From a virus: a DNA stretch of 64,000 bases. The DNA lies in IMG/VR virus record IMGVR_UViG_3300034101_001153, positions 32,177 to 96,176 of that record, one strand, 5' to 3'. The notes beneath the pieces are model-generated. The model was not told where the DNA came from, made no database searches, and was given only the letters and a program-made list of their open reading frames with translations. The translations under genes were made by a program, and so were the position numbers. Numbering within the stretch: the stretch's first letter is position 1; each line of letters begins with the position of its first letter. Positions 1-64,000 of the stretch are shown piece by piece.

Positions 1-41
1 AATTCGCATTTGATACCTTTCTTTTCAGCACATTGTACCAG

Positions 42-113
42 TGTCTCCATCAAGAATCGAACTTGAACTAAGGGATTATGAGGCCCTTGTGATAACCATT
101 TCACTATGGAGAC
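42..113 (-). tRNA. tRNA-Met/Ile2 (CAT), elongator type
   Basis: Cloverleaf GTCTCCA/TGGAGAC, D-stem GTGA/TCAC, loop CTCATAA, T-loop TTCGATT. G1-C72 is paired, so not initiator. C31-U39 mismatch. Confidence 0.9.
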
Positions 114-116
114 TAT

Positions 117-167
117 GGTGTGGCGGGAGTGTTGCCGCACATTTGATTGTGTTTCTCCCGCCACACC
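117..167 (-). ncRNA. 13-bp stem structured element immediately upstream of tRNA-Met
   Basis: Perfect inverted repeat GGTGTGGCGGGAG (117-129) / CTCCCGCCACACC (155-167) with an inner hairpin; no U-tract. Confidence 0.5.
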
Positions 168-178
168 TAGTATATAAA

Positions 179-817
179 CTATACTTTTTTAGGAGTGCAT
201 TTACCAGGGAATAATGACCACCCTATATTGAATGGTACAATCACCCATGAATATGTCAATCCAGAGCCCCACAGTGAGTAATACATTCCTGCATTTACAT
301 ACCATGAGTCTTTCTTAAATGAATATCCATAGCCCCAGTTATGCATTCCATCTTTCAAGAAATGCTTTCTTACAATTTCTGATTGCTTTTTCTTGTCCAG
401 CATATTGTCTCTGGACCACCATGATTTTCCAGACCATGCACTTGTCTGAATTTGCCAAGTGCCTAACGCACCTGTAAACCAAGGTGAACTTTCTGTAAGC
501 GACTGATGCTTAGATTCACGCCAGGTTATCGCCCAGGCTCCTCTTAGCATCCCAGGTCTATTAAAACCTGCGTTAAACAGAATCTTTGCCTGCTTATCAT
601 TACACTTATTTGGCAGAATCCAAACTTTCTTTTCATCTGCCTTTCTTTCTAATGCATCAGCGGTGGCAAAGTTTCCTGTACCTTCCGCCAAGGGCGCAGA
701 CTTAGCATACGCCAGGTTTGGAGAGAACAATGTCATTGATAGCACTACTATCGCTGACAAGACTCCTGCTCCAAATCGGTTTTTTTTCGTCATATTGACC
801 TCCTTGGGCGGCAACAT
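179..817 (-). CDS. secreted lytic transglycosylase (SLT/lysozyme-like) protein
   Basis: Signal peptide ending AYA; motifs AITWRES (catalytic Glu) and GTWQI; SD AAGGAGG before the second Met at 793. Confidence 0.65.
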   Translation of the reverse strand: MLPPKEVNMTKKNRFGAGVLSAIVVLSMTLFSPNLAYAKSAPLAEGTGNFATADALERKADEKKVWILPNKCNDKQAKILFNAGFNRPGMLRGAWAITWRESKHQSLTESSPWFTGALGTWQIQTSAWSGKSWWSRDNMLDKKKQSEIVRKHFLKDGMHNWGYGYSFKKDSWYVNAGMYYSLWGSGLTYSWVIVPFNIGWSLFPGKCTPKKV

Positions 818-948
818 TTATTTATTCTACACTATTTAATTAGTATTCCAGTTAATAAGTTCAATCATATTGTTATATATATTGATATGTGGCTTTAAAA
901 CATACTCTTTATCATTTTTTACTAGACAGTAAAAAGTAAAGTATGGCA

Positions 949-1341
949 TTAGAAAGTTGATGACCCACAAAGATAATTTTTAGCCCCAACAATTAGAGCC
1001 GCCCCAAACTGTGCGCCATCATCATTATTCATATCATTATTAACAAGGGCCTGCGCTAGAACATAAGTAATTTCATCCTCTGACAAACCTCCAGCGAAAC
1101 CTTCACAAATAGTTTCTCCAAGGCTAAAAAGATCAGACTCTTCAGCGACCTGACCATAGATGCCACCATTGTCCCTAACAAAATCAACAAAATTCTGTGA
1201 GTTGGTAACAACACCATCATCTGTATTAAGTGGTGCTGGAGCCTGCTCTGTAATAGTTACAGTTGGAGTTGGCTCAGACTGCGCGGTACATCCAACTAGC
1301 GCCAGCACAGAAATAGTGGCGGCGACAATAATCTTCTTCAT
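949..1341 (-). CDS. lipoprotein, DUF732-like
   Basis: Lipobox LVGC, P/T linker, LGETICE...AKNYLC cysteine pattern. Confidence 0.65.
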   Translation of the reverse strand: MKKIIVAATISVLALVGCTAQSEPTPTVTITEQAPAPLNTDDGVVTNSQNFVDFVRDNGGIYGQVAEESDLFSLGETICEGFAGGLSEDEITYVLAQALVNNDMNNDDGAQFGAALIVGAKNYLCGSSTF

Positions 1342-1378
1342 ATTAATCCTTTTCTATAAATGACTTGCCCACGACACT

Positions 1379-1407
1379 AATATACAGTAATCGTGGGCTG
1401 GTGTCAA
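1379..1407 (-). promoter_or_regulatory. sigma70/SigA promoter TTGACA-17-TATATT
   Basis: Near-consensus boxes upstream of the lipoprotein gene, overlapped by the IR GCCCACGA/TCGTGGGC. Confidence 0.75.
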
Positions 1408-1410
1408 TAA

Positions 1411-1569
1411 TTATGACTGTCTTGCAAAAATAGCATCTATCTCTGCAACATGGGATGGGCCAAATCGTGCAGCCTCATGTCTTGCTTTTTCCCATTCGCT
1501 CTGAAGTTTATAGTTGCTTGTGGCATCTGTATTAAAAACTTCTGAGAAAAAATGTGCGAATGCTCTCAT
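1411..1569 (-). CDS. hypothetical 52-aa protein (MRAFAHFF...)
   Basis: Own promoter TTGACT-17-TAAGAT and SD AAGGAGG; not in ORF track. Confidence 0.7.
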   Translation of the reverse strand: MRAFAHFFSEVFNTDATSNYKLQSEWEKARHEAARFGPSHVAEIDAIFARQS

Positions 1570-1636
1570 AATATCCTCCTTGTGGGTTGATATTTTAATC
1601 TTATCAGGACTCTAGGAAAGAGTCAAACTGTATGGA

Positions 1637-1831
1637 CTATTTGTGACCAGTATCACTATCGTAGTCCCATCTAATTATCATCATTGCATATGTAAGACCT
1701 TGGCGGAACCAACTAGCCTCTTGGTTATAATCACTTCCATTTTCCCAAGGAGTAGCAATACATGCTTCTATTTGCTGAGAAAACCTATCTCGCCAATACT
1801 TTTCACATTCTTTATCAGAGTGTATTTCCAT
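1637..1831 (-). CDS. hypothetical protein
   Basis: ORF on coding strand with AGGA SD. Confidence 0.6.
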   Translation of the reverse strand: MEIHSDKECEKYWRDRFSQQIEACIATPWENGSDYNQEASWFRQGLTYAMMIIRWDYDSDTGHK

Positions 1832-1853
1832 TTATTTTTATCCTATTTTTAAG

Positions 1854-1934
1854 TGGTAGAGAGAGGAATCGAACCTCCACAGCGTATGCGTTTGATTTAC
1901 AGTCAAGGGGACTCACCACCTGTCCAACTCTACC
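1854..1934 (-). tRNA. tRNA-Tyr (GTA)
   Basis: GGTAGAG/CTCTACC acceptor, CTGTAAA loop, long variable arm, GGTTCGATTCC. Confidence 0.93.
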
Positions 1935-2022
1935 TTGAATATATTTTTGTCTTTTCCTAGATTAACAGTTGTAGATCCTTGTAAAGATTTAATCACACGT
2001 TAAACTAGTATAATGTGCTGCG

Positions 2023-2096
2023 CTGGCGTGGTAGGAGTCGAACCTACAACCTTTCGGTTAACAGCCGAATGCAACTGCCAATTGTGCTACACGCCA
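2023..2096 (-). tRNA. tRNA-Asn (GTT)
   Basis: TGGCGTG/CACGCCA acceptor, TTCGG-CTGTTAA-CCGAA. Confidence 0.95.
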
Positions 2097-2203
2097 TTAA
2101 AACAATCTTCGCAAACCCCTCGTCTTCCAACACGACTGCCAGGCTTTGTTAAAAACTGCTCTAAAGGTTTTTCTTCTTTACAACTATGACATATTTTATT
2201 CAT
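2087..2203 (-). pseudogene. 38-aa Zn-finger fragment resembling the N-terminus of HNH/EndoVII endonucleases
   Basis: MNKICHSCKEEKPLEQF...CEDC; its end runs into the 5' end of tRNA-Asn. Confidence 0.45.
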
Positions 2204-2207
2204 TTTG

Positions 2208-2280
2208 TGTGCCTGGAGGGATTCGAACCCCCAACCTAATGGGTAGAAACCATTTGCGCTATCCGTTGCGCCACAGGCAC
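2208..2280 (-). tRNA. tRNA-Arg (TCT)
   Basis: GTGCCTG/CAGGCAC acceptor, AATGG-TTTCTAC-CCATT. Confidence 0.95.
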
Positions 2281-2284
2281 CTAG

Positions 2285-2355
2285 AGCGAGTGACCAGAAT
2301 CGAACTGGCGATAACTGCTTGGAAGGCAGATGTGTTACCTCTACACCACACTCGC
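2285..2355 (-). tRNA. tRNA-Gly (TCC)
   Basis: GCGAGTG/CACTCGC acceptor, U73, CTTCCAA loop. Confidence 0.95.
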
Positions 2356-2368
2356 GGATATATCTTAG

Positions 2369-2450
2369 TAGGGCAGGTGGGATTTGAACCCACATGGACC
2401 AATTACGGCATTATAATCCCTCGCTTATAAGACGAGACCGATACTGCCCC
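2369..2450 (-). tRNA. atypical D-armless tRNA-like RNA, anticodon TAT (Ile)
   Basis: Acceptor GGGGCAG/CTGCCCT, 7-nt linker TATCGGT, CTCGT-CTTATAA-GCGAG, 26-nt variable region, GTGGG-TTCAAAT-CCCAC. Confidence 0.8.
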
Positions 2451-2461
2451 TCGCTTTTTAA

Positions 2462-2704
2462 TTATGCAGACGATTCTGACTTACTATTAATTGTATCTCT
2501 TTCATCCAGAATGTCAAGGGCTTTTTCGAATAAGGAAGGCTCAAATTTTGAATAGTGATGCCCACAGAAAAAAAGATTTCCAGTATTAAATTTTACAAGA
2601 ACAAATGCTTGTGCAGGACAATCTTTTGCATCACATCTATCTGATTTAGTTAAAACTCCATGTTGTGGTTCAGTTTTATCTTCTTGCATTACTGCTGTTT
2701 CCAC
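2462..2704 (-). CDS. small Cys/His (Zn-binding) hypothetical protein
   Basis: DRCDAKDC...FCGHH motif; GTG start after AAAGGAGG. Confidence 0.7.
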   Translation of the reverse strand: METAVMQEDKTEPQHGVLTKSDRCDAKDCPAQAFVLVKFNTGNLFFCGHHYSKFEPSLFEKALDILDERDTINSKSESSA

Positions 2705-2747
2705 AGCGCCTCCTTTATGAGTATACAATTATTTTATCATTATTTTG

Positions 2748-2818
2748 CTGGAGAATCAGGGGTCGAACCTAAACTAAATGGTCCAAAGCCATTTGTGCTG
2801 CCATTACACCATTCTCCA
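2748..2818 (-). tRNA. tRNA-Gln (TTG)
   Basis: TGGAGAA/TTCTCCA acceptor, AATGG-CTTTGGA-CCATT. Confidence 0.93.
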
Positions 2819-2821
2819 TAA

Positions 2822-2900
2822 CCCATATGCTGACTGGTAACTACACCATCCTAAGGTTTTCTGCACAATGACGTACTGAAAAGGATTGTCAGCATATGGG
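2822..2900 (-). ncRNA. candidate three-way-junction ncRNA
   Basis: 13-bp closing stem CCCATATGCTGAC/GTCAGCATATGGG; inner ATCCT/AGGAT helix with extension; TGGT-GTAGTT-ACCA hairpin. Confidence 0.6.
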
Positions 2901-2903
2901 GGT

Positions 2904-3278
2904 CTATAGATATTTCTGTAAAGAAAAGGGAGTGGACTCCCATGTTTTATTAGTATTTTTAACTCTATTCACGATTGCTCTAGACCATGAAAATCCTGCA
3001 TCGCCGCCCCAGGCTTCCCACATAATCTTTCCATTAGATGGATATCCTGGCTCACCAGGGCTGAATCCCTTTCCCTTTTTATCTACCTCATGTCTAGAGA
3101 AATAAGAGTACATTCTCTTTACTGTGTCAAGGGATAGTGGCTCTTTATTGGCAAGTTGACGCGCTCTAGTCCAGCCGACTGGAGTTCCTGCTCCTGTAGC
3201 CTTACCTTCTTCTCTCCATTTGATTGCGCGACGGCCTGCTGCCGCCATCGCATCTGTGGGTGTATATGTATCTGCCAT
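2904..3278 (-). CDS. conserved phage protein (domain often fused to head morphogenesis proteins)
   Basis: GTPVGWTRARQLA...RMYSYFSRH...WGGDAG motif. Confidence 0.7.
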   Translation of the reverse strand: MADTYTPTDAMAAAGRRAIKWREEGKATGAGTPVGWTRARQLANKEPLSLDTVKRMYSYFSRHEVDKKGKGFSPGEPGYPSNGKIMWEAWGGDAGFSWSRAIVNRVKNTNKTWESTPFSLQKYL

Positions 3279-3282
3279 ATTG

Positions 3283-3816
3283 TTATTTTACCACCTTTGA
3301 GCAATAATCGTACATAATAATTCCAGATGCAGTTCCGACATTTAAGGACCTTACTGATCCATACTGTTTAATATAAACAATATCATCAGCCATAGAAAGG
3401 GCTTCATCAGATAGGCCCCTGCCCTCTTCTCCAAAGAGCATTAATGACTTTGCATCCCATGAGTAACTATTTAGTTCTCTTGCTCCATCGACATTATCAA
3501 TGGCGACAATACGATACCCAATGCTACGATAATATTCAATGGTATCCACAATGGACTCGTTATAGTCCAAATGCTCATAGTTATGAGTGCCGACCGTGCC
3601 TCGCCTATCATATTTTTTAATTCCACAGCGAATCACCTTCTTTCCAAGAAATGCATTATTGTTTCTTACAACTGTAGAAAAATTAAAATCACCATTAAGT
3701 CTTTCTACTACTACGACAAAATCGTTTCTTTTAGAATCTAGGTCGGCAATGATTGCCTCGTTCTCCCAGTACTTATAAAAATCTGATACGTTCCTAGTGT
3801 CAATCATAGTTTTCAT
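3283..3816 (-). CDS. trmH: SpoU/TrmH-family (SPOUT) RNA 2'-O-methyltransferase
   Basis: Motifs NFSTVVR, FGEEGRGL, SLNVGTASGIIMY. Confidence 0.9.
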   Translation of the reverse strand: MKTMIDTRNVSDFYKYWENEAIIADLDSKRNDFVVVVERLNGDFNFSTVVRNNNAFLGKKVIRCGIKKYDRRGTVGTHNYEHLDYNESIVDTIEYYRSIGYRIVAIDNVDGARELNSYSWDAKSLMLFGEEGRGLSDEALSMADDIVYIKQYGSVRSLNVGTASGIIMYDYCSKVVK

Positions 3817-4144
3817 AAATTCCGCCTGTAGTATATAGTAGGTACATCATTGATTTTTCATCTTCAGTTAACTCTTCAGAAGAATACCATTCTGATGACT
3901 TGTCTGTCAAATAATAGACGGCCTCTCCTTCTTTATTCATTTTCAAATCAATAAAGTTTTTAAACCACAGTGATGACATAAGATCAGATTCAATTATTTT
4001 TATGTTTTTAATTAGTTCTTGCTGTTCTTCATAGAATTTTTGGGTGAATTTATATACTGGCTCACCTAAAGCATTCTCTCCCATGTAAGCAATATAGTTT
4101 TTTTCTATCATCCAGTCAATTATGTGGTCTGGAAAGTCCATCAA
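3800..4144 (-). CDS. hypothetical protein
   Basis: Overlapping ORF in operon. Confidence 0.7.
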   Translation of the reverse strand: MMDFPDHIIDWMIEKNYIAYMGENALGEPVYKFTQKFYEEQQELIKNIKIIESDLMSSLWFKNFIDLKMNKEGEAVYYLTDKSSEWYSSEELTEDEKSMMYLLYTTGGIYENYD

Positions 4145-4641
4145 ACTATCCTTCTAACAAATCCTAGTATGCAGGCATAACAATGATAAACTCTGTGATC
4201 GCATTCTGTACTTTTTCTTTTGGCCCAGCCAGGAAAATCTAAAGGTTGCGGCCCAGAACTACACATGTTACATGTTTGATTTGGCAACAGGTTTCTTCCA
4301 GAAAGACATGTATTACACACTCTTGGCCTATTGCTTTTTTTAATTCTTTTTTGTTTAGAGGAGGATGTTCTTTTTTCTCTTTCTGGGATAGTTCCATCTT
4401 TTAGGGGAACCCTATCCCCCTTCCATAAATTACATGATTTGTGTGCCAGCCTTAAATTATTAACATTCCAAGATCCACCTTTAGATAAAGGAATCCAGTG
4501 ATCTATTGTTCTTTTTTCTTTTTTCCCAAAAGGATTTTTACAAATAAAACAAAGATCGCCATCTCTTTTTATAAGAATATCAATAACTTCTTGCTTCCCC
4601 TGCCAAGTTATTTCAATCATTAAACCATTCCTATATGCCAA
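4141..4641 (-). CDS. HNH endonuclease
   Basis: RDGDLCFIC...TIDHWIPLSKGG...NLRLAHKSCN. Confidence 0.9.
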   Translation of the reverse strand: MAYRNGLMIEITWQGKQEVIDILIKRDGDLCFICKNPFGKKEKRTIDHWIPLSKGGSWNVNNLRLAHKSCNLWKGDRVPLKDGTIPEREKRTSSSKQKRIKKSNRPRVCNTCLSGRNLLPNQTCNMCSSGPQPLDFPGWAKRKSTECDHRVYHCYACILGFVRRIV

Positions 4642-6404
4642 TCATTATTAGGATCATTCATTGGAGGTACTCTTATTATATTGTTCGGATTGGCAGCAGA
4701 TGCAGCAGCAAGTCTATTATCTCTTATTAATTGCTTATATGTATGCACCTCAATTTCAACATCGTCAGATTCTTTTCTTGTTCCTGTAATTGAATTATAG
4801 ATAGCGCCACATACTGCATCAGACAAGTCCTTAGATCCCTTTCTTGGGTGATCTACTTTGTCACGAATAATTCTTAGTTGTAATAGTTCGTCAACTAGAA
4901 GAGGTATTCTTGGGCCAACAATTCTTTCTTCTCCTACCAACATAGCCATATCATCATAGTGCTTCTTAGCAACTGATAATGTTTCTGTTTGCATACCAAT
5001 CATTCTAAGTTCTGATTGAATATCATGCGACTGCCAGCGGTCAAATGTGGTCTTTTTAATATTAAATCCGCGAGACCTAAGATCTACAATAAACTGCTTA
5101 ACTTCTGAAAAGTCTACTGACTTATCTGATGTTGGAGTCCACCATCTTACACAATCAACAACCACCACTGGGCTTACTACATTATGGTCTAAGAAGGACT
5201 TAATGTTTACCCATCTATCAACGTGAGCCAAGGCGACCGCACAGTGATCATGCTTTTGTGCAAGGTCAACATGGACGAAATATTCTTTTTCTTCTACTGG
5301 TGTAAAGAAATCATAGAATCTTCCAAACTCATCCACCCCATTGTACGGCTGATTAAAGCATGTTTCAATCTTATCTCTTGATTTGAAAAATGCATCTATT
5401 GAGTCTGGAGGCATACATGCAAAACGTGACAAGGCATCTATTGAATTGGTAAAGAATGCTCTCTTAAAGTCATCAATGCTTCTTGTTGGATTTATTTCCC
5501 AGGTGGGTCTTTTTAGTGCGAACACTCTTGGAAATCTATATGCATTTATGTTGTCTTCTTCCCAGTCAATTTCAAACTTGTTTTCTTCTATTACATCATC
5601 AAGTTCGTCATCGATTTTAAATGTATGATTTCTTACAATGACTTCTTTGTCAGCAATTACGGAGTCATACCGCTGTTGAATAAAGTCGCCCTTGAATCTT
5701 GGGAACGACAAAAGAATTACTTTCCCATAGTCTGGAAATCGTGAGTCTACTGATGCTCTATACATATCATAGATGGCTTGTGCTGTTTTAGACTGGTCAC
5801 TGCCACTAGTTGACTCCATGCTGAAGCCAGAAATCTCATCTAGAATGACACAAATAACATTGTATCCTTCCCATGACTCTCTTTCAGAGTGTCCAGAATG
5901 ACATGTTATAGATTTATCAAAAGATACAGCCTGTTGGGTAACAGTATACTTTCCAACAAACCACGGGGATTCCTCAATTCTTTTTCTGAATCCTTTGAAG
6001 AATACATTTTTAGCCTGGTCAGCGTTAATAGCAATATTAATAATATCAATGGCATCGCCAGGGGGTTTACCATAATATTTCGCTGGATCTTTGAGGCAAA
6101 GTAGCAAATAAACAAGGTATGCAACAGCAACCGTAGACATATAATCCTTACCGCTTCCTTTTCCAAGTTGCAGGATTACTTCATTGCAGGTTTGCTTATA
6201 TCTTTTTAAACCTTCTTCTTCACCATATATTCTTATTAGAGTTTCTTTTTTATATATCTGAGTCATTGATTTGATACATTGATACTGGTATTCAGAAAGT
6301 GGAGGAAGTCTTAAGTATTGTTCACTAGTTGCGAACTCTTCAATAGTTACAGGGATCTCATCAAACTCGTCACCATCAAGTGCCTGTAAAAAATCCTCAA
6401 ACAT
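4620..6404 (-). CDS. terL: terminase large subunit
   Basis: Walker A LGKGSGKD, Walker B VILDE, nuclease motifs HVDLA and SKDLSDA. Confidence 0.93.
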   Translation of the reverse strand: MFEDFLQALDGDEFDEIPVTIEEFATSEQYLRLPPLSEYQYQCIKSMTQIYKKETLIRIYGEEEGLKRYKQTCNEVILQLGKGSGKDYMSTVAVAYLVYLLLCLKDPAKYYGKPPGDAIDIINIAINADQAKNVFFKGFRKRIEESPWFVGKYTVTQQAVSFDKSITCHSGHSERESWEGYNVICVILDEISGFSMESTSGSDQSKTAQAIYDMYRASVDSRFPDYGKVILLSFPRFKGDFIQQRYDSVIADKEVIVRNHTFKIDDELDDVIEENKFEIDWEEDNINAYRFPRVFALKRPTWEINPTRSIDDFKRAFFTNSIDALSRFACMPPDSIDAFFKSRDKIETCFNQPYNGVDEFGRFYDFFTPVEEKEYFVHVDLAQKHDHCAVALAHVDRWVNIKSFLDHNVVSPVVVVDCVRWWTPTSDKSVDFSEVKQFIVDLRSRGFNIKKTTFDRWQSHDIQSELRMIGMQTETLSVAKKHYDDMAMLVGEERIVGPRIPLLVDELLQLRIIRDKVDHPRKGSKDLSDAVCGAIYNSITGTRKESDDVEIEVHTYKQLIRDNRLAAASAANPNNIIRVPPMNDPNNDWHIGMV

Positions 6405-6919
6405 CAGTATCCTTCTGCTCTTCCAGTAACCTGAGACAGCCTTTGGGACACCTCTTTACGACACTTATCACAGTCTGCAATTACTTCTTTTAGAATGCCG
6501 ACAAGTACTTCTTGTTTCTTTTCAGTCTCTATAATTTGGTCAGCAATCTCATTATTTTCAATGAGCCCAGCCTTTTGTAGCATATCTATTTGCTTTTGCT
6601 GAACGTCTGATATAAGTTTTAGGGCGGCTGTTTTTTGTGGCAATAGCCCTTGCTGGTCTGCCTGACTAACTACTGACCATGCTTCTTCTATTAGCATAGA
6701 ATAATGTTGATCGGCACCAGCGAGTGCTTCTCTTGCTCTATTTTGAATAGTCTGATCACTATGAATGACACTGCGCCATTCATTAAGATACTCTTGAACC
6801 TCTGTTCTTTTAAATCCAGTCTGCTTGGCAATAATACTAGGGTTAGTAGTTCCCTTGAGAAATACCTCAACAACCTTATTAATTCGCTCCCAGCGGTCAG
6901 CAAGTTCTAGTTCAGACAA
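6404..6919 (-). CDS. HTH protein, probable terminase small subunit
   Basis: N-terminal HTH (PSIIAKQTGFKRTEVQEYL), helical body, directly upstream of terL. Confidence 0.6.
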   Translation of the reverse strand: MSELELADRWERINKVVEVFLKGTTNPSIIAKQTGFKRTEVQEYLNEWRSVIHSDQTIQNRAREALAGADQHYSMLIEEAWSVVSQADQQGLLPQKTAALKLISDVQQKQIDMLQKAGLIENNEIADQIIETEKKQEVLVGILKEVIADCDKCRKEVSQRLSQVTGRAEGY

Positions 6920-7208
6920 CTTCCTTCTTCTTCCCTGTTCTCTTAGGCTTTACTATACCCTTTAATTCCTCTACATAAAATGATCTAAATGGTCCTACAG
7001 GCATCTGAAGGCAGTCAATCCACGATACATTTTTCTCATAGTTAATAACAAGACTAATGAACTTAAAGGTTCCTCTTCTGTTCTTGAATCTAATAATGCT
7101 TCCAGGAACAATTTCATCTTTACCGTGCTTTAGTTCTTTGAATACCTTAATGTTATTATTGTACGGGAAAGGGACGCTTTCAGTTTTTCTTTTTTTCCTA
7201 GTAGTCAT
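6912..7208 (-). CDS. hypothetical protein (SH3-like beta barrel)
   Basis: ORF with extended -10 and GAGGTG SD. Confidence 0.7.
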   Translation of the reverse strand: MTTRKKRKTESVPFPYNNNIKVFKELKHGKDEIVPGSIIRFKNRRGTFKFISLVINYEKNVSWIDCLQMPVGPFRSFYVEELKGIVKPKRTGKKKEVV

Positions 7209-7231
7209 AATTTATCACCTCTATTATATCA

Positions 7232-7405
7232 TTATAGAGAATGGCCTCCGTTGCGAGTGGGCGACCAAACTAATCCTGGCCTGTCAATATTTCTAATAAG
7301 CCTTATGCCACAATCTGGGCAAATGGCATTATCTCTTTGCTCTATATTTAATATAAACTCATACGACTTGTCACATTCTAGACATGTAAATGTATATAAA
7401 GGCAT
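7232..7405 (-). CDS. FmdB-family zinc ribbon protein
   Basis: MPLYTFTCLEC...CPDCG. Confidence 0.85.
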   Translation of the reverse strand: MPLYTFTCLECDKSYEFILNIEQRDNAICPDCGIRLIRNIDRPGLVWSPTRNGGHSL

Positions 7406-7749
7406 TACTTCCATGTCTCCTTTATTGCAATACTCAATAGTACCAGATAGCCCATAAGATCGTCAAGATCATTTTCTTTAAAAGTATCGTCACCGTTACT
7501 AAATCTAGATAATTTATCGTCAATTCGTACCTTGAGTTGCTCAGTGGTGTCTGAGTGAGAAAAAATTCTCACTGGGTTCAACGCTGAGTTTCCATATGAT
7601 CTATTCTTATCAATTAAAAGGTCTGAAATTCTATTGCATTCTGACTGAATGGCTGCCTCAACTTTGTTTCTTGGAATAGTGCCAAGGCTTGACCTAACAT
7701 TATCCATAATTTCTTTGGTATACATTGACTGTACATCTTTTTCAATCAC
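7405..7749 (-). CDS. nucleotide modification associated domain (Nmad1/DUF1599-like, MazG-fold)
   Basis: KNRSYGNS...RIDDKLSR...DLMGYLVL. Confidence 0.7.
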   Translation of the reverse strand: MIEKDVQSMYTKEIMDNVRSSLGTIPRNKVEAAIQSECNRISDLLIDKNRSYGNSALNPVRIFSHSDTTEQLKVRIDDKLSRFSNGDDTFKENDLDDLMGYLVLLSIAIKETWK

Positions 7750-7910
7750 TTAGACCAACTCCTTTGATTTCTAATAAGTCCATATTGTACTAAATATCTA
7801 TAAATAGTTTGATGGCTGGTGTTACATTCTTTTGCAATATCCTGTATTGTTTTTTTATCAACTACATAGCGCTTGGTTAGCCAAGATTTACTTTGATATA
7901 GTTTAGCCAT
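7746..7910 (-). CDS. 54-aa HTH DNA-binding protein
   Basis: MAKLYQSKSWL...TIQDIAKECNTSHQTIYRYL; not in ORF track. Confidence 0.8.
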   Translation of the reverse strand: MAKLYQSKSWLTKRYVVDKKTIQDIAKECNTSHQTIYRYLVQYGLIRNQRSWSK

Positions 7911-8475
7911 TGTTCACCAACTTATGGTATGCATAGTAGGCAATTCCCATTGCATCACCAGCATCGTGATCTTCAACGTTTATGTTATATTTATTGTTAA
8001 AGTAGTCCATAGTTTTTTGCTTACGCATTTCTCTAGCCTTATTACGATACCATGAATCTGACTTGCCTGGAAAGTCTTTTCTCAAATTATCTTTTTCTAC
8101 TTTAGTAAAGTTTTTATTTCCAATAAATGGCTGCCATGCACTTGGAGGAACAGTGACAATCATATCTTTTCTCCAAGCCAACGCGGACACAACGGAGCCA
8201 ACAATCATTGCCATCTTAATTGCAACATCTTGAGATTTAACCATAATTGCAGACTCAATGCATATGTAGTCTACAGATAGCAAATCTTTATTCGCCGCGA
8301 CCTTTTGATGCGCGTCAATTATTTTGTCATGAATAGTAGCACCATAAAAGTTTATCTTTCCCCACTTTATTGGCTTTTCGTCAAAGATGCAGAAAGCCAG
8401 AGAAGTAGTAGATGAATCTATGCCTAATATTCTATTTGCTCTTGGCTTTGCTAATTTTGCTATTGATGACACCAA
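7903..8475 (-). CDS. ruvC: RuvC-like Holliday junction resolvase
   Basis: ILGIDSST, CIES, HDAGDAMGIA acidic motifs. Confidence 0.85.
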   Translation of the reverse strand: MVSSIAKLAKPRANRILGIDSSTTSLAFCIFDEKPIKWGKINFYGATIHDKIIDAHQKVAANKDLLSVDYICIESAIMVKSQDVAIKMAMIVGSVVSALAWRKDMIVTVPPSAWQPFIGNKNFTKVEKDNLRKDFPGKSDSWYRNKAREMRKQKTMDYFNNKYNINVEDHDAGDAMGIAYYAYHKLVNNG

Positions 8476-8758
8476 GCATCTCCTTAATCTTTATACTATT
8501 ATGATCCTTAGTAGAAATTTCACAGGCACCACATATATTATTAGAATTATATCTGCTTAATTCTTTTGAACAGTTCTGGCATATTCTTATGATTCCAGCG
8601 AGCCGTGCTTTATTTTCATAATATCTTTGCATAATTCTTTTATTAGTGGCTCCACGACAACAAATGTTGTCGCAGTATTTTTGATTCTTTTTTCTACTTT
8701 GAAAATGATTGCCACAAAAACCACATATTTTAAAACTATCGTCAGTCATCCACGCCAA
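8432..8758 (-). CDS. Cys-rich zinc-finger hypothetical protein
   Basis: Four Cys pairs; QKYC motif. Confidence 0.7.
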   Translation of the reverse strand: MAWMTDDSFKICGFCGNHFQSRKKNQKYCDNICCRGATNKRIMQRYYENKARLAGIIRICQNCSKELSRYNSNNICGACEISTKDHNSIKIKEMLGVINSKISKAKSK

Positions 8759-9524
8759 CTTTAAGATTATCTATTTTTAGTGTTCCCTTAGGATCTAAAG
8801 AATTACATTTTTCTAAAACTGGACACCCTTTACATTGCCAAGTTGATTTGGTATATCCACGCTTAGGAAGTTCTCTAGACTTCCATGTTTCATATACATT
8901 AGTCATCCAGTCAAATACGTACCTTATATAGTTTTTATTTTTTTCAGACATTACTACTGGAATTGCCAACAACTCATTGTCATTTTTATTTTCGTAAAGA
9001 AGGAATCCTTCATCGACTCCTTCTACTTCCATATAAATTAAAACCTGTAGCAAGTGGCTATTTGACGGCTGCATTTCTTGTTTTCTAGCAATGAAGTACT
9101 GATCTTTAATTGTTTTAATTTCACCAACAATTTCTTTTCCATCAACTTCCAGGATTATGTCGGCAAATCCACGAATTGGTGGCTTCAGGGATATTATCTC
9201 CCTTTCTTTTTCTTTCAACAGTCCAGCCTTTTCCATTGCAGCCTGAATTCTAGTATGCGAGTCAGTACCATTATCCATAGATGCAATATTCATAGCAGGA
9301 GTATCCTGTGTAAACTCTGTTCCATCGAATGCTATGATCCAGTACCTAGCACAAGTTCCATGCCCATAACCAAGAGTGCTGGGAGCAAAAGAGTTTTTCT
9401 TTTTATATTCCGTAGTGGGTCGCTGATCTTGATAGGAACTATAAATTAGTTTAACTAATTTTTTAGGATCGACAGCGGTATCCTTTGGTCTATTTCTTAT
9501 TGATGATATTAAATTCTTTGCCAT
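8742..9524 (-). CDS. Cas4-like PD-(D/E)XK exonuclease
   Basis: CARY...GFADII...GEIKT...QVLIY...CKGCP...C Fe-S pattern. Confidence 0.85.
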   Translation of the reverse strand: MAKNLISSIRNRPKDTAVDPKKLVKLIYSSYQDQRPTTEYKKKNSFAPSTLGYGHGTCARYWIIAFDGTEFTQDTPAMNIASMDNGTDSHTRIQAAMEKAGLLKEKEREIISLKPPIRGFADIILEVDGKEIVGEIKTIKDQYFIARKQEMQPSNSHLLQVLIYMEVEGVDEGFLLYENKNDNELLAIPVVMSEKNKNYIRYVFDWMTNVYETWKSRELPKRGYTKSTWQCKGCPVLEKCNSLDPKGTLKIDNLKVGVDD

Positions 9525-9859
9525 TAGTATCCTAAATTCATTCTCGCTACGTACTTTAGTGAATCGACAAGTTTGTCAATTGAGTCTTTAAGGGTGTAGT
9601 ACAGATTCTTTTTAATATTGTTAGCAGAACCTGATGGACCCTTTGCTAAAGTAGAATAGTATGTTGCAAGTATACCAAACTTTGCTGATAGTGCCTGCAA
9701 CTTGGCAATTAAAACTACCGCCTGTGTTGATGGAATGTCTGGCTTACTGAATATCTTTACAACTAATGCAAGCGCCTCGTCAACTTCACTATCACTTAAG
9801 AAATCATGAATTTCAGTAAACTCTGATATTTCATTTATCAGATCAATCGTGTTTTCCAT
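9524..9859 (-). CDS. hypothetical protein
   Basis: Translationally coupled ORF. Confidence 0.75.
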   Translation of the reverse strand: MENTIDLINEISEFTEIHDFLSDSEVDEALALVVKIFSKPDIPSTQAVVLIAKLQALSAKFGILATYYSTLAKGPSGSANNIKKNLYYTLKDSIDKLVDSLKYVARMNLGY

Positions 9860-10136
9860 TTTCCACCAACTCCTCTAATTTAGACCATTCAATTACCGCA
9901 AGTCTTGTTTTCCCATCTAAAACTAATAATAATGCTGGATCTTTACTTCTATCTGTTCTTAATGTATCTGTTACTATTTTTGCCCAGGCATCCTGGCTTA
10001 TAGAATATGACTTTGAATATTCTTTAATATCAACAATGAAATTCTCCCAGGTAGCATCTGATTTGGCGTACTGCCCCCTACCTGAATTTTTATGAGCCTT
10101 TCCACCGATTCTTTTAATTTCTGATCTTTCGCTCAT
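9843..10136 (-). CDS. Hjc-like PD-(D/E)XK resolvase/endonuclease
   Basis: E...NSGRG...D...VDIKE motif. Confidence 0.7.
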   Translation of the reverse strand: MSERSEIKRIGGKAHKNSGRGQYAKSDATWENFIVDIKEYSKSYSISQDAWAKIVTDTLRTDRSKDPALLLVLDGKTRLAVIEWSKLEELVENGKHD

Positions 10137-10330
10137 ATTGATGCCTTACCAGGATGACCATTTGAACACACCCAAGTTATAAGCCTTTGTCTTTCATTAA
10201 ACTTTGCTTCATATGAAGTTTCATAGCATCCGTTTTCTGGACAGCCATAACTTCCTTCTATATCAATCAATTCACTATCATGATTTTTAGATTCACTATC
10301 TGTTGAGATAAAACTTTTTGGATCTATCAT
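10133..10330 (-). CDS. small Zn-binding hypothetical protein
   Basis: CPENGC...WVCSNGH. Confidence 0.7.
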   Translation of the reverse strand: MIDPKSFISTDSESKNHDSELIDIEGSYGCPENGCYETSYEAKFNERQRLITWVCSNGHPGKASI

Positions 10331-11334
10331 ATCTTTTCATACACCAACTTAGTTAATTCATCTTTCATGTCAAGATCTTCTCTTGCTCTCGCAACAACAT
10401 TGGCACGACCTTGAATTCTATCTCCAAGAACTGTGTACCATGCTCCACCACGCTCAATAATTCCAAGCATTTCTGCTGTGTCAATTAAATCTGCTGTAGT
10501 GTCAACACCTACATGATCGCCCTGAAAATAGAAGTCATATGATCCAGTAATAAATTGAGGGCCAGTTTTATTATAGTCAATAGTCCAGTTTACTGGTCTT
10601 CCAATTTTTTGTTCTATTAGTTTGTCCCCTACAGATATTTTCCCCTTAATGGACTGGGCCTCCGCCTCGCTTGACCATAGTTTAATGATGGTGCTACTAA
10701 AAAACTTAACTGCCATGCCACCCGTGGGAATATGGCTTGCGTGCATAGTTCCGAATTGATTACGTTGCTGAGAGATAAGAATAAGAAGAGTTTTGTCATT
10801 GACATAGTTAAGCATTTTTACTGCATGTGTCATATCTTTTGCTTCTGCACCAATTTGTTTTGTATCTTGCAGTTGTTTAAGATCGTCAGAATCTTTTTCA
10901 AAATAAATGGCTGGAAGAAGAGCAGAGATAGAATCTACTACTAGCACATCTACACCAGACTTAATAAGTTGTGTACCAATATCGACCATATCATTTATTG
11001 TTTTTGCTGGAGCATAAATAAGTTTTTCTGAATCTACTCCTAATGTTTCTGCCCATTCTGGAGAATAAGATTGTTCTGCATCAATCCAGGCACATAGTTT
11101 TCCATCTTTTTGAGCCTCTGCAATAATTTGTAGGCAAAAGGATGATTTTCCAGCACTCTTATTACCCCATATTAAAACTTGACGACCATATGCTAGTCCA
11201 CCTTTAAGTGCTACGTTCAGCGATAGGCTTGGTGTTTTTAATTTTTGTATTTCTACTTCTGATGCTGCGCCCACCAGTTTTCTTATTTTCGGATCTAGTT
11301 TTGCTAGTACTTCTTCTATCATTATCTCTGTCAT
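10327..11334 (-). CDS. recA: RecA/UvsX recombinase
   Basis: GNKSAGKS, WIDAEQS, LVVDSISAL, TGGMAVKF, GGAWY. Confidence 0.95.
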   Translation of the reverse strand: MTEIMIEEVLAKLDPKIRKLVGAASEVEIQKLKTPSLSLNVALKGGLAYGRQVLIWGNKSAGKSSFCLQIIAEAQKDGKLCAWIDAEQSYSPEWAETLGVDSEKLIYAPAKTINDMVDIGTQLIKSGVDVLVVDSISALLPAIYFEKDSDDLKQLQDTKQIGAEAKDMTHAVKMLNYVNDKTLLILISQQRNQFGTMHASHIPTGGMAVKFFSSTIIKLWSSEAEAQSIKGKISVGDKLIEQKIGRPVNWTIDYNKTGPQFITGSYDFYFQGDHVGVDTTADLIDTAEMLGIIERGGAWYTVLGDRIQGRANVVARAREDLDMKDELTKLVYEKI

Positions 11335-11494
11335 AAAAATGATTCTCCAATATCTCTGCTAAATTCTTAATGTCTTGCTCGCGTGATTTTTTAAGTTTTG
11401 AAATAATAGACAGCATAAGGTTTTCATCATACCCACGGATAACCATCATCATTTCGTCATCTGAGCCGTATAAGAAATATCCTTTTGTTGTCAT
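11204..11494 (-). CDS. hypothetical protein whose C-terminus overlaps recA
   Basis: Fills the 11335-11500 gap. Confidence 0.55.
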   Translation of the reverse strand: MTTKGYFLYGSDDEMMMVIRGYDENLMLSIISKLKKSREQDIKNLAEILENHFYDRDNDRRSTSKTRSENKKTGGRSIRSRNTKIKNTKPIAERST

Positions 11495-11500
11495 AGTATA

Positions 11501-11851
11501 TCATCCACGAACGCCGTGTAGCCGTGGCCTGCTCTTATTAACCCCAGCCTTTCGTTTTACAGCCTTATGAAGCGAATCATATACTTCGCCTGAGAGCCTT
11601 AAACCTTGGTATAAATCAAGGACACGAATGATAATATCGGCTAATTCTTCTACTACAGCGTCCTGTCCCTTAGACTTTCTTAACGCTTCAAGAACTTCAG
11701 TTGCCTCTGAATGAATCATTGCGAGTTGTTTGGCGTAGAAAATAAAATGATCTTCCTTGTCCATACGCAGACGGGCATCCCAAAATCCTTTTTCTACTGC
11801 TGTCTTGTGCAACTCTGATGCTAAACTATCTAAATTCACGAATTTCTCCAC
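11501..11851 (-). CDS. MazG-like NTP pyrophosphohydrolase
   Basis: IHSEATEVLEALRK...EELADIIIR. Confidence 0.88.
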   Translation of the reverse strand: MEKFVNLDSLASELHKTAVEKGFWDARLRMDKEDHFIFYAKQLAMIHSEATEVLEALRKSKGQDAVVEELADIIIRVLDLYQGLRLSGEVYDSLHKAVKRKAGVNKSRPRLHGVRG

Positions 11852-14800
11852 TCAATACTATTAATTGCCATAGTCCCGTCATCTAATTCTTTCATGACTA
11901 CTTTGGCTGACCGCCCAGGTTTCATAGACATACGGGCTTGTGTATATATTTTAGGGAATGCAACAGCAGAAATCAAGGTTTTATCCTCTTCAGATAAAAC
12001 AACATTAGCCATATTATCTCCCTTTTTAGTTTTCCTGCTGGAAAAAGAAACTACAAAGTATTCTCCATCTACAAGAGGTAGATTTGTAGCAGTAATGTAT
12101 CTAGAAAATCCAGTATCTGACTTCTTTAATTCTTCTGGCAATACATATTCTGCAATTCTATTATTACTTACTAAGAATAGATACATTTTGCCAGATTCTA
12201 TTTGAGTATCCTCATCATGGAATATTCCTGCTGTTCCTGTTTTATCAACTACCTCTACTCTTGACCAGCCCTGACCACGCTTAATTGACTTAACCATTGC
12301 AAGAATAATAAATGAGCCGCGCTCAGAGTAGTCGTCTAGACTTTTAATGTACGCATCCAAATACCTTGGAATATCTGCGTTAAACTCTGGAACATTGAGG
12401 TACTCATAAAGATATTCCTTCTCTTGACCAGTCCTTGGGTTGTCATCAAAAGCGAGGGCCCCAATACGATTAAGAACTGCTACCGCCCTACTATTAATTC
12501 CTGATCCCTTAGCAGATGCAATTTCTACAAATTCATCATACGATGAATACGGTCTATTGTCGATAATCTTATTGGCAATATTTTCTGATACATATTTAAT
12601 ATTTCCTAGACCGAATCTAATTGAGTTTCCAGTTATAGCAAAGTCAATTTCTGACTCATTAACATGTGGTAGCAATATCCTAATTCCAATTCTCTTTGCT
12701 TCAATTAGATACTCCGTTCGTGTATCCTTGTCTGATTCATTCTTAAGCAAAGAGTACATAAACTCTAGTGGATAGTAATGCTTTAACCACGCCGTCCAAT
12801 AACTAAGCATCGAATAGGCAACAGCATGACTCTTATTAAACGAGTATCCAGCGTGGGCCTCAAAGTCGTGCCATAGTTTCTCAGCGGCTTCCCTGCTGAT
12901 ATGCTGTGAAGCACCATCAATAAACTTATCCTTGAACTGGTCGAATTCTTTTGCATCCTTTTTCTTTCCAATAATTTTTCTAACCTTGTCTGCTTCTGCC
13001 ATGGTCATTCCACCCAGATGCACACAGGCTTGCATAACTTGCTCTTGGTAAAGAATACACCCATATGTATCCTTAGTAAATTCTTCCATGATTGGGTGTA
13101 TATACTTAATTACCTGACGGCCCTTTTTACGTTTAATGTAGGCTGCGCCAATTGTATTCATAGCACCAGGACGAACAAGAGCATTAGAGGCAGCAAGTTC
13201 ATCAAAATTACTAATACCCATCTTAAGAATTAGATTCGTATACGGAGCGGCTTCTGCTTGGAATATTCCCTTGGTATGCCCAGCAGAGATATCTGCAAAT
13301 ACTTCTGGATCATTCAAGGCAATAGAGTTTAGGTCTATATCCTTATCGGACCTTGACTTAATAATATCTAAGGCGTCCTTGATTACTGTTAGAGTCTTAA
13401 GTCCAAGGGCATCAATTTTAATAAGACCAATCTCCGCTGCCTGATCCATGTCAACTGCTACGACAGGAATTCTTCCATCGCTCTGAGTATCTTTCCTAGT
13501 TTCGATTGGTGCTATCTGACTCAATGGAATTTTTGATGTAACAATGCCTGCTGCATGTACCCCTGTCCCACGAATCCTTCCACGCAACTTATCTGCATAC
13601 TCTGCAACATCTGGATACTTATTTCTAAAAGACCTAGTTGTCTCAGAACTAATAAATTCTTCCCAGGTCTCAATATTTTTAAGAGCAGCATTAACATCAG
13701 TTAGTGGAACATTGAATGCGCGAGCAACATCTCTGACGACACCCTTATCCTTAAAGGTCAAGAAGGTGGCGATAGATGCCACATTTTTATATTCATCAAT
13801 AAGGTACTGCTTGACTTCTGAGCGACGACGATCTTCATAGTCTACGTCAATATCTGGGAAGTCATTTCTTTCTGGATTAATGAATCGAAAGAACAACAAG
13901 CCATGCTCAATTGGATCTACCTCTGTAATACCCAATACATAACATACTAAACTACCAGCGGCAGAACCTCTTCCTGGGCCAACCAATATTCCATTTTCTT
14001 TAGCCCACCTAATCATATTTCCTACAATAATAAAGTATGAAGAAAAGTTCTTTGACTTAATAATAGAAAGTTCTTCGTTTAGTCTCTCTCTGTACTCCAG
14101 ATTATTAAATAATCCACGGCTCTTAAGTCCAGCAATAGCCATATTTTCAAGTTGCTCGTCGGGGCTTGAATGGTTTATGGGAAGTAGGTCTAAGTTTTCC
14201 TTACGCTTATAGTCTGACACCTTATCAGAAATCTCAACGCTGTTCTCGTACAAGTCGTCACGATAAATTCCCTGCGCTTCCATTCTTGTCTTAACGTCAG
14301 CAAAGTCCATGAGCCAGATATCTAAATCTTTAAATGACATTTGACGATCCCCATACAGATAGTTTAGTCTTTCAATAACATCACTAATCTTCTTGCTGCC
14401 GTCAAACGTGGAGTCTTTTTGAATCTTTGGGTGAGTCCCAAGGATAAGCATGATTTCCTCTGCTATACGATCCTTTGGTGATGCGTAATGACAATCTAAG
14501 GTAACAGTTGATTTAATACTTAAAGAGTCTGCTAGTTCTAGCAATGCCTTGTTTAATTCTGCTGGATTGTGTGGCTGCAATTCCATATAAAAGTCATCAC
14601 CGAATGTATCCTTGAACCATAGGGCATGTTGCTTTGCAATACCAAGATTTCCATTCTCAATGGCCTTAGCAATAATTCCATTCATGCAACCAGACAGCAC
14701 AACAAGATCATTGTTATATTTTTCTAGAAGTTCAAAGTCCATTCGTGGCTTCAAGAAGAAGCCTTCTTCCCAGGCTAGTTCAGACAGCCTTCCAAGATTA

Positions 14801-15105
14801 GAAAGACCATTATCATTCTTTGCAAGAATAATTAGGTGATTGTAAATTTGATCGTCAGGAGTCCTGTCCTTCTTGGATCTCTTATCCAATCTATCTGGAG
14901 TAAAGTATGCCTCAAGTCCAAGTATAGGCTTGATCCCCGTTTCTTCTCCAGCCTTTAAAAGTTCCATGTGTGCGCTCAGAGAGCCGTGATCTGTAATAGA
15001 AAGAGCGCTCATGCCAATTTCTTGGGCTCTTTTCATAAGTTCTAATGGAGAAGAAAATCCATCTAGAAGTGAATAGTAAGAATGTGAATGATGATTATGA
15101 AACAT
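11836..15105 (-). CDS. dnaE: DNA polymerase III alpha subunit
   Basis: PHP motifs HSHS/TDHG, GRGSAAGS, PDIDVD, YSFNKSH; C-terminal OB folds. Confidence 0.97.
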   Translation of the reverse strand: MFHNHHSHSYYSLLDGFSSPLELMKRAQEIGMSALSITDHGSLSAHMELLKAGEETGIKPILGLEAYFTPDRLDKRSKKDRTPDDQIYNHLIILAKNDNGLSNLGRLSELAWEEGFFLKPRMDFELLEKYNNDLVVLSGCMNGIIAKAIENGNLGIAKQHALWFKDTFGDDFYMELQPHNPAELNKALLELADSLSIKSTVTLDCHYASPKDRIAEEIMLILGTHPKIQKDSTFDGSKKISDVIERLNYLYGDRQMSFKDLDIWLMDFADVKTRMEAQGIYRDDLYENSVEISDKVSDYKRKENLDLLPINHSSPDEQLENMAIAGLKSRGLFNNLEYRERLNEELSIIKSKNFSSYFIIVGNMIRWAKENGILVGPGRGSAAGSLVCYVLGITEVDPIEHGLLFFRFINPERNDFPDIDVDYEDRRRSEVKQYLIDEYKNVASIATFLTFKDKGVVRDVARAFNVPLTDVNAALKNIETWEEFISSETTRSFRNKYPDVAEYADKLRGRIRGTGVHAAGIVTSKIPLSQIAPIETRKDTQSDGRIPVVAVDMDQAAEIGLIKIDALGLKTLTVIKDALDIIKSRSDKDIDLNSIALNDPEVFADISAGHTKGIFQAEAAPYTNLILKMGISNFDELAASNALVRPGAMNTIGAAYIKRKKGRQVIKYIHPIMEEFTKDTYGCILYQEQVMQACVHLGGMTMAEADKVRKIIGKKKDAKEFDQFKDKFIDGASQHISREAAEKLWHDFEAHAGYSFNKSHAVAYSMLSYWTAWLKHYYPLEFMYSLLKNESDKDTRTEYLIEAKRIGIRILLPHVNESEIDFAITGNSIRFGLGNIKYVSENIANKIIDNRPYSSYDEFVEIASAKGSGINSRAVAVLNRIGALAFDDNPRTGQEKEYLYEYLNVPEFNADIPRYLDAYIKSLDDYSERGSFIILAMVKSIKRGQGWSRVEVVDKTGTAGIFHDEDTQIESGKMYLFLVSNNRIAEYVLPEELKKSDTGFSRYITATNLPLVDGEYFVVSFSSRKTKKGDNMANVVLSEEDKTLISAVAFPKIYTQARMSMKPGRSAKVVMKELDDGTMAINSIEWRNS

Positions 15106-15121
15106 ACCTCTCCAAATAGTA

Positions 15122-15163
15122 GTGGGCGGTAAGAGTATATCCTACCGCCCACCCCCCAGTCAA
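15122..15163 (-). promoter_or_regulatory. dnaE promoter TTGACT-18-TATACT, with the -10 in the loop of a 10-bp inverted repeat
   Basis: GTGGGCGGTA-ggatatactct-TACCGCCCAC. Confidence 0.65.
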
Positions 15164-15167
15164 TGAA

Positions 15168-15824
15168 TTACCACTCAACTGCTGCTGATGTAGACGTATC
15201 AACATCTACACCCATGTAGAACGCTTCTTGATCTGGATATGAGATATTACGAATTGCAACCTTGTCAAGTTCGTACACCTCAATGCCTGACCAATCAAAC
15301 TTCTCAGAGTCGGTGGCGAGAGGAATAAGAGCGTACATTGTCTGAGTTCCTGTTCCCGTCCTCTTAAGTCTCCAAGTAAGGTTGGAGATTGAGTTTGTAT
15401 CTGCTGCATACTCTACGAGCATATTGGTCGTAGGAGACTTGGAACTAACTCCTTGTGACCATACTGATGTGTAATGGTCGCCAGTTCCATCATCTACTAG
15501 AACATTGCAGTAAAATCGTAGGCGAGACTTCCATCCAGCCTTTGGATCTTTACGATGCATTTCGCACCCAAAACAACGACCCTCATCGTCTAGTGTACAA
15601 ACCGCTTTACGTCGATAATCCTTTGGATTAGTATGCTCTGCAACAACAATTGCTAGACCACGCTTTTCATCATAGTTTGGTGAGTCTGGATCGATTTCAT
15701 TAATAAATCTAATCTTAACGCTCTGACCGTCTTCTACCTTAAGCCAGCGAGCGCGTGGTGCGTCATCCATAATTGGGCGCTCCATCTTCTTTTTAATTCC
15801 TGCCAGTCCTGTAATAACACCCAT
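15168..15824 (-). CDS. ssb: phage single-stranded DNA-binding protein
   Basis: gp32-like pattern: KIRF, Zn ligands H...C...CFGC, KRTGTGTQTMY, acidic tail ending in W. Confidence 0.75.
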   Translation of the reverse strand: MGVITGLAGIKKKMERPIMDDAPRARWLKVEDGQSVKIRFINEIDPDSPNYDEKRGLAIVVAEHTNPKDYRRKAVCTLDDEGRCFGCEMHRKDPKAGWKSRLRFYCNVLVDDGTGDHYTSVWSQGVSSKSPTTNMLVEYAADTNSISNLTWRLKRTGTGTQTMYALIPLATDSEKFDWSGIEVYELDKVAIRNISYPDQEAFYMGVDVDTSTSAAVEW

Positions 15825-15871
15825 AATATTTCCTCCTAATATTTGACCCTATACATGAGCCGATATAGTTA

Positions 15872-16825
15872 TTATACCTCAATAGTTTTACTGCCGCAAG
15901 CCTTTTCCCACATTTGCATAATTTCATTGTCTTCCAGATCACCTATATCCTTTACGCTTCCTACGTCCATAATAACTATATCTTTAGATGATAAAGAAGA
16001 GTTAGCCTTCTCCACCATTCTTTTCCCAGCGTCATCTTTATCTGGACAAAGGATAATTCTATTTGCATATTTATTCAATAGTGCCAGTTGATTTTTTGTA
16101 ATTCCAGCACCAAGAGTAGCAACAGATGGTATGCCCAACTGCCACATTCTTATACTATCAAAACTTGATTCCAGCACTACTATGTTTTTTAGTTTTGATC
16201 TATTAAGATTAAATAGCACATGTTTTTTTGGAAGACTTGTTGAGTTTTTGAAAACCTTACCTTCTACTGATCTACCAACGAATCCAACGTACATTCCATA
16301 TTGATCTTGTACAGGAACAGTAACCATATCCTGTTTAATAGAATACCCAAGTTTCATCTCAATAACGGCATCCATATATATGCTTCTAGATTTAAAATAG
16401 TCCAGGGCACGTTGATCCTTTAAAAGAGATTTGTGCAGTCTATTGATTACTTCTACATCAAACTCTTTAAGTTCATCGTCTGGAGGAGAATTTAATTTGT
16501 TCTCAACTATATCTAATATATTAACTGTAGCAGATGCCGACTGAATTACTCTTGATGCCTCAAAGAAGTTTCTATTGGTTGTTTTCATTACTAGGTCGGT
16601 GATGTTTCCATTCTCACCGCATGAGAAGCAAATATAAAGACCACTAGATTTATCAATTTCACAGGCTGGTGTATTTACATTATAGTGAAATGGACAGAAC
16701 AATAGATAATGAGTGTCAATCTCTCCACCGACCCTAATATTACAGGTGGATAGAATGCTTCTTATTTGTTCTTCTGAGTAGAATTCTTTGGTATTAGTTT
16801 GTTTAGCGAAACCCCGTGATAGCAT
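15872..16825 (-). CDS. dnaG: DNA primase
   Basis: CHC2 finger CPFH...CFSC; TOPRIM ESSFD, PDKDDAG. Confidence 0.92.
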   Translation of the reverse strand: MLSRGFAKQTNTKEFYSEEQIRSILSTCNIRVGGEIDTHYLLFCPFHYNVNTPACEIDKSSGLYICFSCGENGNITDLVMKTTNRNFFEASRVIQSASATVNILDIVENKLNSPPDDELKEFDVEVINRLHKSLLKDQRALDYFKSRSIYMDAVIEMKLGYSIKQDMVTVPVQDQYGMYVGFVGRSVEGKVFKNSTSLPKKHVLFNLNRSKLKNIVVLESSFDSIRMWQLGIPSVATLGAGITKNQLALLNKYANRIILCPDKDDAGKRMVEKANSSLSSKDIVIMDVGSVKDIGDLEDNEIMQMWEKACGSKTIEV

Positions 16826-17073
16826 TTTGCCTTAGCCCTTCCTACAAATACTCCGTGCATTGATAGCAGAAATTGATATCCACCATCATCATCATATTCT
16901 AGACTAAAAGCAGGCTCTATGTCAAAGTGTGGAACATATCCTTTTGAGTTCATTATGCTAACTAAGCCATGTTCAAATCGGGAACGAATCGACGGGATGT
17001 TAGCATCACTATCTATCTTTCCATCTATTTGGAACATTACTATTTTTTTATGACCTACAAAGTTGTTATCCAC
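16762..17073 (-). CDS. hypothetical protein (leaderless)
   Basis: TGATATAAT 6 nt before GTG start. Confidence 0.75.
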   Translation of the reverse strand: MDNNFVGHKKIVMFQIDGKIDSDANIPSIRSRFEHGLVSIMNSKGYVPHFDIEPAFSLEYDDDGGYQFLLSMHGVFVGRAKAKCYHGVSLNKLIPKNSTQKNK

Positions 17074-17090
17074 AAAACAATTATATCAAG

Positions 17091-18311
17091 TTAAGACAAA
17101 TCGTTATACTCTTTAAACCTGCCAGAGTCAAAGTCTGCTACTAGAATAAAGTCTCCTAGATAGCCATTTCTATTCTTTCTAAATGCCGCCTCAATAGCGT
17201 CACTGTTTTGCTTTCTACCCAACGCTAAAACAAAGTCCGCATCGTATGCAATTTGTTTTGACCATGCAACCTGTCCCAACTGTGGTACTGATTCTAGGTC
17301 TGATGCATCATCTGGTGTAGCAGATGCAATAGCAATTACTGGAAGTTCATGTTGAATCGCAAGCATTTTAAGTTCTCTTGAAAGATTCTTAATCTTTACA
17401 GTTTCATTGCTAGTGGTTCCAGAGTTATCACTCATCAACTGTAGATAGTCAATAAATACAATGTCTGGCTTGTACTGTTCTATCTTAGATGCAATAAGAT
17501 TAGGTGTCGTTTCTGATCCAATCTCATTAGAAATGATTTTAAATGGCGGCTTATTCTTTAGTTCGCTATCGGCCCACTGCCTAAAATCATCTTCATTAAG
17601 TCTTCCTGCGCTCATAGCGCGGTGAGAAAATTTACCATTGCCAAGGATTGTAAAAATTCTATTGCGTACTTCATGCTCAGTCATTTCTAGGCTAATGACC
17701 ATTGGAGTTCTTCCAACTTTCCACGCCTGTACTGCAAAGTACAAAGATAGCCAAGACTTACCAATTGCTGGGTATGCCAGAAGCACACCTAGTTGACCCT
17801 TTGATATCCCCATTGGAAGACATGCATCAAACGCCGCAATGTTGGTTTTAATACCTACACAACCAGTCTCAGCAGACTCTCGTAGTTTTTCAAAATAAGA
17901 TATGGCATCATCTACATCTGTAACATCGATATCTCTTGATCTTGCCGTAACTCTAGAAATTGTGGAAATGTCTGATGTTAATTCTTTTAGCGCCTTAGCG
18001 GTTTCATTATTCTGTACAAGATTAGCCGCCTTACGCACAGTATTTCTCATTGTTTCATCTAGATATGCTGACCTTAACTTGTCAATATGATAAATTGTTG
18101 GTCCAGCATCTACTGGGTCAAAGTCTCTAAACCTAGTAGCAACTAGTTCTGAATCTGGAATCTGCTTTGTTTGTGAATAGTAATCCTTAATGAATCCCCA
18201 TATATCTTCACAGTACTGAATAAGTTGGTCGGCACCACTATCATACATTGTATGAATATCTTTATTCTTACACAAGGCAGAGATTACCTCTACCTCATCA
18301 CTGTATGCCAT
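17091..18311 (-). CDS. dnaB: DnaB-like replicative helicase
   Basis: AYPAIGKS, ISLEM, FIDYLQL, YDAD, KNRNG. Confidence 0.95.
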   Translation of the reverse strand: MAYSDEVEVISALCKNKDIHTMYDSGADQLIQYCEDIWGFIKDYYSQTKQIPDSELVATRFRDFDPVDAGPTIYHIDKLRSAYLDETMRNTVRKAANLVQNNETAKALKELTSDISTISRVTARSRDIDVTDVDDAISYFEKLRESAETGCVGIKTNIAAFDACLPMGISKGQLGVLLAYPAIGKSWLSLYFAVQAWKVGRTPMVISLEMTEHEVRNRIFTILGNGKFSHRAMSAGRLNEDDFRQWADSELKNKPPFKIISNEIGSETTPNLIASKIEQYKPDIVFIDYLQLMSDNSGTTSNETVKIKNLSRELKMLAIQHELPVIAIASATPDDASDLESVPQLGQVAWSKQIAYDADFVLALGRKQNSDAIEAAFRKNRNGYLGDFILVADFDSGRFKEYNDLS

Positions 18312-18630
18312 TCAAATACTCCCTAACTAGTTCCTGTGTCTTGATTCTTCTAGACATACGATTCTCTTCATCACGCTTCTTGTCGTCCATCATAGCCTTA
18401 ATATGGTCGAAATTGAAGAAAAAATATGATAATGGATGCCCGTCTTTACTAGACCTAAAGTAATAATTTAGGCATTCACAAACACAGTCATATCCATAGT
18501 CTTCAATGAGTGAGGAGAAAGCCCATTTTTCCTTATACTTATTAATGTCTATCTTGTTGCCATACTTATCGGCATAGAGTTTTTGATAAAGATCGATTAT
18601 AGAGTACTCAAGTTTAAATGATTTAGCCAT
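18298..18630 (-). CDS. hypothetical protein (possible helicase loader)
   Basis: Coupled upstream of dnaB; function inferred from position only. Confidence 0.65.
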   Translation of the reverse strand: MAKSFKLEYSIIDLYQKLYADKYGNKIDINKYKEKWAFSSLIEDYGYDCVCECLNYYFRSSKDGHPLSYFFFNFDHIKAMMDDKKRDEENRMSRRIKTQELVREYLNGIQ

Positions 18631-18838
18631 TTAACTCTTCCTCCACCGCCCTTACTTTTTCTACCAGTTTCTTCTCAACATACGCATACACTCTTTCAAA
18701 TGCATCGTCTACAGTTTCTTTGTCACGAACGTAGTCTTCTATACCAACATCAATGTGTATACTCTCGTAATTACCAAGGTTCTTTACGAATTTTAATCCC
18801 GTCCGTACTCTCGTATAATTCTGTTCCATTTTCTTCAT
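18623..18838 (-). CDS. hypothetical protein
   Basis: NLGNYESIHID motif typical of small phage proteins. Confidence 0.75.
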   Translation of the reverse strand: MKKMEQNYTRVRTGLKFVKNLGNYESIHIDVGIEDYVRDKETVDDAFERVYAYVEKKLVEKVRAVEEELNG

Positions 18839-19127
18839 CTTCTCCCAACTCTACTAGGTCTGCAACGCCAAAACCAAATGGTCTTTTCTCTTCCTCAGTC
18901 TCTGAGATACCAAGAAGTGTTTTGGCTATATCGTACCATGCGTTTGCAGTCCGAATCAAGCCATCTATATCTTTCATGTCTTTTGCAATCTCTGCACTAT
19001 CCATAAGACATATGGCTGCTGCTAATAATGCTGAGTCTCCACTTAGACTATCATCATTAATGAATTCAATTAGTTTCTCATGCGGTGTTTTTGGTCTCTT
19101 AGCCATTAGAACTCTATTGTCCTCCAA
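18771..19127 (-). CDS. hypothetical protein
   Basis: ORF in operon. Confidence 0.65.
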   Translation of the reverse strand: MEDNRVLMAKRPKTPHEKLIEFINDDSLSGDSALLAAAICLMDSAEIAKDMKDIDGLIRTANAWYDIAKTLLGISETEEEKRPFGFGVADLVELGEDEENGTELYESTDGIKIRKEPW

Positions 19128-19639
19128 ACTGGTATAAATTCTCCATCGTCATTCTGAACATAAAGAACTTCTCTCCTGCCTAGCCTAGCATCTACTTCTT
19201 CTTTTGTCACGCTATTTCTTTTAGGAGTTATTGCTCCGTCATTTCTAGGTCTACCAAAATGAACATTGGCAAAAAATTCTTGCAAGTTCAGAATGTCCTC
19301 ATCCATGAAATACCAATTGCCAAGTTCTCCAGCCTGCTGAGGTCTTGGTAATTCTCCAGAATTAACATATGCCCTAATTCTATCTGGATGCCTATTAATA
19401 ATTTTGGCGGCTTCTCCGATTGAGTATGCTCTTTTTATATATTGTTTTATTGCTTTATATGGATATCTAACTATTTTGTCTTGCTTATAGTTAAAAGTAG
19501 TTATTACATCACCTGGGACGTTAATATGTATTTTGTGATGGAGTTCCCCATTAATAAATACTTTTCTACTATGCTTTTTATTTTTTAAAACCCCATACTG
19601 CTTTGATGAAGAAATATTTGTTCCTTTTTGTGAATCCAT
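19106..19639 (-). CDS. MerR/excisionase-type HTH DNA-binding protein
   Basis: YSIGEAAKIINRHPDRIRAYVNSGELP. Confidence 0.8.
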   Translation of the reverse strand: MDSQKGTNISSSKQYGVLKNKKHSRKVFINGELHHKIHINVPGDVITTFNYKQDKIVRYPYKAIKQYIKRAYSIGEAAKIINRHPDRIRAYVNSGELPRPQQAGELGNWYFMDEDILNLQEFFANVHFGRPRNDGAITPKRNSVTKEEVDARLGRREVLYVQNDDGEFIPVWRTIEF

Positions 19640-19776
19640 TTAGCAAACTCTCCACGATTATTTGGATGCCTTAGTGACCATCTATTCCCACAGCATAAAC
19701 AATATAATTCAACATGGATGCTGCTACCGAAAGATCGATCAATCATCACTCTGCCCTGACACTTTTTACATATCAT
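19585..19776 (-). CDS. zinc-ribbon hypothetical protein
   Basis: MICKKCQG...YCLCCG. Confidence 0.7.
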   Translation of the reverse strand: MICKKCQGRVMIDRSFGSSIHVELYCLCCGNRWSLRHPNNRGEFAKWIHKKEQIFLHQSSMGF

Positions 19777-19777
19777 T

Positions 19778-20533
19778 TTAGTTAGTAAATGTCTTTCCAT
19801 CCACAACACAGGTATAGTCATGAATTTGAATTAATTGAATATGTGGGTAGTCATTAACCACATGCGCGACAGCAAAACCCGCCTGCCAATTCTTTTGAAT
19901 ACTATAGTCCATAGAATCTTCATCACAAAGATGACCGATCTCAAAACCTCTTAGTTCTTGTCCAGTAAGATTATATGTTTGGAAATATGCGCCCATACGA
20001 TGAGAGTGACCGCGTACCAGAGAAACGCCCCAATTATTAACATCATTACGAACCGATTCTCCTGCATGTTTCGAAATCGACTCTCCATGGTGTGCATACA
20101 TATCTCCAAATCGTTTTACTGGGGGCTCATTCCAATTGTGCCACTCAAATCCAGCATTGGAGTATTCATACAAAGTATCTGCTGTAACTAATTCTAAGAA
20201 TTGTGGTGCCTTCTTAGCAAGGTATTCGCCGTGGCGAGTCCAGCCATGATTCCCATCATGAAAATGGCAATCAGCATTGGGTACGATCTTTCTGATATCT
20301 TTGAGAAATTGCCTTGTCTCACGAACGCCTCCATCTTCTAGTGAAATTGACATTTCAAGTGGCTTGTCTGCTGCCCACCTACTTGTTGAATCGGCATCGT
20401 CAATATCGCCAAGTAGGTCTACTGCGTCTGGCTTGAACCATTTCATTACCTTAAGAAATAATTCTACTTTTCTTGGATCATGCCTAGGAAAGTGAACATC
20501 ACTTACCATCAGCCATTTTAGATCATTTGTCAT
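19778..20533 (-). CDS. calcineurin-like metallophosphoesterase
   Basis: SDVH, LGDIDD, DGNH, HHG, GHSH motifs. Confidence 0.9.
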   Translation of the reverse strand: MTNDLKWLMVSDVHFPRHDPRKVELFLKVMKWFKPDAVDLLGDIDDADSTSRWAADKPLEMSISLEDGGVRETRQFLKDIRKIVPNADCHFHDGNHGWTRHGEYLAKKAPQFLELVTADTLYEYSNAGFEWHNWNEPPVKRFGDMYAHHGESISKHAGESVRNDVNNWGVSLVRGHSHRMGAYFQTYNLTGQELRGFEIGHLCDEDSMDYSIQKNWQAGFAVAHVVNDYPHIQLIQIHDYTCVVDGKTFTN

Positions 20534-20553
20534 TATTACTCCATTATGTCAAC

Positions 20554-21027
20554 TTACTTATTTTTTGATTTGCACTTTTTAGAACAAAACTCCCATGCCG
20601 ACTGAATATACAGAGGCACAGTGAAGATGTTACCACATCCGTAACATTTTTTGTCAACCTTTATTGGCTGACAAGAAACACTACATCTTGATCTATTTTT
20701 TATTACAGTTGGCGATCCATAAAAAACTTTATGACATTTTTTACATTGCTTAGATATCCAATGTGGAAAAAGACGGTATTGTGATACCGTCTTCATCCCA
20801 TGTGCTTTATCATGTTGCTGTCTGCTACAAACAAACAAATTTTTTATTCTGTTATCATTCTTTATTTCATTTATGTGATGAACAGTTTCCCAGTCATGAA
20901 GATTTCTATTTAGATTTTTTTCTACTACTATAATATGCTCATAGTATTTGCCGTTGATAGATTTAGGATGGTTGCTGGCAACCATAACATATCTGGTTCT
21001 ATCTTGTTGTTCCCTTTCCAATGGCAA
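20554..21027 (-). CDS. HNH endonuclease with C-terminal Zn fingers
   Basis: YEHIIV...VHHINEIKNDNRIKNL. Confidence 0.85.
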   Translation of the reverse strand: MPLEREQQDRTRYVMVASNHPKSINGKYYEHIIVVEKNLNRNLHDWETVHHINEIKNDNRIKNLFVCSRQQHDKAHGMKTVSQYRLFPHWISKQCKKCHKVFYGSPTVIKNRSRCSVSCQPIKVDKKCYGCGNIFTVPLYIQSAWEFCSKKCKSKNK

Positions 21028-21454
21028 TATAATTCACCTGTAATTGAGTATTTTTTGCATCAGTTTTAATAACATCAACTCTGCATTCAAAGTTACCCTT
21101 GGTCACTGAGCCTATTGATATTGTTGCATATGGAGTTCCAGAAAGATTATTTCTTCTCCCTCTAGTGTCTGCTACTGTTGCAACAATATGTGGAACGTCG
21201 CCAAAGTTGGCACCATCAAATTTCACATTGAATTTATTTTCTTGTTTTTCACCAACATCAAAAATTTCTGTACCACACAGTATGATGACTTCACTAAGTT
21301 TTTGAAGACCTTTTCCAAATACTTGAATCTTTTGATTTTTTTTATTATCATTAACACTTATACGAGACTCTAAACTAGTTATTCTGTCATAGAGTGATTT
21401 TAAAAAATCATAGGTCAGCGGTTCGCCATCAGTTATGGTTACAATATTACTCAT
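20999..21454 (-). CDS. minor tail protein (H-type-lectin/gp53-like)
   Basis: FGDVPHIVAT...VNYIAIG. Confidence 0.6.
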   Translation of the reverse strand: MSNIVTITDGEPLTYDFLKSLYDRITSLESRISVNDNKKNQKIQVFGKGLQKLSEVIILCGTEIFDVGEKQENKFNVKFDGANFGDVPHIVATVADTRGRRNNLSGTPYATISIGSVTKGNFECRVDVIKTDAKNTQLQVNYIAIGKGTTR

Positions 21455-21614
21455 CTTCTTGGTTGGCCTCTAATTCAATGATTCTTTGATCTCTAGCCTG
21501 AATCTGCTCGGTGGCCTGTGCCTTTAGCACCGCCAACTTTGTCTCATAGTCGCTGGTCATTTGACCAATACGCTGCTGAAGTTCCTGTACGACTAGTTCT
21601 AGTGTGTTAGACAT
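21447..21614 (-). CDS. 55-aa coiled-coil protein
   Basis: MSNTLELVVQELQQRIG...; SD GAAAGGA; not in ORF track. Confidence 0.75.
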   Translation of the reverse strand: MSNTLELVVQELQQRIGQMTSDYETKLAVLKAQATEQIQARDQRIIELEANQEDE

Positions 21615-24600
21615 TATTGTTCCTTTCTATGATTGACTCCAATTGTAGCACTCTTTGTTTAAGAATGTCAATATCTTTCAGTGCCTCTTTAAATGCTCCT
21701 ACTAAATAGTAAACAAATGGTTGCTGTGTCAAATCTTGTGGTATTATTTCACCATTTTCATCTACATCGTCTTTAATCCCGCCGACAGCCTCTGGTATAT
21801 ATTTTTGCACCTCATGAGCAATAAAGCCATATGTTTTTCCAGTATTTTCTATATTTTTCCACTCAAATGTTACTGGTCTAAGACTATTGATAATATTAGA
21901 AAAGTCTCTTGTATCATCTTCTATGTTTTTCTTTAATCTATAATCTGATGCAGATACTAGAGTCGGCGCTCCAGCCGCTGACGCTACTCTGATAAATCCT
22001 AAATCTACGCCATTTCTTTGGAATTCTATGGCATTCCAGTTAGTTGTATAATTATTTGTAGAATTTATTCTCAAACCTCTTTCTGCTGCACCACCAACAT
22101 TTCTATTTGTTGAAAGCAGTCCCCCTGTTATGGTGGTATTCCCCCCAGTGGATAGTGTAGAACTAATGCTTGCTGTACCAACAACAGTAAGTGTATTTGT
22201 TGGAGATAGAGTTCCTATGCCTATTCTAGTATTAGTTTGATCTAGTACAAAGTTAGAGTCCAAGCCCATAACTGTGCCTCTTAAAGTTATACTTCCAGTT
22301 GTACCAGCAGTAAGGCGTAATTGCCTAAATGTGTCTGCGCCTGTTGCTATACCAACATTCATCCAAGAAGAAGATGGGACGTATTCCACCCTAGCCTGAT
22401 TTGTTGATGAGTTGTTTCTTCTAAATGAAAGTTTAGATAGGTCGGCATCGCTGGTTCCGACAGGACTGGAAGATAGTATAAGATCTCCACCAGAATTAAT
22501 ATTTATAGTTCCAGTAGGGGTTATATTCATTAGTGATTTTGTTGGATCAACATTTCCTACCCAAAGCCTATATGATGGATTTGTTCCAGATATTCCTAAT
22601 ATTCCAGAAGCAGAATTTGATTCCCCCCCTGAAGTCGTTTCTGATCCTAATTGTCCAACTATAATTTTACCGTCCGCATTTATTTCTAAAGCATCGGTAA
22701 AAAGCATACCATCATTAAACTTAAATCCTGCAATTTCAGAATAGTTATTTGATAGAGAAACATCTACGCTGTCCCACCATACTGTTGTCGATGCGGAGGT
22801 AGTTGTAGTTCTTAAATGAATACTATTATATAGATCAATAGATGATCTTGGAGTAAACCTACCACTGACTTTTGTCCAGGTATTTGCAGTAAGTTCTGTT
22901 GCTCCTAAAATACTAGTAATTACAGTAGATCCAGATTGAAAATAATCTGGATATGTAATTGCTGAAGAACTCAGAATCCAAATATCTATAAAGTCGTTTG
23001 ATGAAATAGATAAATTAGATGCTGATCTTACCCATGCAGAAATAATATACTCCTGTCCTGGAACTAAAGAAATGTTTTGATCAATGGCGGTGGAGTATCC
23101 TGGAGATTGACTAGTTTTTATTGAGTACCCGCCAGAATAATATATTGATGAGTCTATTGTCGCACTATTTGGCACTCCAAAATATCCCCAAAATGTTCTC
23201 CATGGACTTGTTGACCCAGTATCAAATCCTCCATTAGTGATGGTACTCGCTGAATCTCCTGTCGTTAACTTAAATAATTTTGAATCAGATACTGAGTATC
23301 CAACTAGGTCTGTGCTATCAAATTCTATTCTCTGATTAGATATGCTACTTTGTGCTAAAATTTTTCCACTTCCAAAAACTCCAAGGGTTCCTGTGAATGA
23401 TCCACTTTGTGCATTTATATTACCAATTATTGATGCACTGTTGGCAACTAAATTTCCAAATTGATTAACACTAAATACTGTTGGATTGCCAAGCCTAAAC
23501 CCGCCAGAAGACGACACGATAACGCTGGCCGTTGACATTTGATTATTTGCTAAGGTGAATCCCGCTATAGATCCTACAGAGGCAGTAATATGCTGAGCAG
23601 ATATAGATCCTGTGAATTGTCCAGAATTTGCTGTAATATTTCCCGTTATAGATGCAGATGTGGCCCTTAGATTTCCAAATTGATCGACGGAGAATATTGT
23701 CGGATTTCCTAGTCTGAAGCCACCAGAAGAAGAAACAACAACTGATGCTGTAGACATCTGATTATTTGATAAAGTGAATCCAGCAATGCTTCCAACAGAT
23801 GCAGTTATGTGTTGTGCTCTTACAGAGCCAGTAAAATTACCAGATCTAGCATTTATATTTCCATCTATATATAGGTCAGTGCCGTCAAAGGCTAGAGATC
23901 CTGTTGCACCTTTTAGTTTAAATCTAGCATTCTCATCTACATAGAAACCATTTCCAGTTGAATATGATGTAGCCACCCCATTTTGTACATTGTAAATGGC
24001 AGCGGAGGCACCAACAGATCTAAATCCTCTAATTACTATACCGTCTGTTACGCTTCCACTTGAGTCTACGTTTCCATAAATCATATTCGCATTAGATGCA
24101 CTCTGGCTAACTATTCCTGTTGGTATAATCCTAAATGTTCCAAGTCTTGGTGATCCAGATACTGGAAGTGCGAATGCCTCAAGCCCATTGGAATGGAATC
24201 CAAATAAACCGCTTGCATTGAGAACTGTTCTTTGTCCAGAGTCAACACTGCTACCAGCAAAAATTGCTCCACTGGAACTTACTGAAACGGCACCAACAAA
24301 TCTACCAGCAGAGGCAGTTATATCTCCACTAAATGATCCAGAAGTTGCATTTATTCTTCCAGAAATTGAAGCAGTATTAGCCACAAGATTACCAAATTGA
24401 TCAACTGAAAACACGGCTGGGTTTCCTAGTCTAAACCCACCAGAAGAAGACACAACAACGCTTGAAGTAGACATTTGATTATTAGCCAGAGTAAAGCCTG
24501 CGATAGTACCAGTAGATGCAGTTATGTGCTGTGCAACTACAGAACCTGTAAATAGTCCACTTTGGGCTGTTATGTTTCCTGTTATTGAAGCACTAGTTGC

Positions 24601-26046
24601 TACAAGCCCACCTGTTGATGTTACTCTAAATGGTGCATTAGTAGGTGTAGCACTGCCAGCCCAAAGTCTAAAGTTTGCATCTGAAGATGAGAGTTCTACT
24701 ACATTTTGACCAGTACCAAGAATAATATCTCCTGTACTTACAATGCTTGCATTCGTACCAGAAAGAATACTAGCAGAAAGCCCCCAGCCAGCAATAGTTC
24801 CTGTTGATGCAGTTATATGTTGAGCAACAACAGAGCCTGTAAATCTACCAGATGTTGCAGTAATATCACCTGTAATAGAAGCAGATGTAGCACGCATATT
24901 GCCAAATTGATCTACGGAAAAAATTGTTGGATTGCCAAGTCTGAATCCTCCAGAAGAAGACACAATTACAGAAGCAGTAGATAGTTGATTTCTTGAAAGA
25001 TTAAATCCACCTACATTTCCAACTGATGCAGTAATATTCGTAGCATTTATACTGCCAGTTACTGTTAGTGTGCTACCGCTCCATACCACATTATTAGCAG
25101 AGCCACCGACCCCAAACTGCCCATCAGAATACCAATAGTTGTTGGCATCAATATAGATACCGTCGTTAGTACCATTTACGTCATTTGAAATTCTAAGAAG
25201 AGTTGGACTTGCTCCAACCTGTAAAGAGTTTACTGTAACTGGTGCAAGAATATTTACAGAGGCACCAATAGTTACCGCCGACCCATTGTAGACTATTCCA
25301 CTAGATCCCCCAACATCTAATGTGGTGGCAGTAAGAGCGCCTGAAATAGATGCTCCTGTAGCACTTAATTCCCCTGCATAATTAACTCTAAATGGTGCTG
25401 TGGCACGACCAGTAAATGGAGATCCAGAGAATATTGCTATGTCTGATCCAGTAAATGCTGATGGAGCGTAGAATCCAACACTAGCATTACTTAAAAGATT
25501 TGCTCCAATTTCCCATCCAGATTCACTATCCCCTATGTATCCAGATGTAGCCTCAATTCTTCCACGCACTGCGACATTGGTAAAAATTGCATTACCTTCT
25601 TGGCTGATATACCAACCAGCAGACCCAAGTGTTTTATCAGAAAAGTCTTCTTTTATAACTACTACTTGAGTAGCAGAAGATGCATAAGTAACACTTTTAG
25701 TTTCTTCTGAATCTACATAATATAATGTTGTTTCTCCAGTATATGATCCTAATTCAAGTAGGGGGTCTTGTTTCGATACACTAAGAATTGGATAAAAAAC
25801 ATACTCTGACCCAGAAGATATTCCTAGTAGTTGTCCAGCAATTACATCAGAAACAGAAACGCTTGCGGGACCACCAGAAATCCACCCATCAAAATTATTG
25901 GAGGCTATTGCCTTTGTCATAAATCTTACTATGCCAGAGTCATCCTCATATCCCATGATAGGAGTATTGTTAACAAACTCATCTGGTGTTCCGTAAGATT
26001 CTGCCATTATATCTCCTATTATACTGGCCTTGAAGCCTTTTTCCAA
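21607..26046 (-). CDS. tail fibre with internal repeats, CBM-like domain and C-terminal peptidase S74 chaperone
   Basis: SDYRLKKNI...GFIAHEVQ; NGGFD...VWWDSV carbohydrate-binding-module-like segment. Confidence 0.88.
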   Translation of the reverse strand: MEKGFKASIIGDIMAESYGTPDEFVNNTPIMGYEDDSGIVRFMTKAIASNNFDGWISGGPASVSVSDVIAGQLLGISSGSEYVFYPILSVSKQDPLLELGSYTGETTLYYVDSEETKSVTYASSATQVVVIKEDFSDKTLGSAGWYISQEGNAIFTNVAVRGRIEATSGYIGDSESGWEIGANLLSNASVGFYAPSAFTGSDIAIFSGSPFTGRATAPFRVNYAGELSATGASISGALTATTLDVGGSSGIVYNGSAVTIGASVNILAPVTVNSLQVGASPTLLRISNDVNGTNDGIYIDANNYWYSDGQFGVGGSANNVVWSGSTLTVTGSINATNITASVGNVGGFNLSRNQLSTASVIVSSSGGFRLGNPTIFSVDQFGNMRATSASITGDITATSGRFTGSVVAQHITASTGTIAGWGLSASILSGTNASIVSTGDIILGTGQNVVELSSSDANFRLWAGSATPTNAPFRVTSTGGLVATSASITGNITAQSGLFTGSVVAQHITASTGTIAGFTLANNQMSTSSVVVSSSGGFRLGNPAVFSVDQFGNLVANTASISGRINATSGSFSGDITASAGRFVGAVSVSSSGAIFAGSSVDSGQRTVLNASGLFGFHSNGLEAFALPVSGSPRLGTFRIIPTGIVSQSASNANMIYGNVDSSGSVTDGIVIRGFRSVGASAAIYNVQNGVATSYSTGNGFYVDENARFKLKGATGSLAFDGTDLYIDGNINARSGNFTGSVRAQHITASVGSIAGFTLSNNQMSTASVVVSSSGGFRLGNPTIFSVDQFGNLRATSASITGNITANSGQFTGSISAQHITASVGSIAGFTLANNQMSTASVIVSSSGGFRLGNPTVFSVNQFGNLVANSASIIGNINAQSGSFTGTLGVFGSGKILAQSSISNQRIEFDSTDLVGYSVSDSKLFKLTTGDSASTITNGGFDTGSTSPWRTFWGYFGVPNSATIDSSIYYSGGYSIKTSQSPGYSTAIDQNISLVPGQEYIISAWVRSASNLSISSNDFIDIWILSSSAITYPDYFQSGSTVITSILGATELTANTWTKVSGRFTPRSSIDLYNSIHLRTTTTSASTTVWWDSVDVSLSNNYSEIAGFKFNDGMLFTDALEINADGKIIVGQLGSETTSGGESNSASGILGISGTNPSYRLWVGNVDPTKSLMNITPTGTININSGGDLILSSSPVGTSDADLSKLSFRRNNSSTNQARVEYVPSSSWMNVGIATGADTFRQLRLTAGTTGSITLRGTVMGLDSNFVLDQTNTRIGIGTLSPTNTLTVVGTASISSTLSTGGNTTITGGLLSTNRNVGGAAERGLRINSTNNYTTNWNAIEFQRNGVDLGFIRVASAAGAPTLVSASDYRLKKNIEDDTRDFSNIINSLRPVTFEWKNIENTGKTYGFIAHEVQKYIPEAVGGIKDDVDENGEIIPQDLTQQPFVYYLVGAFKEALKDIDILKQRVLQLESIIERNNNV
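23400..25050 (-). repeat. four copies of a ~73-aa repeat in the tail fibre
   Basis: SSSGGFRLGNPxxFSVxQFGN near 23456, 23675, 24392 and 24902. Confidence 0.9.
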
Positions 26047-26891
26047 ATTGGATTATTGCTGTCATCTAATTGAAGCCAGGTCCCACTCCAAGTATTATCT
26101 TTATTTTTTATATATCTAGCAATAGCAACATAAAACTCAATATTATTACCATTTGCATTGTCAAAAAAACTTGCATACGCCTGCTTATTCCCAAATGCAT
26201 CAATCACTGCTGAATAGGATGGTGGATTTGATCCAATTGCAGTTTTATCATTCATAAGTTTTTTTTCTGTTCCTGTAGTGATTGGGTCAGAACTTTGAGA
26301 ATATGCAAATATAGCAATATCTTTTGCATATTCATTATAAAGAAATGTATTAATATAATTATTTTCTAAAGAAATTCTATATCTTTTGCCCGTCGCTATT
26401 TTAATAATTTCTTTAATAGAATTAACTGATGGATTTAAAGAGCCAGACCCCACACCCACCCTTGATTTTTCAACCTCTATCGAAACATATGGGAGTTTTT
26501 GATCTTTAGATGTTATTCTATAGTTTCGATTATTTAGCGAAGCAAGTGGGCCGCTTGATGCAGTAACATTCATTAGATCATTAACTCTGATTGAAGTAGG
26601 AGAAGAATTTAGTTTAATCGTAACCTTATTAGTAGTACGATTTCCTTTTATTGCTTCAGATTTATAACTTGAAATTCTATATTCAGTGCCCTGGTAGGAT
26701 TCTACTGATTGTACTTGAAATTCCGACGTAACATTAACAAAATCTATTCTTCTTGGATACTTTGGTATGCTTACTGTTATTAAGTCAGATAACTGTTCAT
26801 CGAACATTTCTGAGGCCAGGTTAAATTGCCAAATTTCTCCAGAATTAATCTTTTTAACATCGTTTCCACTTAAAGATATTTTTGTAGACAT
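26019..26891 (-). CDS. virion/tail-associated hypothetical protein
   Basis: Within tail operon. Confidence 0.7.
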   Translation of the reverse strand: MSTKISLSGNDVKKINSGEIWQFNLASEMFDEQLSDLITVSIPKYPRRIDFVNVTSEFQVQSVESYQGTEYRISSYKSEAIKGNRTTNKVTIKLNSSPTSIRVNDLMNVTASSGPLASLNNRNYRITSKDQKLPYVSIEVEKSRVGVGSGSLNPSVNSIKEIIKIATGKRYRISLENNYINTFLYNEYAKDIAIFAYSQSSDPITTGTEKKLMNDKTAIGSNPPSYSAVIDAFGNKQAYASFFDNANGNNIEFYVAIARYIKNKDNTWSGTWLQLDDSNNPIWKKASRPV

Positions 26892-27872
26892 TTATATTCC
26901 CCCGCTGAAATTAATCAACAGGGAGTATTGAATGGCTACTGGAATAGATGCTGGTTTTTGTATTGGTGTGGCTAGAACAGCCCTTGATATCATTCCAAAT
27001 GTTGTATCTGTTAAATATGTCCCAACATCTGAACGAATTGCATCGATAGCAATCGTTGATGCCGTTCCATTCCAGAATCTTACAGATGTAATGTTCTCCC
27101 ATGATGGTGATCCAGTAATGCTTGCAGAACCCTTTTGTGCTGTTAATATCCTATATCCTGAAGCAGATGGAATGTCGAAAGATAAAGTATAGTGATTTGA
27201 TGAATCTGTCATAAATCTTGTATAGAAAAGTCCAGAAGCGGTGTCATGTGATTTAAAAAATGCAAACTTAAAAAGATCTTGTGATGAGTATGATGATAGA
27301 AAAGATAAGGAATTGTCGTCTGTAATTTTTTCTATATAGTTAGATGTGCCGTCGCCGTTTCCTGGCATTGAAAGAACCGATGTTCCAATTCTAGCACTAG
27401 CAGAAACAGTTAATGAAGCAGTTGACGCACTACCATTCTTTATAAATAAATCTATTTGATCAAAGTCAAATAGCGTAGATCCATCAACAGTAATTGTTGA
27501 ATCAACATTGGTGGATGGATATACTGCTACTTCTCGTATTTCATATTGATATGGGTCTACTATTTCTCCATAAAAAACAATAGCGTCATTACTATTGATG
27601 GCATCAAATGTGTTACCGACCGCTTTTGTTCTTCCTATTTCAAACCCCAATGTGTTATTGGTTATTAGAGTTGATGCTGAATTAAGAGTATTTGGAGTAG
27701 AATCGATTCCAAACGCTATTGAATCTACAAAGTTGGGTATAATTCCCATCAATGATTTAATTACGATGGCTCGGCCTGCGGAAGTAAGAGCATTTTTCTG
27801 CTCTCCTATCAATTCCCCATTGGCATAAAATCTATAAATTCCATCAATAGATTTTATATCATCTTCATGCAT
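26892..27872 (-). CDS. minor tail/baseplate protein
   Basis: N...GR...IAFG...LGFEIGR...IREVAVY tail-collar-like N-terminus. Confidence 0.7.
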   Translation of the reverse strand: MHEDDIKSIDGIYRFYANGELIGEQKNALTSAGRAIVIKSLMGIIPNFVDSIAFGIDSTPNTLNSASTLITNNTLGFEIGRTKAVGNTFDAINSNDAIVFYGEIVDPYQYEIREVAVYPSTNVDSTITVDGSTLFDFDQIDLFIKNGSASTASLTVSASARIGTSVLSMPGNGDGTSNYIEKITDDNSLSFLSSYSSQDLFKFAFFKSHDTASGLFYTRFMTDSSNHYTLSFDIPSASGYRILTAQKGSASITGSPSWENITSVRFWNGTASTIAIDAIRSDVGTYLTDTTFGMISRAVLATPIQKPASIPVAIQYSLLINFSGGI

Positions 27873-27886
27873 GACGCTCCTTATCG

Positions 27887-28336
27887 CTATGTCTTTTGTT
27901 TAGGAGATGCTGTATGAATTTTCAAATCATCAGCACCCAGACCATCGTAATCTAAAGAAAGTGTTATTTCGGCATCTCCTCTACTATTATATATGAAATT
28001 GAACATTTTTAGATATTCTGGATAATCAGAATTTGGGAGACCAGCAAAATTATACCCTACTGCCAGCCGTGATCTAATTTCATTTACTATGTCGGTAAAC
28101 TGGTTTCTTATAAAATTAGACTGTCTTGGAATATCAATTTCATCTTCTGGAATGAAATTTATAGTGTCATAGTTAACATCTAAAACGAGTATGCCTTTCA
28201 TGCTGTCGATAAGTTCTTTAGTCAGCCTTTCTGTTTCTTCTTTTACCAATTTTTTAATGTTTGGCATACCTATTGGGTCATTAGATTTATCTGGCTGATC
28301 TTCATCTGTATTATTTCGTCCTGGATTTCTTGGCAT
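27887..28336 (-). CDS. hypothetical tail-module protein
   Basis: Coupled ORF. Confidence 0.65.
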   Translation of the reverse strand: MPRNPGRNNTDEDQPDKSNDPIGMPNIKKLVKEETERLTKELIDSMKGILVLDVNYDTINFIPEDEIDIPRQSNFIRNQFTDIVNEIRSRLAVGYNFAGLPNSDYPEYLKMFNFIYNSRGDAEITLSLDYDGLGADDLKIHTASPKQKT

Positions 28337-31300
28337 TATGACTCACCTACCTGTATAAGAGTTACTTTCATAGATGGGCCTTCTTCAGAAACTGATCTAT
28401 TTATTTCAGATACAATAAATACAGAATTACTAAATATTGAATTGTCCATATTATATCCTCTATCGGAGGAAAAGACTCTAACCTTGTCCCCTAATTCGAT
28501 AAGTGGATTAGGAAACATCTCTAGTGATATCTTGAATCTTTGATTACTGCAATTCTTTAAAATCCATTTCATAAGTTTATCTGCTTGATCAATACTTTGG
28601 ATATAAGTACTATCTATATTAAATCCTTTAATACCATATACAGATTTATTGAATTCTATGTCTGTTGATTTTGTTCCGTCCTCATCTATTTTTTTGTATA
28701 TGCTATCTACTGTTATGTTGCCCGTGCTTAATTCTTCTAATTGAGGCCCCAAAATCCATAAAGGAAGATCATCTTCATCTACAATTCTAATTGCAGTATT
28801 AGACGTATTGACAACAACAACTTCTGCTCCAAAGGGAGTATATCTTTGTTTTTTAATCATATACTGTGGATTAACTCTTGATATATCTATTAGTTTAGAA
28901 AAGAGTACTGGCGAATTATATCTTGGCTCATACTTTTTAACCTGTCTAACAATTTTACCAAAATCATTGTAATATAGCCTAAATCTATTTTTAAATAAGT
29001 AATGCGTACTCTGAGGAATACTTCCTCTCTGCACTAATTCATCAAACTCTACATTGGCTTTGAATATGCTTTCATTTGCGCCAGCCTTATTTGTTTTTGC
29101 TGCGGCATAAATATTTTCATATATGGCCTCAGAATCATTTCTAACAAACATGAATACATTTTTCTTGTCTTTAAAGTATCTAGTAGGGACCTTATCTTGA
29201 ATCTTTTTCTTTGGGCTTATGTCTCGTCCACCATAGTATATTTTAAATTCTACGCCTTTATTGGCATATTCCATTCTTATTTCTAGATCAAACACTGGGT
29301 CTCCAGGATTATTTTCTCCAGCGACTACTTGAGCATCAAGATTCGAAACTGTGTATGATTTTACTTGTGCAGTTGCTAATAAATTAGGTTTGATCTTTCC
29401 ATCTTTAGCCTCTAATTTATAAAATCTTAAATTATTTTTAAATGCTTCCTTAGCAGCAAAATCTTTACCGGACCCTAAAGTTTCTACTTCAAGGAAGTAC
29501 CCTGAGTTTATAATTGTTTTTCCGCCCTGCCTTTTCATGTCAAGGCCGATTCCTACTCCAGCAATAGAAGAATTTGTTGTCATCTGAGTCTGGTTTCCTT
29601 TAGTATTTTTTCTGGCGGAGTATAGTCTCATTGTCGTTCCAACAATATTTGGAGTAAATTCTAGATCTATCTTTTGACCGTAGACAAACCTTTCTCCAAG
29701 AGTATAGACATAGGGGTCAAACTCCGATCCAGGAACAAGGTCATCTACTTTATCATCAATTTTATTTTGTGCAGATAATACTTGATTGTCTGATCCAGCA
29801 TTTAATGCTTTTCGATCCTCTAGAGGAGATCTATTTCCTATAAGTCTTAAATATCCAAGATACGTTTTATAGTTTTCTTTTGGAAGTTTGAGGGCTCTTT
29901 TTATCTTTTGTATACCAGATATTTTGGAAAAGTCATACAGCACAGTTATTTTAGGAAATCTTCCTGGGGCTTCTACGTTTGGTTTTCCACCAATTATTAT
30001 ACTAAATCTATCATTTTTTTCTAGTCCAGTGGAATTTTCATTAAATGCTTTATGTGCTGCAACCTTAGTCCCAAATTGTGCCCTTCCATCTCCATCAACT
30101 ATATAAGAATAGGTTCCGTCATCATTACTATTATCTATTCTAAATCTTACATAATTTACCAATGCTATTGGAACTATAGACCCTCTTAATTCAGATTTAT
30201 TAATAAAATTATTTAAATCTTCTCTACTAAAAAATACTTTTGGAACCGTAGAGCCATTGACAGAATATGCTATTCCATTATATTCAATGATTTCACTATC
30301 TACCATTACATATCCAGACATTGTAGGAAATGTATATATTTCATTTCTATCAAGATACATGAGTAGTGATTGCTGTTTGGCTGAATTTGTTGTTGCTTCC
30401 TGGACCATTATCTTGATGGCCTCATGCTGATCTATGGCATCAATTGGTGATGTGTATAAATTTTTAACTCTTGTACTAGAAATATCTTTTAGAAGATTGG
30501 CTGCTCCTAGAACAGATTCATTATCAGATCCTGGTGACCAGACTTTACTAAATGTATAGTTGTATCCAGTTCCAACTAAAGAGTTGGCTGGCATATCATC
30601 TAATATATTTTTAGGAATAGCATCCTCTAATATAGATGTTCCTGGAGACTTTCTAATTCCATAGGAATGATATGTTATTGTTCCCTCAGTCACTGGATCA
30701 ATTTTTTCTTCCTGTGCTGTTATAACATTTGGCTTGTATCCATTAATATATGAATATTCTGTATTTGATGTAGTATATTTGTCATCATATATCGCCCAGA
30801 AGTCTGTTCCTCCGCTTGTCGTACTGGTAGATTCATTAATTCTTTCAGTATTACAAACTCTTTCTTTGGTAAGAACATTGAGGTTACCAACAGCATCGAT
30901 GAACATCGCTGATTGAGTCGCCACTGCTATATTTTCTAAAACCTCAGCAACGGTTTGCTCTCTATTACAAAAAAAGTTTTTTATTAAAGTATCCTCGTCG
31001 GTGGCATCAGAATTGGATTGTTTAAATTCATATCCAGTAATTCCAAGATTATCTAAAAGCATAAGAATAAGTACGGAAAAGGGTATTCCCTTTGATGTAA
31101 TTGTAGCCAAATCGACCGCATTTGTTTCTTGAAATATCCTCATCCTATCTGATAATGAAACATTTGCTGTGTAGTCTTCACCAATGTCCCAAGAATCTGA
31201 ATACATTACTTTTAGGGGAACATTAGAAGATGACACTGTTTGATAGAATCTGAACTCAACATCGGGGGTTAAAAGATGCTGGGCTGCCGCGCTTCCAGAT

Positions 31301-32340
31301 AAAAGGAATGTTTGACTTTCATTTGAAAGCATGACATTGCCATTTGAAGAAACAATTTTTCCTACTGGGAGGCCAAACTCGCCTTCTGCAATTGATGAAT
31401 TAAATGAAAAACTTTCTGTATATGCAGAAACATCTGCTTCCAATCTTGGCGACATTTCAATAAGTTCTAATGATGATCTAAACTTTCTAGAGACATTAGA
31501 TATGGTTGCAATAACTGGAGACATTTCAATAACTCTTAACCTTATTCCTTTTATTAGTTTTGTTTGAGTTGATGGAGAGGATATCTCGCTAAGATTAGTT
31601 ATTCTATTTACAGTTTTTGTCCAAAAAGCAGTATTGTTGTAATAAATTTCTAATTTGCCATTTACCCAGTCTGTTGCTGATGTGCCATTATAAACTTGCT
31701 GCCAGGAACTTCCAACTAATATATCAACATAGAAGTTTTCTGGAACAGAAACATGATTTTGAACAGATATCAATATTTTATTACATGGAAATGAGTTCTC
31801 GTACACAACAAATGGATTGGCGTTATTTATTGCACCATTAACATTTGATACCCCAGCATACTGACTTATATTATCTTTAGATAAGATATTAGAGTTAATG
31901 ATTTTAGCGCTATTGAAATAATCATACCTTCTACTTTCAGTAAACGGATAGTACCTTGCACTACCAGTTGAAAGATTATTCATTCTCATAGAAGAAGTAT
32001 TCTGCCCTATTAACATTCCTGGGAAATATTGAGTTAGTACAATTCCTGGATTTGGTCTATCTCCTTTAAAAACCGATGCTAGGCTTGAAAAATATTGTGC
32101 TTCAGGGGCTTCTTCTGTACTGTCATCATCATATACATAAAATGTATTACCGCTAGAAATTGTTGCATCTAATGAAGAATAATTTGAACTTATTGATCCT
32201 GCGGCACCAGATCCTTGATATACTCCATACTGACTTATCTTTTGATATTTATTCATATTCCATTCAGATATAACTAAATGGGTACTCGTTATGGAGTCAG
32301 ATGATTTCATTAGATTTTTTATAGTTGTGTTATGAATCAT
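28336..32340 (-). CDS. large minor tail (hub/Tal-like) protein
   Basis: Position after Dit-like gene; C-terminal NPLIELGDKV motif. Confidence 0.75.
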   Translation of the reverse strand: MIHNTTIKNLMKSSDSITSTHLVISEWNMNKYQKISQYGVYQGSGAAGSISSNYSSLDATISSGNTFYVYDDDSTEEAPEAQYFSSLASVFKGDRPNPGIVLTQYFPGMLIGQNTSSMRMNNLSTGSARYYPFTESRRYDYFNSAKIINSNILSKDNISQYAGVSNVNGAINNANPFVVYENSFPCNKILISVQNHVSVPENFYVDILVGSSWQQVYNGTSATDWVNGKLEIYYNNTAFWTKTVNRITNLSEISSPSTQTKLIKGIRLRVIEMSPVIATISNVSRKFRSSLELIEMSPRLEADVSAYTESFSFNSSIAEGEFGLPVGKIVSSNGNVMLSNESQTFLLSGSAAAQHLLTPDVEFRFYQTVSSSNVPLKVMYSDSWDIGEDYTANVSLSDRMRIFQETNAVDLATITSKGIPFSVLILMLLDNLGITGYEFKQSNSDATDEDTLIKNFFCNREQTVAEVLENIAVATQSAMFIDAVGNLNVLTKERVCNTERINESTSTTSGGTDFWAIYDDKYTTSNTEYSYINGYKPNVITAQEEKIDPVTEGTITYHSYGIRKSPGTSILEDAIPKNILDDMPANSLVGTGYNYTFSKVWSPGSDNESVLGAANLLKDISSTRVKNLYTSPIDAIDQHEAIKIMVQEATTNSAKQQSLLMYLDRNEIYTFPTMSGYVMVDSEIIEYNGIAYSVNGSTVPKVFFSREDLNNFINKSELRGSIVPIALVNYVRFRIDNSNDDGTYSYIVDGDGRAQFGTKVAAHKAFNENSTGLEKNDRFSIIIGGKPNVEAPGRFPKITVLYDFSKISGIQKIKRALKLPKENYKTYLGYLRLIGNRSPLEDRKALNAGSDNQVLSAQNKIDDKVDDLVPGSEFDPYVYTLGERFVYGQKIDLEFTPNIVGTTMRLYSARKNTKGNQTQMTTNSSIAGVGIGLDMKRQGGKTIINSGYFLEVETLGSGKDFAAKEAFKNNLRFYKLEAKDGKIKPNLLATAQVKSYTVSNLDAQVVAGENNPGDPVFDLEIRMEYANKGVEFKIYYGGRDISPKKKIQDKVPTRYFKDKKNVFMFVRNDSEAIYENIYAAAKTNKAGANESIFKANVEFDELVQRGSIPQSTHYLFKNRFRLYYNDFGKIVRQVKKYEPRYNSPVLFSKLIDISRVNPQYMIKKQRYTPFGAEVVVVNTSNTAIRIVDEDDLPLWILGPQLEELSTGNITVDSIYKKIDEDGTKSTDIEFNKSVYGIKGFNIDSTYIQSIDQADKLMKWILKNCSNQRFKISLEMFPNPLIELGDKVRVFSSDRGYNMDNSIFSNSVFIVSEINRSVSEEGPSMKVTLIQVGES

Positions 32341-32883
32341 TTATACCTCCGCTAACGACAGTGACATGTCCCATAAATCATAAATAGCGCCTCTTGTTTT
32401 TACATTGTATGTAAAACTTTCAAAGAAAACATTATACGTTTCAACTCTATATTTTACTGGAATGTCTCCAGTTCCTTCTGGATTTGGTGTGTCATATACG
32501 AGTAATACATAAAAACTATCTGTATTGTTTTCATACCAGTTAAGTATTTCTTTACCGCCAGCCCATCCTGGTGCAAATGTAGTTCTATTTTCAGAAACAT
32601 ATGAGGCGCTAGATGGAATGTCTGCCCAGGAAAGAGAGAACAGTTTTTTATCTGCAACATGATATGACCTCATGGTGCCATCGATCATTCTTTTTCTATA
32701 TTCTATTCTATCTAATGAAACTTGTAGGTCAGATCGGTTGTCGTCGGTAATAAAAATATAATCGGTTCCAGCAGTTCCAGAAATATTCCATGATCCATCT
32801 ACTGCATTATTTGGTATAGGTGCTGATGCTGTAAATGCCATTAAACTTGGTCTGAACCATGTCTTATATAAATTTATAGCCAC
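32341..32883 (-). CDS. distal tail-like minor tail protein
   Basis: RMIDGTMRSYHVADK motif; directly after the tape measure gene. Confidence 0.75.
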   Translation of the reverse strand: MAINLYKTWFRPSLMAFTASAPIPNNAVDGSWNISGTAGTDYIFITDDNRSDLQVSLDRIEYRKRMIDGTMRSYHVADKKLFSLSWADIPSSASYVSENRTTFAPGWAGGKEILNWYENNTDSFYVLLVYDTPNPEGTGDIPVKYRVETYNVFFESFTYNVKTRGAIYDLWDMSLSLAEV

Positions 32884-35800
32884 TATGATACCACCCTGCT
32901 ATGCTGTCTGCGAGTCTTTTCAGAATTTATTCTCTTAATAACTATATCTGCTACCACCGCTGGGTCCTTAACTCCATTTGCATTAATATTAATATTATAC
33001 ATGCTGCTGTTAGCACTAAAGTTTGATGAGGGCATTGATACTTGGCCTCCTAGATTATATCTAGGCATAATTCCTTTTCGTGGAATTGATCCAATCATTC
33101 CACCATTAGCATATCCTCTTGGCCTGCCAGCAGAAGAAAAATGTTGTTGGTTCCAAGAATTAAATACACTTTCAGTTCTAACGCCAGTTGAAGGACTTGA
33201 TGCTTCAACAATTCCACCTTTACCATCATACATTGATGCGTGGTGGGCACCATTTTTAAAGAAGAATAATAGATCTCCTGCCTTGCCGCCAGTGGTCCAA
33301 GTTTTTGGATCTAATTGACTTCCAATTCTAGCAACTTCATTTACTTGTGTATAAGAGTATGGGGTTAGTCTTACTTTAGCATTATCATCATCGTATCCCT
33401 TACTGGGATCTGCTCCAGTGGCTACTGCCCATGCCCATGCGGTAAGTTTTGTGCAGTCCCAACTATTTGGAGGGCGAGCACCAGGAGGTGTATCTACATA
33501 TGGCTCTCCAACTTGCGATCTTGCATAATTAAGGGCCGCATCTCCACCAGTACCTGTGGGAAATGTTTCATTATTTGTAGTTCCACTACCACTAGAGCCT
33601 CTTCCACCTCTATTTCCCCTATTTCTATTTTCTTTTTCAAGTGGTTTTCTTTGTACAAATCTAGCAAACGGGCTTCTATCCTGTAATCTAGGTGGCTTAT
33701 CTCCAATTGGGTCGCCAACTCTTCCACCATTAGCGAATCTACCAGCATTAACAGCGTCAAAGAATTCTGGTCCATACCTTTCAACACTGGATGCACGAAT
33801 AACATATTCTCCGTTGGAAAGATAAGCAGGAATAAGATCATCTTTTGGACCGCCTGGTCCTGATATATATCCACCACTAGCACGATTTTGTGGAGCAATA
33901 TCTGGCTGTTTCCTAAATTGTGGAAATCCTAAATATTGAAAAACATCTTGCATTGGCCCAGCGGAGCCAAAAACATCTCTATACATACTGGATAATTCTG
34001 CTGTAGCATCCTGAGTAGTAATATCTCTTTGAATGATTTGCTGTTGAAGTAAAGCATGTGTTTCTTTCAATAAATTATCAATTCTAGTTTTATATTTAAA
34101 AGCCTCGGAAGTTCCAAATGCTTTTTCTATATCTTTTATAGATGCTAGTTCTTCTTCTCTTATGTTTTCAATTAGTGTTTGCATTTCATTATTATTAATT
34201 CTTTGTTGTTCTATTTTTGCATTTTGTGCATCAATGTACGCCTGCTTTTCATCTTCAATGCCCTTCATTGCAGAGTCATGCGCTCTTTGATCAAGATCCA
34301 TCTGCTCTTGTTTTTTATCTATTGCATCTTGAATGGCTTCAGTTTCTGCGCTCTTTCTATCTTCAATTCTTTGTATTTCTTGTTCATATGCATAGTCGGC
34401 GGCGTTAGCCTGCATTTCATTTCTAGCACCAAGGAATGCGAACACATCTCCTTCAGCAAGACTTTGTAGCGCACTCATACTTGATTTGCGTTGATCAGCA
34501 TGGAACTTATCTGCCTTCTGTCTCTTTTGTATTGAATCTACATAAGCATCTGCACTTTTTTCTATTTGTTCTTGTTCTTTTTCAAGTGCTTTAATTTCAT
34601 CTTCAGCGGCCTGTTGTTGTTGCTCAAATGCCTCTGACATTCCTTCTGATCCAGACTCAAATTTCTTAAGTCCAGCATCTCTATTGCTTATTAATTTATC
34701 TAATCTGGATTGTCCTTGTTGAAGCATTTTGCTCATTGAGCCTTCTTCAGATACTAATGCTTGGACTTGACGTTTTGCTGCATTAACGGCATTTTGTAAT
34801 GCTGCTGTGTTGACTCTAAAATTAACTTCAACTTCTAGTGCTGGAATGCCACCCTGAGTTATAATTTGTTGAATCTCTCCTGGTGTTATGCCAGCAGATA
34901 TTGCTCTCATTATTGCCTGTGACTTTTCTTCGCTATCTCCAATAAATCTTCCAAGAGCATCACCAGCATTTTTATCTATTGATGTTAAAAAGTCTTTTAC
35001 TGGCTGGGGGTCAAACGCTATCTGACCATTTTTTCTTGCTTCTTCTGCAAGTCGATCAAATGCATCTATTGCTTTTTCTGGTGCCTTTTCAAAAAGCACA
35101 AATAGTTGTTCTGTTATTCCAACAAGTTGTCCAGATGTAATATCTGACATAGCCAAAATATCAGAATTCATTTGATTTATTGCTCTAGCCCTATCTGTAT
35201 TTCCAAAAACTCCTGGTTGGGCCAATGCAGCATTCATTGGCATCAGTCCTATGCCACTATCTCCATAAGCAAATGCACCCTCTTGTGGCTGTGATGATGG
35301 ATAGATGAGTTCTAACTCTTCACGCATTTGATTTGCCAGTCCTGCATTTTGAGATGGGCTAAACAAAGTTACAACATTTTCAATCATTTGTCCAGTTGTC
35401 ATCTTTTTAAGCATTTCATTCTTCATTGCTACACCGAATGCAGTACCTCCTGCTGTTCCAGCCTCCTCAGCAATAGCCTGAACTGCATCTTTAGCCTCTT
35501 GTGCAGATAATCCAGATGCAACCATTTTATTAAATGCAATAGCGAGTTGTTGAGCGCCTGCTGTAGCAGTAGAATACTTAAGTCTTTCTATAAGTGGAGC
35601 GTAGTCTTCTCTGACAGCCTCTTTAAGAGCATCATCAATTTCTGATATATCTTCTAGCCCAGTCTGTACCTCTAAAGTATTTTGTTTAATAATTTCAGTA
35701 ACATCACTAATACTTTTACCAAAATATTCAGCAGTTTTGGCTGGGTCGGCAAACGCTGATATTGCTCTTTGTCTGGCTTCTTCCGCCGCATTCTTATACA

Positions 35801-38800
35801 TAACGAATCCAGCAATTGCTGCTGTAATACCTACACCAGCGGCTATTCCTACTGGACCGCCAAGCATTGATAGTGCTGCTCCTCCACGAACTAGTGCTGA
35901 AGTGGCAAGACCAGTAGTTCCAGCGGCGGCTCTGGTTGCACCAGCAGCGCCTACTTTTCCTCCAAGTGTTCCAAGGCCAAGAAGATTTGTTGGCATCTTA
36001 CTTGGCATAAGCATCATAAGGCTTGAGACAGCCATTAGACCCATACTAAATTTACTTAATGCTTGTGTAGCAGCGGAAGTTTGATCTCCAAACATAGTAA
36101 CTGTTGAGGCAGCCATTGAAAGGCCAAACATAGCATTCATTGCTCCACTACCCATTAGTGAGCGGCGTTCATCATCTGCAACTGATCCAGTTCTTTGTGG
36201 CATACCTGGCATACCTAGATCTACTACTGATCTTCTTATTCTTTCTGTCTCTCCACTGGCTCCGCTGAATCTTAAGGGAAGTCCAGTTGGTCCATAAATT
36301 GTTGATACTGTTGGTCCAAGGGACATTTGTCTGGGATCAATGATGGGGCCAGTGGCAGTGGCTCCACGACCTGGAATTATCAATCCTGATGTTACCTCTG
36401 CTGCTATTCTTTGACCAGCAGGTTTTCCATCAACGGAGTCTGCCCCAATAATGAATCCATCTGATAAATTCTTTCCAACTCTTTCTGCCTCTCTTGATGG
36501 TGATGATTGTTGAGAATGAACCTTTATTGCTGTCAACACTTCATTTGGAAGTTCTGCTACCTGAATTCCAGTATTTATCATTGTTTCTCTTATTCGTTGT
36601 AGGCTTTGAGCAAGCACATTTTTAACTTCTAGGGAAACTGCATCTGTTTGTCCTCGCATTGAGTTAAATATTGATAAATATCTATTGTATGCAGTCTGCA
36701 TTTCTGCATTTGTAACTCCTGCAAGTTGTTGTTGTTGTAGTGTTTGATTTAAATACTCTCTTAGTCTAAGAGTAACGGTTGTTTGTCCACGAACTGCTCT
36801 TTTCGTTGCTGGCACAATACCAGATTCAATATCTTGAGCCATAGACTGTAAGACTCTTCTATACTCTGAAACATCCATTTCATGTTGAATTGCCCCAGTT
36901 TCAACAGCGTGCATTATTCTCTGACGTTGTTTTTCATCTTGTATAATTTCTTCTGCTTTTTGTTTGAAGAATCCAACATTTCTTCTAGTGGACAATATTG
37001 TTTGTAGTTGATTTTCTGCCTGTGTAATATTTTTCCACAAATCAACATGCCAACCTAGATTACCGCCTCCACTGAATTTGTATGCGTCCTGCCTTGAAAC
37101 ATTTCTAACCCCTACTCCACTTTCTGATTCTTGTAGTCTTTTTATAAGTGCATACATTCCTGGCATATCGCTTTGAACAGTGGAGAAGATATGTCCTTTT
37201 GCGGTTCCCATCTCCATGCCATTTTGGAATCCTTGAATGGTTCCTCTATTCATTGCTGAAAGAATTAGTCCAAATTTAGAAGTAGCCTCTTTATTCATTA
37301 CAAATTCGCCTGGTTCAAGGAGGGCTGGTATTCTATCTCCGCCTCCAAATCCACCTGGAACCATCTCTGGCCCCATGCTTCCTCTTGCTCTTCTAATTGG
37401 GGCTGGTACTGGGCGAACCATCATATTTGGAGAGGTCGTTGCTGTCTGTCTTAATTGAGTTAGATATTTTCCAAGTTCTCTGTTTAGTCCAGCGACTATT
37501 CCTGTTTGATTAGCAAATGATTGAGAAAGATTATCTACTTGTAATGACGCTGCGGCAGTTTCTGCATCAAGAAGTTCAAACTTCTGTACATTGATTCCGC
37601 CAATTCTTGCTCCAAGAGAAACTATAGACATTCCAAATTTAATTGAGTTACCTATTAAGTTCTTGAACAGGCCGACGAGCATCAGAACTGGGCCAGCAAT
37701 TAACGCCGCTCCTGCAAGAATTTTCATTGGTTCTTTTAGGAATGATGGCATATTTTCAAAACCAGATTTAACAACATCAATGATTCCAGAAAGTTTTTCA
37801 AGGGCTGGCACAAGCATTTCAAGAAGTGACGCGCCCATTGGAATAAGTTGGTTCTTAACAGTTTCTACCATTCTTTGGAATCTTACTGTGGTTGATTCAG
37901 TATAGGCTTTCAATTCTTGATTTGCAATGGCTGCAAGTTCAGTTGTAGATGCTCCTGCTAATTCCATTGCCTGCTGTGTCTGTGATCCTGCTTTTCCAAG
38001 GTTATTGAAAAGAGCAGAGATACGAGCAAACTGATACTTACCAAAAATTTCTTCAATAATCTTTGATCTTGAGAATGCATCAAGACCATTAAGGGCTTCT
38101 TGTACTGCAAAGAGTGTGGGCATCAGTTGTCCCTTATTTGCATCAACTATGCCAACTAGGTCCACACCGAATTGTTTGGCTACCTCAGATGCTTTCTTTG
38201 TAGGATTAATAAGAGATGCCAGACCAGACTTAATTGCGTTCGCGGCTTCGGCTGCTGGGATACCGCCTTCTTTCATTGCTACCATTAGGACAGAAAGATC
38301 TTGAATAGATCCACCAAGTCCCTTAACAACTGGACCAGCCTTTGGAATTGCTTCAACTAAATCATTAAGAGTTGTTGATGTTTGGTTTTCAATAGCGTTA
38401 AGGAAGTTAATTGATTCTGCTAATTCATTTGTATTTTGTTTAAATGCACTCTGAACAGCAAGAGTAGCCTTCATTGCCTCTTGTCTATCTACTTCACCAA
38501 GAACAGCAAGTCTGTTAGTTTGCTCTACTGTATCTAGAAGATCTTGTCCTTCTTTTCCAGTGGCAGCAATATCGGCAGCCAGCCCAACAGTTTCTTTAGC
38601 AGCCACCCCATATTGAGATGAAATTGTTGCTGCTAAGTCCATTACTTGTTTTTTCATTTGTTCTGTAGCAGCAGCAGAGGTTCCAATAACATCTTGTCCA
38701 TAAACCTTAGCAAATCTTGTCATTTGCTTATCAATGTCCATGAATGTTTTAGCAAACGCTGCGCCAAACAAAACTACTGGCATGGTAAGGCCAACTGTTA

Positions 38801-39356
38801 ACTGTCGTCCAGTCCACTGTGTATTCTTACCCATATTGATAAGATCATCGGCACCATTTCTTACTAACTGATTAAATATGCCAAATTCTTGACTTAGAAG
38901 TTTCATTCTTGTGGAGGCATTTTTAAAATCTACTTGAGTAGGAACAGCCATAAGACCTTGCATTTGACCAGCAGCATTTCTACCAACAGGAACAGCAATT
39001 GCCTCTTGGAACCTAACTTGCTCTCTAGCAAGTTGTCTCATCATTGATGATTGTCTGGTATATCCACGATATGCTTCTGCAAAATACTCTCGCATAGTCA
39101 TTTTATTGCTGGCAAGAGCCTTACCAAACTTCTCAGTCTGGCTTGTTATATTAACCATTTGAGTGGTAAATCCACCCATGCTAGAAATATTTGCAGCAAA
39201 AGCCTCTACCATAGAGTTTCTTGCCTTGATCGCTGATTTATCTAATGAATTAAATGCCAAATTGAGCATACCGATTTGACCAGCAAGCGCTTTTGCCTGC
39301 GCCATCGCAGAGCCAAAATCAGCGTCGTACCTAAGAGTGGTTGTAATACTATCCAA
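32883..39356 (-). CDS. tape measure protein with C-terminal NlpC/P60 peptidase
   Basis: 2157 aa, TP901-type core, coiled coils; GEPY...WDCT...GDLLFF...HHASMY. Confidence 0.93.
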   Translation of the reverse strand: MDSITTTLRYDADFGSAMAQAKALAGQIGMLNLAFNSLDKSAIKARNSMVEAFAANISSMGGFTTQMVNITSQTEKFGKALASNKMTMREYFAEAYRGYTRQSSMMRQLAREQVRFQEAIAVPVGRNAAGQMQGLMAVPTQVDFKNASTRMKLLSQEFGIFNQLVRNGADDLINMGKNTQWTGRQLTVGLTMPVVLFGAAFAKTFMDIDKQMTRFAKVYGQDVIGTSAAATEQMKKQVMDLAATISSQYGVAAKETVGLAADIAATGKEGQDLLDTVEQTNRLAVLGEVDRQEAMKATLAVQSAFKQNTNELAESINFLNAIENQTSTTLNDLVEAIPKAGPVVKGLGGSIQDLSVLMVAMKEGGIPAAEAANAIKSGLASLINPTKKASEVAKQFGVDLVGIVDANKGQLMPTLFAVQEALNGLDAFSRSKIIEEIFGKYQFARISALFNNLGKAGSQTQQAMELAGASTTELAAIANQELKAYTESTTVRFQRMVETVKNQLIPMGASLLEMLVPALEKLSGIIDVVKSGFENMPSFLKEPMKILAGAALIAGPVLMLVGLFKNLIGNSIKFGMSIVSLGARIGGINVQKFELLDAETAAASLQVDNLSQSFANQTGIVAGLNRELGKYLTQLRQTATTSPNMMVRPVPAPIRRARGSMGPEMVPGGFGGGDRIPALLEPGEFVMNKEATSKFGLILSAMNRGTIQGFQNGMEMGTAKGHIFSTVQSDMPGMYALIKRLQESESGVGVRNVSRQDAYKFSGGGNLGWHVDLWKNITQAENQLQTILSTRRNVGFFKQKAEEIIQDEKQRQRIMHAVETGAIQHEMDVSEYRRVLQSMAQDIESGIVPATKRAVRGQTTVTLRLREYLNQTLQQQQLAGVTNAEMQTAYNRYLSIFNSMRGQTDAVSLEVKNVLAQSLQRIRETMINTGIQVAELPNEVLTAIKVHSQQSSPSREAERVGKNLSDGFIIGADSVDGKPAGQRIAAEVTSGLIIPGRGATATGPIIDPRQMSLGPTVSTIYGPTGLPLRFSGASGETERIRRSVVDLGMPGMPQRTGSVADDERRSLMGSGAMNAMFGLSMAASTVTMFGDQTSAATQALSKFSMGLMAVSSLMMLMPSKMPTNLLGLGTLGGKVGAAGATRAAAGTTGLATSALVRGGAALSMLGGPVGIAAGVGITAAIAGFVMYKNAAEEARQRAISAFADPAKTAEYFGKSISDVTEIIKQNTLEVQTGLEDISEIDDALKEAVREDYAPLIERLKYSTATAGAQQLAIAFNKMVASGLSAQEAKDAVQAIAEEAGTAGGTAFGVAMKNEMLKKMTTGQMIENVVTLFSPSQNAGLANQMREELELIYPSSQPQEGAFAYGDSGIGLMPMNAALAQPGVFGNTDRARAINQMNSDILAMSDITSGQLVGITEQLFVLFEKAPEKAIDAFDRLAEEARKNGQIAFDPQPVKDFLTSIDKNAGDALGRFIGDSEEKSQAIMRAISAGITPGEIQQIITQGGIPALEVEVNFRVNTAALQNAVNAAKRQVQALVSEEGSMSKMLQQGQSRLDKLISNRDAGLKKFESGSEGMSEAFEQQQQAAEDEIKALEKEQEQIEKSADAYVDSIQKRQKADKFHADQRKSSMSALQSLAEGDVFAFLGARNEMQANAADYAYEQEIQRIEDRKSAETEAIQDAIDKKQEQMDLDQRAHDSAMKGIEDEKQAYIDAQNAKIEQQRINNNEMQTLIENIREEELASIKDIEKAFGTSEAFKYKTRIDNLLKETHALLQQQIIQRDITTQDATAELSSMYRDVFGSAGPMQDVFQYLGFPQFRKQPDIAPQNRASGGYISGPGGPKDDLIPAYLSNGEYVIRASSVERYGPEFFDAVNAGRFANGGRVGDPIGDKPPRLQDRSPFARFVQRKPLEKENRNRGNRGGRGSSGSGTTNNETFPTGTGGDAALNYARSQVGEPYVDTPPGARPPNSWDCTKLTAWAWAVATGADPSKGYDDDNAKVRLTPYSYTQVNEVARIGSQLDPKTWTTGGKAGDLLFFFKNGAHHASMYDGKGGIVEASSPSTGVRTESVFNSWNQQHFSSAGRPRGYANGGMIGSIPRKGIMPRYNLGGQVSMPSSNFSANSSMYNININANGVKDPAVVADIVIKRINSEKTRRQHSRVVS

Positions 39357-39747
39357 CCTCAGCGCCCTCCATGATCATGTATTCAACTCCCATATCAGGA
39401 GTTATTCCCTCTGCTACCGCACCAGCCAAATTAGCATCACCAGTTAATCTTGCTACTGCCCTTGCCTGTATCTCTTCTACCGTTGGAAGTTTCTTTGAAA
39501 CTGTTGTGCTCGTATCATCTTGGGAATTTTCATCTAAATCAATTCCCTGTAGTGCTGCCATAAACTTGTTTCTTCTTTTTTCTGTAGCGTGTATTGCATT
39601 AAGGGTAGCCATTATTTCTGGCATGGAAAGCGACGACTCAAGTTCATCGTAGTCTTTCCAGTGACCTAGTAGAAAGACTTCTGAGACTATCGGTACTAGG
39701 TCTAGTTCGTCCCAACTTGTGCCTGAGCCGTCGCTAGGAGATTTGGG
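39349..39747 (-). CDS. tail assembly chaperone GT, -1 frame segment
   Basis: -1 frame open from the slippery site: PKSPSDGSGTSWDELDL...SMPEIMATL. Confidence 0.8.
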   Translation of the reverse strand, partial: PKSPSDGSGTSWDELDLVPIVSEVFLLGHWKDYDELESSLSMPEIMATLNAIHATEKRRNKFMAALQGIDLDENSQDDTSTTVSKKLPTVEEIQARAVARLTGDANLAGAVAEGITPDMGVEYMIMEGAEVG

Positions 39748-40028
39748 TCATTGAGCCTAATGTCAGCGGATACCTCTAGGATCTTGTACATTGTTTGCAA
39801 ATCTAGATCATCCTCTACAGAATCCGCCTTCTCTGGTGCTAGGTGGCTCATTGCTATTGAAGTACATTTGATAAGAATATCAAGGAAGTCGTCTTCGTTT
39901 TGAATATCTGAAGTCTTCTGCCACTCCTTCATAACTAATCTTAATGTCTTCAAGTTTAGGGGCTTAACAGTAATTACTGTTCCATCTTGCAACTCTAAAT
40001 CAATGGTTTCATATACTTTTGTAGCCAT
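39702..40028 (-). CDS. tail assembly chaperone G
   Basis: Between major tail and tape measure genes. Confidence 0.85.
   Translation of the reverse strand: MATKVYETIDLELQDGTVITVKPLNLKTLRLVMKEWQKTSDIQNEDDFLDILIKCTSIAMSHLAPEKADSVEDDLDLQTMYKILEVSADIRLNDPNLLATAQAQVGTN
39741..39747 (-). other. -1 programmed frameshift site C-CCA-AAT
   Basis: XXXYYYZ heptamer in the correct phase that fuses the G and T ORFs. Confidence 0.75.
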
Positions 40029-40070
40029 TTTTTCCCTTTCTAGTTATATCTCTATTATACATTAGACAAA

Positions 40071-40104
40071 AATAAAAGATGCAGTAAAAACTGCATCTTT
40101 TATT
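40071..40104. terminator. intrinsic terminator after the major tail gene
   Basis: 15-bp IR AATAAAAGATGCAGT/ACTGCATCTTTTATT. Confidence 0.8.
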
Positions 40105-40127
40105 CTATATTAAGTTGTATTTATATA

Positions 40128-40859
40128 TTAGTAAACTCTGTCTACAATCTTGCCGTATGCGGCATTTCCATCGGAAGCAGAATTATCCTCTGATGGTAGC
40201 AATCTGAAGTTTACTGGGAAGAGTGTTGCATTATCTCTTTGAACTGCCACGCCTACTGCATCCATTGATACTGCACGGTAACCAATGTAAATTCTTTCGG
40301 CGCGTCCTAGGCTTGCTGGTGCTGGGCCTACGAAAGCAACTGATCTTTCAATTGGTGTGTAGCCAAGGGCACCACCATTGATATCAAGAACTGCTGCTAC
40401 TGGGTTGGCAGACGCACCTGTCTCAAGATGTGCTGATGCTGTTAGTCTTCCTCCAGTTGATGTTGCACCGTCTGCGGAGGCGACTAGCGCAGATGCTGTT
40501 GCACTTGCAGCAAAATCTCCAGTTGCTCCTGTCTTACCGCCAATTGCGACATATAGATTCTCAAGAGTTGTCTCTGTGAGAGATGTTGCAACCATAACTC
40601 TTTGTGAAGACTTGAATAGTCTTGCTACGTCCAATAGTTGGTCAACAACCACCTCACCGTATGTTGGCTCAATGTTCATTGTTACACCATTTTGTGTGTA
40701 GCCAAGATGATACCATGATGCTGAATTAACCTTAGTTGGGTCTTGGAGGGTATCGGTTGAAGCGGTTGCTCCAATTCTGCTAAGTTCGATACCTGATGGG
40801 CCAACATAGAATGTGGCTGCACCTACAATGATGTTTTTTGCGTTAAAGTCTCTTGCCAT
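40128..40859 (-). CDS. major tail tube protein
   Basis: NIIVGAA...LGYTQNGV...VDQLLD. Confidence 0.88.
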   Translation of the reverse strand: MARDFNAKNIIVGAATFYVGPSGIELSRIGATASTDTLQDPTKVNSASWYHLGYTQNGVTMNIEPTYGEVVVDQLLDVARLFKSSQRVMVATSLTETTLENLYVAIGGKTGATGDFAASATASALVASADGATSTGGRLTASAHLETGASANPVAAVLDINGGALGYTPIERSVAFVGPAPASLGRAERIYIGYRAVSMDAVGVAVQRDNATLFPVNFRLLPSEDNSASDGNAAYGKIVDRVY

Positions 40860-40934
40860 TTATTTCACCTCCTAGTTGGTTTTAAAATAAAATAAAATAA
40901 CGTTCCCTCGTAAATTATATTATCATGTGCTTGA

Positions 40935-41423
40935 TTATTTTGTGTAATCATACATTAAAGTCAAAGTTGTGATATACTTCGGCCTAAAACTATCGATTCT
41001 TTTTTCATCAGTAATAAAGTTGTTTTGATTAACATGTATACATTTAAAGTTAATAGTTGAGTCCTGTATATGGTCATTTATTTCTTGGGCACTCTTATCA
41101 AATTTTTTCAATGAATCATATATAAAGTTTTTTACATAAAAAATTTGTGGAACATCTCCAACTATGCTATATATTGCTCTTTCTTTGTGAATAGGCCAAA
41201 AAGTATCATCTGGTTCTTCATATAAATAGTCATACAGCACATATGGCATTGTAGAGGATTCTGGGGCAAGATTTTCATTTACTGGGTAGAATGGTCTATA
41301 TGCAAATGATGCTGTATTCCACACCGCGCTGGGCACCATAGGTACGCCAGATACTGAACCACTCGCTAGATCCCATATATAGTTGTTAATTAAAACAATT
41401 GGAAGTTTAGTGTAATCAGACAT
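40935..41423 (-). CDS. tail terminator-like protein
   Basis: Position and size. Confidence 0.65.
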   Translation of the reverse strand: MSDYTKLPIVLINNYIWDLASGSVSGVPMVPSAVWNTASFAYRPFYPVNENLAPESSTMPYVLYDYLYEEPDDTFWPIHKERAIYSIVGDVPQIFYVKNFIYDSLKKFDKSAQEINDHIQDSTINFKCIHVNQNNFITDEKRIDSFRPKYITTLTLMYDYTK

Positions 41424-42132
41424 TAGATACGACCGCCGCCTTCATAGCAATAGAACTTGCGTCCTTTGATGCTTCTGATATCATACCAGATATCATTCCC
41501 CTGCTTATTCTTGGAATAACTACTTTTCTTTTTGTCTTTATTGCTTGATTTATTAACTCAAAATATTTAAATTGTTTTAATACTCCTCCAGCCTGATAAT
41601 GAGAAAAGTTTTTCCATTCTGAAGCAAAACTACCTTGAACGGCGACACCACCAGGATTCTCAACAACTGAAGGCTGAGAGGTAACAATTTGTCTACCATC
41701 GATTTGATAGACTAGAAACTTAGATGATTTCGGTCTAATAACTACAGTTTCTCCATATTCCATAACAGATGCTTTATTAGCAAAGATATGTCCATTTCTG
41801 TTTGGTTCTTTTGATTTAGTAAAACTGAATTTTATAACAGTTCCAGCAGGAGTTGGAGTTATATTTTTCTTAAATAATCTAGCATTAGAGTCTCCAGTTT
41901 TGTCCCATTCATAAACATGATGAAATCTTTTATGGCTGGCCCTTGCTCTTGCATCAACAAATCTCATAAAATACTCAGCAATTATATTGGCGGCTCCCTT
42001 TTCGATAAGCATCTTATTATCTTTTTTAACATGAAGTCTATTGAGCAAGGCCATATCATACTCAGTCAAAGCCAGAATTTTTTCTGGCATTCCACCTGTA
42101 TCTATTCCTCCTGCTTTTCTAAAAGAAGTCAT
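41416..42132 (-). CDS. neck/tail completion protein
   Basis: Position; HHVYEW motif. Confidence 0.6.
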   Translation of the reverse strand: MTSFRKAGGIDTGGMPEKILALTEYDMALLNRLHVKKDNKMLIEKGAANIIAEYFMRFVDARARASHKRFHHVYEWDKTGDSNARLFKKNITPTPAGTVIKFSFTKSKEPNRNGHIFANKASVMEYGETVVIRPKSSKFLVYQIDGRQIVTSQPSVVENPGGVAVQGSFASEWKNFSHYQAGGVLKQFKYFELINQAIKTKRKVVIPRISRGMISGMISEASKDASSIAMKAAVVSNV

Positions 42133-42569
42133 TATGCTGTAAGCCTCTGTATTTCCTGGCGCATAAGAACAGTTTCATATTCAATTATGCTGCCATCAAA
42201 ATTTAATATTGGAGTACTTCCTCTTGGTTCAAATATAGTAGACCCTTGAAATCCGCCGTCACTTGATGGGTCTTGATTTTCTAAAAATATAACAGTGTCA
42301 TCATTTCTTACTCTAACTATTCTTCTGTCTGATGGTAAGACTTCAGCAGTTCTCATTTTTACAAGAGCGGTTAGTGTATTTATATAACTGTTTATTTCTA
42401 CTGCCGTAGAGTTTTCTCCTACGCCTTTTCTTAAAATACCTCTTGCTACGCAATCTATTGTTTTTTCAAATGTCCAAGTTTTTACTACTGCTCCAGTAGA
42501 ATCCTGAGTTACAGTTGCTTTATATATGTCTGCTTTCATCGTATAAGATGTTTTAGAAATGCATGACAT
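42132..42569 (-). CDS. head-to-tail stopper
   Basis: QDSTGAVVKTW motif, position. Confidence 0.7.
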   Translation of the reverse strand: MSCISKTSYTMKADIYKATVTQDSTGAVVKTWTFEKTIDCVARGILRKGVGENSTAVEINSYINTLTALVKMRTAEVLPSDRRIVRVRNDDTVIFLENQDPSSDGGFQGSTIFEPRGSTPILNFDGSIIEYETVLMRQEIQRLTA

Positions 42570-43484
42570 TTATATCACCATATATCTTATTTGACTGTAT
42601 TTTGATAAGATATTATCAACTAGTATGTTTCCTGATCCTTCTGCAAAGTTACTTCCGTATGAAATATTATATGAATCGTTAGACAGTTTTGATATATTCT
42701 TGTTTCTTATTGATGAATCAGAGCATAGGTAGTCTTCAACCAGCAGCGCGGTTGCCTGTTCTATGTCTGATGGAACATACACATATCCAAAAATTCCTAC
42801 TATTTTATATTGAAAATCTTTTTTGAATATTCCATTATATGGAAGAATTGAAAAATCTGGACTTTCTAGAAGCCCTCTTCCATCTTCATCATCTTCATTA
42901 ACAGCCTTTATTCTGTACTTTGATACAGCCGCCTCAATATTATAATCAAATGAGTTGACGCTTGGACTTACTCTACTATCATAAACAAGGATATCATCTT
43001 CATAAACCTTATCTATTCTTATAATAGGCTCATTTAATGTTAGAACATCAGTATTATTTCCATACACTACTACACTCTTATACTGTTTGAGAAATGAAAT
43101 TCCAGTAAGTGATTGTATTGTTACACGGGCTTTTCTTTCTTGCTTCTTTAAAGAGTCGTCGGTTACTGATGAATTAATATCTGCAATAGATCTAATTCTT
43201 GAAGGTGTTGCAAATGGTCTAATAATAGATGCAATTTCAAATGTAGAACTGGCACCAGATGCTGTGCTGCTTATCCATTCTATCTTTACGTTTCTATCAT
43301 ATTCAACAGAATCTGAAGTAAGAGTTGCATTAAAAACTGAAGATCCAGCAGAAGAAGTAGTTCCAGATTGAATAAACTCTTCTGTGTCCAAATCATAAAT
43401 TTCAAAAATGACACCAGTTATACCACTTGCAGCAGTAAATGATATTTGCAGATCGTTATAATCGGTGCGTAAGTACTCTATCAA
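42570..43484 (-). CDS. head-to-tail adaptor
   Basis: FGYVYVPSDIEQATALL...GNILVDNIL. Confidence 0.75.
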   Translation of the reverse strand: MIEYLRTDYNDLQISFTAASGITGVIFEIYDLDTEEFIQSGTTSSAGSSVFNATLTSDSVEYDRNVKIEWISSTASGASSTFEIASIIRPFATPSRIRSIADINSSVTDDSLKKQERKARVTIQSLTGISFLKQYKSVVVYGNNTDVLTLNEPIIRIDKVYEDDILVYDSRVSPSVNSFDYNIEAAVSKYRIKAVNEDDEDGRGLLESPDFSILPYNGIFKKDFQYKIVGIFGYVYVPSDIEQATALLVEDYLCSDSSIRNKNISKLSNDSYNISYGSNFAEGSGNILVDNILSKYSQIRYMVI

Positions 43485-43524
43485 TTAACTCACCTCATAT
43501 CTATTTTACTATAAATTTGATAAA

Positions 43525-43560
43525 TGAGAAAGGGGTCGATCAATGACCGACCCCTTCTCA
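43525..43560 (-). terminator. terminator after the capsid gene
   Basis: GC-rich hairpin GGGGTCG/CGACCCC with T-rich tail on the minus strand. Confidence 0.75.
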
Positions 43561-43573
43561 ACTATAGGCTTTA

Positions 43574-44683
43574 TCAGCCAGTTACAGCATTTGCCTTAGC
43601 CATTGCGGATAGTTCTTCAATGTTTAGGCCCATACGGACGTAAACGGTATATTCGATTGTATCCTTCTTTGGCTGGAACTCGCGGTGAACAGTTACATCT
43701 CTCTGGAATCCCCAAATTCTATTTTGTGGGAATGTAAGATCGACGTAATGATCTGGGTACAGAGGAACTTCCATGACGGGAATACCGAAAATGGATGTAG
43801 TCATTCCTGCTGGACCACCAACACGCGCTGGAGTGCCACGAAGAACGCCAGAGGCGATATCCTCGGGAACACCACCTGAACCTAATTGACGTAGGTCAGT
43901 TAGCAATGTTTGCACATTCTTTGTTGAAGCATAGAACTTAAGTTCACCTCTACGAGCCTTGAACTTACGTCCAAGAGCATTGTAAAGAGCCTCAAAGAAT
44001 GCAATTGCGGAGCCAGACTTCAATGTGCCAGCAGTTGTGGCAGCAGTGAAGTAGTTTGATGCTGTAGCAACTGTTGCTGCTGTGCCAAAGTGATTGGCTC
44101 CAGCGGCCCCATCAGCCAACTTAACGAATCCATCAATTGTGTATGGATAGGTTGTTCCAGCATATGAAGCAGTACCTTGAGCAGCGAGACCATTGATAGC
44201 AATGTCCTCAAGGTCGTTACCGAATTGTGATGCCATTAGGCGCACAATATGGTCCTCAAGGGCAGAACCTTCAATGTTATCCTCAAGTGCCTCAGTTGAG
44301 AGTTCGTAGTCAAGACGGAACTTAGTTGTTACAACCTCTACCTTGGTGAATTGGGCACCACGATTTGCGTATGAACCGATTCCTGAACCAGCATCGAAAA
44401 CATTGTCAGATGCTTGTGAAGCCTTACGGATCAAACGTGTTCCAACTTGCAATTTGTCGAATTCTGCTGTATTGGCTCTCATGATTTGTCTACGACCATC
44501 GTTACCAAGAACCATTTCGTCGAAAACATAATCAAGGAATTGACGGGATTGCTCTGGAAGCAGAACGCCTCCGCCTTGTGATGCTGGGTTGGTTGTAAGA
44601 TTCTCCATGTTGACGTTTGCAACATCGGAGATAATTGCACCAGTTCCAACATCGGTTACAGCCTTATTGATAATGTCGCTCAT
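43574..44683 (-). CDS. major capsid protein (HK97 fold)
   Basis: GGVLLPEQSRQF...ALEDNIEG; position after the protease. Confidence 0.93.
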   Translation of the reverse strand: MSDIINKAVTDVGTGAIISDVANVNMENLTTNPASQGGGVLLPEQSRQFLDYVFDEMVLGNDGRRQIMRANTAEFDKLQVGTRLIRKASQASDNVFDAGSGIGSYANRGAQFTKVEVVTTKFRLDYELSTEALEDNIEGSALEDHIVRLMASQFGNDLEDIAINGLAAQGTASYAGTTYPYTIDGFVKLADGAAGANHFGTAATVATASNYFTAATTAGTLKSGSAIAFFEALYNALGRKFKARRGELKFYASTKNVQTLLTDLRQLGSGGVPEDIASGVLRGTPARVGGPAGMTTSIFGIPVMEVPLYPDHYVDLTFPQNRIWGFQRDVTVHREFQPKKDTIEYTVYVRMGLNIEELSAMAKANAVTG

Positions 44684-44711
44684 TTATTTACACCTCTCTT
44701 TCATTAATTAA

Positions 44712-46895
44712 TTAAATATCTGCGGAATTGAGGAAACGTCCGCCCCATAATGACTTTCTCATTACGGGTTGCTCTGGGATACTATTTTCTAGTTCACCAG
44801 ACTTCTTCATTGCTGTATCTTCTTCTACAGACTCCACTCTAGAAGCAATTTCTTCTTGAGTCTTTGAGATATCAGCCAATCCTTTAGTAAGTTCCTCGTA
44901 CTTACTGGAAAGTTCTCCGACTTTTTCATCGAATGATTTTACAAGTTCTGTAATTGACTCTGAAAGAGCAGTAAGTCCTTCTTTGCTAGAATCAACGGAC
45001 TTTTGCAATTGCTCTTCAATAAACTCCTTAACGTCGCCTAGTGCCTTCTCAAGATCAATTTGTTCGGAAGTGTCAACGGCTACGTCCTCTGATTCAACAG
45101 CCTTGGCAAGATCTTCATCTGCCTCATCTACTTCTTCAACTGACTCTTCAACCTCAAATTCAACTTCTTCGGCATCAGCGGTGTCAAGTTCTGGGCTTTC
45201 TATGTTTTCAGCCACTTCAACACCTCCTTCTTCATTTGGCTCAGAAAATTTTTTAATTTTAGAACCTTTGTTTGATTTTGTTGATAAGGGATGGCCCCCT
45301 GGCAACAAGTCTGTGTCAAATGGTTTCCTTTTATATCTGCCAGTTCTTACTGCATGAAGGAAGCCATTTACTCTGGCGTACGCCCATTGTTCTGCTGATG
45401 CTACATTGGGTCTAACTGATCCAGGGTTTGTTCTGTAAGCACCAATTCCACGATTATATACTTGTCTAAGCATAGAAACGGTAACCTTCTTAGAGTTTAC
45501 GTTACCATATTTTTCGTTATGTTGCGTTACAAGTTCATTAAGTCTACTAGTTACACTATTAGAATCAGCCTTTTCCATATGCATTTTTGTTTGCAGCGGC
45601 TTCAATTTTCTCAGGTTTGAGATGTTTTTCGCTACTCTTCTATCTGTAGGAACGTATTTGTTTCCAGATGTTTGACGATAAACTCTAACTATAGCAACGG
45701 GATTTTCTTCTGTTGCCATAACGGACTCATTAGTTCCACGCACCTTGACAGATCCAGAAGTTTTTATGGACTCTACCTTGCCTTTTGCATATTGAGTTCC
45801 CTGTGGTGGCTTTGGAACGGCATAGGCAACAAAGTCTCCTGTCGAAACACTTCCTCTTTCTGCCTTATAGATAACCTTCTTCTTTCTTCTTCTCATAGAT
45901 CTTGAGACGCCGCCTGGAAGACCCTGTTGTGCATTTCTAGTTGGAACGCCAGTCTCTGTTGAGATAACTTGTTTATCAGACATATCCATGTCATCGTCCA
46001 TGTCATCCATCATGTCTGCTCTTAGTGCAGCCTCAGCCACTTCTCTAGACTCAAAGCATCCTTCAAGTTCTCCATCTTCATCAACAATAGCAAATCCTGA
46101 ATTACACATTGGATGATTCTCAACAACTCTCTTTTGCTTCTTCATTTCCTCATCTTCGTGCATTGATTTAATCATTACTGAATCAACACATTTTGCGATC
46201 TCTTCATCTTTAGATGGATCATTAGACTCTACCCAGCCTACATTTTCCATAGATTTGTGGCAGATAGAGCATTCCATAGATTCAGCAGAATCAGGTATTG
46301 CGATCTCATCTTCGGCACACCAGAAAATATTTTCAACTGAGAATGTAGTTGCAATACCACTAGCAATAAGTTCATCATTAACTTTTTGAATAGAGAGAAT
46401 GTTTGCAAATTGATTTGCTGGGCTATCTACTAGTGATAGTTCCATAAGTTCATATTTTTTAACAAGTCTAATTTGTTCTTGGCTTTCTTCATCAACCATT
46501 GGCTCTGAATCAATGATTCTTCCACCGATAGAGAAACCTGTAAGAGTCCCATCAACTACCATCTGCCATACACTTTCTGCTCCCTTTGAGATGTAGGCAT
46601 CTACAAATACTCCACTATATGTTTTCTTTGTATTGGGATCATAAAATGTATTTTCTTTAAATGATATTACTTTACCAGCAGGAATAGGTTGATGCATAAG
46701 CCTAACGTTTCCACGGAAATTTTCAAATGCTTCTCTGGATGCTTCTGATAGAAGTCTGTCTCCTTGACGGTCTATGTTATCTAGGGTGGCGAACCCGCTA
46801 ACAATTCTTCTCTCCGCGTCAACTTTAGCAATTGGCATCGTAAAGCGGAGGTTACTGTCGTCACTTTCAAAGTGAGCCTTGAAAATTTCTTTCAT
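44712..46895 (-). CDS. prohead protease/scaffold fusion with inserted domains
   Basis: VSGFATLDNID...LMHQ...GFSIGG...ELSLVDSPAN; acidic coiled-coil C-terminus; start MKEIF. Confidence 0.88.
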   Translation of the reverse strand: MKEIFKAHFESDDSNLRFTMPIAKVDAERRIVSGFATLDNIDRQGDRLLSEASREAFENFRGNVRLMHQPIPAGKVISFKENTFYDPNTKKTYSGVFVDAYISKGAESVWQMVVDGTLTGFSIGGRIIDSEPMVDEESQEQIRLVKKYELMELSLVDSPANQFANILSIQKVNDELIASGIATTFSVENIFWCAEDEIAIPDSAESMECSICHKSMENVGWVESNDPSKDEEIAKCVDSVMIKSMHEDEEMKKQKRVVENHPMCNSGFAIVDEDGELEGCFESREVAEAALRADMMDDMDDDMDMSDKQVISTETGVPTRNAQQGLPGGVSRSMRRRKKKVIYKAERGSVSTGDFVAYAVPKPPQGTQYAKGKVESIKTSGSVKVRGTNESVMATEENPVAIVRVYRQTSGNKYVPTDRRVAKNISNLRKLKPLQTKMHMEKADSNSVTSRLNELVTQHNEKYGNVNSKKVTVSMLRQVYNRGIGAYRTNPGSVRPNVASAEQWAYARVNGFLHAVRTGRYKRKPFDTDLLPGGHPLSTKSNKGSKIKKFSEPNEEGGVEVAENIESPELDTADAEEVEFEVEESVEEVDEADEDLAKAVESEDVAVDTSEQIDLEKALGDVKEFIEEQLQKSVDSSKEGLTALSESITELVKSFDEKVGELSSKYEELTKGLADISKTQEEIASRVESVEEDTAMKKSGELENSIPEQPVMRKSLWGGRFLNSADI

Positions 46896-46926
46896 AGTAA
46901 TTATTATTATATAATCTTTTGCTTTA

Positions 46927-48528
46927 TTAGTTTTGCTGCCTGCCGTCGCCTTGGGTGGCGCGACCTGTTGCATCTGTATCTGGAGCGTTAGACTCTCTCT
47001 GCTGATCTCTTAATCTATTGCCAGTAGCCTGAGCAGTTTGCTCTGCTGCTTGCTGTGGGCTAAGTATTACTGGATTATCTCCATTTTCAAGACTTGACAA
47101 CTTCAGCCTTTCTCTAACCTCATTGGGAACAATTACTCTCATTCTAAGATACCTTTCATCAATCTTTGATTGGGTTTCCTCGTCGGTTAGAGTTAATTCA
47201 TTAAATTCAAATCTGAACATGTCTGTTTTTTCTTCAATAATTTTATTGATCTTCTTTTCAAGTGAGTCTTGTGCTGGGCGACATACCTGTTCCTTAAACG
47301 TTCTGTCTGCCTCTCTTGCTGCTGCAAGACCTATGCCTTCTGCCGCACCAACTTTTGATGCTGGTGTGCGGTGAACCATCAGAATTTCATTAACGTTGCC
47401 CTTGCGATAATTGTTGAATGATGAGTCTTGAATGCTATTCTCAACAGCCTCCATCTTCATCTCTACCTTTTTATCTGGAGTGTCTGCTGGAATTGGAATA
47501 ATTGCAGTTCTATGATTTTGTCCCTTTACACTTGATTGGAAGAATTCAAATAATCTTTCTTCTGCCTCAGGTGTCATCTTAGCACCCTTGATCCAGAAAA
47601 TATATCTTGGAACAGCCTTATTTTCAAAGTATTCTATGTTAAACCTAGAAGCAAACTCATTGCCTGCCATAGCATTCTTTGCTGCCGCAATTGCTGGAGC
47701 GCCATAGTAAGTATTTGTTGGAGTGTAACTCTTAATATGAATTATTTCATTTGGCTTTTGATCTGTTGTGATAGGATTTTTTGTTGTAGTGTCTTGAAAA
47801 TTCCTAAAAAATACAGCACGGCCTGAAACAATTTGAACAAATCCGTCGCGCAGGCGGCGTACTCTCATTGTTGGTGCTGGTATATGACCTATATAGCCAA
47901 TTTCACCATTAGACTTTCTTCCAATTTCAATATAGCCATTTCCAGTTGATTCAACATCGATATAGACTTTCATCAGGGTGGCAGTTAGGCTATCGTCATC
48001 GTTTCTTGTTTCTAGCCAATCGATAACTCTTGTCTTGGCCCTTGCAACATTTTTACGCATTCTAGAAAGATCCTGTTGTGTAGGAGCGTCTTCCATTTTT
48101 TGCATAACAGAATTTGATGGATGAAGGTCGTAACCAAGTCCAACGATATTTGCAACCTTTGCATTAATGGCTGCATAATTAGGGGCAGACAATTCATAAA
48201 TTTTGGCAAGAGAGTATTGGTTATACTGTGGCTCAACAACGTCGAATATTCCATATCCGTACTTATCTGGAATTATTTGTTTTGAGGAGGCATCATCACC
48301 AGCATACTGATTATTATCTGCCTCTACTACTTGACCGCCGACAGTAACTAAAGACTTTTCTAATTTTCTTTTAGCACTTTTTTTAAAGTTTTGAGACAGT
48401 CCAGAAAGACTTAGAAGATCATCTCCACTTTTTTTAAAATCATCTTGTTCTTGAACTAGTTGAGTTTGTCTTCCTCTGGCTGGTAGTCTGACATTACTAA
48501 CTAAGGTCTCTTCTTGCTCTTGATGCAT
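46927..48528 (-). CDS. portal protein
   Basis: TGNGYIE, EIIHIK, YFENKAVP, PNEVRERL. Confidence 0.93.
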   Translation of the reverse strand: MHQEQEETLVSNVRLPARGRQTQLVQEQDDFKKSGDDLLSLSGLSQNFKKSAKRKLEKSLVTVGGQVVEADNNQYAGDDASSKQIIPDKYGYGIFDVVEPQYNQYSLAKIYELSAPNYAAINAKVANIVGLGYDLHPSNSVMQKMEDAPTQQDLSRMRKNVARAKTRVIDWLETRNDDDSLTATLMKVYIDVESTGNGYIEIGRKSNGEIGYIGHIPAPTMRVRRLRDGFVQIVSGRAVFFRNFQDTTTKNPITTDQKPNEIIHIKSYTPTNTYYGAPAIAAAKNAMAGNEFASRFNIEYFENKAVPRYIFWIKGAKMTPEAEERLFEFFQSSVKGQNHRTAIIPIPADTPDKKVEMKMEAVENSIQDSSFNNYRKGNVNEILMVHRTPASKVGAAEGIGLAAAREADRTFKEQVCRPAQDSLEKKINKIIEEKTDMFRFEFNELTLTDEETQSKIDERYLRMRVIVPNEVRERLKLSSLENGDNPVILSPQQAAEQTAQATGNRLRDQQRESNAPDTDATGRATQGDGRQQN

Positions 48529-48829
48529 CTCTCCACGCTCCTGTGTCTCCATATGTAAGAAGTCCATTATTCATTCTATATAAATCTTCTTGATATTCTT
48601 CTTCACTTACTCTTCCAACTCCAGGAATAAATACTGCTTCTCCATCTGGCTGACCATAGGAAGCAGCGGCTTTTCTTATTTCAGCCATTTTTGTTATATC
48701 TCCACGCTCAGATGGTATATTTAAAATGTTTTGATAATCATCTGTAAATAAAGATCCATCTGGTAGTTTCCATACATATATTCCGTATTTAGAGTTGTCC
48801 TTCACTACTGACAATTTGGGCTTTTTCAT
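48497..48829 (-). CDS. hypothetical protein (leaderless)
   Basis: TGGTAACAT 6 nt before ATG. Confidence 0.75.
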   Translation of the reverse strand: MKKPKLSVVKDNSKYGIYVWKLPDGSLFTDDYQNILNIPSERGDITKMAEIRKAAASYGQPDGEAVFIPGVGRVSEEEYQEDLYRMNNGLLTYGDTGAWRDASRARRDLS

Positions 48830-48855
48830 ACCACTATGTTACCATATCTGCTTTA

Positions 48856-49692
48856 TTATTGCTGACTTCTGTCCACGATGTTGATGATTTTCTCTAAAAT
48901 TGGAGTTCTGGTGAACGATCCACTAGTTTTTAGCCAGGTAGTATTAGCATACTGTGTTCCGCTTAATACATTAACATAGTCGCCATTTGAACTTGAAATC
49001 AATGTAACTCCGCCGACTGAATTGATTTGATATATTTGATTATCTGCAATGCTGAGTATTTGATTTGACTGTGTAGAAACAACTCCATCAAAATATCTTA
49101 AATCTCCTATTAGTTTATTTGTTGGAGATCCAGTATATGCACTTAAAGATGACGCCGTTACTAAATCAATATCCGCTAGAAATCTGTTTTGTGTTAGATA
49201 TGGCTGATAAACAGTTGAAGTTACTGAAGATGAATGCCTAGACTCATCTCTATCAATAATTCTTACAGAGCCAGATGCCGACTCTCCAGTACTAATCGCT
49301 GCTGATGCTCCGACAAATGTTCCATGCAGATAAGAAATTTCAAGAGGCTCTAGCAATGTATCAAGGAAGTACAGATTTTGAATTTGGAAATCGCATGATC
49401 CTGTAGTTCCAAATCTCACCAAAAAATTATTATCTGAATCTGTTTGTAGTTTAGTGTTGAATGAAAAAGTTACATGCTGCCATTGATTGTCTACTAAAAC
49501 TTTAGATGATGACCCATTAATATATGATGATGCAGTAGTTGGATATACTAGATTTTTTGATAAATTTGTACTTGCAGAGAATAATGTTGTTGTAGCAGCA
49601 GATGATGAAAACACTTCCACCAGTTTAAATCCAGCAGAAGAAGATTCATTAAATTTAACAAAAAATCCAAGCGTTCCAAATTGTTTAATCAT
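48856..49692 (-). CDS. virion protein, LamG-like segment
   Basis: NQWQHVTFSF; TATAAT 6 nt before ATG. Confidence 0.6.
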   Translation of the reverse strand: MIKQFGTLGFFVKFNESSSAGFKLVEVFSSSAATTTLFSASTNLSKNLVYPTTASSYINGSSSKVLVDNQWQHVTFSFNTKLQTDSDNNFLVRFGTTGSCDFQIQNLYFLDTLLEPLEISYLHGTFVGASAAISTGESASGSVRIIDRDESRHSSSVTSTVYQPYLTQNRFLADIDLVTASSLSAYTGSPTNKLIGDLRYFDGVVSTQSNQILSIADNQIYQINSVGGVTLISSSNGDYVNVLSGTQYANTTWLKTSGSFTRTPILEKIINIVDRSQQ

Positions 49693-49710
49693 AAGATAAT
49701 TATATCCTTA

Positions 49711-52700
49711 CTAAGAAATATTAAAGGCATCTCTCATCCAATCAGTAATTAGGTCTACGTCAGTCTTTGAATGTGCTGTATTAAATACGACAACAGCAGC
49801 AATATCTCCATTGAGATATGAGTTTGCTCCGCTAGGAGTTTGTCTGTATCCAATTCTTGCGGCAGAAGAATAACTTCCAGTTCCAACATTTCCAGAAACG
49901 ACAGATGAGTTTACAAACAATGAACTTGAATTATTATTAAATACTCCAGCAATTACATTGAAATTAGAGTTTACTGATGGACCTACTAGTACTTGACCAG
50001 CCGCCATTCTAAATGTATTTGATTCAGTGTATATGGCTGGGGCTGATGCAGAATGTCCAATCAATGTATCATTCGAACCAAAAGATCTTCCTGCTATGTA
50101 TACTGTCATTGGCTGATTTATTGCAACGCTAGAAGTAAAATAATGCGTCAATCCATTAAATTTATATATGGGCCTATCATCAAAAACTTGTAACGCATCA
50201 TAATATACTGCTGGTGATCCAGATACTACTGATCCAGCATAAATTGCCATATTGTCCCAATAGACAGGATCACCAGTAATAGAAGACCCATTATAGTAGC
50301 GTACCGATATCCAGTTTGTTCCTATTGGAACTGTACCTACAGCAGATAAGGTATATGTTCCTGGAACATTAGATGCTGTTCCAGAAGTTGCTGTTCCTAA
50401 TACTCCAAATCCTGTTCCACCACTTGTCACACTTGCAAAATAAATATACAATCTTCTTGAAAGAGAATTTAGCCCACCAGATGTTTGTGACTTAAGAAGA
50501 GATATATCTCCAATAAATGAATATTGTTGCCCAGGAAATAAAAATCTGTTTGCACTTGATGTATTGGTATATAATCCAAAATCCAAAAACGAATCCGAAT
50601 CAACTCCACTTGGTATTACTTTAATAGATCTATTTCCAGAAGATACTATGTCTGTAGAAGATTGTGCTGATGCAGCATTGACTGCGAATACAGTTACACT
50701 TCCAGACTCAGAGCCATTAGCCTGATTTATCGTTAATATATTTAATGACTGTTGCCGATATTCTGGATTATTTGTTGTGGAGACAACTGATGCTGTTATT
50801 GCGCTACCAGATAAACTTCTCCATAATCTATTTAAAGAACTTCCATCTGAGTATGGTACATTGTTAGTTCCTATTGGAAATCTTGAATCATACCATAATA
50901 ATAAATTCGGTAAAGTATTTAGATCAAGTGATTTAGACATGGGGCTGAATTCCACATCTACATTGTTTCTGTAAACTCTGATTCCAGAAGAGTCGGTGAC
51001 AAATATAGATGGTGTTTTTTGAAACTCTGGAACAAATGCCTGTGCAGATGCTGTAGAGGCGCTATGTATTCTTACTCTATCCCCCGAATTATCAAGTATC
51101 TCTACATATGATCCAGTATACGGATAACTTTCTACTTTTAGATATTTAACAAATGGAGGATAGACAAAAGAATCTTCAGCAAGAATGTCTATATCAAAAT
51201 ACAAATACTTGTCATTCATATTGATAAGATTAATCCACTGTAAACTATTTATTTTTTGTAACTTTGTCTTAGGATAAACTACGCTTCCAGAATAGTTGTA
51301 CAGTGTTGCATATATGCTCACCTGTGATCCAGATATAACATCTGGGTATCCAAATTCAAACCTGTTTCCAGAAATTACTGCGCTACCACTTTCTGTAACG
51401 GCAGCAAGTTGTGCGCCGTGAATGATAAAGTTTGCATTTCCGTATGATCTATTTCTAAATCTATTATTTGTTGAATCATATATTAATGAATATACTGGTT
51501 GAGAGTAGTTATCAATTTGAGAATACGTAGAAGCAGTTAATGAATTTCTTGCAACAATAAATGAATGAAATGTTCCAGTAAATTGTCCAGGATTAAATGT
51601 TCCTAATGTATAGTCTTCTTCATAAGTAAGGGCACTTCCAATTCTAATAACAGAAGTATCTGTTGGTGGGAAAATATCTGCTGAAGGATCGACTCCAAAT
51701 GAACTTCCAGAGTATGTTGTCATAGACGCAGTTTGTAGTGCAGAACCAGAAAGAGCAAAATAGAACTTTGTTTCATTGTCATATGACATTCCTAATATTG
51801 CAGTAGGACTAGATGAAACACTAGGAACAATAAAAGATACTGATGAGTTTGTTACATTGTTGTTTACAACTAGATAGTATGATCCAGATATATTTGTAAA
51901 ATTAAAGTCTATCAGTGGTTGGGTTGGTGAATTTCCATATGACATAATTGTTTGAGGCAATCCTCCTGCTGGTAGCGCCCCATCAAATTGTACTTTTACA
52001 AAAAATGGATTTTCTCCAGAATTAATAATAGATGGTAAATTGTCAATATTAAAATACGCTGCTGAAGATGTGTTTCCAGCAGATGATGTAAATGATATTT
52101 TATTTCCAGTTAATCTTATATTATTATCAAATAGAACTAAATCTGGAACATCGTTGTTGTATGGTCTAATTCCATCTTGTGAGTGAATAAGATTATCATA
52201 TCTGATCAGCGACCAGTCATCTGGATCTTCAAAAAACCCATAGTATGACTTTCTAGTATTCTGAGTTGATAGGTTATAAAAGTCGCCACCCATGCTAATA
52301 AATATATTTTCATTAACATCTTTTCCTAGTCCATATATGTAATGAGTTTTTGCAGTATTAGATTTTACATTGAATGGGTATATTGCGACACAATCTATTA
52401 GTAAGTTATAGTCTGAACTTCCATAGAAATCAAAGTAGTCATTTGTTGAATGAGACAGGTCTATGTCTAAAAATATAGAGTTCTCATTATTAGTAATAGT
52501 TGATATTCCATTAACTATTAATTCAATGCCCGATTGATTGTGATTTAAAACGATATGAGTAGGTTCATCTAATTCTGCAAGACCATATGATGCTTCCATA
52601 TAACTAGAAGATGTTCCATACCTAAACATAAGATAGTTTTCTTTTAAGTACAATCCTATGTTTGGATTATTTCTTTTGGTTGCAATTCTTACTTCTCTTG

Positions 52701-53010
52701 ATGGAACTTTATCTGCTCTCATCCAAAATTCTATACATGACTCTCTTCTGCCATATAACTCAGAAAATCTACTTAGTAGTGGAATGCTTATATTTGGAGT
52801 GGCTGAACTTGATAGTTTTAATACTTTACCTCCACCAAATACTATTGGAATATCCCATACAGAAGTAGCGGAGGCATTAACTGATGCCGCATAAAAACTT
52901 GCTGATGTTGAGTAGAAACTAACAGGATTGGACACAGATGATGACTCATTGATGTTATCAAATGGCCAGACGATATCTGGTTTATCCTGTAATATTAATC
53001 TGCTGTACAC
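49711..53010 (-). CDS. large LamG/concanavalin-A-domain virion protein
   Basis: CIEFW...THIVL...IDCVAIY; LLLWYDS...LNGDIAAVVVFN. Confidence 0.75.
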   Translation of the reverse strand: MYSRLILQDKPDIVWPFDNINESSSVSNPVSFYSTSASFYAASVNASATSVWDIPIVFGGGKVLKLSSSATPNISIPLLSRFSELYGRRESCIEFWMRADKVPSREVRIATKRNNPNIGLYLKENYLMFRYGTSSSYMEASYGLAELDEPTHIVLNHNQSGIELIVNGISTITNNENSIFLDIDLSHSTNDYFDFYGSSDYNLLIDCVAIYPFNVKSNTAKTHYIYGLGKDVNENIFISMGGDFYNLSTQNTRKSYYGFFEDPDDWSLIRYDNLIHSQDGIRPYNNDVPDLVLFDNNIRLTGNKISFTSSAGNTSSAAYFNIDNLPSIINSGENPFFVKVQFDGALPAGGLPQTIMSYGNSPTQPLIDFNFTNISGSYYLVVNNNVTNSSVSFIVPSVSSSPTAILGMSYDNETKFYFALSGSALQTASMTTYSGSSFGVDPSADIFPPTDTSVIRIGSALTYEEDYTLGTFNPGQFTGTFHSFIVARNSLTASTYSQIDNYSQPVYSLIYDSTNNRFRNRSYGNANFIIHGAQLAAVTESGSAVISGNRFEFGYPDVISGSQVSIYATLYNYSGSVVYPKTKLQKINSLQWINLINMNDKYLYFDIDILAEDSFVYPPFVKYLKVESYPYTGSYVEILDNSGDRVRIHSASTASAQAFVPEFQKTPSIFVTDSSGIRVYRNNVDVEFSPMSKSLDLNTLPNLLLWYDSRFPIGTNNVPYSDGSSLNRLWRSLSGSAITASVVSTTNNPEYRQQSLNILTINQANGSESGSVTVFAVNAASAQSSTDIVSSGNRSIKVIPSGVDSDSFLDFGLYTNTSSANRFLFPGQQYSFIGDISLLKSQTSGGLNSLSRRLYIYFASVTSGGTGFGVLGTATSGTASNVPGTYTLSAVGTVPIGTNWISVRYYNGSSITGDPVYWDNMAIYAGSVVSGSPAVYYDALQVFDDRPIYKFNGLTHYFTSSVAINQPMTVYIAGRSFGSNDTLIGHSASAPAIYTESNTFRMAAGQVLVGPSVNSNFNVIAGVFNNNSSSLFVNSSVVSGNVGTGSYSSAARIGYRQTPSGANSYLNGDIAAVVVFNTAHSKTDVDLITDWMRDAFNIS

Positions 53011-53022
53011 AGAGCCTCCGAA

Positions 53023-54960
53023 TTATAACTGAGTTATATCGCACGCTCCTGCAACACATGCTAGTTCTTGGCTTCCAGTTGTACCATCAAATGTTTCATA
53101 GTAATTTAGCCAGTTCCAGTCTAATGTTGCAGGAGTTTTCTCCAATATCTCATTATACTCTATTTCGGAGATTTCCTGATAAGGTGCTTGCTGGTATGTA
53201 TGATCTGAATATGGTAAGAATGAAATACCAGAAATTTCATCTATATGCTTATATACCCAAGCGCCTACTTCCATCCATTCATCTTCTTTTACAGATACTG
53301 TAATAGAAGGCTTATGCTCTGTCCAATATCTTTGATATGCAAGCCATAGTTTTAAATGTTCTACTGCACCAAGGTCATTTCTTGTAAGAGCGCCTTCAGG
53401 TGCCTTAATTGGAAATGTGAATACTGTTGTGTCATTTGGCTTCATTACATCTGGCTCATTAATGACACCAGCATCTTTTAGGAATGTTGTTACTGGATCT
53501 TTATTGTCTGCACGGATAGTACGAGCGTAGTATTGACTATGCCATGTATGCATACCGCTTGAGCAGTTTACTAATTGAGATACTGTTCCAGAAGGCTTTA
53601 CGCATGTTACTGCTGTAGATTGATTAATTCCAAGTATTGAAGAATATTCTTTATTTACTTCAACAGCCTCTTGTCTAAGTGCTGTAAGCCATTCTTCTAA
53701 CTTATCTAATCCTTGTGATCCATTAAGAACTGAGTGACCAAATTGACCAGTCAACGAGACTCCAAGAAGTCTTTCTTCCTCTGAGTTCTTTTGCCAAATC
53801 TTACGAAGATATTTAAAACGAGTGAATGTTGATTGGAATGTACCAAGAATAGTTGCAAGTCTAACCTTGTTTAAAAGATCCTCTAAGGTATCGCTTTCTC
53901 TAACGACCACCTCTGTAAGATTACAGAATTGGTATGGCCTAAGAATAATTTCGCTACAAGGGTTTGTTCCAAACTCATGGCCTGGATCTCTTCTTCCATT
54001 TTTTGATGCTACCTTTTGAGCGGCTGCCCTTGAAAATATTCCTCTTTCACCACTCTTAGAATCATAAAGAGATTTCCATTCTGCCATAAAAACTTCCATA
54101 GTTGGCTTTTGATCATATACGGCAGAGTTATTTGCTAGGGCGCGGTGACCACTATATTCCCACCATGACCCTGCTTTAGCGGCTGCCATGTTACGGTCTT
54201 CTAGGTCGGAAAGAGAAATCATGGCTGATCTTCTTACGCCACCGACAACTACAACTTCAGCAATCTTACACATAATGTCATGAGCCTCTAGAGGGGTGAG
54301 TTTTCTTCCAGAGGCACTTTTAATTGTTTCTACTGTGAATTTAAATAGACGCTCTAGTGGTTCTGGACCAGATGCTCTACCGCCAAATGTCTTAAGCCTT
54401 GCTCCTGCTGGGCGAACATTGGATACGTCCCATGATGGAATTTGTCCTTGGTATAAAAGCGCAATAAGTTCTCTAAGTGCCTTAGCCCATCCAGCCTTAG
54501 AGTCATCTACAACAATAGATGTAGATGAAATTTCAAAGTGTTCGTTTATTACTGGAAGTTGATTTACATACTTTGACTCTACTGAATATCCTACTCCAGT
54601 ACCACACATTAGAATATACATTGCTTCATCAAATGAACGGAGGGAATCAACTGGTAGATAGGAGCAATTGTATAGACAGGTATTATCCCTTTCTAATGCT
54701 GGTCCTGCCGTCATTAATCCACGCATTGATGGCATTACTTCTGCATTCAAAATTGCATTGTTAATATCTTCAAATACTTTTTTGTCTACTGTGTAATTAT
54801 TATTTTTCTGCAAACTCTCATAGATATATTGAGTATAACGTGATACAGTTTCGTTCCAGTCCTCTCGCCTATTTTCATCATCTATCCATCGTGCATACCT
54901 TGTTTTGTGAATTACCTGCTGATAGGCTGTTGGTAGTGAAACTATATCCATATTTTCCAT
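53023..54960 (-). CDS. nrdJ: class II (adenosylcobalamin) ribonucleotide reductase
   Basis: YNCSY, VRRSAMI, GTNPCSEI, CVKPSGTVS, C-terminal CxxxxC; no beta subunit nearby. Confidence 0.92.
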   Translation of the reverse strand: MENMDIVSLPTAYQQVIHKTRYARWIDDENRREDWNETVSRYTQYIYESLQKNNNYTVDKKVFEDINNAILNAEVMPSMRGLMTAGPALERDNTCLYNCSYLPVDSLRSFDEAMYILMCGTGVGYSVESKYVNQLPVINEHFEISSTSIVVDDSKAGWAKALRELIALLYQGQIPSWDVSNVRPAGARLKTFGGRASGPEPLERLFKFTVETIKSASGRKLTPLEAHDIMCKIAEVVVVGGVRRSAMISLSDLEDRNMAAAKAGSWWEYSGHRALANNSAVYDQKPTMEVFMAEWKSLYDSKSGERGIFSRAAAQKVASKNGRRDPGHEFGTNPCSEIILRPYQFCNLTEVVVRESDTLEDLLNKVRLATILGTFQSTFTRFKYLRKIWQKNSEEERLLGVSLTGQFGHSVLNGSQGLDKLEEWLTALRQEAVEVNKEYSSILGINQSTAVTCVKPSGTVSQLVNCSSGMHTWHSQYYARTIRADNKDPVTTFLKDAGVINEPDVMKPNDTTVFTFPIKAPEGALTRNDLGAVEHLKLWLAYQRYWTEHKPSITVSVKEDEWMEVGAWVYKHIDEISGISFLPYSDHTYQQAPYQEISEIEYNEILEKTPATLDWNWLNYYETFDGTTGSQELACVAGACDITQL

Positions 54961-55074
54961 CTCCGTTTTAAAAATAAATTAAAATACCGCTTTCGCGGTA
55001 GCATTTATTGTACCGCTTTCGCAGTTATAAGTTTAATATTTTTAGCAATAAATTGCTATGATATAGTTATCATT

Positions 55075-55287
55075 ATGATAACTATTCAAGAACTTCATTC
55101 TTACAATAAATTATCCGAAAAGGGCTTGGCCCCACCGTTGCCATGCCCTATAAATATATTAGATGGGAATATGATTCCTTGGGTAGATGATGAAGAAGTT
55201 CCCTGTTTTTGGTGTCTTTCTTGCGACACTAAATCATATCTAGGAATTGATCAAATTAATTTTATTAAATCGACACTTCATCAGTAA
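55075..55287 (+). CDS. small Zn-binding hypothetical protein (leaderless)
   Basis: TGATATAGT 7 nt before ATG; CP...CLSC. Confidence 0.7.
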   Translation: MITIQELHSYNKLSEKGLAPPLPCPINILDGNMIPWVDDEEVPCFWCLSCDTKSYLGIDQINFIKSTLHQ

Positions 55288-55603
55288 CAAAAATATTTCC
55301 ATATAAAAGAGTTGTTACTACTGATGCAGAATCAGTCATCTGAACATCGTATATCCAATTCTTTTTTGCAGACAGAAGAGAAGAAGTAGTTGCTGGAAGA
55401 GTTACTCTAACAAGACCCGCGCTGGCAGATGTAATATCTGCACTCATTTGATATAAAGTAGTAGTATTTTTTTCTTTAATAGCCGCTTTAAAGGTTGTGC
55501 CATCTGGTATACCATAGGCGCTTCCAGATGCTTTAAGAGCCATATTAAATCTTAACGTATCGCCTTTCCACAATTTAAATGATGAAAACGCTGGACTGCT
55601 CAC
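55265..55603 (-). CDS. BppU-N-like virion protein
   Basis: KGDT...YDVQMT...LLYGNIFV. Confidence 0.7.
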   Translation of the reverse strand: MSSPAFSSFKLWKGDTLRFNMALKASGSAYGIPDGTTFKAAIKEKNTTTLYQMSADITSASAGLVRVTLPATTSSLLSAKKNWIYDVQMTDSASVVTTLLYGNIFVTDEVSI

Positions 55604-56094
55604 CTTTGCACCACAACCTTAAAATTATTCATATTTGAGAGTGACCTAATCTCTACAGTATTATTATCTATAATATCCTGATCGACCATAACCGACTCAT
55701 TATCTGTATTATACACCATTATAATTGGGCTTTCATAACCAAGATTGTGATTTATTGTGTAAGTATAAACTCCACCTACAGGAGAGACATATGTAAGGCT
55801 TTGAACATATGTTAATACAACATCGCCAGACAATCCATTTACTGATCCAACAGCAGAAAAAACAGTGCCAATTTCAATGACTTGAATGTTGGATGATGAA
55901 TCTTCTACCTCAATCTGTGATACTTCATCATTGAGTGTCACATAAATTTGATCTACTGAATTATCAATATCAACAACTAAAGAACTTAAATTTAACTCTG
56001 TAGATATGTCCACATTATCAATTGGTGAGGTATAGTCAATTGATATCTGGTCTACACCAGTTAACACCTCTACATCAATTTGTGGATCTGACAT
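55600..56094 (-). CDS. virion-associated protein
   Basis: SVNGLSGDV, TINHNLG motifs. Confidence 0.65.
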   Translation of the reverse strand: MSDPQIDVEVLTGVDQISIDYTSPIDNVDISTELNLSSLVVDIDNSVDQIYVTLNDEVSQIEVEDSSSNIQVIEIGTVFSAVGSVNGLSGDVVLTYVQSLTYVSPVGGVYTYTINHNLGYESPIIMVYNTDNESVMVDQDIIDNNTVEIRSLSNMNNFKVVVQR

Positions 56095-56482
56095 TCACGC
56101 CCAACTTCTCTTCAACTAGTTCAAGTCTTAATTGTATCTTGTCAATGGTATCTCTCATGCTAGTACCATGATTAGGATGCACTTCTTTTTCAATAGAAAC
56201 TACTTTGTTTTCAATTTTTTTAATTACAGAAGAAAGATCATATATTGAGTCAACCTTGCCTGAAACGTTTTGCATACACTCTTCAAGGTCTTTTATTCTT
56301 TCAGGAAAACCAGGCTGGCGGTGGTGGCCTGGCCTTTCCTCTACTCCATTAAAATCATCTAAAAATCTTGTTACGTTACCTATCATTGAAAAAACTTTTT
56401 TACTAAAAATAGTAAGAACAGTAACAGCAGTCACTATACTTGCTAGTAATAATAATGTTTCGACCGCTCCCATTGACAACAT
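56075..56482 (-). CDS. membrane-anchored coiled-coil protein (lysis cassette)
   Basis: N-terminal TM; PNHGTSMRD motif seen in actinophage membrane proteins. Confidence 0.7.
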   Translation of the reverse strand: MLSMGAVETLLLLASIVTAVTVLTIFSKKVFSMIGNVTRFLDDFNGVEERPGHHRQPGFPERIKDLEECMQNVSGKVDSIYDLSSVIKKIENKVVSIEKEVHPNHGTSMRDTIDKIQLRLELVEEKLGVNVRSTN

Positions 56483-56532
56483 TTGACCACCTATGAAATT
56501 GTGATTGTTCTTACATTATACCAATTTCAATA

Positions 56533-57438
56533 TTATGGCTTCACCCCACCGAACATTCTATTTTGAGTTTTCTTTGAGAATTTTCCAGTAGGTTCCCATC
56601 CTTGTTTCTTCTGAAATTCAGTTACTGCTTTTTCTGGATAGGATGGTCTTGTTTTGTTTGGCTTATTCTTTCTAAACCCAAGATCATACAATCTGCATTG
56701 TAATCTATATGTTTCAGCCTTATCTCCTGCACGGACGGCTGCTCTTGATGGAATTATGCCATCCCATAATCCATTATTCTTAACATACTTAACTGCTTCT
56801 TGACGCCAGAAAATTGGATTATAGTTTTCTGCAACTTTGCTTCCTGGGTACTCTCTCCATGCTTTGTGAATTGTGTCACCTTTTCTTCCAAGATATGGTG
56901 AAGGTCCCTTTGGATTAACTCCGTATGAACCGTCAGTCCATGCTTGATGTGTCACAATGCGATCTGTTCCCCATCCACAAAGATCCATTAGGGCGGCATT
57001 GACTCTAGCAGTATACTCAATTTGAGAATCTGTCATGGTGCCGTATTTCAAACCAGCGTCGTCAATTTCAATTCCGAATAGTCTAAAATGTCCAACATTT
57101 CCTGCTTTATTGATACCAATGGAAGGCCAGGGGCCACCATCTCCACTGTGCCAGCAAGAACCACCAGAGGCAAGCCAAACATCACGGTCTCCACGACCAA
57201 TGAGCATATTTGCTGCTGGCTTATCATAAGCATTCAATAGCCACCACAATGATGGTGCGCCTTCTGATCCAGTAGCAGTTGGAGTTGCTGTGTGGTGATT
57301 TACTACTCCATAAAGGCCACCACCGTCATAATTCCAAGAACGTCCTCTAGTATTCCATCCTTCTGCTAAACGCAATGGAACTCCATGATCACGAATAGCG
57401 TCTGCTACTTGTTGCGGTGTGGGATTTGTATTAGCCAT
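56533..57438 (-). CDS. endolysin, N-acetylmuramoyl-L-alanine amidase plus PG-binding domain
   Basis: NHHTA, WHSG, GIEID, VTHQ; LQCRL...FQKKQG...TG. Confidence 0.88.
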   Translation of the reverse strand: MANTNPTPQQVADAIRDHGVPLRLAEGWNTRGRSWNYDGGGLYGVVNHHTATPTATGSEGAPSLWWLLNAYDKPAANMLIGRGDRDVWLASGGSCWHSGDGGPWPSIGINKAGNVGHFRLFGIEIDDAGLKYGTMTDSQIEYTARVNAALMDLCGWGTDRIVTHQAWTDGSYGVNPKGPSPYLGRKGDTIHKAWREYPGSKVAENYNPIFWRQEAVKYVKNNGLWDGIIPSRAAVRAGDKAETYRLQCRLYDLGFRKNKPNKTRPSYPEKAVTEFQKKQGWEPTGKFSKKTQNRMFGGVKP

Positions 57439-57584
57439 TAGTCTTCCTCCTCCATTGTCTCGCTTGCATCAAATACTTCAACTGGTTCCCACCCAGCAGG
57501 GGGAACCATGCTTTCTGCTGAAATGTCGGCAGCATCATGAAGTCCTTGATTTCTATCTGCCCATCTTTTAATTGAATTAAACAT
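57438..57584 (-). CDS. 48-aa acidic peptide between holin and endolysin
   Basis: MFNSIKRWADR...EEED; TAATG coupling at both ends; not in ORF track. Confidence 0.6.
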   Translation of the reverse strand: MFNSIKRWADRNQGLHDAADISAESMVPPAGWEPVEVFDASETMEEED

Positions 57585-57808
57585 TACTTTGAATTCCTTC
57601 CAAATCTTTTATCACTTGGATTTAATGCTGTAATGATCAATGGCAAAACGGAGGCTACGCCTGCGGCTACCCAAGTCTTAAGTTCAGTAATTGATACTGA
57701 AAAAACGTCGGCTCCATCAGCAAGAAACAGACCAAGAATTACTGCTACAAAAACTTTAGCATATGACTGTACTGCTCGTCCAACATTAGTATTATTTAAC
57801 CATTCCAT
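57584..57808 (-). CDS. holin
   Basis: Two TM segments and ALNPSDKRFG tail; start MEWLN. Confidence 0.75.
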   Translation of the reverse strand: MEWLNNTNVGRAVQSYAKVFVAVILGLFLADGADVFSVSITELKTWVAAGVASVLPLIITALNPSDKRFGRNSK

Positions 57809-57974
57809 TTTTTTTTCTCCCTTTCCTTGATCCTCATAACTGTTATGCATTACAATTTTCTACATATAAAGAAATGAGAAAAATTCTTAATATTATTATA
57901 TTCTAAAAATATAAAAATTATATTTATAAGTATACTCTTTCTTTTATTAAATACATACGAACAGGATTAACTAA

Positions 57975-58667
57975 ATGAAGATAGATGTTCTAGATCATGG
58001 ATATGTTAGATTAATTGGAAACTTCGGCTCTGACCTTGAAGTAGTTAATTCTGCTAGAGTATCTTATGATAAATCCGTAGACTTTATTGACTCTAAAGAT
58101 GAAAGACTTCTTGAATTTTTAATTAAGAATAAACATGATTCAACTCTTAGACATTGTACCATCTCCTTTGAAATTTACGCCCCTTTGATGATTGCCAGAC
58201 AATGGTACAAGCACGCGGTATCTAGTACTCATTTAGACGATCAAAACGGATGGAACGAATCGTCGCGCCGTTACGTTACAGAAGAACCAGTCTTTTACGA
58301 GCCGCGAAAATGGAGAACATCCCCATCAAATTCCAAACAAGGATCTGGCGATCCAGTGCATCCTGACATGTCTGCACGCATTAGCGAGCGACTTAAGTAT
58401 CATATTGACGAATCTGTCAATTTGTACAATTCTTTGCTCGCATCTGGCGTGGCAACAGAGCAGGCACGTTTATTTCTTCCCGCATATGCGATGTATGTCC
58501 GCTGGCGCTGGACAACAAGCCTTAATGCAGTATTACACTTTTGCTCACTACGTCAGGCAGAAGATGCTCAGTTAGAAATACAAGAATACGGAAATGCTGT
58601 ATTATCTATAGTCAAAGACTTATATCCTTTGTCAACGAGATATTGGGAGCGGCACAGAATTGGATGA
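57975..58667 (+). CDS. thyX: flavin-dependent thymidylate synthase
   Basis: NSARVSY, ARQWYKH, NESSRRY, EQAR, AQLEI. Confidence 0.95.
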   Translation: MKIDVLDHGYVRLIGNFGSDLEVVNSARVSYDKSVDFIDSKDERLLEFLIKNKHDSTLRHCTISFEIYAPLMIARQWYKHAVSSTHLDDQNGWNESSRRYVTEEPVFYEPRKWRTSPSNSKQGSGDPVHPDMSARISERLKYHIDESVNLYNSLLASGVATEQARLFLPAYAMYVRWRWTTSLNAVLHFCSLRQAEDAQLEIQEYGNAVLSIVKDLYPLSTRYWERHRIG

Positions 58668-58866
58668 CAATATACAAGATATCAATGAACACCTAGGCAT
58701 GGTTACTTTTATCATGTTAGGTAGAATATACGATATGCTTGCTTTGATCGCAGATGGAGTAGGCAAGGGTGAAGACGCATTGCGTCTGATTGAACTCCAT
58801 AGATCAGGGGAGATTATGTCACCGCCCCCGTCTTTAAACGTAGAGGAAGAAGATGAACAATCTTAA
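58660..58866 (+). CDS. hypothetical protein
   Basis: Coupled ORF. Confidence 0.7.
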   Translation: MDDNIQDINEHLGMVTFIMLGRIYDMLALIADGVGKGEDALRLIELHRSGEIMSPPPSLNVEEEDEQS

Positions 58867-59125
58867 AATTGAAATTATGAGATATAAGTTATCTCATGGA
58901 TGCATGATCTGTGGATATGATAAAAATCCTCATGTATTACATTTTGCTCATCGTGATCCTGCTACTAAGTATAGAAATAAATATGGCAAGGTTGTAGAAC
59001 CATCAGATATGATCAAGGGTCGCCACCGCCCCAGATATGGAGCAGCAACTGTATGGAAAGAAGTTGCTAAATGTGATGTTCTTTGCTCTAACTGTCATGG
59101 TGAGCAAACGTATCCGTTATCCTGA
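58853..59125 (+). CDS. small HNH-like protein
   Basis: CMICG...LHFAH...KCDVLCSNCH. Confidence 0.75.
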   Translation: MNNLKIEIMRYKLSHGCMICGYDKNPHVLHFAHRDPATKYRNKYGKVVEPSDMIKGRHRPRYGAATVWKEVAKCDVLCSNCHGEQTYPLS

Positions 59126-59232
59126 CGTTATCAAATCGTTATATTCTAATTTTAGAAAAATGTGAATATGTGTAATTCTTGTACGATGCTAATATAAAAA
59201 CTCAGCATTATGCGGATATTAGTGAGCCCATA

Positions 59233-59248
59233 TGTGACCTACCCCACA
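59233..59248. promoter_or_regulatory. CRP/GlxR-like box
   Basis: TGTGA-CCTACC-CCACA versus consensus TGTGA-N6-TCACA. Confidence 0.5.
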
Positions 59249-59440
59249 TAGAAATGTGTCCGATATGAGGACATTTGGGCATATTCCTTGCCTTTCAAGT
59301 TGCGATCTGTCATACCCCCATGCTAGGGTGTACCTATAACTAAATAATCCTGAGCAAATAAACCGCCTCGCGGGTGAGCCTCAGGCCACAGAATGTCAGA
59401 CCCCTGTGCTAGACTCAGGGCAGAAAGAAAGGAGATGATC

Positions 59441-59608
59441 ATGCATCGTGCAAAGATCACCGCGCTCTCGCAATACAGCGGCGAGCAGGTTCACATCGTT
59501 GAGGTAGAAGGTCACACCTTCTACGCGACAGTAGTTGGCACCGTCAAGGGCATCACGCTCGCTGGTGCCGTTGTCACCGCCCTTGAGATTGAGGAGGTGT
59601 CCGCATGA
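59441..59608 (+). CDS. hypothetical protein
   Basis: SD AAAGGAG; track start at 59393 lies inside the promoter motif. Confidence 0.7.
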   Translation: MHRAKITALSQYSGEQVHIVEVEGHTFYATVVGTVKGITLAGAVVTALEIEEVSA

Positions 59609-59892
59609 TTGAGGTTTCTCGTATCGTCAAGGGCTTTGCCCATGACCTGCCTGCCTTGTTTGAGGCTCCCATCGTTTCGGGCAACTTTGTTGCCACTCTT
59701 TGGATGACCGCCGAACCTATGACGGACTGGCGCAACTATGAGTTTGTGCGCGTCACTGAGGTTGAGTCTGGCGAAAGTATTGACCTAGACATCTATGACA
59801 GCGTAACATGGCTACAGCCCGAAGATGCCGACAGCCCTGCGCTACAGGCTGAACTCATTACTGCACTTGCTGCGAAAGGAATAGAACTGTGA
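59605..59892 (+). CDS. hypothetical protein
   Basis: SD GGAGGT, ATGA overlap. Confidence 0.75.
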   Translation: MIEVSRIVKGFAHDLPALFEAPIVSGNFVATLWMTAEPMTDWRNYEFVRVTEVESGESIDLDIYDSVTWLQPEDADSPALQAELITALAAKGIEL

Positions 59893-59984
59893 GAACCTTT
59901 GCACAACATCTCTTGTCTTTTGTAATCGTTGGCGGTATTCTTACTGCTATGGCTATCGCTGGTGGAATAGAGGGAGGCTTCTAA
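59889..59984 (+). CDS. 31-aa membrane peptide
   Basis: GTG start overlapping stop; hydrophobic; not in track. Confidence 0.6.
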   Translation: MRTFAQHLLSFVIVGGILTAMAIAGGIEGGF

Positions 59985-60256
59985 TGGTAAAGGTTCAGTC
60001 TTTCGATGGTATGTCCTTGGTGAATGCGAAGGCTGAGATTCAGCACCCGCTCGCTGATGAGGTGTCTATCGCTATTGGTGATGGTGCCATGGCACGCTTC
60101 CCCTACTCTGTAGAACTTGCATTCTTCAAGAATGGCGATTGGCAAGAGTATATTCTTGAAGAGTTTGCTGCATATCACTCTGGCGGTGTGTATGCGTATG
60201 TTCCCTTGGAGATGTTCGCTAACTTCCTTGAGGCTTGGAGGGTTCGGTATGCTTGA
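59984..60256 (+). CDS. hypothetical protein
   Basis: SD GGAGG. Confidence 0.75.
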   Translation: MVKVQSFDGMSLVNAKAEIQHPLADEVSIAIGDGAMARFPYSVELAFFKNGDWQEYILEEFAAYHSGGVYAYVPLEMFANFLEAWRVRYA

Positions 60257-60437
60257 TCTTCATGATTCCCGCACGGGACGGACGTATCGTTGGAATGAAT
60301 CGCACACCGTCAGCATCTATAACCGCGAGGGTGAAGAAATCGACTGCTTCACCTTTGGATTCATGGCAGACGGTAGCACTCCAACCTTTGTAGAGTTTTG
60401 CGCGGCAGTGAATAGGAGAATTAGAGAGTATGTCTAA
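60249..60437 (+). CDS. hypothetical protein (MLDLHDS...)
   Basis: SD GGAGG; overlap coupling. Confidence 0.7.
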   Translation: MLDLHDSRTGRTYRWNESHTVSIYNREGEEIDCFTFGFMADGSTPTFVEFCAAVNRRIREYV

Positions 60438-60630
60438 CGTGAAAGTCAATCCACCCGATGCATTCATCATGAATTGCAAGATGATGTATAACGAGGTCGG
60501 GCAGATGCAGGATCGCATCAGTAGAATGTGGGCATCATCCGATGGTGAGCGTGATCAGTCCATGCTGGAATACATAGAGGACATGCTAGAGAATATCGAA
60601 ATAGAGTTGCGAAATAGACTTGACAATTAG
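60430..60630 (+). CDS. hypothetical protein
   Basis: SD AGGAG. Confidence 0.7.
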   Translation: MSNVKVNPPDAFIMNCKMMYNEVGQMQDRISRMWASSDGERDQSMLEYIEDMLENIEIELRNRLDN

Positions 60631-60668
60631 CGTTTTGTGGCCCGGCACACCTAGCGCACTTTGTCAAG
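60619..60668. repeat. CTTGACAA-GGCCCGGCAC-TTGTCAAG element, copy 1
   Basis: 8-bp IR flanking a central conserved decamer. Confidence 0.8.
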
Positions 60669-60678
60669 TCCTTTAAGA

Positions 60679-60694
60679 TGTGATTTACGACACT
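60679..60694. promoter_or_regulatory. CRP/GlxR-like box
   Basis: TGTGA-TTTACG-ACACT. Confidence 0.45.
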
Positions 60695-60783
60695 CACGAA
60701 AATGTCCCAGATAGCGGAACAGACCCCCTTCACTGTCAGACCCCCATGATAAGGTATACCTAGATAGAAAGAAGGGTTTTACC

Positions 60784-60903
60784 ATGACAAAGTTCGCATA
60801 CATTGACTACTCCGCCGACGCGCAAGAGCGCGAGGATTGGCTGGCATGGCTCCAGGCTAAGGCTGAAGAGCGTAGACTGTCAGACTCTCATGGTAAGGTA
60901 TGA
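60784..60903 (+). CDS. 39-aa hypothetical (MTKFAYID...)
   Basis: Behind motif promoter and SD. Confidence 0.65.
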   Translation: MTKFAYIDYSADAQEREDWLAWLQAKAEERRLSDSHGKV

Positions 60904-60905
60904 GC

Positions 60906-61010
60906 ATGAACCTAGAAGAACTATACGAGAACTTCCTCCGCTTGGAGGCCACCCTTGACCTTGACCCCAACCCTTGGGTGTCAGACCATGATGATAAGGT
61001 GAAGCCATGA
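60906..61010 (+). CDS. 34-aa hypothetical, leaderless
   Basis: ATG 6 nt after TAAGGT. Confidence 0.65.
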   Translation: MNLEELYENFLRLEATLDLDPNPWVSDHDDKVKP

Positions 61011-61138
61011 CAACATACAAGGTGTTCGTAGATGGAGAGTTTTTCTCCACGGTTGCCACCCGCGAGGGTGCTGAGACTATTCGTGACTTTTGGGCATCAC
61101 CCCGTCAGACTGTTGAGATTGTGGAGGTGGGAGCATGA
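61007..61138 (+). CDS. 43-aa hypothetical, leaderless
   Basis: ATG 6 nt after TAAGGT. Confidence 0.7.
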   Translation: MTTYKVFVDGEFFSTVATREGAETIRDFWASPRQTVEIVEVGA

Positions 61139-61278
61139 CCACAGTAGAGTTTGAGAAGGCATGGCTGGATAACTACTACATGCTTGGCGACCATGCTTTC
61201 GACTATGCGCGGTGCATGTATCTGGACGACGGCACTCTGATTGTCGATGGAGTGCGCTATGAGGAGGTTCCTTTCTAA
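61135..61278 (+). CDS. 47-aa acidic protein ending EEVPF
   Basis: SD GGAGGT, ATGA overlap. Confidence 0.7.
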   Translation: MTTVEFEKAWLDNYYMLGDHAFDYARCMYLDDGTLIVDGVRYEEVPF

Positions 61279-61430
61279 TGCAGAATATCTACAAGGTCTA
61301 CTACGGTGGACAGTACATGTGTTCATTCTTTGATAGGGATGGTGCCCTTGATTGGGTCGCCACCCTCCTCGCGGAAGGCGAGGGGACCTTCGATGACTAC
61401 GAGATTCTGGATGGGAGTGACTTCCTATGA
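61278..61430 (+). CDS. 50-aa hypothetical
   Basis: SD GGAGG, TAATG overlap. Confidence 0.7.
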   Translation: MQNIYKVYYGGQYMCSFFDRDGALDWVATLLAEGEGTFDDYEILDGSDFL

Positions 61431-61558
61431 GTTACCATCCCATCACTCACGATGAATTCGATCAGATACTGCGCGAGTCGGAGATTCGTTGTCGGACCCT
61501 CATGATAGGATCTTTCTATGTTGAGAAGCAGGAAGCAAGCGGGGAAGCACAAGACTAA
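61427..61558 (+). CDS. 43-aa hypothetical
   Basis: SD GGGAG, ATGA overlap. Confidence 0.5.
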   Translation: MSYHPITHDEFDQILRESEIRCRTLMIGSFYVEKQEASGEAQD

Positions 61559-61664
61559 TTGCTACTTTGGCTGTTGCCGTAGCATGACCAAGAAGCAGGA
61601 ACGTCGCTACCTGAAGCGGCGGGAAACTAACGAGTGGAAGAAGGATCAGAATGTGGCAGGATAG
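61518..61664 (+). CDS. 48-aa basic Cys-containing protein, leaderless
   Basis: ATG 6 nt after TAGGAT. Confidence 0.65.
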   Translation: MLRSRKQAGKHKTNCYFGCCRSMTKKQERRYLKRRETNEWKKDQNVAG

Positions 61665-61866
61665 TGCAGCGTGCAAGGATGCAGACTCTAGTCTGTTTCT
61701 AAGTGGTGTGACCTCGCGTGTAGAGAAGGCTAAGGCTATTTGTGCAACGTGTAGCGTGATCGACAAGTGCCTTGCATTTGCGATTGCTAATGAAGATTTT
61801 GAGCCGCATGTCTACGGTGGAATGACTGGTGAGGAGAGGCGGCGTGTCGCCTTGACAAATGCCTGA
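61651..61866 (+). CDS. whiB: WhiB-family transcription factor
   Basis: WQDSAAC...AKAICATCSVIDKCL...VYGGMTGEERR. Confidence 0.92.
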   Translation: MWQDSAACKDADSSLFLSGVTSRVEKAKAICATCSVIDKCLAFAIANEDFEPHVYGGMTGEERRRVALTNA

Positions 61867-61901
61867 AAGTGGGCCCGGCACGCCCAATCATATTTGTCAA
61901 G
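61851..61901. repeat. CTTGACAAAT-GGCCCGGCAC-ATTTGTCAAG element, copy 2
   Basis: Perfect 10-bp IR around the central decamer. Confidence 0.8.
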
Positions 61902-61911
61902 TGCTTACGAC

Positions 61912-61927
61912 TGTGATTAAGACCACA
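61912..61927. promoter_or_regulatory. CRP/GlxR-like box
   Basis: TGTGA-TTAAGA-CCACA. Confidence 0.5.
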
Positions 61928-61972
61928 CTGAAATATTCGCAGAATGTCAGCCCCCTATGCTATAGTCGTGCT

Positions 61973-62119
61973 ATGAGTAATCGTGTGAGCCACCGCCGTA
62001 GCGCGGAGCATAATCGTATCGTGCAGGAGCGCCGCCGTTCTAGTGCCGCGCAGCCTCATAAGAATAAGGCCAAGTATTCGCGCAAGGCCAAGCATCGTAA
62101 CCGTTTCGTTACCGACTGA
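61973..62119 (+). CDS. 48-aa highly basic peptide with ArfA-like tail, leaderless
   Basis: ATG 6 nt after TATAGT; HKNKAKYSRKAKH. Confidence 0.7.
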   Translation: MSNRVSHRRSAEHNRIVQERRRSSAAQPHKNKAKYSRKAKHRNRFVTD

Positions 62120-62169
62120 TACCCCTTATCCCCCTATCCATTGTCAGACCCCCATGATAGGATCATTCC

Positions 62170-62727
62170 ATGATTACAGTTACCGCCCCTGAGGGCACCA
62201 TCGAATACGCTACCTATGCCGCTCGCTTTGAGAGCCTTATCATGACCGCCACCCTCGCGCAGATGGAGCAAGCCTCCGTCTGGTATCGTGACGCGGAGGA
62301 GGTTGCGGAGGAGGTTGCTCGCAACCTTGACACTACCCTAGAGGTAGGCGCATCCATTGTCGCAGCATTCTCGCCGCGTGAGCGTTGGTCCACTAACGTC
62401 GCTAAGGCTATCGCGTTCTCGCTTGGCTCGCGTCCCGCTGGCCTTGGCAATAACCTCCGCATGGCAGATGCCGCGCTCGCGGCAGGCTTCGATGCGCTCA
62501 AGGGTCCTAAGACTAACGCTTTCGCTCGCGCTATCGCAGGCGACACTAACGCGGTTGTCATTGACGTTTGGATGATGCGTGCGGCAGGCATGGAGACTGA
62601 CTCTCCTAATAAGACTCAATACGCTCTACTGTCTGAGGCTGTCACCGCTGTCGCTGCACAGTTTGGCATCACGCCTCGCACCGCGCAGGCTCTTATCTGG
62701 ATCATCGTGCGAGGGGGTGCGGCGTGA
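62170..62727 (+). CDS. conserved phage protein, possible HhH-GPD glycosylase-like fold, leaderless
   Basis: WY...AAFSP...W...GPKTNAF...VVIDVW...QALIW. Confidence 0.65.
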   Translation: MITVTAPEGTIEYATYAARFESLIMTATLAQMEQASVWYRDAEEVAEEVARNLDTTLEVGASIVAAFSPRERWSTNVAKAIAFSLGSRPAGLGNNLRMADAALAAGFDALKGPKTNAFARAIAGDTNAVVIDVWMMRAAGMETDSPNKTQYALLSEAVTAVAAQFGITPRTAQALIWIIVRGGAA

Positions 62728-62782
62728 ACGATATCACGCTAGAGAATTTTCGGGAGATGTTGCGCGACTTTTCGGGGGTGTG

Positions 62783-62854
62783 ATGCTTCTTCTATCTATT
62801 TTGGTAGTGTCGCTTCTCGCGCTAGGGTTTCTCATATCACTTAGAAAGGAGTGA
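62783..62854 (+). CDS. 23-aa hydrophobic peptide
   Basis: MLLLSILVVSLLALGFLISLRKE, coupled to a 19-aa ORF at 62724-62783. Confidence 0.45.
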   Translation: MLLLSILVVSLLALGFLISLRKE

Positions 62855-62881
62855 AAAACCCTTATTTTTAAAGGGTTTTTT
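62854..62881 (+). terminator. intrinsic terminator
   Basis: AAAAACCCTT/AAGGGTTTTTT. Confidence 0.75.
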
Positions 62882-62890
62882 GGAACTGGC

Positions 62891-62919
62891 GGCCCGGCAC
62901 ATCTTATTCATCATGTCAA
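62891..62919. repeat. GGCCCGGCAC...TGTCAA element, copy 3 (left arm missing)
   Basis: Same decamer and right arm at the same spacing. Confidence 0.7.
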
Positions 62920-63032
62920 ATCATTATTAAGATAATTATTACGGAGTCACTGAAAAAGTCACTGAAATTTTTCTTGATGCTGTCAGACCCATCTGCTATA
63001 TTTATATCACCTAGACAGAAAGGATATCCGTT

Positions 63033-63188
63033 ATGGCAAAGAATAAGGGAAACAAGTTCTCATATCTTGAGACTTGGAACACTCGCTACGGGACTCAGAC
63101 TCGTATTGTCACCCGTATTAATGGCAAGTTCGTTGATTCCACCCCCGCACTTGAGACACTTCGCAAGGGCGTCCCTGCTGGTCGCTGA
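63033..63188 (+). CDS. 51-aa basic hypothetical (MAKNKGNKF...)
   Basis: Motif promoter plus SD GAAAGGA; not in track. Confidence 0.75.
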   Translation: MAKNKGNKFSYLETWNTRYGTQTRIVTRINGKFVDSTPALETLRKGVPAGR

Positions 63189-63197
63189 CTAGCAGAA

Positions 63198-63227
63198 TGA
63201 TCCTGGGCATGATCGCTAAAACTGCCT
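63198..63227 (+). ncRNA. H-type pseudoknot motif, copy 1
   Basis: GATC-CTGGGCAT-GATC-GCTAAAAC-TGCCT. Confidence 0.6.
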
Positions 63228-63314
63228 GAGGGGACATGCGATCCGCTATCACACCTTGTTTGGCGAATGGAGGGTGGGATTCCTTCCTAAGATAGCATCA
63301 ACTCGCTTCCCCTC
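63228..63314 (+). ncRNA. candidate multi-helix ncRNA abutting tRNA-Leu
   Basis: GAGGGGA/TCCCCTC, GCGA/TCGC, GCTATC/GATAGC, CACCTT/AGGGTG. Confidence 0.55.
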
Positions 63315-63316
63315 TA

Positions 63317-63398
63317 GCCCAAGTGGTGGAATTGGCAGACACGCACGACTCAAAATCGTGTTCCGCTTGGAGTGTGGGTTCAAGTCCCACCTTGGGCA
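63317..63398 (+). tRNA. tRNA-Leu (CAA)
   Basis: GCCCAAG/CTTGGGC, CACGA-CTCAAAA-TCGTG, variable arm, GGTTCAAGTCC. Confidence 0.95.
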
Positions 63399-63504
63399 CG
63401 CTAGTTATAGCACCTTGGACAATGCACCTGTATACAGAGAGGGTCGCAACCAATCATATATAGGGCCGAGATTCAAGGTCACTAGGCAAGCAACTCATAT
63501 ATGA

Positions 63505-63531
63505 CTTCCTGAGCATGAAGATAAAAGGCTC
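63505..63531 (+). ncRNA. H-type pseudoknot motif, copy 2
   Basis: CTTC-CTGAGCAT-GAAG-ATAAAAG-GCTC followed by a T-tract. Confidence 0.6.
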
Positions 63532-63595
63532 CTTTTTCTTGATAATGTCAGACCCATATGATAGAGTTCTACTACCTACTAAGAAAGGAAGCATA

Positions 63596-63742
63596 ATGAT
63601 TACTGTTGGCTCACAGTTCACCACCGCCAAGAGCGGTGTCACAGGTACGGTTCAGGAGGTTGTCACCAACACTAGTGGTTCGATGCGCGTTCGCCTTAGC
63701 GTGAATGGTCAGGACCGCTGGACGACTGTGAAGGGTGCATAG
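63596..63742 (+). CDS. 48-aa KOW/SH3-like protein
   Basis: Motif promoter plus SD GAAAGGAAG; MITVGSQF... Confidence 0.75.
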   Translation: MITVGSQFTTAKSGVTGTVQEVVTNTSGSMRVRLSVNGQDRWTTVKGA

Positions 63743-63744
63743 TC

Positions 63745-64000
63745 ATGGGAGACCGCGCTAACTTTGGAATCCGTCAGAATGACGGCAACATCATCTTCAT
63801 CTACGGACATTGGGCAGGCGAGGGTATGCTTGCTAAGTTTGCTAATGCTCTTGATCATGTTCAGAATGTTGGACGTATTGACGACCAGGCTTATGCAAAT
63901 CGCATCATCATCTCGCAGTTGGTTGGCGAGTCTTGGTCTGGCGATCTTGGCTGGGGTGTTACTGTGAACTACCTTGCAGACAACGAGCATAAGGTTCCTG
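63745..64000 (+). CDS. hypothetical protein, truncated by window end
   Basis: MGDRANF...IYGHWAG open to the end of the window. Confidence 0.75.
   Translation, partial: MGDRANFGIRQNDGNIIFIYGHWAGEGMLAKFANALDHVQNVGRIDDQAYANRIIISQLVGESWSGDLGWGVTVNYLADNEHKVP

What the first reader, a model, noticed from the sequence alone, without database searches (positions are those of the whole stretch)
2369..2450. D-armless tRNA with UAU anticodon and enlarged variable arm
Seen: intact acceptor, anticodon and T arms, but only 7 nt (UAUCGGU, retaining a GG) where the ~19-nt D arm region should be, plus a 26-nt variable region that can pair (GGAUUA/UGGUCC). Known: most bacteria avoid UAU anticodons and read AUA with lysidine-modified CAU. 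Stemless D regions are known from mitochondrial tRNAs and the tmRNA tRNA-like domain, not from ordinary bacterial tRNAs. The AT-rich part of this genome uses ATA codons freely. Inference: a non-canonical TilS-independent AUA decoder, or a tRNA mimic/decoy against anticodon nucleases.
Basis: partly seen in the sequence, partly recalled or inferred. Interest (0 to 1): 0.8.

Follow-up and report, generated by a model that had tools for sequence, protein, structure and literature searches.

The report
Phage isoleucine tRNA with rewired D-arm
This 82-base phage gene is most likely a transfer RNA for the isoleucine codon AUA whose D-arm is not lost but split around the anticodon arm, a non-cloverleaf layout shared by hundreds of phages, missed by gene finders and absent from the papers I could search.

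Summary
Window 2450..2369 (minus strand) has intact acceptor, anticodon (UAU) and T arms, seven bases where the D-arm should be, and a 26-base variable region.

It is not a private deletion. I found 21 distinct relatives in metagenomic contigs and in isolated phages (Felix O1-like, rV5-like, crAss-like, Streptomyces BE-cluster, jumbo phages). Their anticodons are UAU, GAU, UCU and CCU.

Comparison changes the structural reading:
- Bases 11-13 of the "linker" pair with the three bases just before a D-loop-like motif (UAAUUGG) that lies behind the anticodon arm. This held in 63 of 63 cells, in six complementary states.
- So the D-stem 5' strand and D-loop appear to have moved 3' of the anticodon arm.
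- The base after GG is A in all nine arginine-type genes (the ArgRS determinant A20) and U in all twelve isoleucine-type genes.

Context fits a working tRNA. Sister phages carry an ordinary tRNA-Ile(UAU) at this locus, no record holds both forms, and ATA makes up 24.5 of 1000 codons here.

Expression, charging and decoding are unproven.

This scan had already reached the same reading on other DNA. I found no publication describing it.

The parts
2369..2450 (-). Whole 82-nt gene (variant X1). RNA position p = 2451 - window coordinate.
   Evidence: Rfam RF00005 36 bits. The custom model R1 scores it 112.5 bits. A 100% identical copy sits in the unrelated context L085.
2444..2450 (-). Acceptor stem, 5' strand (GGGGCAG, nt 1-7).
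   Evidence: Pairs with 2370-2376. All 7 pairs change on both sides across the family.
2442..2443 (-). U8 A9. With the following U this forms an invariant 'UAU'.
   Evidence: Invariant in all 21 family members.
2438..2441 (-). U10 C11 G12 G13: the strand that plays the part of the canonical D-stem 3' strand (22-25). Nt 11-13 pair with 2406-2408.
   Evidence: 63 of 63 cells paired. Six complementary states: CGG/CCG, CUC/GAG, ACC/GGU, CUU/AAG, CGC/GCG, CCC/GGG.
2420..2436 (-). Anticodon arm: CUCGU / CUUAUAA / GCGAG. The anticodon UAU lies at 2427-2429.
   Evidence: The stem covaries. The loop is C-U-N-N-U-A-N in all members.
2409..2419 (-). Spacer of 11 nt (GGAUUAUAAUG). It is variable in the family (4-11 nt).
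   Evidence: Not conserved in X4 or in the isolate-phage members.
2405..2408 (-). C43 C44 G45 (U46): the strand that plays the part of the canonical D-stem 5' strand (10-13).
   Evidence: Covaries with nt 11-13.
2398..2404 (-). D-loop-like motif AAUUGGU (equivalents of A14 A15 Y16 Y17 G18 G19 N20).
   Evidence: UAA..GG is invariant. The base after GG is U in all 12 Ile-type genes and A in all 9 Arg-type genes.
2394..2397 (-). Connector CCAU. The final AU is invariant (proposed A21 and U48 equivalents).
   Evidence: The assignment to positions 21 and 48 is inference.
2377..2393 (-). T arm: GUGGG / UUCAAAU / CCCAC.
2369..2376 (-). Acceptor stem 3' strand (2370-2376) and discriminator A (2369). 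The next base is C, and no CCA is encoded.
2490..2517 (-). Promoter-like site TTGACA-16-TACAAT, 40 nt upstream of the gene, inside the end of ORF88.
   Evidence: consensus match only. Conserved in L082 and L002 but not in L086 or L004.

Best explanation
The gene encodes a working elongator tRNA-Ile(UAU) that reads the phage's abundant AUA codons, but its core is wired differently from the cloverleaf.

Layout. After U8-A9 the chain goes straight into the strand that normally forms the 3' half of the D-stem (UCGG). One base later comes the anticodon arm. After an 11-nt spacer come the other D-stem strand (CCGU) and a D-loop-like AAUUGGU. A short connector ending in AU leads to the T arm. In effect, canonical segment 10-21 sits behind the anticodon arm.

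Shown here:
- the three ordinary helices;
- the 3-bp D-like helix, by covariation;
- invariance of the bases I assign as U8, A14, A15, G18, G19, A21 and U48 (the invariance is shown; the numbering is inferred);
- the amino-acid-specific base after GG;
- replacement of the canonical allele in sister phages.

Inferred:
- that these parts rebuild the usual L-shape, because each new chain junction would join residues that are neighbours in the canonical core;
- that the transcript is processed by RNase P and the CCA-adding enzyme, charged by host IleRS, and carried by EF-Tu on its intact 7/5 acceptor-T domain.

Why the layout spreads is unknown. Escape from a homing endonuclease at the DNA level, or from a tRNA-targeting host nuclease, are guesses.
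For: 1. Family and covariation. There are 21 distinct sequences (alignment A9). In the acceptor, D-like, anticodon and T helices 98.1% of cells are paired, against 66.7% when shuffled (0 of 500 shuffles reach this) and 43-52% when partners are slid. The D-like helix is paired in 63 of 63 cells and all three of its pairs change on both sides. A census that placed no requirement on the linker or on this pairing found 21 of 21 family members with 3 of 3 Watson-Crick pairs. Mismatched partners gave a mean of 0.97 pairs and never 3 of 3.

2. Identity elements. The base after GG is A in 9 of 9 Arg-anticodon members and U in 12 of 12 Ile members. Arg members also have C35, U36 and A/G73, which is the published arginine identity set A20, C35, U/C36, A/G73 (PMC9976931). 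All Ile members have A73 and A37.

3. Positional orthology. Sister phages L002, L004, L005 and L082 carry a canonical 76-78-nt tRNA-Ile(UAU) at ORF88-[Ile]-Arg. No record holds both forms.

4. Non-redundant decoding slots.
- This phage has no other tRNA-Ile.
- Jumbo-phage contigs with 28 and 32 tRNAs have Ile(GAU) but only the rewired UAU gene.
- The crAss-like phage tikkala has a canonical UAU gene plus a rewired GAU gene.
- Felixounavirus tootiki has tRNAs for 18 amino acids and no Arg apart from the rewired UCU gene.

5. Codon demand. ATA is 24.5 per 1000 codons here and 15-30 per 1000 in relatives.

6. Spread. The sequence is identical in unrelated contexts. Its 31-mers occur in 20 runs from 18 studies. 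It is present in contigs of two freshwater RNA libraries.

7. Feasibility. E. coli EF-Tu and ribosomes accept an engineered tRNA lacking the D-arm (PMC11551756).
Against: - Nothing here shows a mature RNA, aminoacylation or decoding. The RNA-library contigs may be DNA carry-over or precursor.
- The D-like helix is only 3 bp. In this gene the nearest-neighbour model prefers the competing GGAUUA/UGGUCC hairpin: -5.4 kcal/mol for the hairpin against +0.8 for the D-like helix.
- Within the UAU subfamily found by pattern (X1-X5) both strands of the D-like helix are invariant. The covariation therefore comes from the other members.
- Some members carry mismatches: U6.U67 and C27.U43 in X5, and two U.U pairs in the tikkala acceptor stem.
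- E. coli IleRS is reported to use D-stem elements (recalled, not tested here) that may be altered in this layout.
- Later checks of this scan's earlier reports on the same family left the 'working tRNA' reading at about 30/100.
Confidence: 0.6

Rival explanations
1. A conserved tRNA-like RNA that is structured as described but does not decode. It might act as a decoy or sponge for a host tRNA-targeting nuclease, for a modification enzyme or for a synthetase, or as another kind of regulator.
For: - No charging or decoding evidence exists.
- Phages are known to counter tRNA-cleaving defences with their own tRNAs (general knowledge).
- The unusual core could serve to trap or evade a protein.
- The gene often lies beside HNH endonuclease genes.
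- Earlier checks in this scan priced the working-tRNA reading low.
Against: - A decoy does not obviously need a covarying 7-bp acceptor stem, an A73 or A/G73 discriminator, an encoded CCA in many members, or the synthetase determinant A20 tracking the anticodon class.
- In every genome examined its anticodon fills a slot that no canonical tRNA of that phage fills. That is expected of a decoder, not of a mimic.
Confidence: 0.22
2. One reading: a D-armless, Y-shaped tRNA like mitochondrial tRNA-Ser(AGY) or the engineered mini HisT. It would have a floppy 7-nt connector and a self-paired enlarged variable arm, and the 3-bp long-range pairing would be irrelevant.
For: - The MFE of this sequence contains the 6-bp GGAUUA/UGGUCC hairpin, worth -5.4 kcal/mol.
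- In the X5 variants a weaker analogue (CGUUA/UGGUG) can be drawn, with one compensated pair (my reading of the sequences).
- D-armless tRNAs can work in E. coli.
Against: - The hairpin is impossible in X4 and in all isolate-phage members.
- The linker triplet and the triplet before UAA..GG covary perfectly across six states.
- The D-loop-like motif with GG, and the A/U after it, are conserved where a mere variable arm would be free to vary.
Confidence: 0.1
3. A recently damaged tRNA-Ile(UAU) pseudogene (D-arm deletion plus insertion) that is simply decaying, or hitch-hiking with mobile neighbours.
For: - The nearest positional orthologues have a normal D-arm.
- The central 50 nt are identical in X1-X3, which alone could mean recency.
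Against: - Seven UAU variants in 14 contigs, plus 14 further members with other anticodons in unrelated phage groups, keep all helices by compensated changes.
- The flanking protein ORF88 has diverged to 60% identity while X1 and X2 differ at 5 of 82 positions. Four of those five are compensatory.
Confidence: 0.03

Closest known systems
Canonical phage tRNA-Ile(UAU), e.g. the genes at the same locus in sister phages (L082:3263-3338, L002:14295-14372, L004:6147-6223)
   Same: Same locus (ORF88-Ile-Arg). Same anticodon loop CUUAUAA. Near-identical T arm and acceptor stem (92-96% over the 3' 23-25 nt). A73 in both.
   Different: They have an ordinary D hairpin and a 5-nt variable loop, and score 57-59 bits on RF00005 against 35-36 here. 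Here the D-stem 5' strand and D-loop lie behind the anticodon arm.
D-armless mitochondrial tRNA-Ser(AGY) and the engineered E. coli 'mini HisT' (PMC11551756; review PMC7609411)
   Same: [quoted passage not shown] A short connector takes its place. An intact acceptor-T domain is available for EF-Tu.
   Different: Those RNAs lack the D-loop/T-loop contact and are modelled as Y-shaped. This family keeps a D-like helix, a GG motif and the other universal core bases in a new order. It also occurs in phages of bacteria, whereas the 2024 paper states that natural arm-less tRNAs exist only in mitochondria.
allo-tRNAs and 8/4 or 9/3 tRNAs (Mukai et al., PMC5389517)
   Same: Non-standard tRNAs found in bacteria and phages by metagenome mining. 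They have a long variable region, and UAU is among their commonest anticodons.
   Different: allo-tRNAs have 8/4 or 9/3 acceptor-T branches and a long D-stem with a tetraloop. This gene is 7/5 and has no D hairpin.
Circularly permuted tRNA genes of Cyanidioschyzon merolae (own knowledge, not checked here)
   Same: The order of tRNA segments along the gene differs from the standard order.
   Different: There the permutation is undone by processing and the mature tRNA is a normal cloverleaf. Here the 5' and 3' ends are the normal acceptor ends, and the rearrangement would persist in the mature RNA.
TilS-independent tRNA-Ile(UAU) of Mycoplasma mobile (PMC3575796)
   Same: A bacterial-type AUA decoder with an unmodified-C-free UAU anticodon.
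   Different: That tRNA is a normal cloverleaf paired with an adapted IleRS. Nothing is known here about how the host IleRS behaves.
tRNA-like domains of tmRNA and of bacterial Y RNA (YrlA)
   Same: An acceptor/T-arm mimic with a reduced or altered D region.
   Different: Those lack an anticodon arm. ARAGORN finds no tmRNA here. There is no G3.U70. This gene has a full anticodon stem-loop.

Membership tests
Canonical cloverleaf tRNA (Rfam RF00005) | 7-bp acceptor stem closed by the 5' and 3' ends, with an unpaired discriminator | tested here: met
   GGGGCAG/CUGCCCU with G1.U72 and A73. All 7 pairs covary.
Canonical cloverleaf tRNA (Rfam RF00005) | 5-bp anticodon stem, 7-nt loop with U33 and purine 37 | tested here: met
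   CUCGU / CUUAUAA / GCGAG. The stem covaries.
Canonical cloverleaf tRNA (Rfam RF00005) | 5-bp T stem with a UUCRANY loop | tested here: met
   GUGGG / UUCAAAU / CCCAC.
Canonical cloverleaf tRNA (Rfam RF00005) | D hairpin (stem 10-13/22-25 enclosing the D loop) between nt 9 and nt 26 | tested here: not met
   Only 7 nt separate the acceptor and anticodon stems. Rfam deletes 13 model positions. ARAGORN at default settings finds nothing.
Canonical cloverleaf tRNA (Rfam RF00005) | Reaches the family's gathering score | tested here: met
   36 bits against 29. Relatives X4, X5a and X5c fall below it, and X5b reaches 29.4.
Rewired (split D-arm) phage tRNAs: unpublished class seen repeatedly in this scan | 3-bp helix between nt 11-13 and the triplet immediately 5' of UAA..GG, enclosing the anticodon arm | tested here: met
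   CGG/CCG in this gene. 63 of 63 cells paired and six complementary states across 21 sequences.
Rewired (split D-arm) phage tRNAs: unpublished class seen repeatedly in this scan | D-loop-like motif UAA(N)NGG after that triplet, an invariant UAU after the acceptor stem, and an invariant AU before the T stem | tested here: met
   UAU, UAAUUGG and AU are all present.
Rewired (split D-arm) phage tRNAs: unpublished class seen repeatedly in this scan | The base after GG matches the amino-acid class (A for Arg, U for Ile) | tested here: met
   U here. 12 of 12 Ile members have U and 9 of 9 Arg members have A.
Rewired (split D-arm) phage tRNAs: unpublished class seen repeatedly in this scan | Folds into an L-shape, is aminoacylated and is used in translation | not testable with these tools
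   No RNA 3D modelling, probing or charging data are available.
Mitochondrial-type D-armless tRNA | The D region is reduced to a connector with no D-stem equivalent, and the D-loop/T-loop contact bases are lost | tested here: not met
   A covarying D-like helix and a conserved GG motif are present.
allo-tRNA / 8/4-9/3 tRNAs | 12-bp acceptor branch split 8/4 or 9/3, with a long D-stem and tetraloop | tested here: not met
   7/5 split and no D hairpin.
tRNA-Ile reading AUA | Anticodon that pairs with AUA (UAU or modified CAU), A37, A73 | tested here: met
   UAU, A37, A38 and A73. These are invariant in all 8 UAU members.
tRNA-Ile reading AUA | Charged by IleRS with isoleucine | not testable with these tools
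   Needs biochemistry.
tmRNA tRNA-like domain | No anticodon arm, G3.U70, linked mRNA-like ORF | tested here: not met
   A full anticodon arm is present, position 3-70 is G3-C70, and ARAGORN reports no tmRNA.

The most novel reading that the evidence does not exclude
Bacterial ribosomes, EF-Tu and IleRS/ArgRS routinely use natural tRNAs that are not cloverleaves. In these phage tRNAs the D-stem 5' strand and D-loop are transposed behind the anticodon arm, and the RNA still builds the L-shaped core. The layout spreads among unrelated phages because it protects the gene or the RNA from a sequence- or shape-specific nuclease, either a homing HNH endonuclease at the DNA level or a host tRNA-targeting defence.
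Probability: 0.45. Interest if true: 0.9.

Novelty: new variant of a known kind. Interest (0 to 1): 0.8.

Why it matters
- **It challenges a textbook invariant.** The cloverleaf is treated as fixed for all cytosolic and bacterial-type tRNAs. A 2024 paper states that all known bacterial tRNAs are cloverleaves and that natural arm-less tRNAs exist only in mitochondria (PMC11551756). A conserved natural family with a different strand order would show that the tRNA core can be rewired while keeping its tertiary contacts.
- **It is easy to test.** The family includes members in easily grown E. coli and Salmonella phages: Felix O1-like, rV5-like and a BASEL-collection phage.
- **It corrects annotation.** Hundreds of GenBank phage records leave these genes unannotated or call them tRNA-OTHER. 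Felix O1-like phages therefore appear to lack a tRNA-Arg.
- **It offers new scaffolds.** The layout could be used for orthogonal tRNA engineering.
- **It may point to a selective pressure.** Nuclease escape acting on phage tRNA genes is a candidate.

Tried and rejected
- **ARAGORN with relaxed thresholds** gave two poor alternative folds, Tyr(aua) on the same strand and Cys(aca) on the opposite strand. Both have mismatched stems. Rejected.
- **ARAGORN's 90-nt 'tRNA-Ile' call on X2/X3** uses a mismatched, shifted acceptor stem. Rejected in favour of the perfect 7-bp stem.
- **Reading hairpin 1 as a D-arm and the variable region as an anticodon arm** gives loops of 8-12 nt. Rejected.
- **Mini-hairpin CCG-UAAU-UGG in the variable region** is possible in X1-X5 (-2.1 kcal/mol). 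It fails in members with GAG, GGU, AAG or GCG triplets. Rejected as the conserved fold.
- **Promoter inside the gene.** A TATAAT lies in the spacer, but there is no acceptable -35 and the scan did not report it.
- **Exact-pattern scans.** The first viral scan found nothing. The scan of 185,579 bacterial and archaeal genomes found no copy. The two genome hits to a 20-mer of the spacer (L107, L108) lie in unrelated sequence and are chance matches. No copy was found in 5,426 complete E. coli genomes.
- **Expression.** Contigs from two freshwater RNA libraries carry the X2 variant joined to the next tRNA. Contigs cannot show ends, strand or level, and DNA carry-over is possible, so I do not count this as proof of transcription. 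Parts of the stretch without cover in those runs mean nothing.
- **SpoU methylase as a partner specific to the rewired tRNA.** Rejected: it is present equally in sister phages that carry the canonical allele.
- **Literature.** Eight searches found no description of this layout.

Full report
**What is there**

The window is the last 64 kb of a complete 96,176-bp phage record with direct terminal repeats. On its minus strand lies a tRNA cluster in this order: Gln(UUG), a small ORF (ORF88, DUF7455), the candidate, Gly(UCC), Arg(UCU), Asn, Tyr, and further on Met.

Rfam's tRNA model matches 2450..2369 at 36 bits (gathering score 29). It deletes 13 D-arm positions and inserts 23 bases in the variable region. 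ARAGORN misses the gene.

The phage uses ATA for 24.5 of every 1000 codons, a level like AGA and GGA, for which it carries tRNAs. It has no other tRNA-Ile.

**Is it a private deletion?**

Relatives were fetched through the terminase and through ORF88. In the closest phages (L002, L004, L005, L082) a canonical 76-78-nt tRNA-Ile(UAU) with a normal D-arm sits at exactly this position, ORF88-Ile-Arg. Further searches showed otherwise.

- Pattern scans found the same 82 nt at 100% identity in an unrelated context, directly behind a terminase gene that is only 68% identical and in front of an HNH endonuclease gene (L085).
- Two close variants, X2 and X3, occur in seven more viral contigs. They differ from X1 only by three fully compensated pairs (2-71, 6-67, 28-42) and one T-loop base.
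- More distant variants, X4 and X5, sit inside the large tRNA clusters of roughly 200-300-kb phages. Their acceptor, anticodon and T stems are almost entirely different but still paired.
- X's 31-mers occur in 20 sequencing runs from 18 studies of lake, estuary, marine and wastewater samples.
- ORF88 next to X has diverged to 60% protein identity between the X1 and X2 phages, while the RNA differs at 5 of 82 positions.

A decaying pseudogene is not tenable.

**The structure, revised**

Across the seven UAU variants the following are invariant:
- the linker UAUCGGU;
- the anticodon loop;
- an 11-nt core, CCGUAAUUGGU;
- the AU in front of the T stem.

BLAST against GenBank phages then found unannotated relatives with other anticodons in isolated phages:
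- GAU in the crAss-like Kehishuvirus 'tikkala' and in 78 Streptomyces BE-cluster phages;
- UCU in 245 records (Vequintavirinae, Felixounavirus, Asteriusvirus, Mydovirus, Bas94);
- CCU in Streptomyces phage TomSawyer;
- UAU in bajarodcaudo virus 1.

In all of them, nt 11-13 of the "linker" are complementary to the three bases just before UAA..GG. Six states occur: CGG/CCG, CUC/GAG, ACC/GGU, CUU/AAG, CGC/GCG and CCC/GGG.

On the 21-sequence alignment A9 this helix is paired in 63 of 63 cells, and every pair changes on both sides. The whole structure is 98.1% paired, against 66.7% in shuffles (0 of 500 reach it) and 43-52% when partners are slid. A census that did not require the pairing gave 21 of 21 members with three Watson-Crick pairs, while mismatched partners never gave three.

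One caveat applies. X1-X5 were found with patterns that fixed both strands. The covariation therefore rests on the BLAST-found members.

**Mapping to the canonical tRNA**

Read in canonical numbering, the chain runs:
- U8, A9;
- a strand equivalent to 22-25;
- base 26;
- the anticodon arm 27-43;
- a 4-11-nt spacer;
- a strand equivalent to 10-13;
- A14 A15 Y16 Y17 G18 G19 N20;
- a few bases;
- A(21), U(48);
- the T arm.

Segment 10-21 has in effect moved behind the anticodon arm, and total length is conserved (77-82 nt). The universal core bases (U8, A14, R15/Y48, G18, G19, A21) are all kept.

N20 is A in all nine Arg-type genes and U in all twelve Ile-type genes. A20, together with C35, U/C36 and A/G73, is the published arginine identity set (PMC9976931), and the Arg-type genes meet all four.

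That the RNA rebuilds the L-shape is my inference. It rests on the fact that each new chain junction (9 to 22, 43 to 10, 20/21 to 48) joins residues that are neighbours in the known tRNA core.

**Function**

In every genome examined, the rewired gene's anticodon is not duplicated by a canonical tRNA:
- this phage and its X2 relatives have no other tRNA-Ile;
- jumbo contigs with 28 and 32 tRNAs have Ile(GAU) plus only the rewired UAU gene;
- tikkala has a canonical UAU gene plus a rewired GAU gene;
- Felixounavirus tootiki has 24-25 tRNAs for 18 amino acids and no Arg apart from the rewired UCU gene.

Other supporting points:
- No record holds both the canonical and the rewired Ile(UAU).
- Many members encode CCA.
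- A promoter-like site lies 40 nt upstream here, and one ends 10 nt upstream in L085.
- An engineered D-armless tRNA is accepted by E. coli EF-Tu and ribosomes, limited only by PNPase decay (PMC11551756).

I conclude, at about 0.6, that this is a working AUA-reading tRNA-Ile.

Nothing here shows the RNA, its charging or its use. The RNA-library contigs are not proof. In this particular gene a competing hairpin is thermodynamically favoured over the 3-bp helix.

**Spread**

tRNA clusters in this phage group are mosaics. The neighbouring Arg(UCU) genes are only 58-72% identical between phages whose Gln or Gly genes are 93-97% identical.

The rewired gene moves as a unit with breakpoints at its borders. 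It often lies beside HNH endonuclease genes: L085, SSBI34, tootiki and TomSawyer. Homing-driven allele replacement is a plausible but untested reason for its patchy distribution against the canonical allele.

**Comparison with what is known**

The gene is not:
- a mitochondrial-type D-armless tRNA, because it keeps a D-like helix and the GG motif;
- an allo-tRNA, because it is 7/5 rather than 8/4 or 9/3;
- a tmRNA or Y-RNA mimic, because it has a full anticodon arm.

Eight literature searches found no description of this layout. A 2024 paper states that all known bacterial tRNAs are cloverleaves.

After reaching this reading I consulted the scan's notebook. Other agents had reported the same rewired family on other DNA, for Arg(UCU) many times and for Ile(UAU), Tyr and Trp. 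Later checks upheld what was seen but priced the "working tRNA" reading near 30/100, and one related claim partly fell. These are AI notes, not independent evidence. They tempered my confidence, and I say so.

**Verdict**

Novelty: a new topological variant of tRNA, unpublished as far as I could search, though already seen repeatedly within this scan.

Noticed in passing
window 3283-3816 (-): A SpoU/TrmH-family RNA 2'-O-methyltransferase (PF00588, 83.9 bits) is encoded next to the tRNA cluster. It is conserved (51-73% identity) in sister phages whether they carry the canonical or the rewired tRNA-Ile.
   Followed up: partly
L109 (G006), L112 (G009), G008: e.g. L112:10684-10765, L112:11673-11762, L109:5191-5274: Large phages that carry the rewired UAU gene also have many tRNAs of normally short classes with an extra tetraloop hairpin in the variable region. 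Examples: Arg(UCU) 82 nt, Arg(ACG) 90 nt, CAU tRNA 84 nt with an 8-bp acceptor stem, Gln 91, Trp 90, Glu 92, Thr 84.
   Followed up: partly
L109:4804-5004: A group I intron match (RF00028, 63 bits against gathering score 50) inside the tRNA cluster of a jumbo-phage contig.
   Followed up: no
G009:74248-74319, G008:8945-9016 (-), L110:3183-3265 (-), L084:1717-1786: ARAGORN reports tRNAs with undetermined, two-base 'anticodons'. These may be further non-standard tRNAs.
   Followed up: no
L138, L143, L144 (Streptomyces phages Jollison, Targaryen, Lululemon): In BE-cluster Streptomyces phages the rewired Ile(GAU) gene is not in a tRNA cluster. It lies alone between an annotated nucleotidyltransferase gene and an FtsK-like translocase gene.
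   Followed up: no
L085 rc 1709-2248; L134:1586-1945; L136:644-1042; L146:1-435: HNH endonuclease genes lie directly beside rewired tRNA genes in four unrelated contexts. In two GenBank records the annotated HNH ORF overlaps the unannotated tRNA.
   Followed up: partly
window 58000-64000; tRNA-Leu(CAA) at 63317-63399: G+C jumps from about 37% to about 50% over the last 6 kb of the genome, next to the terminal repeat. tRNA-Leu lies here, and tRNA-Glu and tRNA-Asp lie at the other genome end.
   Followed up: no
window 2207-2355 compared with L002:14374-14524: The tRNA cluster is mosaic. The order is Gly-Arg here but Arg-Gly in sister phages. This phage's Arg(UCU) is only 58-72% identical to theirs, while its Gln is 97% identical to that of a more distant phage (L015).
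   Followed up: partly
L025-L075, about 290 nt after the terminase gene (e.g. L025:2761-2835): The clade whose terminase is 65% identical carries a conserved CAU tRNA with a tRNA-Ile-like T loop right after the terminase gene. Whether it is Met or lysidine-dependent Ile2 was not resolved.
   Followed up: no
window 2462-2728 (-): ORF88 (DUF7455, cysteine/histidine-rich) is conserved immediately upstream of the Ile gene in both canonical and rewired phages. In some of them its 3' end contains a near-consensus promoter.
   Followed up: partly

Follow-up and report, generated by a model that had tools for sequence, protein, structure and literature searches.

The closest described parallel to the locus studied here is the promoter-early stem-loop (PeSL) of T4-type phages, a GGGG...CCCC stem-loop coupled to a sigma-70 early promoter that mediates modular shuffling (Arbiol et al. 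2010, PMC2839356; Comeau et al. 2014, PMC4122927). In the modular theory of phage evolution, short conserved junction sequences likewise provide the homology for exchange between unrelated modules (PMC2839356).

We analysed a stretch of 64,000 nucleotides, hereafter the window, which is the right 64 kb of a virus record of 96,176 bp coding for portal, protease/capsid, tail, DNA polymerase, RNR, ThyX, WhiB and Lsr2-like proteins. The phage is a lytic, siphovirus-like phage of lake Actinobacteria. As with PeSLs, its element is part of a module that is repeated between small early or ORFan genes of one plastic region and consists of a G-run/C-run stem-loop followed by an early promoter for the host sigma factor; relatives vary by gain, loss and reordering of cassettes, with crossovers inside the repeated module. 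Unlike PeSLs, it belongs to another phage group (siphovirus-like, infecting Actinobacteria) and depends on another host sigma factor, with no sequence similarity, and here the stem-loop is set between mirrored -35 boxes and two phased bipartite box pairs come before the promoter. Terminator activity and mini-circles have been demonstrated for PeSLs; for the phage element either would be a prediction. Descent from the motifs of the T4-type hyperplastic region was rejected because the phage region gave no nucleotide match to deposited phages (megablast and blastn against 50,697 phage records) and the structural and replication genes are those of another phage type. The element is PeSL-like in its working, and not a PeSL by descent. 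Compared with the linker sequences of the modular theory, the linkers are here defined regulatory blocks of 6-22 bp.

Other systems share part of this design. The RNase III processing hairpins of T7 are about 50 nt long, contain an internal loop and stand between co-directional early genes; the phage element resembles them in size and position, but T7 sites lack a frame of invariant -35-like arms, and no role as recombination linkers is known for them. REP/BIME and Correia palindromes are lineage-specific, GC-rich and imperfect, sit at gene 3' ends and fold in RNA, some of them with promoter-like boxes at their ends. These are chromosomal, dispersed and mobilised by a transposase, whereas copies of the phage element keep to a single region, at orthologous sites and without target duplication. 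Finally, a T5-type injection-stop is defined purely by function, as a site in cis at which DNA entry stops once first-step transfer is over; here there are six copies per genome and not one locus, and this reading, put forward in an earlier note on the same DNA, is an unsupported conjecture.

Results

Architecture of the palindromic element

The element is an imperfect palindrome of 50 bp, made of a 10-bp arm, an A-rich spacer, a GC stem of 4-7 bp, a T-rich spacer and the mirrored arm, that is, a dyad in which TTGACA, 18 nt, the centre, 18 nt and TGTCAA follow one another. The coordinates and sequences that the earlier note had given for this 50-51 bp element proved to be as described: CTTGACAA-N34/35-TTGTCAAG occurs twice in the window (elements A and B, Table 1), and with the gap widened to N30-40 the exact pattern is found at the same two sites and never in 100 dinucleotide shuffles. 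The centre GGCCCGGCAC occurs exactly three times in the window, always on the + strand; the third occurrence belongs to the half copy reported at the third site, which is real and has a right arm only (element C), with a canonical terminator directly 5' of its centre. Beyond the window, on the other side of the contig junction, there are three additional half copies (genome positions 788-817, 2130-2157 and 5640-5667). All elements are in a + strand early region of 48-50% GC that continues across this junction and holds six element boundaries within about 12 kb, an arrangement that is similar in relatives. Upstream genes end within the element itself: the stop codon of the ORF at 60430-60630 lies inside element A, and the WhiB ORF at 61651-61866 terminates within the left half of element B.

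Table 1. Features of the three element-bearing boundaries in the window (window coordinates).
Feature	Position	Strand	Details
Full dyad element A	60619..60668	.	left arm CTTGACAA 60619-60626, centre GGCCCGGCAC 60639-60648, right arm TTGTCAAG 60661-60668
Two staggered bipartite box pairs after A	60673..60713	+	TTAAGA 60673 with CACGAAAA 60695; TTACGA 60685 with CCCAGATA 60706; offset 21-22 bp
Early promoter after A	60727..60755	+	TGTCAGACC spacer box, extended -10 TGATAAGGT; gene start 60784
Full dyad element B	61851..61901	.	left arm 61851-61858, centre 61872-61881, right arm 61894-61901
Boxes after B	61905..61933	+	TTACGA 61905, TTAAGA 61917, CACTGAAA 61926
Early promoter after B	61938..61966	+	TGTCAGCCC box, extended -10 TGCTATAGT
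Canonical intrinsic terminator (A-tract, hairpin, T-tract)	62854..62881	+	replaces left arm ahead of copy C
Right-half element C	62891..62920	.	centre GGCCCGGCAC 62891-62900, degenerate right arm ATGTCAAA 62913-62920
Boxes after C	62927..62967	+	TTAAGA 62927 with CACTGAAA 62948; TTACGG 62939 with CACTGAAA 62960; both offsets 21 bp
Early promoter after C	62974..63002	+	-35 TTGATG, TGTCAGACC box, extended -10 TGCTATATT; gene start 63033

Boxes and promoter of the boundary module

At a complete boundary the order is the end of the upstream gene, the palindrome, two staggered bipartite box pairs and the extended -10 promoter, of sigma-A type, of the next cassette. In each box pair TTACGA or TTAAGA is followed 21-22 bp on by CACTGAAA, and the register from element to box is kept to about 3 nt. 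An extended -10 (TGnTAnnnT) with a TGTCAGACC box can be read in the sequence after each element, and the full form, CTTGACAA with box and -10, is present in distant relatives. After element B, the ATG at 61973 is only 6 nt past the -10, which suggests that this gene of 48 aa is leaderless.

The earlier note had placed a CRP-like box ahead of the promoter. A TGTGA-N6-(A/C)CAC sequence is indeed present, beginning 10 nt past each of the two full copies (TGTGA-N6-CAC is contained in the box block after A), but it is formed where TTACGA/TTAAGA boxes overlap with CACNGAAA boxes and is found only at some boundaries. A CRP/GlxR site (TGTGA-N6-TCACA at constant position) was rejected, since the second half matches at 3 of 5 positions after A and 4 of 5 after B, and the box is missing from boundaries C, D and E; the loose CRP-like pattern occurs seven times genome-wide. 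Two further promoter readings of this segment were discarded. When the right arm (TTGTCA) or TTACGA is taken as a -35 with its -10 in the box region, there is no consistent TAnnnT at 16-19 nt; when GGCAC is taken as a sigma-54 -24, no -12 element follows, and Actinobacteria are not known to have sigma-54, which also counts against it.

Conservation in relatives

Conservation in relatives, on which the earlier note had made its reading depend, is what we found: more than 20 contigs of IMG/VR carry the element, as do additional contigs from metagenomes. Full copies cluster in one stretch in the records that were searched whole, and in the complete 105-kb genome G002 all of them lie within 9 kb. 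One pattern match (contig L005) was set aside as chance, being inside a coding region of a contig of 58% GC. A scan of genome contigs with the 10-bp arm found no copy in a candidate host; its 60 matches are unrelated MITE-like repeats from Desulfobacterales, Gammaproteobacteria, Anaerolineae and Clostridia, with neither a GC centre nor a TTACGA box.

Those repeats share the 10-bp ends of the phage element while belonging to other phyla, and the element is itself short, bounded by terminal inverted repeats and present in several copies per genome, as would be expected if it were a selfish miniature inverted-repeat element (MITE, REP or Correia type) that had spread within the early region. We consider this highly improbable. 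Indeed, the full copies have no flanking target-site duplication or direct repeats, they occupy orthologous positions in relatives, their spacers differ among copies of one genome, the register to the downstream boxes is kept within about 3 nt, and there is no transposase among the annotated proteins.

Cassette shuffling at element-bearing junctions

Cassettes in the window follow the order A, WhiB cassette, B, DUF7178 cassette, C (a search for a function of DUF7178 in PDB sequences and the ESM Atlas gave nothing useful). The DUF7178 cassette stands ahead of the WhiB cassette in L008, L014, L015, L016, L122-L124, L128 and L129, and in L011 and L013 a DUF932 cassette now precedes the one with tRNA-Leu/g200. 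Element-bounded cassettes are arranged in at least three ways among the relatives. In the window's genome five adjacencies are broken; every one of them is at an element-bearing junction, and such junctions make up 6 of about 40. When elements were paired across genomes, 22 pairs were chimeric and 8 alike on both sides, and in several pairs identity ends at or beside the centre, as for element B and its counterpart at L011:9698, identical through GTGGGCC and unrelated beyond. Left and right halves of the element thus assort independently, each half travelling with its own cassette.

Alignment end points were enriched about 4-fold within 30 nt of the centre. Enrichment at the promoter box was comparable (3.5-fold), so that the palindrome is one linker among several. 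The breakpoint comparison proposed in the earlier note thus yielded permuted cassettes, switched halves and an end-point excess at the element, and the view of a cassette-boundary element analogous to the PeSLs of T4 was upheld. Selection for intact transcription units could also put breakpoints at boundaries. The same blocks recur at every boundary and in co-circulating relatives, and genome comparison therefore shows them acting as linkers; recombination at these short blocks (arms, GC centre, boxes and promoter core) joins cassettes in new orders.

In most genomes a single centre type is found across copies with differing spacers, although strict uniformity can be rejected, as L123 and L126 each carry two centre types. 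We looked for a trans factor co-varying with centre type among the HNH protein, ThyX, g200, WhiB, g92160, g92606, g95209 and g91781, and found none; the gene-by-gene identity patterns of these eight proteins are mutually incongruent, which shows rampant mosaicism. These results bear on the idea of a dedicated exchange or nicking site comparable to integron attC, in which a recombinase, nickase or structure-specific nuclease would cut the centre and drive cassette exchange. Such a site would fit a 50-bp dyad at the 3' end of each cassette, several independent pairs whose halves change over at the centre or next to it, and one shared centre with varied spacers in most genomes. We nevertheless find it improbable. 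The early HNH protein is 91% identical between L008 and L016, whose centres are different, no other early gene tracks the centre type, contigs with mixed centres exist, and breakpoints are also found in arms, boxes and promoter box. Moreover, the genome has no serine or tyrosine recombinase domain. An integron attC or tyrosine-recombinase core was rejected on the absence of PF00589 and on arms that misfit the RYYYAAC/GTTRRRY consensus, and a serine-recombinase att/res site on the absence of PF00239.

Folding and compensatory changes

Element A folds into a 50-nt hairpin of -20.1 kcal/mol (z -4.25) and element B into one of -19.9 kcal/mol (z -3.88), within the range of the full copies as a whole (-15 to -24 kcal/mol, z -2 to -6.8). 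Half elements do not fold (copy C alone, z +1.7), yet the distance from their centre to the downstream boxes stays fixed. The centre is a short GC palindrome that changes from lineage to lineage by compensatory substitutions: in an alignment of 24 full copies, five of the six centre pairs vary on both sides, and the 28 compensated cells compare with 15.7 +/- 2.9 in shuffled alignments, none of 500 shuffles reaching 28. Sliding the partner columns abolishes the signal.

In the transcript the palindrome would form a stable stem-loop. Its probable role is to attenuate, terminate or process transcripts that run on from the upstream cassette, and to do so in either direction; by curbing read-through, it would let each cassette be expressed from its own promoter. 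Terminator-likeness of the centre varies. At least five T in the 9 nt after the hairpin are found in 8 of 26 cases, so most hairpins are not canonical intrinsic terminators; the GC hairpin is directly followed by a U-tract in L026, L048, L052, L053 and L058, and not in the window copies. An Rfam scan of the early region returned tRNAs only. From one metatranscriptome and three lake metagenomes, sequences of the phage and its relatives came only as short Logan contigs, with joints mainly at promoter boxes and gene starts.

Retention of CCGG in the element centre

The window has 4 CCGG, against 54 +/- 7 expected, and three of them are element centres; in the whole 96-kb genome there are 11 against about 137 expected, six of them in element centres. 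The claim that the three window copies hold all the CCGG of the region in spite of a genome-wide avoidance is therefore correct. AGCT is wholly purged (0 against about 339 expected), showing strong selection against some short palindromes.

A restriction-modification sensor, or a methylation-sensitive switch based on the kept CCGG, would account for a word that is purged and still present in every element centre of this lineage, and the complete purge of AGCT goes in the same direction. The switch suggested in the earlier note is not general, however: relatives retain the element while having no CCGG at its centre, which in close relatives reads GGCGCGCGCC, CGGTG-N4-CACCG, GCGGG-N4-CCCGC or GCGCGG-N12-CCGCGC. 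In L016, whose centre is rich in GCGC/CGCG, these words are not avoided elsewhere (46 vs 34 expected and 43 vs 34). A palindrome of G and C only is quite likely to include CCGG, and we give the sensor or switch very little credence. CCGG is simply what lies at the core of the GC palindrome in the form that this lineage carries (GGGCC-S-GGCCC; in the window, GGCCCGGCAC). The purging of AGCT and CCGG, with CCGG retained in element centres, is a separate puzzle on restriction pressure in lake Actinobacteria.

Mirrored -35 arms and possible docking of RNA polymerase

An RNA hairpin alone does not account for invariant arms that are identical to the -35 box of the family. The earlier note had rightly described the TTGACA arms as perfect -35 hexamers with no -10: no TAnnnT stands 16-18 nt on. 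The -10 position is occupied by CCGGCA or CCGGGC on both strands, and the element was rejected as a sigma-A (sigma-70 type) promoter. Since the arms are -35 consensus boxes, docking of RNA polymerase at the DNA level, akin to the polymerase/sigma decoy of the earlier note, remains a rival explanation. The arms would be mirrored sigma-A -35 boxes with the GC palindrome at both -10 positions, to which the holoenzyme would bind while leaving the DNA closed; its place might be taken by a different conserved factor, or by sigma region 4 together with the WhiB of the phage. The site would then serve as insulator, decoy or upstream anchor of the phased boxes.

Several observations argue for docking. 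The arms are invariant among relatives with 55-94% protein identity, and CTTGACA(A) is a real -35 in distant relatives, where TAnnnT follows at 16-18 nt in 39 of 94 cases; among the 76 occurrences in the window's group, 10 have TAnnnT and 35 a GC block at that distance. From the TTGACA of each arm to the centre CCGG there are 16-17 nt, the steps between arms, centre and boxes are of about 10-11 or 21 bp, and the left arm of element A matches the position of the -35 of a real promoter in L044, at the end of a g92606-like gene. The phage also encodes a WhiB, a family that binds sigma-A region 4 (PMC10243135). On the other side, many copies are one-armed, and the compensatory change in the centre is equally expected of a hairpin. 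Polymerase binds only weakly and briefly to a -35 box that stands by itself, which further counts against the docking reading, and we hold it to be unlikely, if worth keeping in mind. A Pfam search of the genome found no sigma-70 region 2. That the dyad is a purpose-built DNA device, with an unmeltable GC palindrome where the -10 of both arms should be, is likewise doubtful. It would be either such a non-firing docking site (perhaps with WhiB) or a target at which some unrecognised enzyme nicks or exchanges DNA; if true, the device would insulate early cassettes and drive exchange, and the retention of CCGG would reflect protection or function there.

Discussion

We place about even confidence in a PeSL-like composite cassette boundary, in which stem-loop, control boxes and early promoter are combined and the conserved blocks serve as recombination linkers. 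The element would be the closing half of this composite module between early gene cassettes. Because it would both separate cassettes by a stem-loop and provide linkers for recombination, the module would work like the PeSL cassettes of T4-type phages.

In the literature that we found, PeSL-type cassettes are documented only for T4-type myoviruses of Gram-negative hosts. As far as genome comparison can tell, the same cassette logic has an independent counterpart in phages of freshwater Actinobacteria that are abundant and uncultured: a stem-loop closes each self-contained early cassette, a host-sigma promoter opens it, and exchange takes place at the repeated control blocks. The long-standing linker-sequence model of mosaicism in phages gains a concrete test case here, and the locus also offers defined cis elements (mirrored -35 arms, a covarying GC centre and phased boxes) for early transcription in hosts without genetic tools.

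Early region and anatomy of the boundary element

The window covers bases 32177-96176 of a 96,176-bp IMG/VR virus record. One minus-strand block takes up most of this record and carries genes for replication and the virion (DNA polymerase, RNR, portal, protease/capsid, tail and fibre proteins). A plus-strand early region begins with ThyX at window position 57975, continues past the contig junction and reaches roughly genome position 5.6 kb, with a GC content of 48-50% against 34-41% in the remaining genome. Because this region crosses the 69-bp overlap of the record's ends, what is given as a direct terminal repeat probably reflects an overlap made in assembly or a portion of some longer repeat that was collapsed. 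The early region encodes WhiB, an HNH endonuclease, an Lsr2-like protein, DUF7178, DUF932, many small ORFans and three tRNAs; from gene content, the presence of WhiB and Lsr2 suggests that the host is an actinobacterium. At least half of the sampled words of this sequence were present in lake-water metagenomes from 21 studies. The small HNH endonuclease (phrog_2255) is much more divergent among relatives than neighbouring genes; the Lsr2-like product is a DNA-bridging protein.

The two full copies of the element, the half copy and their shared 10-mer GGCCCGGCAC lie where the earlier note had placed them, and the arms indeed lack a -10. No match to the full pattern appeared in 100 shuffles. Two mirrored arms flank the centre at 18 nt on each side (TTGACA - 18 nt - centre - 18 nt - TGTCAA), forming a dyad. 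Its central CCGG sits 16-17 nt past the hexamer of each arm, just where a -10 would stand for either of the convergent -35-like arms. In both full copies the left arm overlaps the end of the upstream ORF.

Positions of boundary elements, early promoters and early-region genes (L004, start part of the same genome; other L numbers, loci of relatives)
Feature	Position	Setting
Full copy A	window 60619-60668	
Full copy B	window 61851-61901	
Half copy C	window 62891-62920	
Half element, right half	genome 788-817	early region outside window
Half element, left half	genome 2130-2157	early region outside window
Half element, left half	genome 5640-5667	early region outside window
HNH endonuclease and Lsr2-like protein	window 58853-59125; L004:5051-5398	early region
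Contiguous early promoter	L023:2014, L024:11438, L028:7921, L033:14574, L034:6636, L015:4896	

The 3′ boundary of tRNA-Asp coincides exactly with a left-arm start (L004:2057-2157) and tRNA-Glu lies 58 nt ahead of a right-half element (L004:657-817), so that the tRNAs act as cassette cargo adjoining the boundaries. At the last element of the genome (L004:5640-5700), DnaA boxes (TTATCCACA or TGTGGATAA) stand in pairs, 11-12 bp apart, in place of the right arm. All listed elements of a more distant lineage show this arrangement too (L019, L022; for example L019:5061-5130).

Downstream boxes and promoter

Downstream of the element the boxes form two bipartite pairs in staggered order, each with TTACGA or TTAAGA and, 21-22 bp on, CACNGAAA or a variant. 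The first box begins 11-14 nt after the right-arm start, and the second pair follows the first by about 12 bp (10-12 bp over all boundaries). The TGTGA-N6-CAC string that had been read as a CRP-like box is present, but it is an overlap of the TTACGA/TTAAGA and CACNGAAA-type boxes; no more than 3-4 of the 5 TCACA positions are matched by its second half, and three of six boundaries lack the string. The promoter itself, a TGTCAGACC box with an extended -10, stands at a variable 69-106 nt from the centre.

Of 94 plus-strand CTTGACA in distant relatives, 39 are followed by TAnnnT 16-18 nt later; most of these also have TG, and many carry the TGTCAGACC box straight after the hexamer. Such units are complete promoters. 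The early promoter is there one contiguous unit of CTTGACAA, a TGTCAGACC-type spacer box and an extended -10. Only 10 of 76 CTTGACA in the window's group have TAnnnT at that distance and 35 have a GC block there. The element arms are -35 boxes. In this group the perfect -35 box lies instead in the palindrome arms, and the promoter has a weak -35 only.

Conserved arms and a symmetric centre

By pattern scanning and protein-anchored searching, more than 40 viral and 80 metagenome loci were recovered. More than 20 contigs carry the element, its arms unchanged and followed by the same boxes. The centre differs between lineages: the window's group has GGGCC-S-GGCCC, and elsewhere it reads GGCGCGCGCC, CGGTG-N4-CACCG, GCGGG-N4-CCCGC, TCGGG-N4-CCCGA, GCGCGG-N12-CCGCGC, GCGGGG-CA-CCCCGC or GGGTCGACCC. 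When 24 full copies were aligned, six of eight arm pairs proved invariant. Five of six centre pairs vary on both sides; compensated cells number 28, where shuffles give 15.7 ± 2.9 (0 of 500 reach the observed number), and the signal was lost when partner columns were slid. The constraint thus lies on sequence in the arms and on symmetry in the centre. Full copies fold as 50-nt hairpins (z -2 to -6.8); half copies gave no hairpin in the same test.

We favour, with even confidence, a composite boundary resembling the promoter/stem-loop cassettes (PeSLs) of T4-type phages, an analogy whose logic matches the published description but which lacks homology. The stem-loop would close a cassette via attenuation, termination or processing (a U-tract is present in only 8 of 26 hairpin copies), the boxes and promoter would open the next, and the repeated blocks act as recombination linkers, as genome comparison shows. 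The main rival, that sigma-A polymerase or WhiB docks on the element as DNA, would account for the invariant -35 arms; we consider it rather unlikely.

No recombinase or extra sigma factor was found encoded in the genome, and no early gene tracks centre type among relatives. Two metagenome contigs carry two centre types each, GGCGCACGCC with GCGGGGCACCCCGC on L123 and GCGGGG..CCCCGC alongside a CCGG-type centre on L126, and look like recent recombinants between lineages. Together these observations weaken the case for a dedicated trans factor reading the centre. Site-specific exchange at the element is given little credence.

The window holds four CCGG sites against 54 ± 7 expected, three of them at element centres, and the genome 11 against about 137. 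AGCT is absent genome-wide (about 339 expected from composition) and from the loci of all close relatives; in other lineages of this family it is GCGC and CGCG, or GGCC, that are absent. These missing words point to strong, lineage-specific restriction pressure. Centres lack CCGG in close relatives that purge it equally strongly, and the GCGC-rich centre of L016 occurs where GCGC and CGCG are not avoided; the centre is thus not generally an avoided restriction word. That it is a methylation switch seems very improbable.

Full copies are clustered in one short stretch in the records searched whole that hold them, all within 9 kb in a complete 105-kb relative. That the element is a selfish MITE seems just as improbable as a methylation switch. 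Multi-copy MITE-like palindromes in Desulfobacterales, Gammaproteobacteria, Anaerolineae and Syntrophaceae MAG contigs (L061-L120) share 10-bp ends (CTTGACAAAT...ATTTGTCAAG) nested in longer terminal inverted repeats; they were rejected as kin of the phage element, being unrelated.

Cassette shuffling at the boundaries

The order in the window's genome is g92606, A, WhiB cassette, B, 48-aa/DUF7178 cassette, C, tRNA-Leu/g95921/g200 cassette, D, DUF932/tRNA-Asp cassette, E. Two relatives share it (L020, L026). The DUF7178 cassette precedes the WhiB cassette in L008, L014-L016, L122-L124, L128 and L129, the DUF932 cassette precedes the g95209 cassette in L011 and L013, and L017 has yet another order.

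Within cassettes, lake metagenome contigs show variant joints over window 60142-61135 (60142 to 60734, 60756 to 61135, 60771 to 61006, 61000 to 61135) and order changes from 60885 or 60899 back to about 59920, several joints falling at TGTCAGACC or ATGATAAGGT promoter boxes or gene starts; this is gene-level shuffling.

All broken adjacencies fall at elements and amount to five of six element junctions among an estimated 40 or so junctions in all. In comparisons across genomes, 22 element pairs match on one side only, the other side being unrelated, and eight match on both. Identity often begins or ends at or beside the centre (window B/L011:9698, L010:8577/L013:5367, L010:8171/L014:9686), other switches lying within an arm or at the first box, and the identity patterns of neighbouring genes are mutually incongruent. 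Alignment ends are enriched 4-fold within 30 nt of a centre (2.4% of the sequence holds 9.7% of the ends) and also 3.5-fold at the promoter box. Broken adjacencies, half-switching and enrichment at both sites thus mark the boundary modules as exchange points, with the palindrome one linker of several.

Follow-up and report, generated by a model that had tools for sequence, protein, structure and literature searches.

Small H-type pseudoknots with a one-base loop 1 and a UAAAAA-like loop 3 are found just before a coding start in tmRNA (PK1) and in the leader of T4 gene 32, each of them single-copy and with a dedicated partner, the ribosome and SmpB in the former case and gp32 in the latter. The eukaryotic nuclear lncRNAs MALAT1 and MEN-beta carry a triple helix, followed by a tRNA-like RNA that is cleaved by RNase P. 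In RNA viruses, coremin acts as a mechanical block to Xrn1 and ribosomes (PMC6546385, PMC10520033, PMC10321173). Its loop consensus is YGAD or YGNNAD with G at loop position 2, and the Xrn1-resistant loops listed all start with CG (PMC10520033); the spacer GUUAAACUAC is conserved after hp1, and hp2 directly downstream is required for Xrn1 resistance. A flaviviral xrRNA stops bacterial RNase J1 in vitro (PMC5760640), and RNase P RNA cuts H-type pseudoknots of the TYMV-TLS / biotin-aptamer type in loop 1, given a 3' RCCA (PMC12710915).

Two pseudoknots at a phage tRNA-Leu locus

The window analysed here, a stretch of 64,000 nt from IMG/VR virus record IMGVR_UViG_3300034101_001153, carries two compact pseudoknots within the following series of features:

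62974-63002, plus strand: predicted promoter P1, with -35 TTGATG, TGTCAGACCC box at 62981-62990 and extended -10 TGcTATATT
63033-63188, plus strand: 51-codon ORF, TGA stop at 63186-63188, 10 nt before stem 1 of copy 1
63199-63228, plus strand: pseudoknot copy 1, canonical, scoring 29.2 bits with the covariance model (the copy is in the training set)
63199-63202 and 63211-63214: stem 1 of copy 1, GATC pairing with GATC
63203 and 63210: loop 1 (C) and junction T (U in RNA) of copy 1
63204-63209 and 63223-63228: stem 2 of copy 1, TGGGCA with TGCCTG
63215-63222: loop 3 of copy 1, GCTAAAAC, with AAAAC at its end
63228-63314, plus strand: 87-nt structured RNA, 7-bp closing stem 63228-63234/63308-63314, fold of -33.5 kcal/mol
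63317-63399, plus strand: tRNA-Leu (CAA)
63400-63504, plus strand: 105-nt foldable segment directly 3' of tRNA-Leu, fold of -29 kcal/mol
63505-63532, plus strand: pseudoknot copy 2, weakened
63505-63508 and 63517-63520: stem 1 of copy 2, CTTC pairing with GAAG
63509 and 63516: loop 1 (C) and junction T of copy 2
63510-63515 and 63527-63532: stem 2 of copy 2, TGAGCA with GGCTCC, four pairs only (63511-63514/63528-63531)
63521-63526: loop 3 of copy 2, ATAAAA
63539-63567, plus strand: predicted promoter P2, with -35 TTGATA, TGTCAGACCC box at 63546-63555 and extended -10 TGaTAGAGT
63596-63742, plus strand: 48-codon ORF of the next unit, which predicted promoter P2 starts

Both copies lie where the earlier note had placed them, with first stems that differ in sequence yet pair in each, and the multi-helix RNA, tRNA-Leu and foldable segment it had seen between them were mapped there as the 87-nt RNA, tRNA-Leu (CAA) and the 105-nt segment. 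Stem 2 of copy 1 forms all six pairs, two of them G.U wobbles, and copy 2 is without the junction A-U pair and without the conserved C preceding the 3' strand of stem 2. The covariation proposed for stem 2 held, but its proposed length of four pairs applies to copy 2 only, the family stem having six. At the site of copy 2 one relative contig has the canonical ...AAAACTGCTCA, and two other relative contigs have the GGCTCC variant. A covariance-model search of the window matched solely copies 1 and 2, both of which had been used to train the model. Together with one more copy beyond the window, at genome positions 1954-1981, the genome total is three. The sequence CTGRGCATGA occurs three times exactly in the window and seven times with one mismatch, against 8.9 expected. 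Evidence for the motif from the window alone is thin, and the comparative evidence is decisive.

The predicted promoter P1 (9 of 12 consensus matches, TG present) shares its repeat with P2. Both pseudoknots belong to the unit starting from P1, and 6 nt separate the second of them from the P2 -35. Directly after copy 2 we noticed CTTTTTCT, which is also part of the promoter repeat. A terminator scan of the window gave no call at copy 1 or copy 2. The 51-codon ORF has no Pfam or PADLOC match; in two relatives (L010, L011) its C-terminal ...ctggtcg and stop are kept, followed by the pseudoknot. The 87-nt RNA begins on the last base of copy 1 and stops 2 nt short of tRNA-Leu. It has no Rfam match at E≤10, and a hidden tRNA was rejected, with no match to the tRNA model.

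Small shares of the stretch occur in 17 public RNA runs, all as contigs; the contigs of 4 runs gave no transcript ends but showed arrangements in relatives. Homologs of the 87-nt RNA with ~90% identity lie downstream of tRNA-Leu in L003 and L007. An 85% identical copy of the 105-nt segment follows right after tRNA-Glu in L021/L022 and the segment stands after another tRNA in one metagenomic contig; judged by its sequence distribution, it is a portable module. Other relative contigs show the order ORF-pseudoknot-tRNA-Leu-promoter and are without the 87-nt RNA, the 105-nt segment and copy 2. The earlier proposal that the two pseudoknots frame an early ncRNA operon is not upheld: because relatives lack the extra RNAs and copy 2, and these RNAs adjoin other tRNAs elsewhere, the bracket is best read as a by-product of modular shuffling.

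Fold, covariation and spread of the family

From 5' to 3' the family consists of a stem 1 of 4-6 bp with a closing C-G pair, a C as loop 1, the 5' strand of stem 2 (U-RRRY-A), a U, the second strand of stem 1, a loop 3 of N1-9 plus (U)AAAC, and the 3' strand of stem 2 (U-RYYY-A), together ~28-33 nt. Across 150 distinct phage-contig copies 96.5% of cells were paired, compared with 24-40% in a control with the partners slid, and the observed covariation score was reached in 0 of 500 shuffles. The stem 1 pairs 5-18 and 6-17 are paired in 150 of 150 copies and use all four Watson-Crick types. In the same 150 copies the R/Y pair of stem 2 is AU in 127, GC in 23 and unpaired in none; it was left free by the search pattern and is complementary in 192 of 193 matches. 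A descriptor scan with free stem 2 sequence yielded 165 matches, against 12 in reversed-sequence controls, and brought up the compensated variants TGGACA/TGTCCA, TAGACA/TGTCTA, TAAGCA/TGCTTA and TGAACA/TGTTCA. At the level of sequence comparison, covariation establishes the fold. This bears out the compact covarying H-type pseudoknot family with fixed CUGRGCAU loop and A-rich linker of the earlier note.

Of 193 copies, 96 have a stem 1 of 4 bp, 58 one of 5-7 bp and 25 one of 3 bp, and in 14 none was detected in that register. The base after it is C in 152 of the 165 descriptor matches. Loop 3 ends in TAAAAC (77 copies), ATAAAC (39) or TTAAAC (32), with U next. The conserved unpaired bases are the C of loop 1, U9, the junction U and AAAC. 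Stem 2 contains 70 G.U pairs over 266 copies, which fits an RNA of the motif's own strand.

The probability that we are dealing with a decoy RNA like type III antitoxins, as had been suggested, or with a functionless chance repeat, is in our estimate close to nil. The size is close to that of ToxI repeats, but ToxI forms tandem ~36-nt repeats beside a ToxN-like toxin gene, whereas the copies here are 306 nt apart with no tandem array, and PADLOC matched no toxin-like or defence protein among 5 neighbouring ORFs. A chance repeat is ruled out because the covariation spans many phage contigs.

The motif is common across IMG/VR phages, many of the phages that carry it being unrelated to one another, and is also present in some bacterial contigs and in cultured phages that infect Rhodobacteraceae, actinobacteria and cyanobacteria; phage hosts also include gut Firmicutes. 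Hosts spanning phyla fit a protein-independent physical block. A scan of bacterial genomes gave 122 matches, most of them chance: 96 were without stem 1 and had random R/Y (51 vs 45), and 25 seemed genuine. A match in Aeromonas was dropped from the family, as it is not a pseudoknot. The search of phage genomes and Rfam suggested earlier gave a divided result, many covarying phage copies on the one hand and no Rfam 15 family on the other, since Rfam 15, applied to the window and to 8 phage and 8 bacterial loci, returned only tRNAs and noise, whether the cut-off was the gathering threshold or E≤10. Models of Pistol and other small self-cleaving ribozymes had no match at E≤10 in the window region and 8 phage loci. 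When the 1.3-kb region was compared with cultured phages by BLAST, tRNA-Leu alone matched, and a literature search found no published phage pseudoknot of this kind, which does not prove that there is none.

Sense-strand placement and candidate roles

The motif keeps to the sense strand and follows spacing rules. It lies between co-directional genes in 95 cases, in the arrangement '> PK <' in 5 and '< PK >' in 2, and is antisense to both neighbours in 0. The distance from stop codon to stem 1 has a sharp peak at 5 nt: it is 5 nt in 29 cases, 6 nt in 12, 7 nt in 8, 8 nt in 6 and 9 nt in 12, and below 5 nt in only 3. The ribosomal helicase boundary is at ~+11 from the P site, and with these distances the fold would start just outside the terminating ribosome. 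Pseudoknots end 3-5 nt before the 5' ends of tRNAs (Leu, Glu, Asp, Trp, Asn, Ser and Val) and in phage cr7_1 a gap of 3 nt separates one from the 5' piece of a permuted tmRNA; given this spacing, RNase P cleavage would leave the pseudoknot as a 3' end with a tail of 3-5 nt. In relatives there are 7 cases in which 9-19 nt lie between the end of the pseudoknot and a TGTCAGACCC promoter box downstream of it, and 4 in which the order is pseudoknot, tRNA-Leu, TGTCAGACCC box. Among 185 TGTCAGACCC boxes a pseudoknot ≤120 nt downstream was seen in one doubtful case only. This position upstream of promoters makes the motif part of the upstream unit's end rather than a leader of the next unit, and each pseudoknot goes with its upstream feature, the end of a gene or transcription unit.

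Our tentative preference, held at clearly less than even confidence, is for a self-folding, nuclease-proof boundary of the sense transcript, with which the upstream message would be capped at its 3' end; among the four roles listed in the earlier note, exonuclease block and processing signal are the leading candidates. At the locus studied here P1 would give one RNA, ORF51 - pseudoknot 1 - 87-nt RNA - tRNA-Leu - 105-nt RNA - pseudoknot 2. The ribosome would end 10 nt before pseudoknot 1, which would stay folded, and RNase P together with other tRNA-processing cuts would free the structured RNAs and leave pseudoknot 1 as the 3'-terminal structure of the ORF51 message. The two stems would stack coaxially, with the one-base C loop locking stem 2 and the A-rich loop in the groove of stem 1, and the tail left after the pseudoknot would offer 3'-5' exonucleases too little length to engage. 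Pseudoknot 2 would have the same role, in weaker form, where the unit has its 3' end, shortly ahead of P2. Both the nuclease resistance of the pseudoknot and the end it would protect are what we infer from fold and position.

Several observations point away from a 3' cap. In L098 and L099 the pseudoknot stands ~7 nt after an extended -10-like TGTATAAT, a position that suggests a 5'-terminal role there. In two bacterial contigs (L233, L267) a normal terminator follows ~12 nt after the pseudoknot, which would make a 3' cap redundant. The closest published look-alike, coremin, stops 5'-3' and not 3'-5' enzymes. The loop 1 C, U9 and AAAC show more conservation than stability alone would call for, copy 2 is weakened and the genome has three copies only.

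Counting towards the boundary reading, G is depleted (3-11% G) over ~8 nt of the 3' flank, and a T-run follows 34 of 262 copies (13%), compared with 9 of 261 (3.4%) in a control 25 nt further on. C occupies +1 in 48% and CC occupies +1/+2 in ~18% of copies, an enrichment that together with the loop 1 cleavage of H-type pseudoknots by RNase P RNA (PMC12710915) speaks for an RNase P or tRNA-processing signal. The coaxial stack of stems 2 and 1 would then mimic an acceptor/T-arm minihelix, a tRNA-like unit in the array that is cut in loop 1 or serves as a 5' leader shaped for correct tRNA processing beside a translated ORF. The pseudoknot-tRNA spacers of 3-5 nt equal the tRNA-tRNA spacers of 3-4 nt within the same arrays, the spacing ahead of the tmRNA 5' end is equal too, and RNase P is universal, matching the host breadth. 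We nevertheless consider such a signal unlikely: 128 of 179 copies in the sampled loci have no tRNA downstream, RCCA after the 3' strand of stem 2 is not conserved (CCA in 14 of 262), the base at -1 is C and not the favoured U, and, since stem 1 may have anything between 3 and 7 bp, the stack does not keep to a constant 12 bp.

The strong conservation of the unpaired loop 1 C, U9, junction U and AAAC could also mark a site to which RNA polymerase, the ribosome or some conserved protein binds. The site might control or enhance translation of the next gene, act in processive antitermination or make a ribosome contact like that of tmRNA PK1, whose architecture the pseudoknot presumably resembles. 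The pseudoknot ends 19-38 nt upstream of many start codons, and in bacterial contigs a tiny, leader-like Cys-rich ORF ends within the fold and has Rrf2-family and AhpD-like genes downstream. A binding site is still improbable, as no co-occurring protein family was found and the motif also stands before tRNAs and promoters, where translational control would be senseless. Genes downstream of family copies are diverse and mutually unrelated, so that no regulon is apparent. A DUF932 gene lies upstream in 23 of 100 cases, which looks like conserved gene order within one phage clade. A link to an FmdB-type zinc-ribbon gene was discarded (4 downstream cases only, 0 upstream).

The strict placement points to a general, host-independent marking or protection of RNA ends in phage operons. 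If the element is nuclease-resistant, it would link phage RNA biology with the xrRNA elements of eukaryotic viruses, help to account for the partitioning of mRNA-tRNA co-transcripts, and provide engineered or synthetic operons with a stabiliser or insulator that is both very small and portable. Cultured phage-host pairs carry the motif, which makes the question directly testable; among the carriers are Lentibacter phage vB_LenP_ICBM1 (host Lentibacter sp. SH36), where it stands between the RNR and glutaredoxin genes, Mycobacterium phage Labelle and other Patiencevirus members on M. smegmatis, and Paracoccus phage ParMal1.

Coremin and other known RNAs compared

On the main rival reading, which we find rather doubtful, the motif may instead be the prokaryotic-virus counterpart of coremin xrRNA_C. 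It would stall an RNase J-type 5'-3' exonuclease or other 5'-3' motor and thereby protect downstream RNA, here the 87-nt RNA, tRNA-Leu and the next cistron. Rhodobacteraceae, actinobacteria and cyanobacteria possess RNase J, and the cultured carriers are mostly phages of these groups; many start codons lie 12-40 nt downstream of the pseudoknot. However, a genuine variant is present in a Vibrio phage lineage whose host, to our knowledge, has no RNase J, which weakens a host rule of 'RNase J hosts only'. In this phage family the pseudoknot is located upstream of promoters, so that primary transcripts of the next unit would be without it, and tRNAs do not need 5' protection. The block of RNase J1 by a flaviviral xrRNA (PMC5760640) counts in favour.

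So does the layout shared with coremin, namely the 4-bp hairpin with C as first loop base (C/U in hp1) and the interaction of loop and spacer, to which the phage loop 3 may add a counterpart of the coremin spacer ...GUUAAAC-U..., being nearly equal to it (PMC10520033, PMC10321173). In coremin of BNYVV, cucumoviruses and other RNA viruses (PMC6546385, PMC10520033, PMC10321173) a C likewise bridges as loop 1, and the element is found between genes or in 3' UTRs, in some instances with an embedded stop codon, which resembles the phage setting. Six of 266 copies contain GACGTTAAACT, 11 identical bases of the coremin 20-mer. The CUAC part of the spacer is replaced by UGCYCA. A second helix downstream, as coremin requires, is found at copy 1 (7-bp stem after 0 nt) and at tRNA-adjacent copies (acceptor stems at 3-5 nt), but most copies have none and their flank is G-poor and unstructured. 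The phage loop reads C-U-G-R-G-C-A-U; its position 2 is U, its position 3 is G, and it thus begins with CUG where coremin requires YG; it does not match YGAD or YGNNAD. Further differences are the 8-nt loop, a stem 2 that is a regular 5-6-bp Watson-Crick helix, bacterial hosts without Xrn1, and nuclease resistance that is only putative here. With low confidence, we consider it possible that phages of many phyla carry a ~30-nt protein-independent 'armour' pseudoknot akin to coremin xrRNA, which would define and protect RNA ends in polycistronic transcripts. Should this hold, no class of exoribonuclease-resistant RNA would have been described before it from prokaryotes, as far as our literature search found.

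A ligand sensor, also raised in the earlier note, is very improbable. The global topology is that of preQ1-I (RF00522), an H-type pseudoknot of ~34 nt with stem 1, short loop 1, stem 2 and an A-rich 3' tail (...AAAAC followed by the 3' strand of stem 2), and its invariant C residues are possible pairing partners for a ligand. Unlike preQ1-I, loop 2 has 1 nt instead of ~6 nt, which leaves no obvious ligand pocket; there are no queuosine genes nearby, and neither a Shine-Dalgarno sequence, which lies outside the fold, nor a terminator is sequestered that could act as expression platform. RF00522 and all other riboswitch models had no match at E≤10 (window region, 8 phage and 8 bacterial loci), and several copies occur per genome beside diverse, unrelated genes, many of them followed by tRNAs.

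The -1 frameshift pseudoknots of luteoviruses (BWYV, 28 nt) are likewise compact and H-type, with a C-containing short loop 1, a one-base junction and an A-rich loop 3 in the minor groove of stem 1, and lie 5-9 nt downstream of the decoding site. The phage motif differs in standing after stop codons, not in overlapping ORFs, and in preceding tRNAs, and no slippery heptamer is enriched; a frameshift stimulator was rejected (heptamer upstream in 11 of 264 vs 5 of 264 in the control, with ORFs stopping before the fold). From tmRNA PK1 and the T4 gene 32 pseudoknot it differs in sequence, in being multi-copy and in its independence of context. The likeness to MALAT1 and MEN-beta is purely positional. 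Their U-rich/A-rich triple helix is of another architecture than the phage pseudoknot; in both an element lies right upstream of an RNase P substrate, so that cleavage would yield a protected 3' end. If the armour holds, RNase P would create the capped 3' end of an mRNA in the order ORF-pseudoknot-tRNA, and the phage element would be a bacterial-virus analogue of MALAT1/mascRNA.

Fold and covariation of the pseudoknot

The two H-type pseudoknots (PK) that the earlier note had described around tRNA-Leu lie exactly where it placed them, copy 1 at 63199-63228 and copy 2 at 63505-63532. Taken within the window alone the evidence for a motif is weak, with three exact matches to the 10-mer CTGRGCATGA and 7 one-mismatch matches against 8.9 expected, and relatives were therefore fetched with the neighbouring 185-aa DUF7178 protein as query. 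This yielded 40 IMG/VR loci, across which the same element recurs with differing sequences of stem 1 (S1). A collection-wide pattern (CCTGRGCAT, 4-16 free bases, AAACTGCYC) matched at least 120 stretches; its R and Y positions are unconstrained, yet they are complementary in 192 of the 193 matches listed (A-U 156, G-C 36). We then counted pairs in an alignment of 150 distinct copies, where paired cells amounted to 96.5%, compared with 24-40% after shifting the 3' partners by 1-3 columns, and the observed covariation score was reached by none of 500 shuffles. The S1 pairs 5-18 and 6-17 are paired in all 150 copies with all four Watson-Crick types present, while the closing pair of S1 is C-G in 149. 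The covarying family is thus real and wider than the earlier note could know, as additional copies do covary.

Because the pattern scans had fixed most of stem 2 (S2), a descriptor scan was run with the S2 sequence left free. It gave 165 matches versus 12 in reversed-sequence controls, among them the compensated variants TGGACA/TGTCCA, TAGACA/TGTCTA, TAAGCA/TGCTTA, TGAACA/TGTTCA and TGGCCA/TGGCCA. Over 266 copies S2 contains 70 G.U pairs, which fits an RNA of the sense strand and neither DNA nor the opposite strand. The 5' half of the family consensus consists of S1 (4-6 bp, closing with C-G), C as loop L1, the 5' strand of S2 (U-RRRY-A) and a junction U; the 3' half consists of the 3' strand of S1, loop L3 (1-9 free bases plus (U)AAAC) and the 3' strand of S2 (U-RYYY-A).

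Copy 1 fits this consensus fully, with two wobbles among its six S2 pairs. In copy 2 only four S2 pairs form, and the conserved C that precedes the 3' strand of S2 is missing; at its site, one metagenomic contig from the relatives carries the canonical ...AAAACTGCTCA and two others carry the variant of copy 2. No further copies were detected in the window by the covariance model. A third, G.U-rich copy lies outside it, at 1954-1981 of the virus's own genome (UGGGUA/UGCCUG, two to three G.U pairs). This copy lies 5 nt past the stop codon of an ORF of 331 aa which, assigned through the relatives, probably corresponds to their DUF932 genes, and 3 nt before a 75-nt tRNA-Trp(CCA)-like RNA, which is not called by ARAGORN and is followed by tRNA-Asp.

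Rfam 15 searched at E<=10 with the window region, eight phage loci and eight bacterial loci returned no model matching the motif, by which preQ1-I, pistol and other catalogued small pseudoknots are excluded as families; no description was found in the literature searched. The ligand sensor suggested in the earlier note found no support, and a riboswitch is a lesser rival among the readings considered.

Locus and block between the two copies

The window spans positions 32,177-96,176 of a virus record that comprises 96,176 bp and has a 69-bp repeat common to both ends. The PK locus is therefore about 500 bp from the right end of the record, with the early region resuming at the left end.

Features of the PK locus (window coordinates, strand, feature)
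62974-63002, +, promoter P1: TTGATG, 17-nt spacer, TATATT with TG upstream, TGTCAGACCC box
62981-62990 and 63546-63555, TGTCAGACCC boxes of the window promoters (extended -10 promoters)
63033-63188, +, 51-codon ORF (ORF51)
63199-63228, +, pseudoknot copy 1
63228-63314, +, 87-nt RNA with 7-bp closing stem
63317-63399, +, tRNA-Leu(CAA)
63400-63504, +, 105-nt foldable segment
63505-63532, +, pseudoknot copy 2
63539-63567, +, promoter P2, a repeat of P1
63596-63742, +, 48-codon ORF

The DUF7178 protein (window 62170-62727) has cultured-phage relatives, at about 35% identity, only in Mycobacterium, Gordonia and Rhodococcus phages and one Tunturiibacter phage, a weak hint that the host may be actinobacterial. 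An eighth tRNA-model match (36 bits, window 2369-2450, minus strand) is located inside the tRNA cluster and is not called by ARAGORN.

The 87-nt RNA, 0 nt from copy 1 and 2 nt from tRNA-Leu, matches neither the tRNA model nor any other Rfam model. Homologs with about 90% identity are found directly downstream of tRNA-Leu in two fetched loci (L003 and L007), and in a metagenomic contig its 42-nt core (63250-63291) is enclosed by another closing stem. The RNA resembles a small portable module of tRNA arrays. The 105-nt segment, which matched no known family, begins exactly at the 3' end of tRNA-Leu, and copies of it follow tRNA-Glu in loci L021/L022 (85% identical) and, in a metagenomic contig, a different tRNA. 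As these RNAs are placed otherwise in relatives, the block is a mosaic of portable modules in the style of tRNA arrays, and the symmetry of the two PKs around it is incidental. The idea that they frame an ncRNA operon finds no support: relatives' contigs keep ORF51, PK, tRNA-Leu and promoter with no other element.

Conserved tRNA-like RNAs of about 75 nt were also seen between PK and tRNA-Asp/Tyr in three loci (L005:7777-7849, L013, L015). They have a very short D-loop and CCA in the anticodon loop, with an ARAGORN tRNA-Trp call in locus L006 only, and may be non-canonical phage tRNAs.

Distribution and placement

A BLAST survey of cultured phages with a 33-mer gave intergenic matches in Lentibacter phages ICBM1 and ICBM3, Mycobacterium phage Labelle, Arthrobacter phage Molivia, Paracoccus phages ParMal1 and ParKuw1, Synechococcus phages S-EIVl and S-RIM4, Nostoc phage NMeng1 and one human-gut phage, NatCom_3357. 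The match in Lentibacter phage ICBM2 lies under an annotated glutaredoxin gene, those in two further gut Firmicutes phages under annotated hypothetical proteins, and a Vibrio phage lineage carries a variant of the motif. Three annotated records were inspected; in each, PK occupies a spacer of about 60 nt between co-directional genes with S1 5-12 nt past the stop, and in two the next start codon is about 20 nt from its 3' end. Scanning bacterial genomes gave mostly chance matches, but 25 look genuine. In one subfamily (L109, L121, L125, L136, L059, L070) a hairpin with a YCGCUA-like loop and RGGAU precedes PK, and the unit is followed by FmdB-type zinc-ribbon genes or by genes whose products begin with MYEYRVKK; here PK may be only part of a larger functional RNA.

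Context was counted in roughly 230-266 distinct copies. Regarding strand, '> PK >' occurred 95 times, '> PK <' 5, '< PK >' 2 and '< PK <' 0 times. S1 most often starts 5 nt past the stop codon (29 cases); spacings of 6 (12), 7 (8), 8 (6) and 9 nt (12) follow, and only 3 cases fall below 5 nt. The ribosome unwinds mRNA at a point just short of about +12 from the P site. With the stop codon in the A site and a spacing of 5 nt, pairing starts at about +12, just past this point, so that PK stands as near as possible without being opened by the terminating ribosome. A binding site for a protein, the ribosome or the polymerase is a further lesser rival.

A canonical tRNA (Leu, Glu, Asp, Trp, Asn, Ser or Val) follows within 8 nt in 22 of 179 copies, typically after 3-5 nt, the same spacing as between tRNAs of these arrays; in nine further copies the tRNA is 60-100 nt downstream and the gap is filled by a tRNA-sized RNA. 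In the crAss-like phage cr7_1 (NC_055895.1; L286:501-540) the tmRNA gene is permuted and its intervening segment holds a canonical PK, 3 nt ahead of the 5' acceptor piece, which broadens the rule from 'before tRNAs' to 'just before an RNase P site'. In this phage's relatives PK ends 9-19 nt upstream of the TGTCAGACCC box in 7 cases, and the order PK, tRNA-Leu, box occurs in 4; among 185 boxes in the fetched loci, only one doubtful case has PK within 120 nt downstream. Where a downstream ORF is present, its start codon is usually 19-38 nt from PK. About 8 nt of 3' flank are depleted in G, position +1 is C in 48% of copies, and a T-run follows in 13% versus 3.4% in the control. Upstream genes include DUF932 (phrog_1221; 23 of 100), RNR, SSB, helicases and methyltransferases, and the equally diverse downstream genes include nucleases, PhoH and helicases. 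Slippery sites are not enriched near PK copies. Five neighbouring ORFs yielded no defence protein, and the proposed antitoxin is unsupported. PK is thus a conserved RNA element on the sense strand, found where genes or units end, beyond the reach of the terminating ribosome and directly before RNase P sites or the next promoter.

Proposed end protection and its alternatives

A role in protecting or processing RNA ends is plausible. Our preferred reading, held tentatively, is that PK acts as a nuclease-proof boundary; since it precedes promoters instead of following them and is tightly coupled to stop codons, it would serve the upstream RNA. Cuts by RNase P or other endonucleases would leave an upstream message ending in PK plus 0-5 nt, and 3'-5' exonucleases could presumably not engage so short a tail. 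By position only, this resembles MALAT1, in which RNase P cleaves a tRNA-like RNA lying behind a triple helix. PK as a recognition element or substrate of RNase P is a lesser rival: RNase P RNA can cut loop 1 of H-type pseudoknots, yet this requires a 3' RCCA (PMC12710915), which is not conserved in the family.

For the bacterial copies a simple 3' cap is inadequate, as very short Cys-rich ORFs (e.g. MDITVKYMLRPVAHCKEGCSRLSWA), each served by a good ribosome-binding site, enter PK in one constant frame on seven contigs (L245:~1620-1710, L238, L200, L215, L237, L233, L267) and stop inside it; the stop codon is the UGA in either cUGAgca or gcaUGA. Downstream lies an intrinsic terminator, an AhpD-like gene or a regulator of the Rrf2 family, and the arrangement may be a leader-peptide switch.

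The main rival, somewhat less likely than that reading, is a block to 5'-3' decay resembling coremin. In coremin a 4-bp hairpin has C as first loop base, the loop interacts with the spacer GUUAAACUAC, and a helix downstream is indispensable; the motif brings Xrn1 and scanning ribosomes to a halt and also promotes frameshifting (PMC10520033, PMC10321173). It has 11 bases in common with six phage copies, a 7-bp stem stands at 0 nt behind copy 1, and bacterial RNase J1 is halted by a flaviviral xrRNA (PMC5760640); the PK loop, however, starts with CUG instead of YG, and most copies lack the downstream helix.
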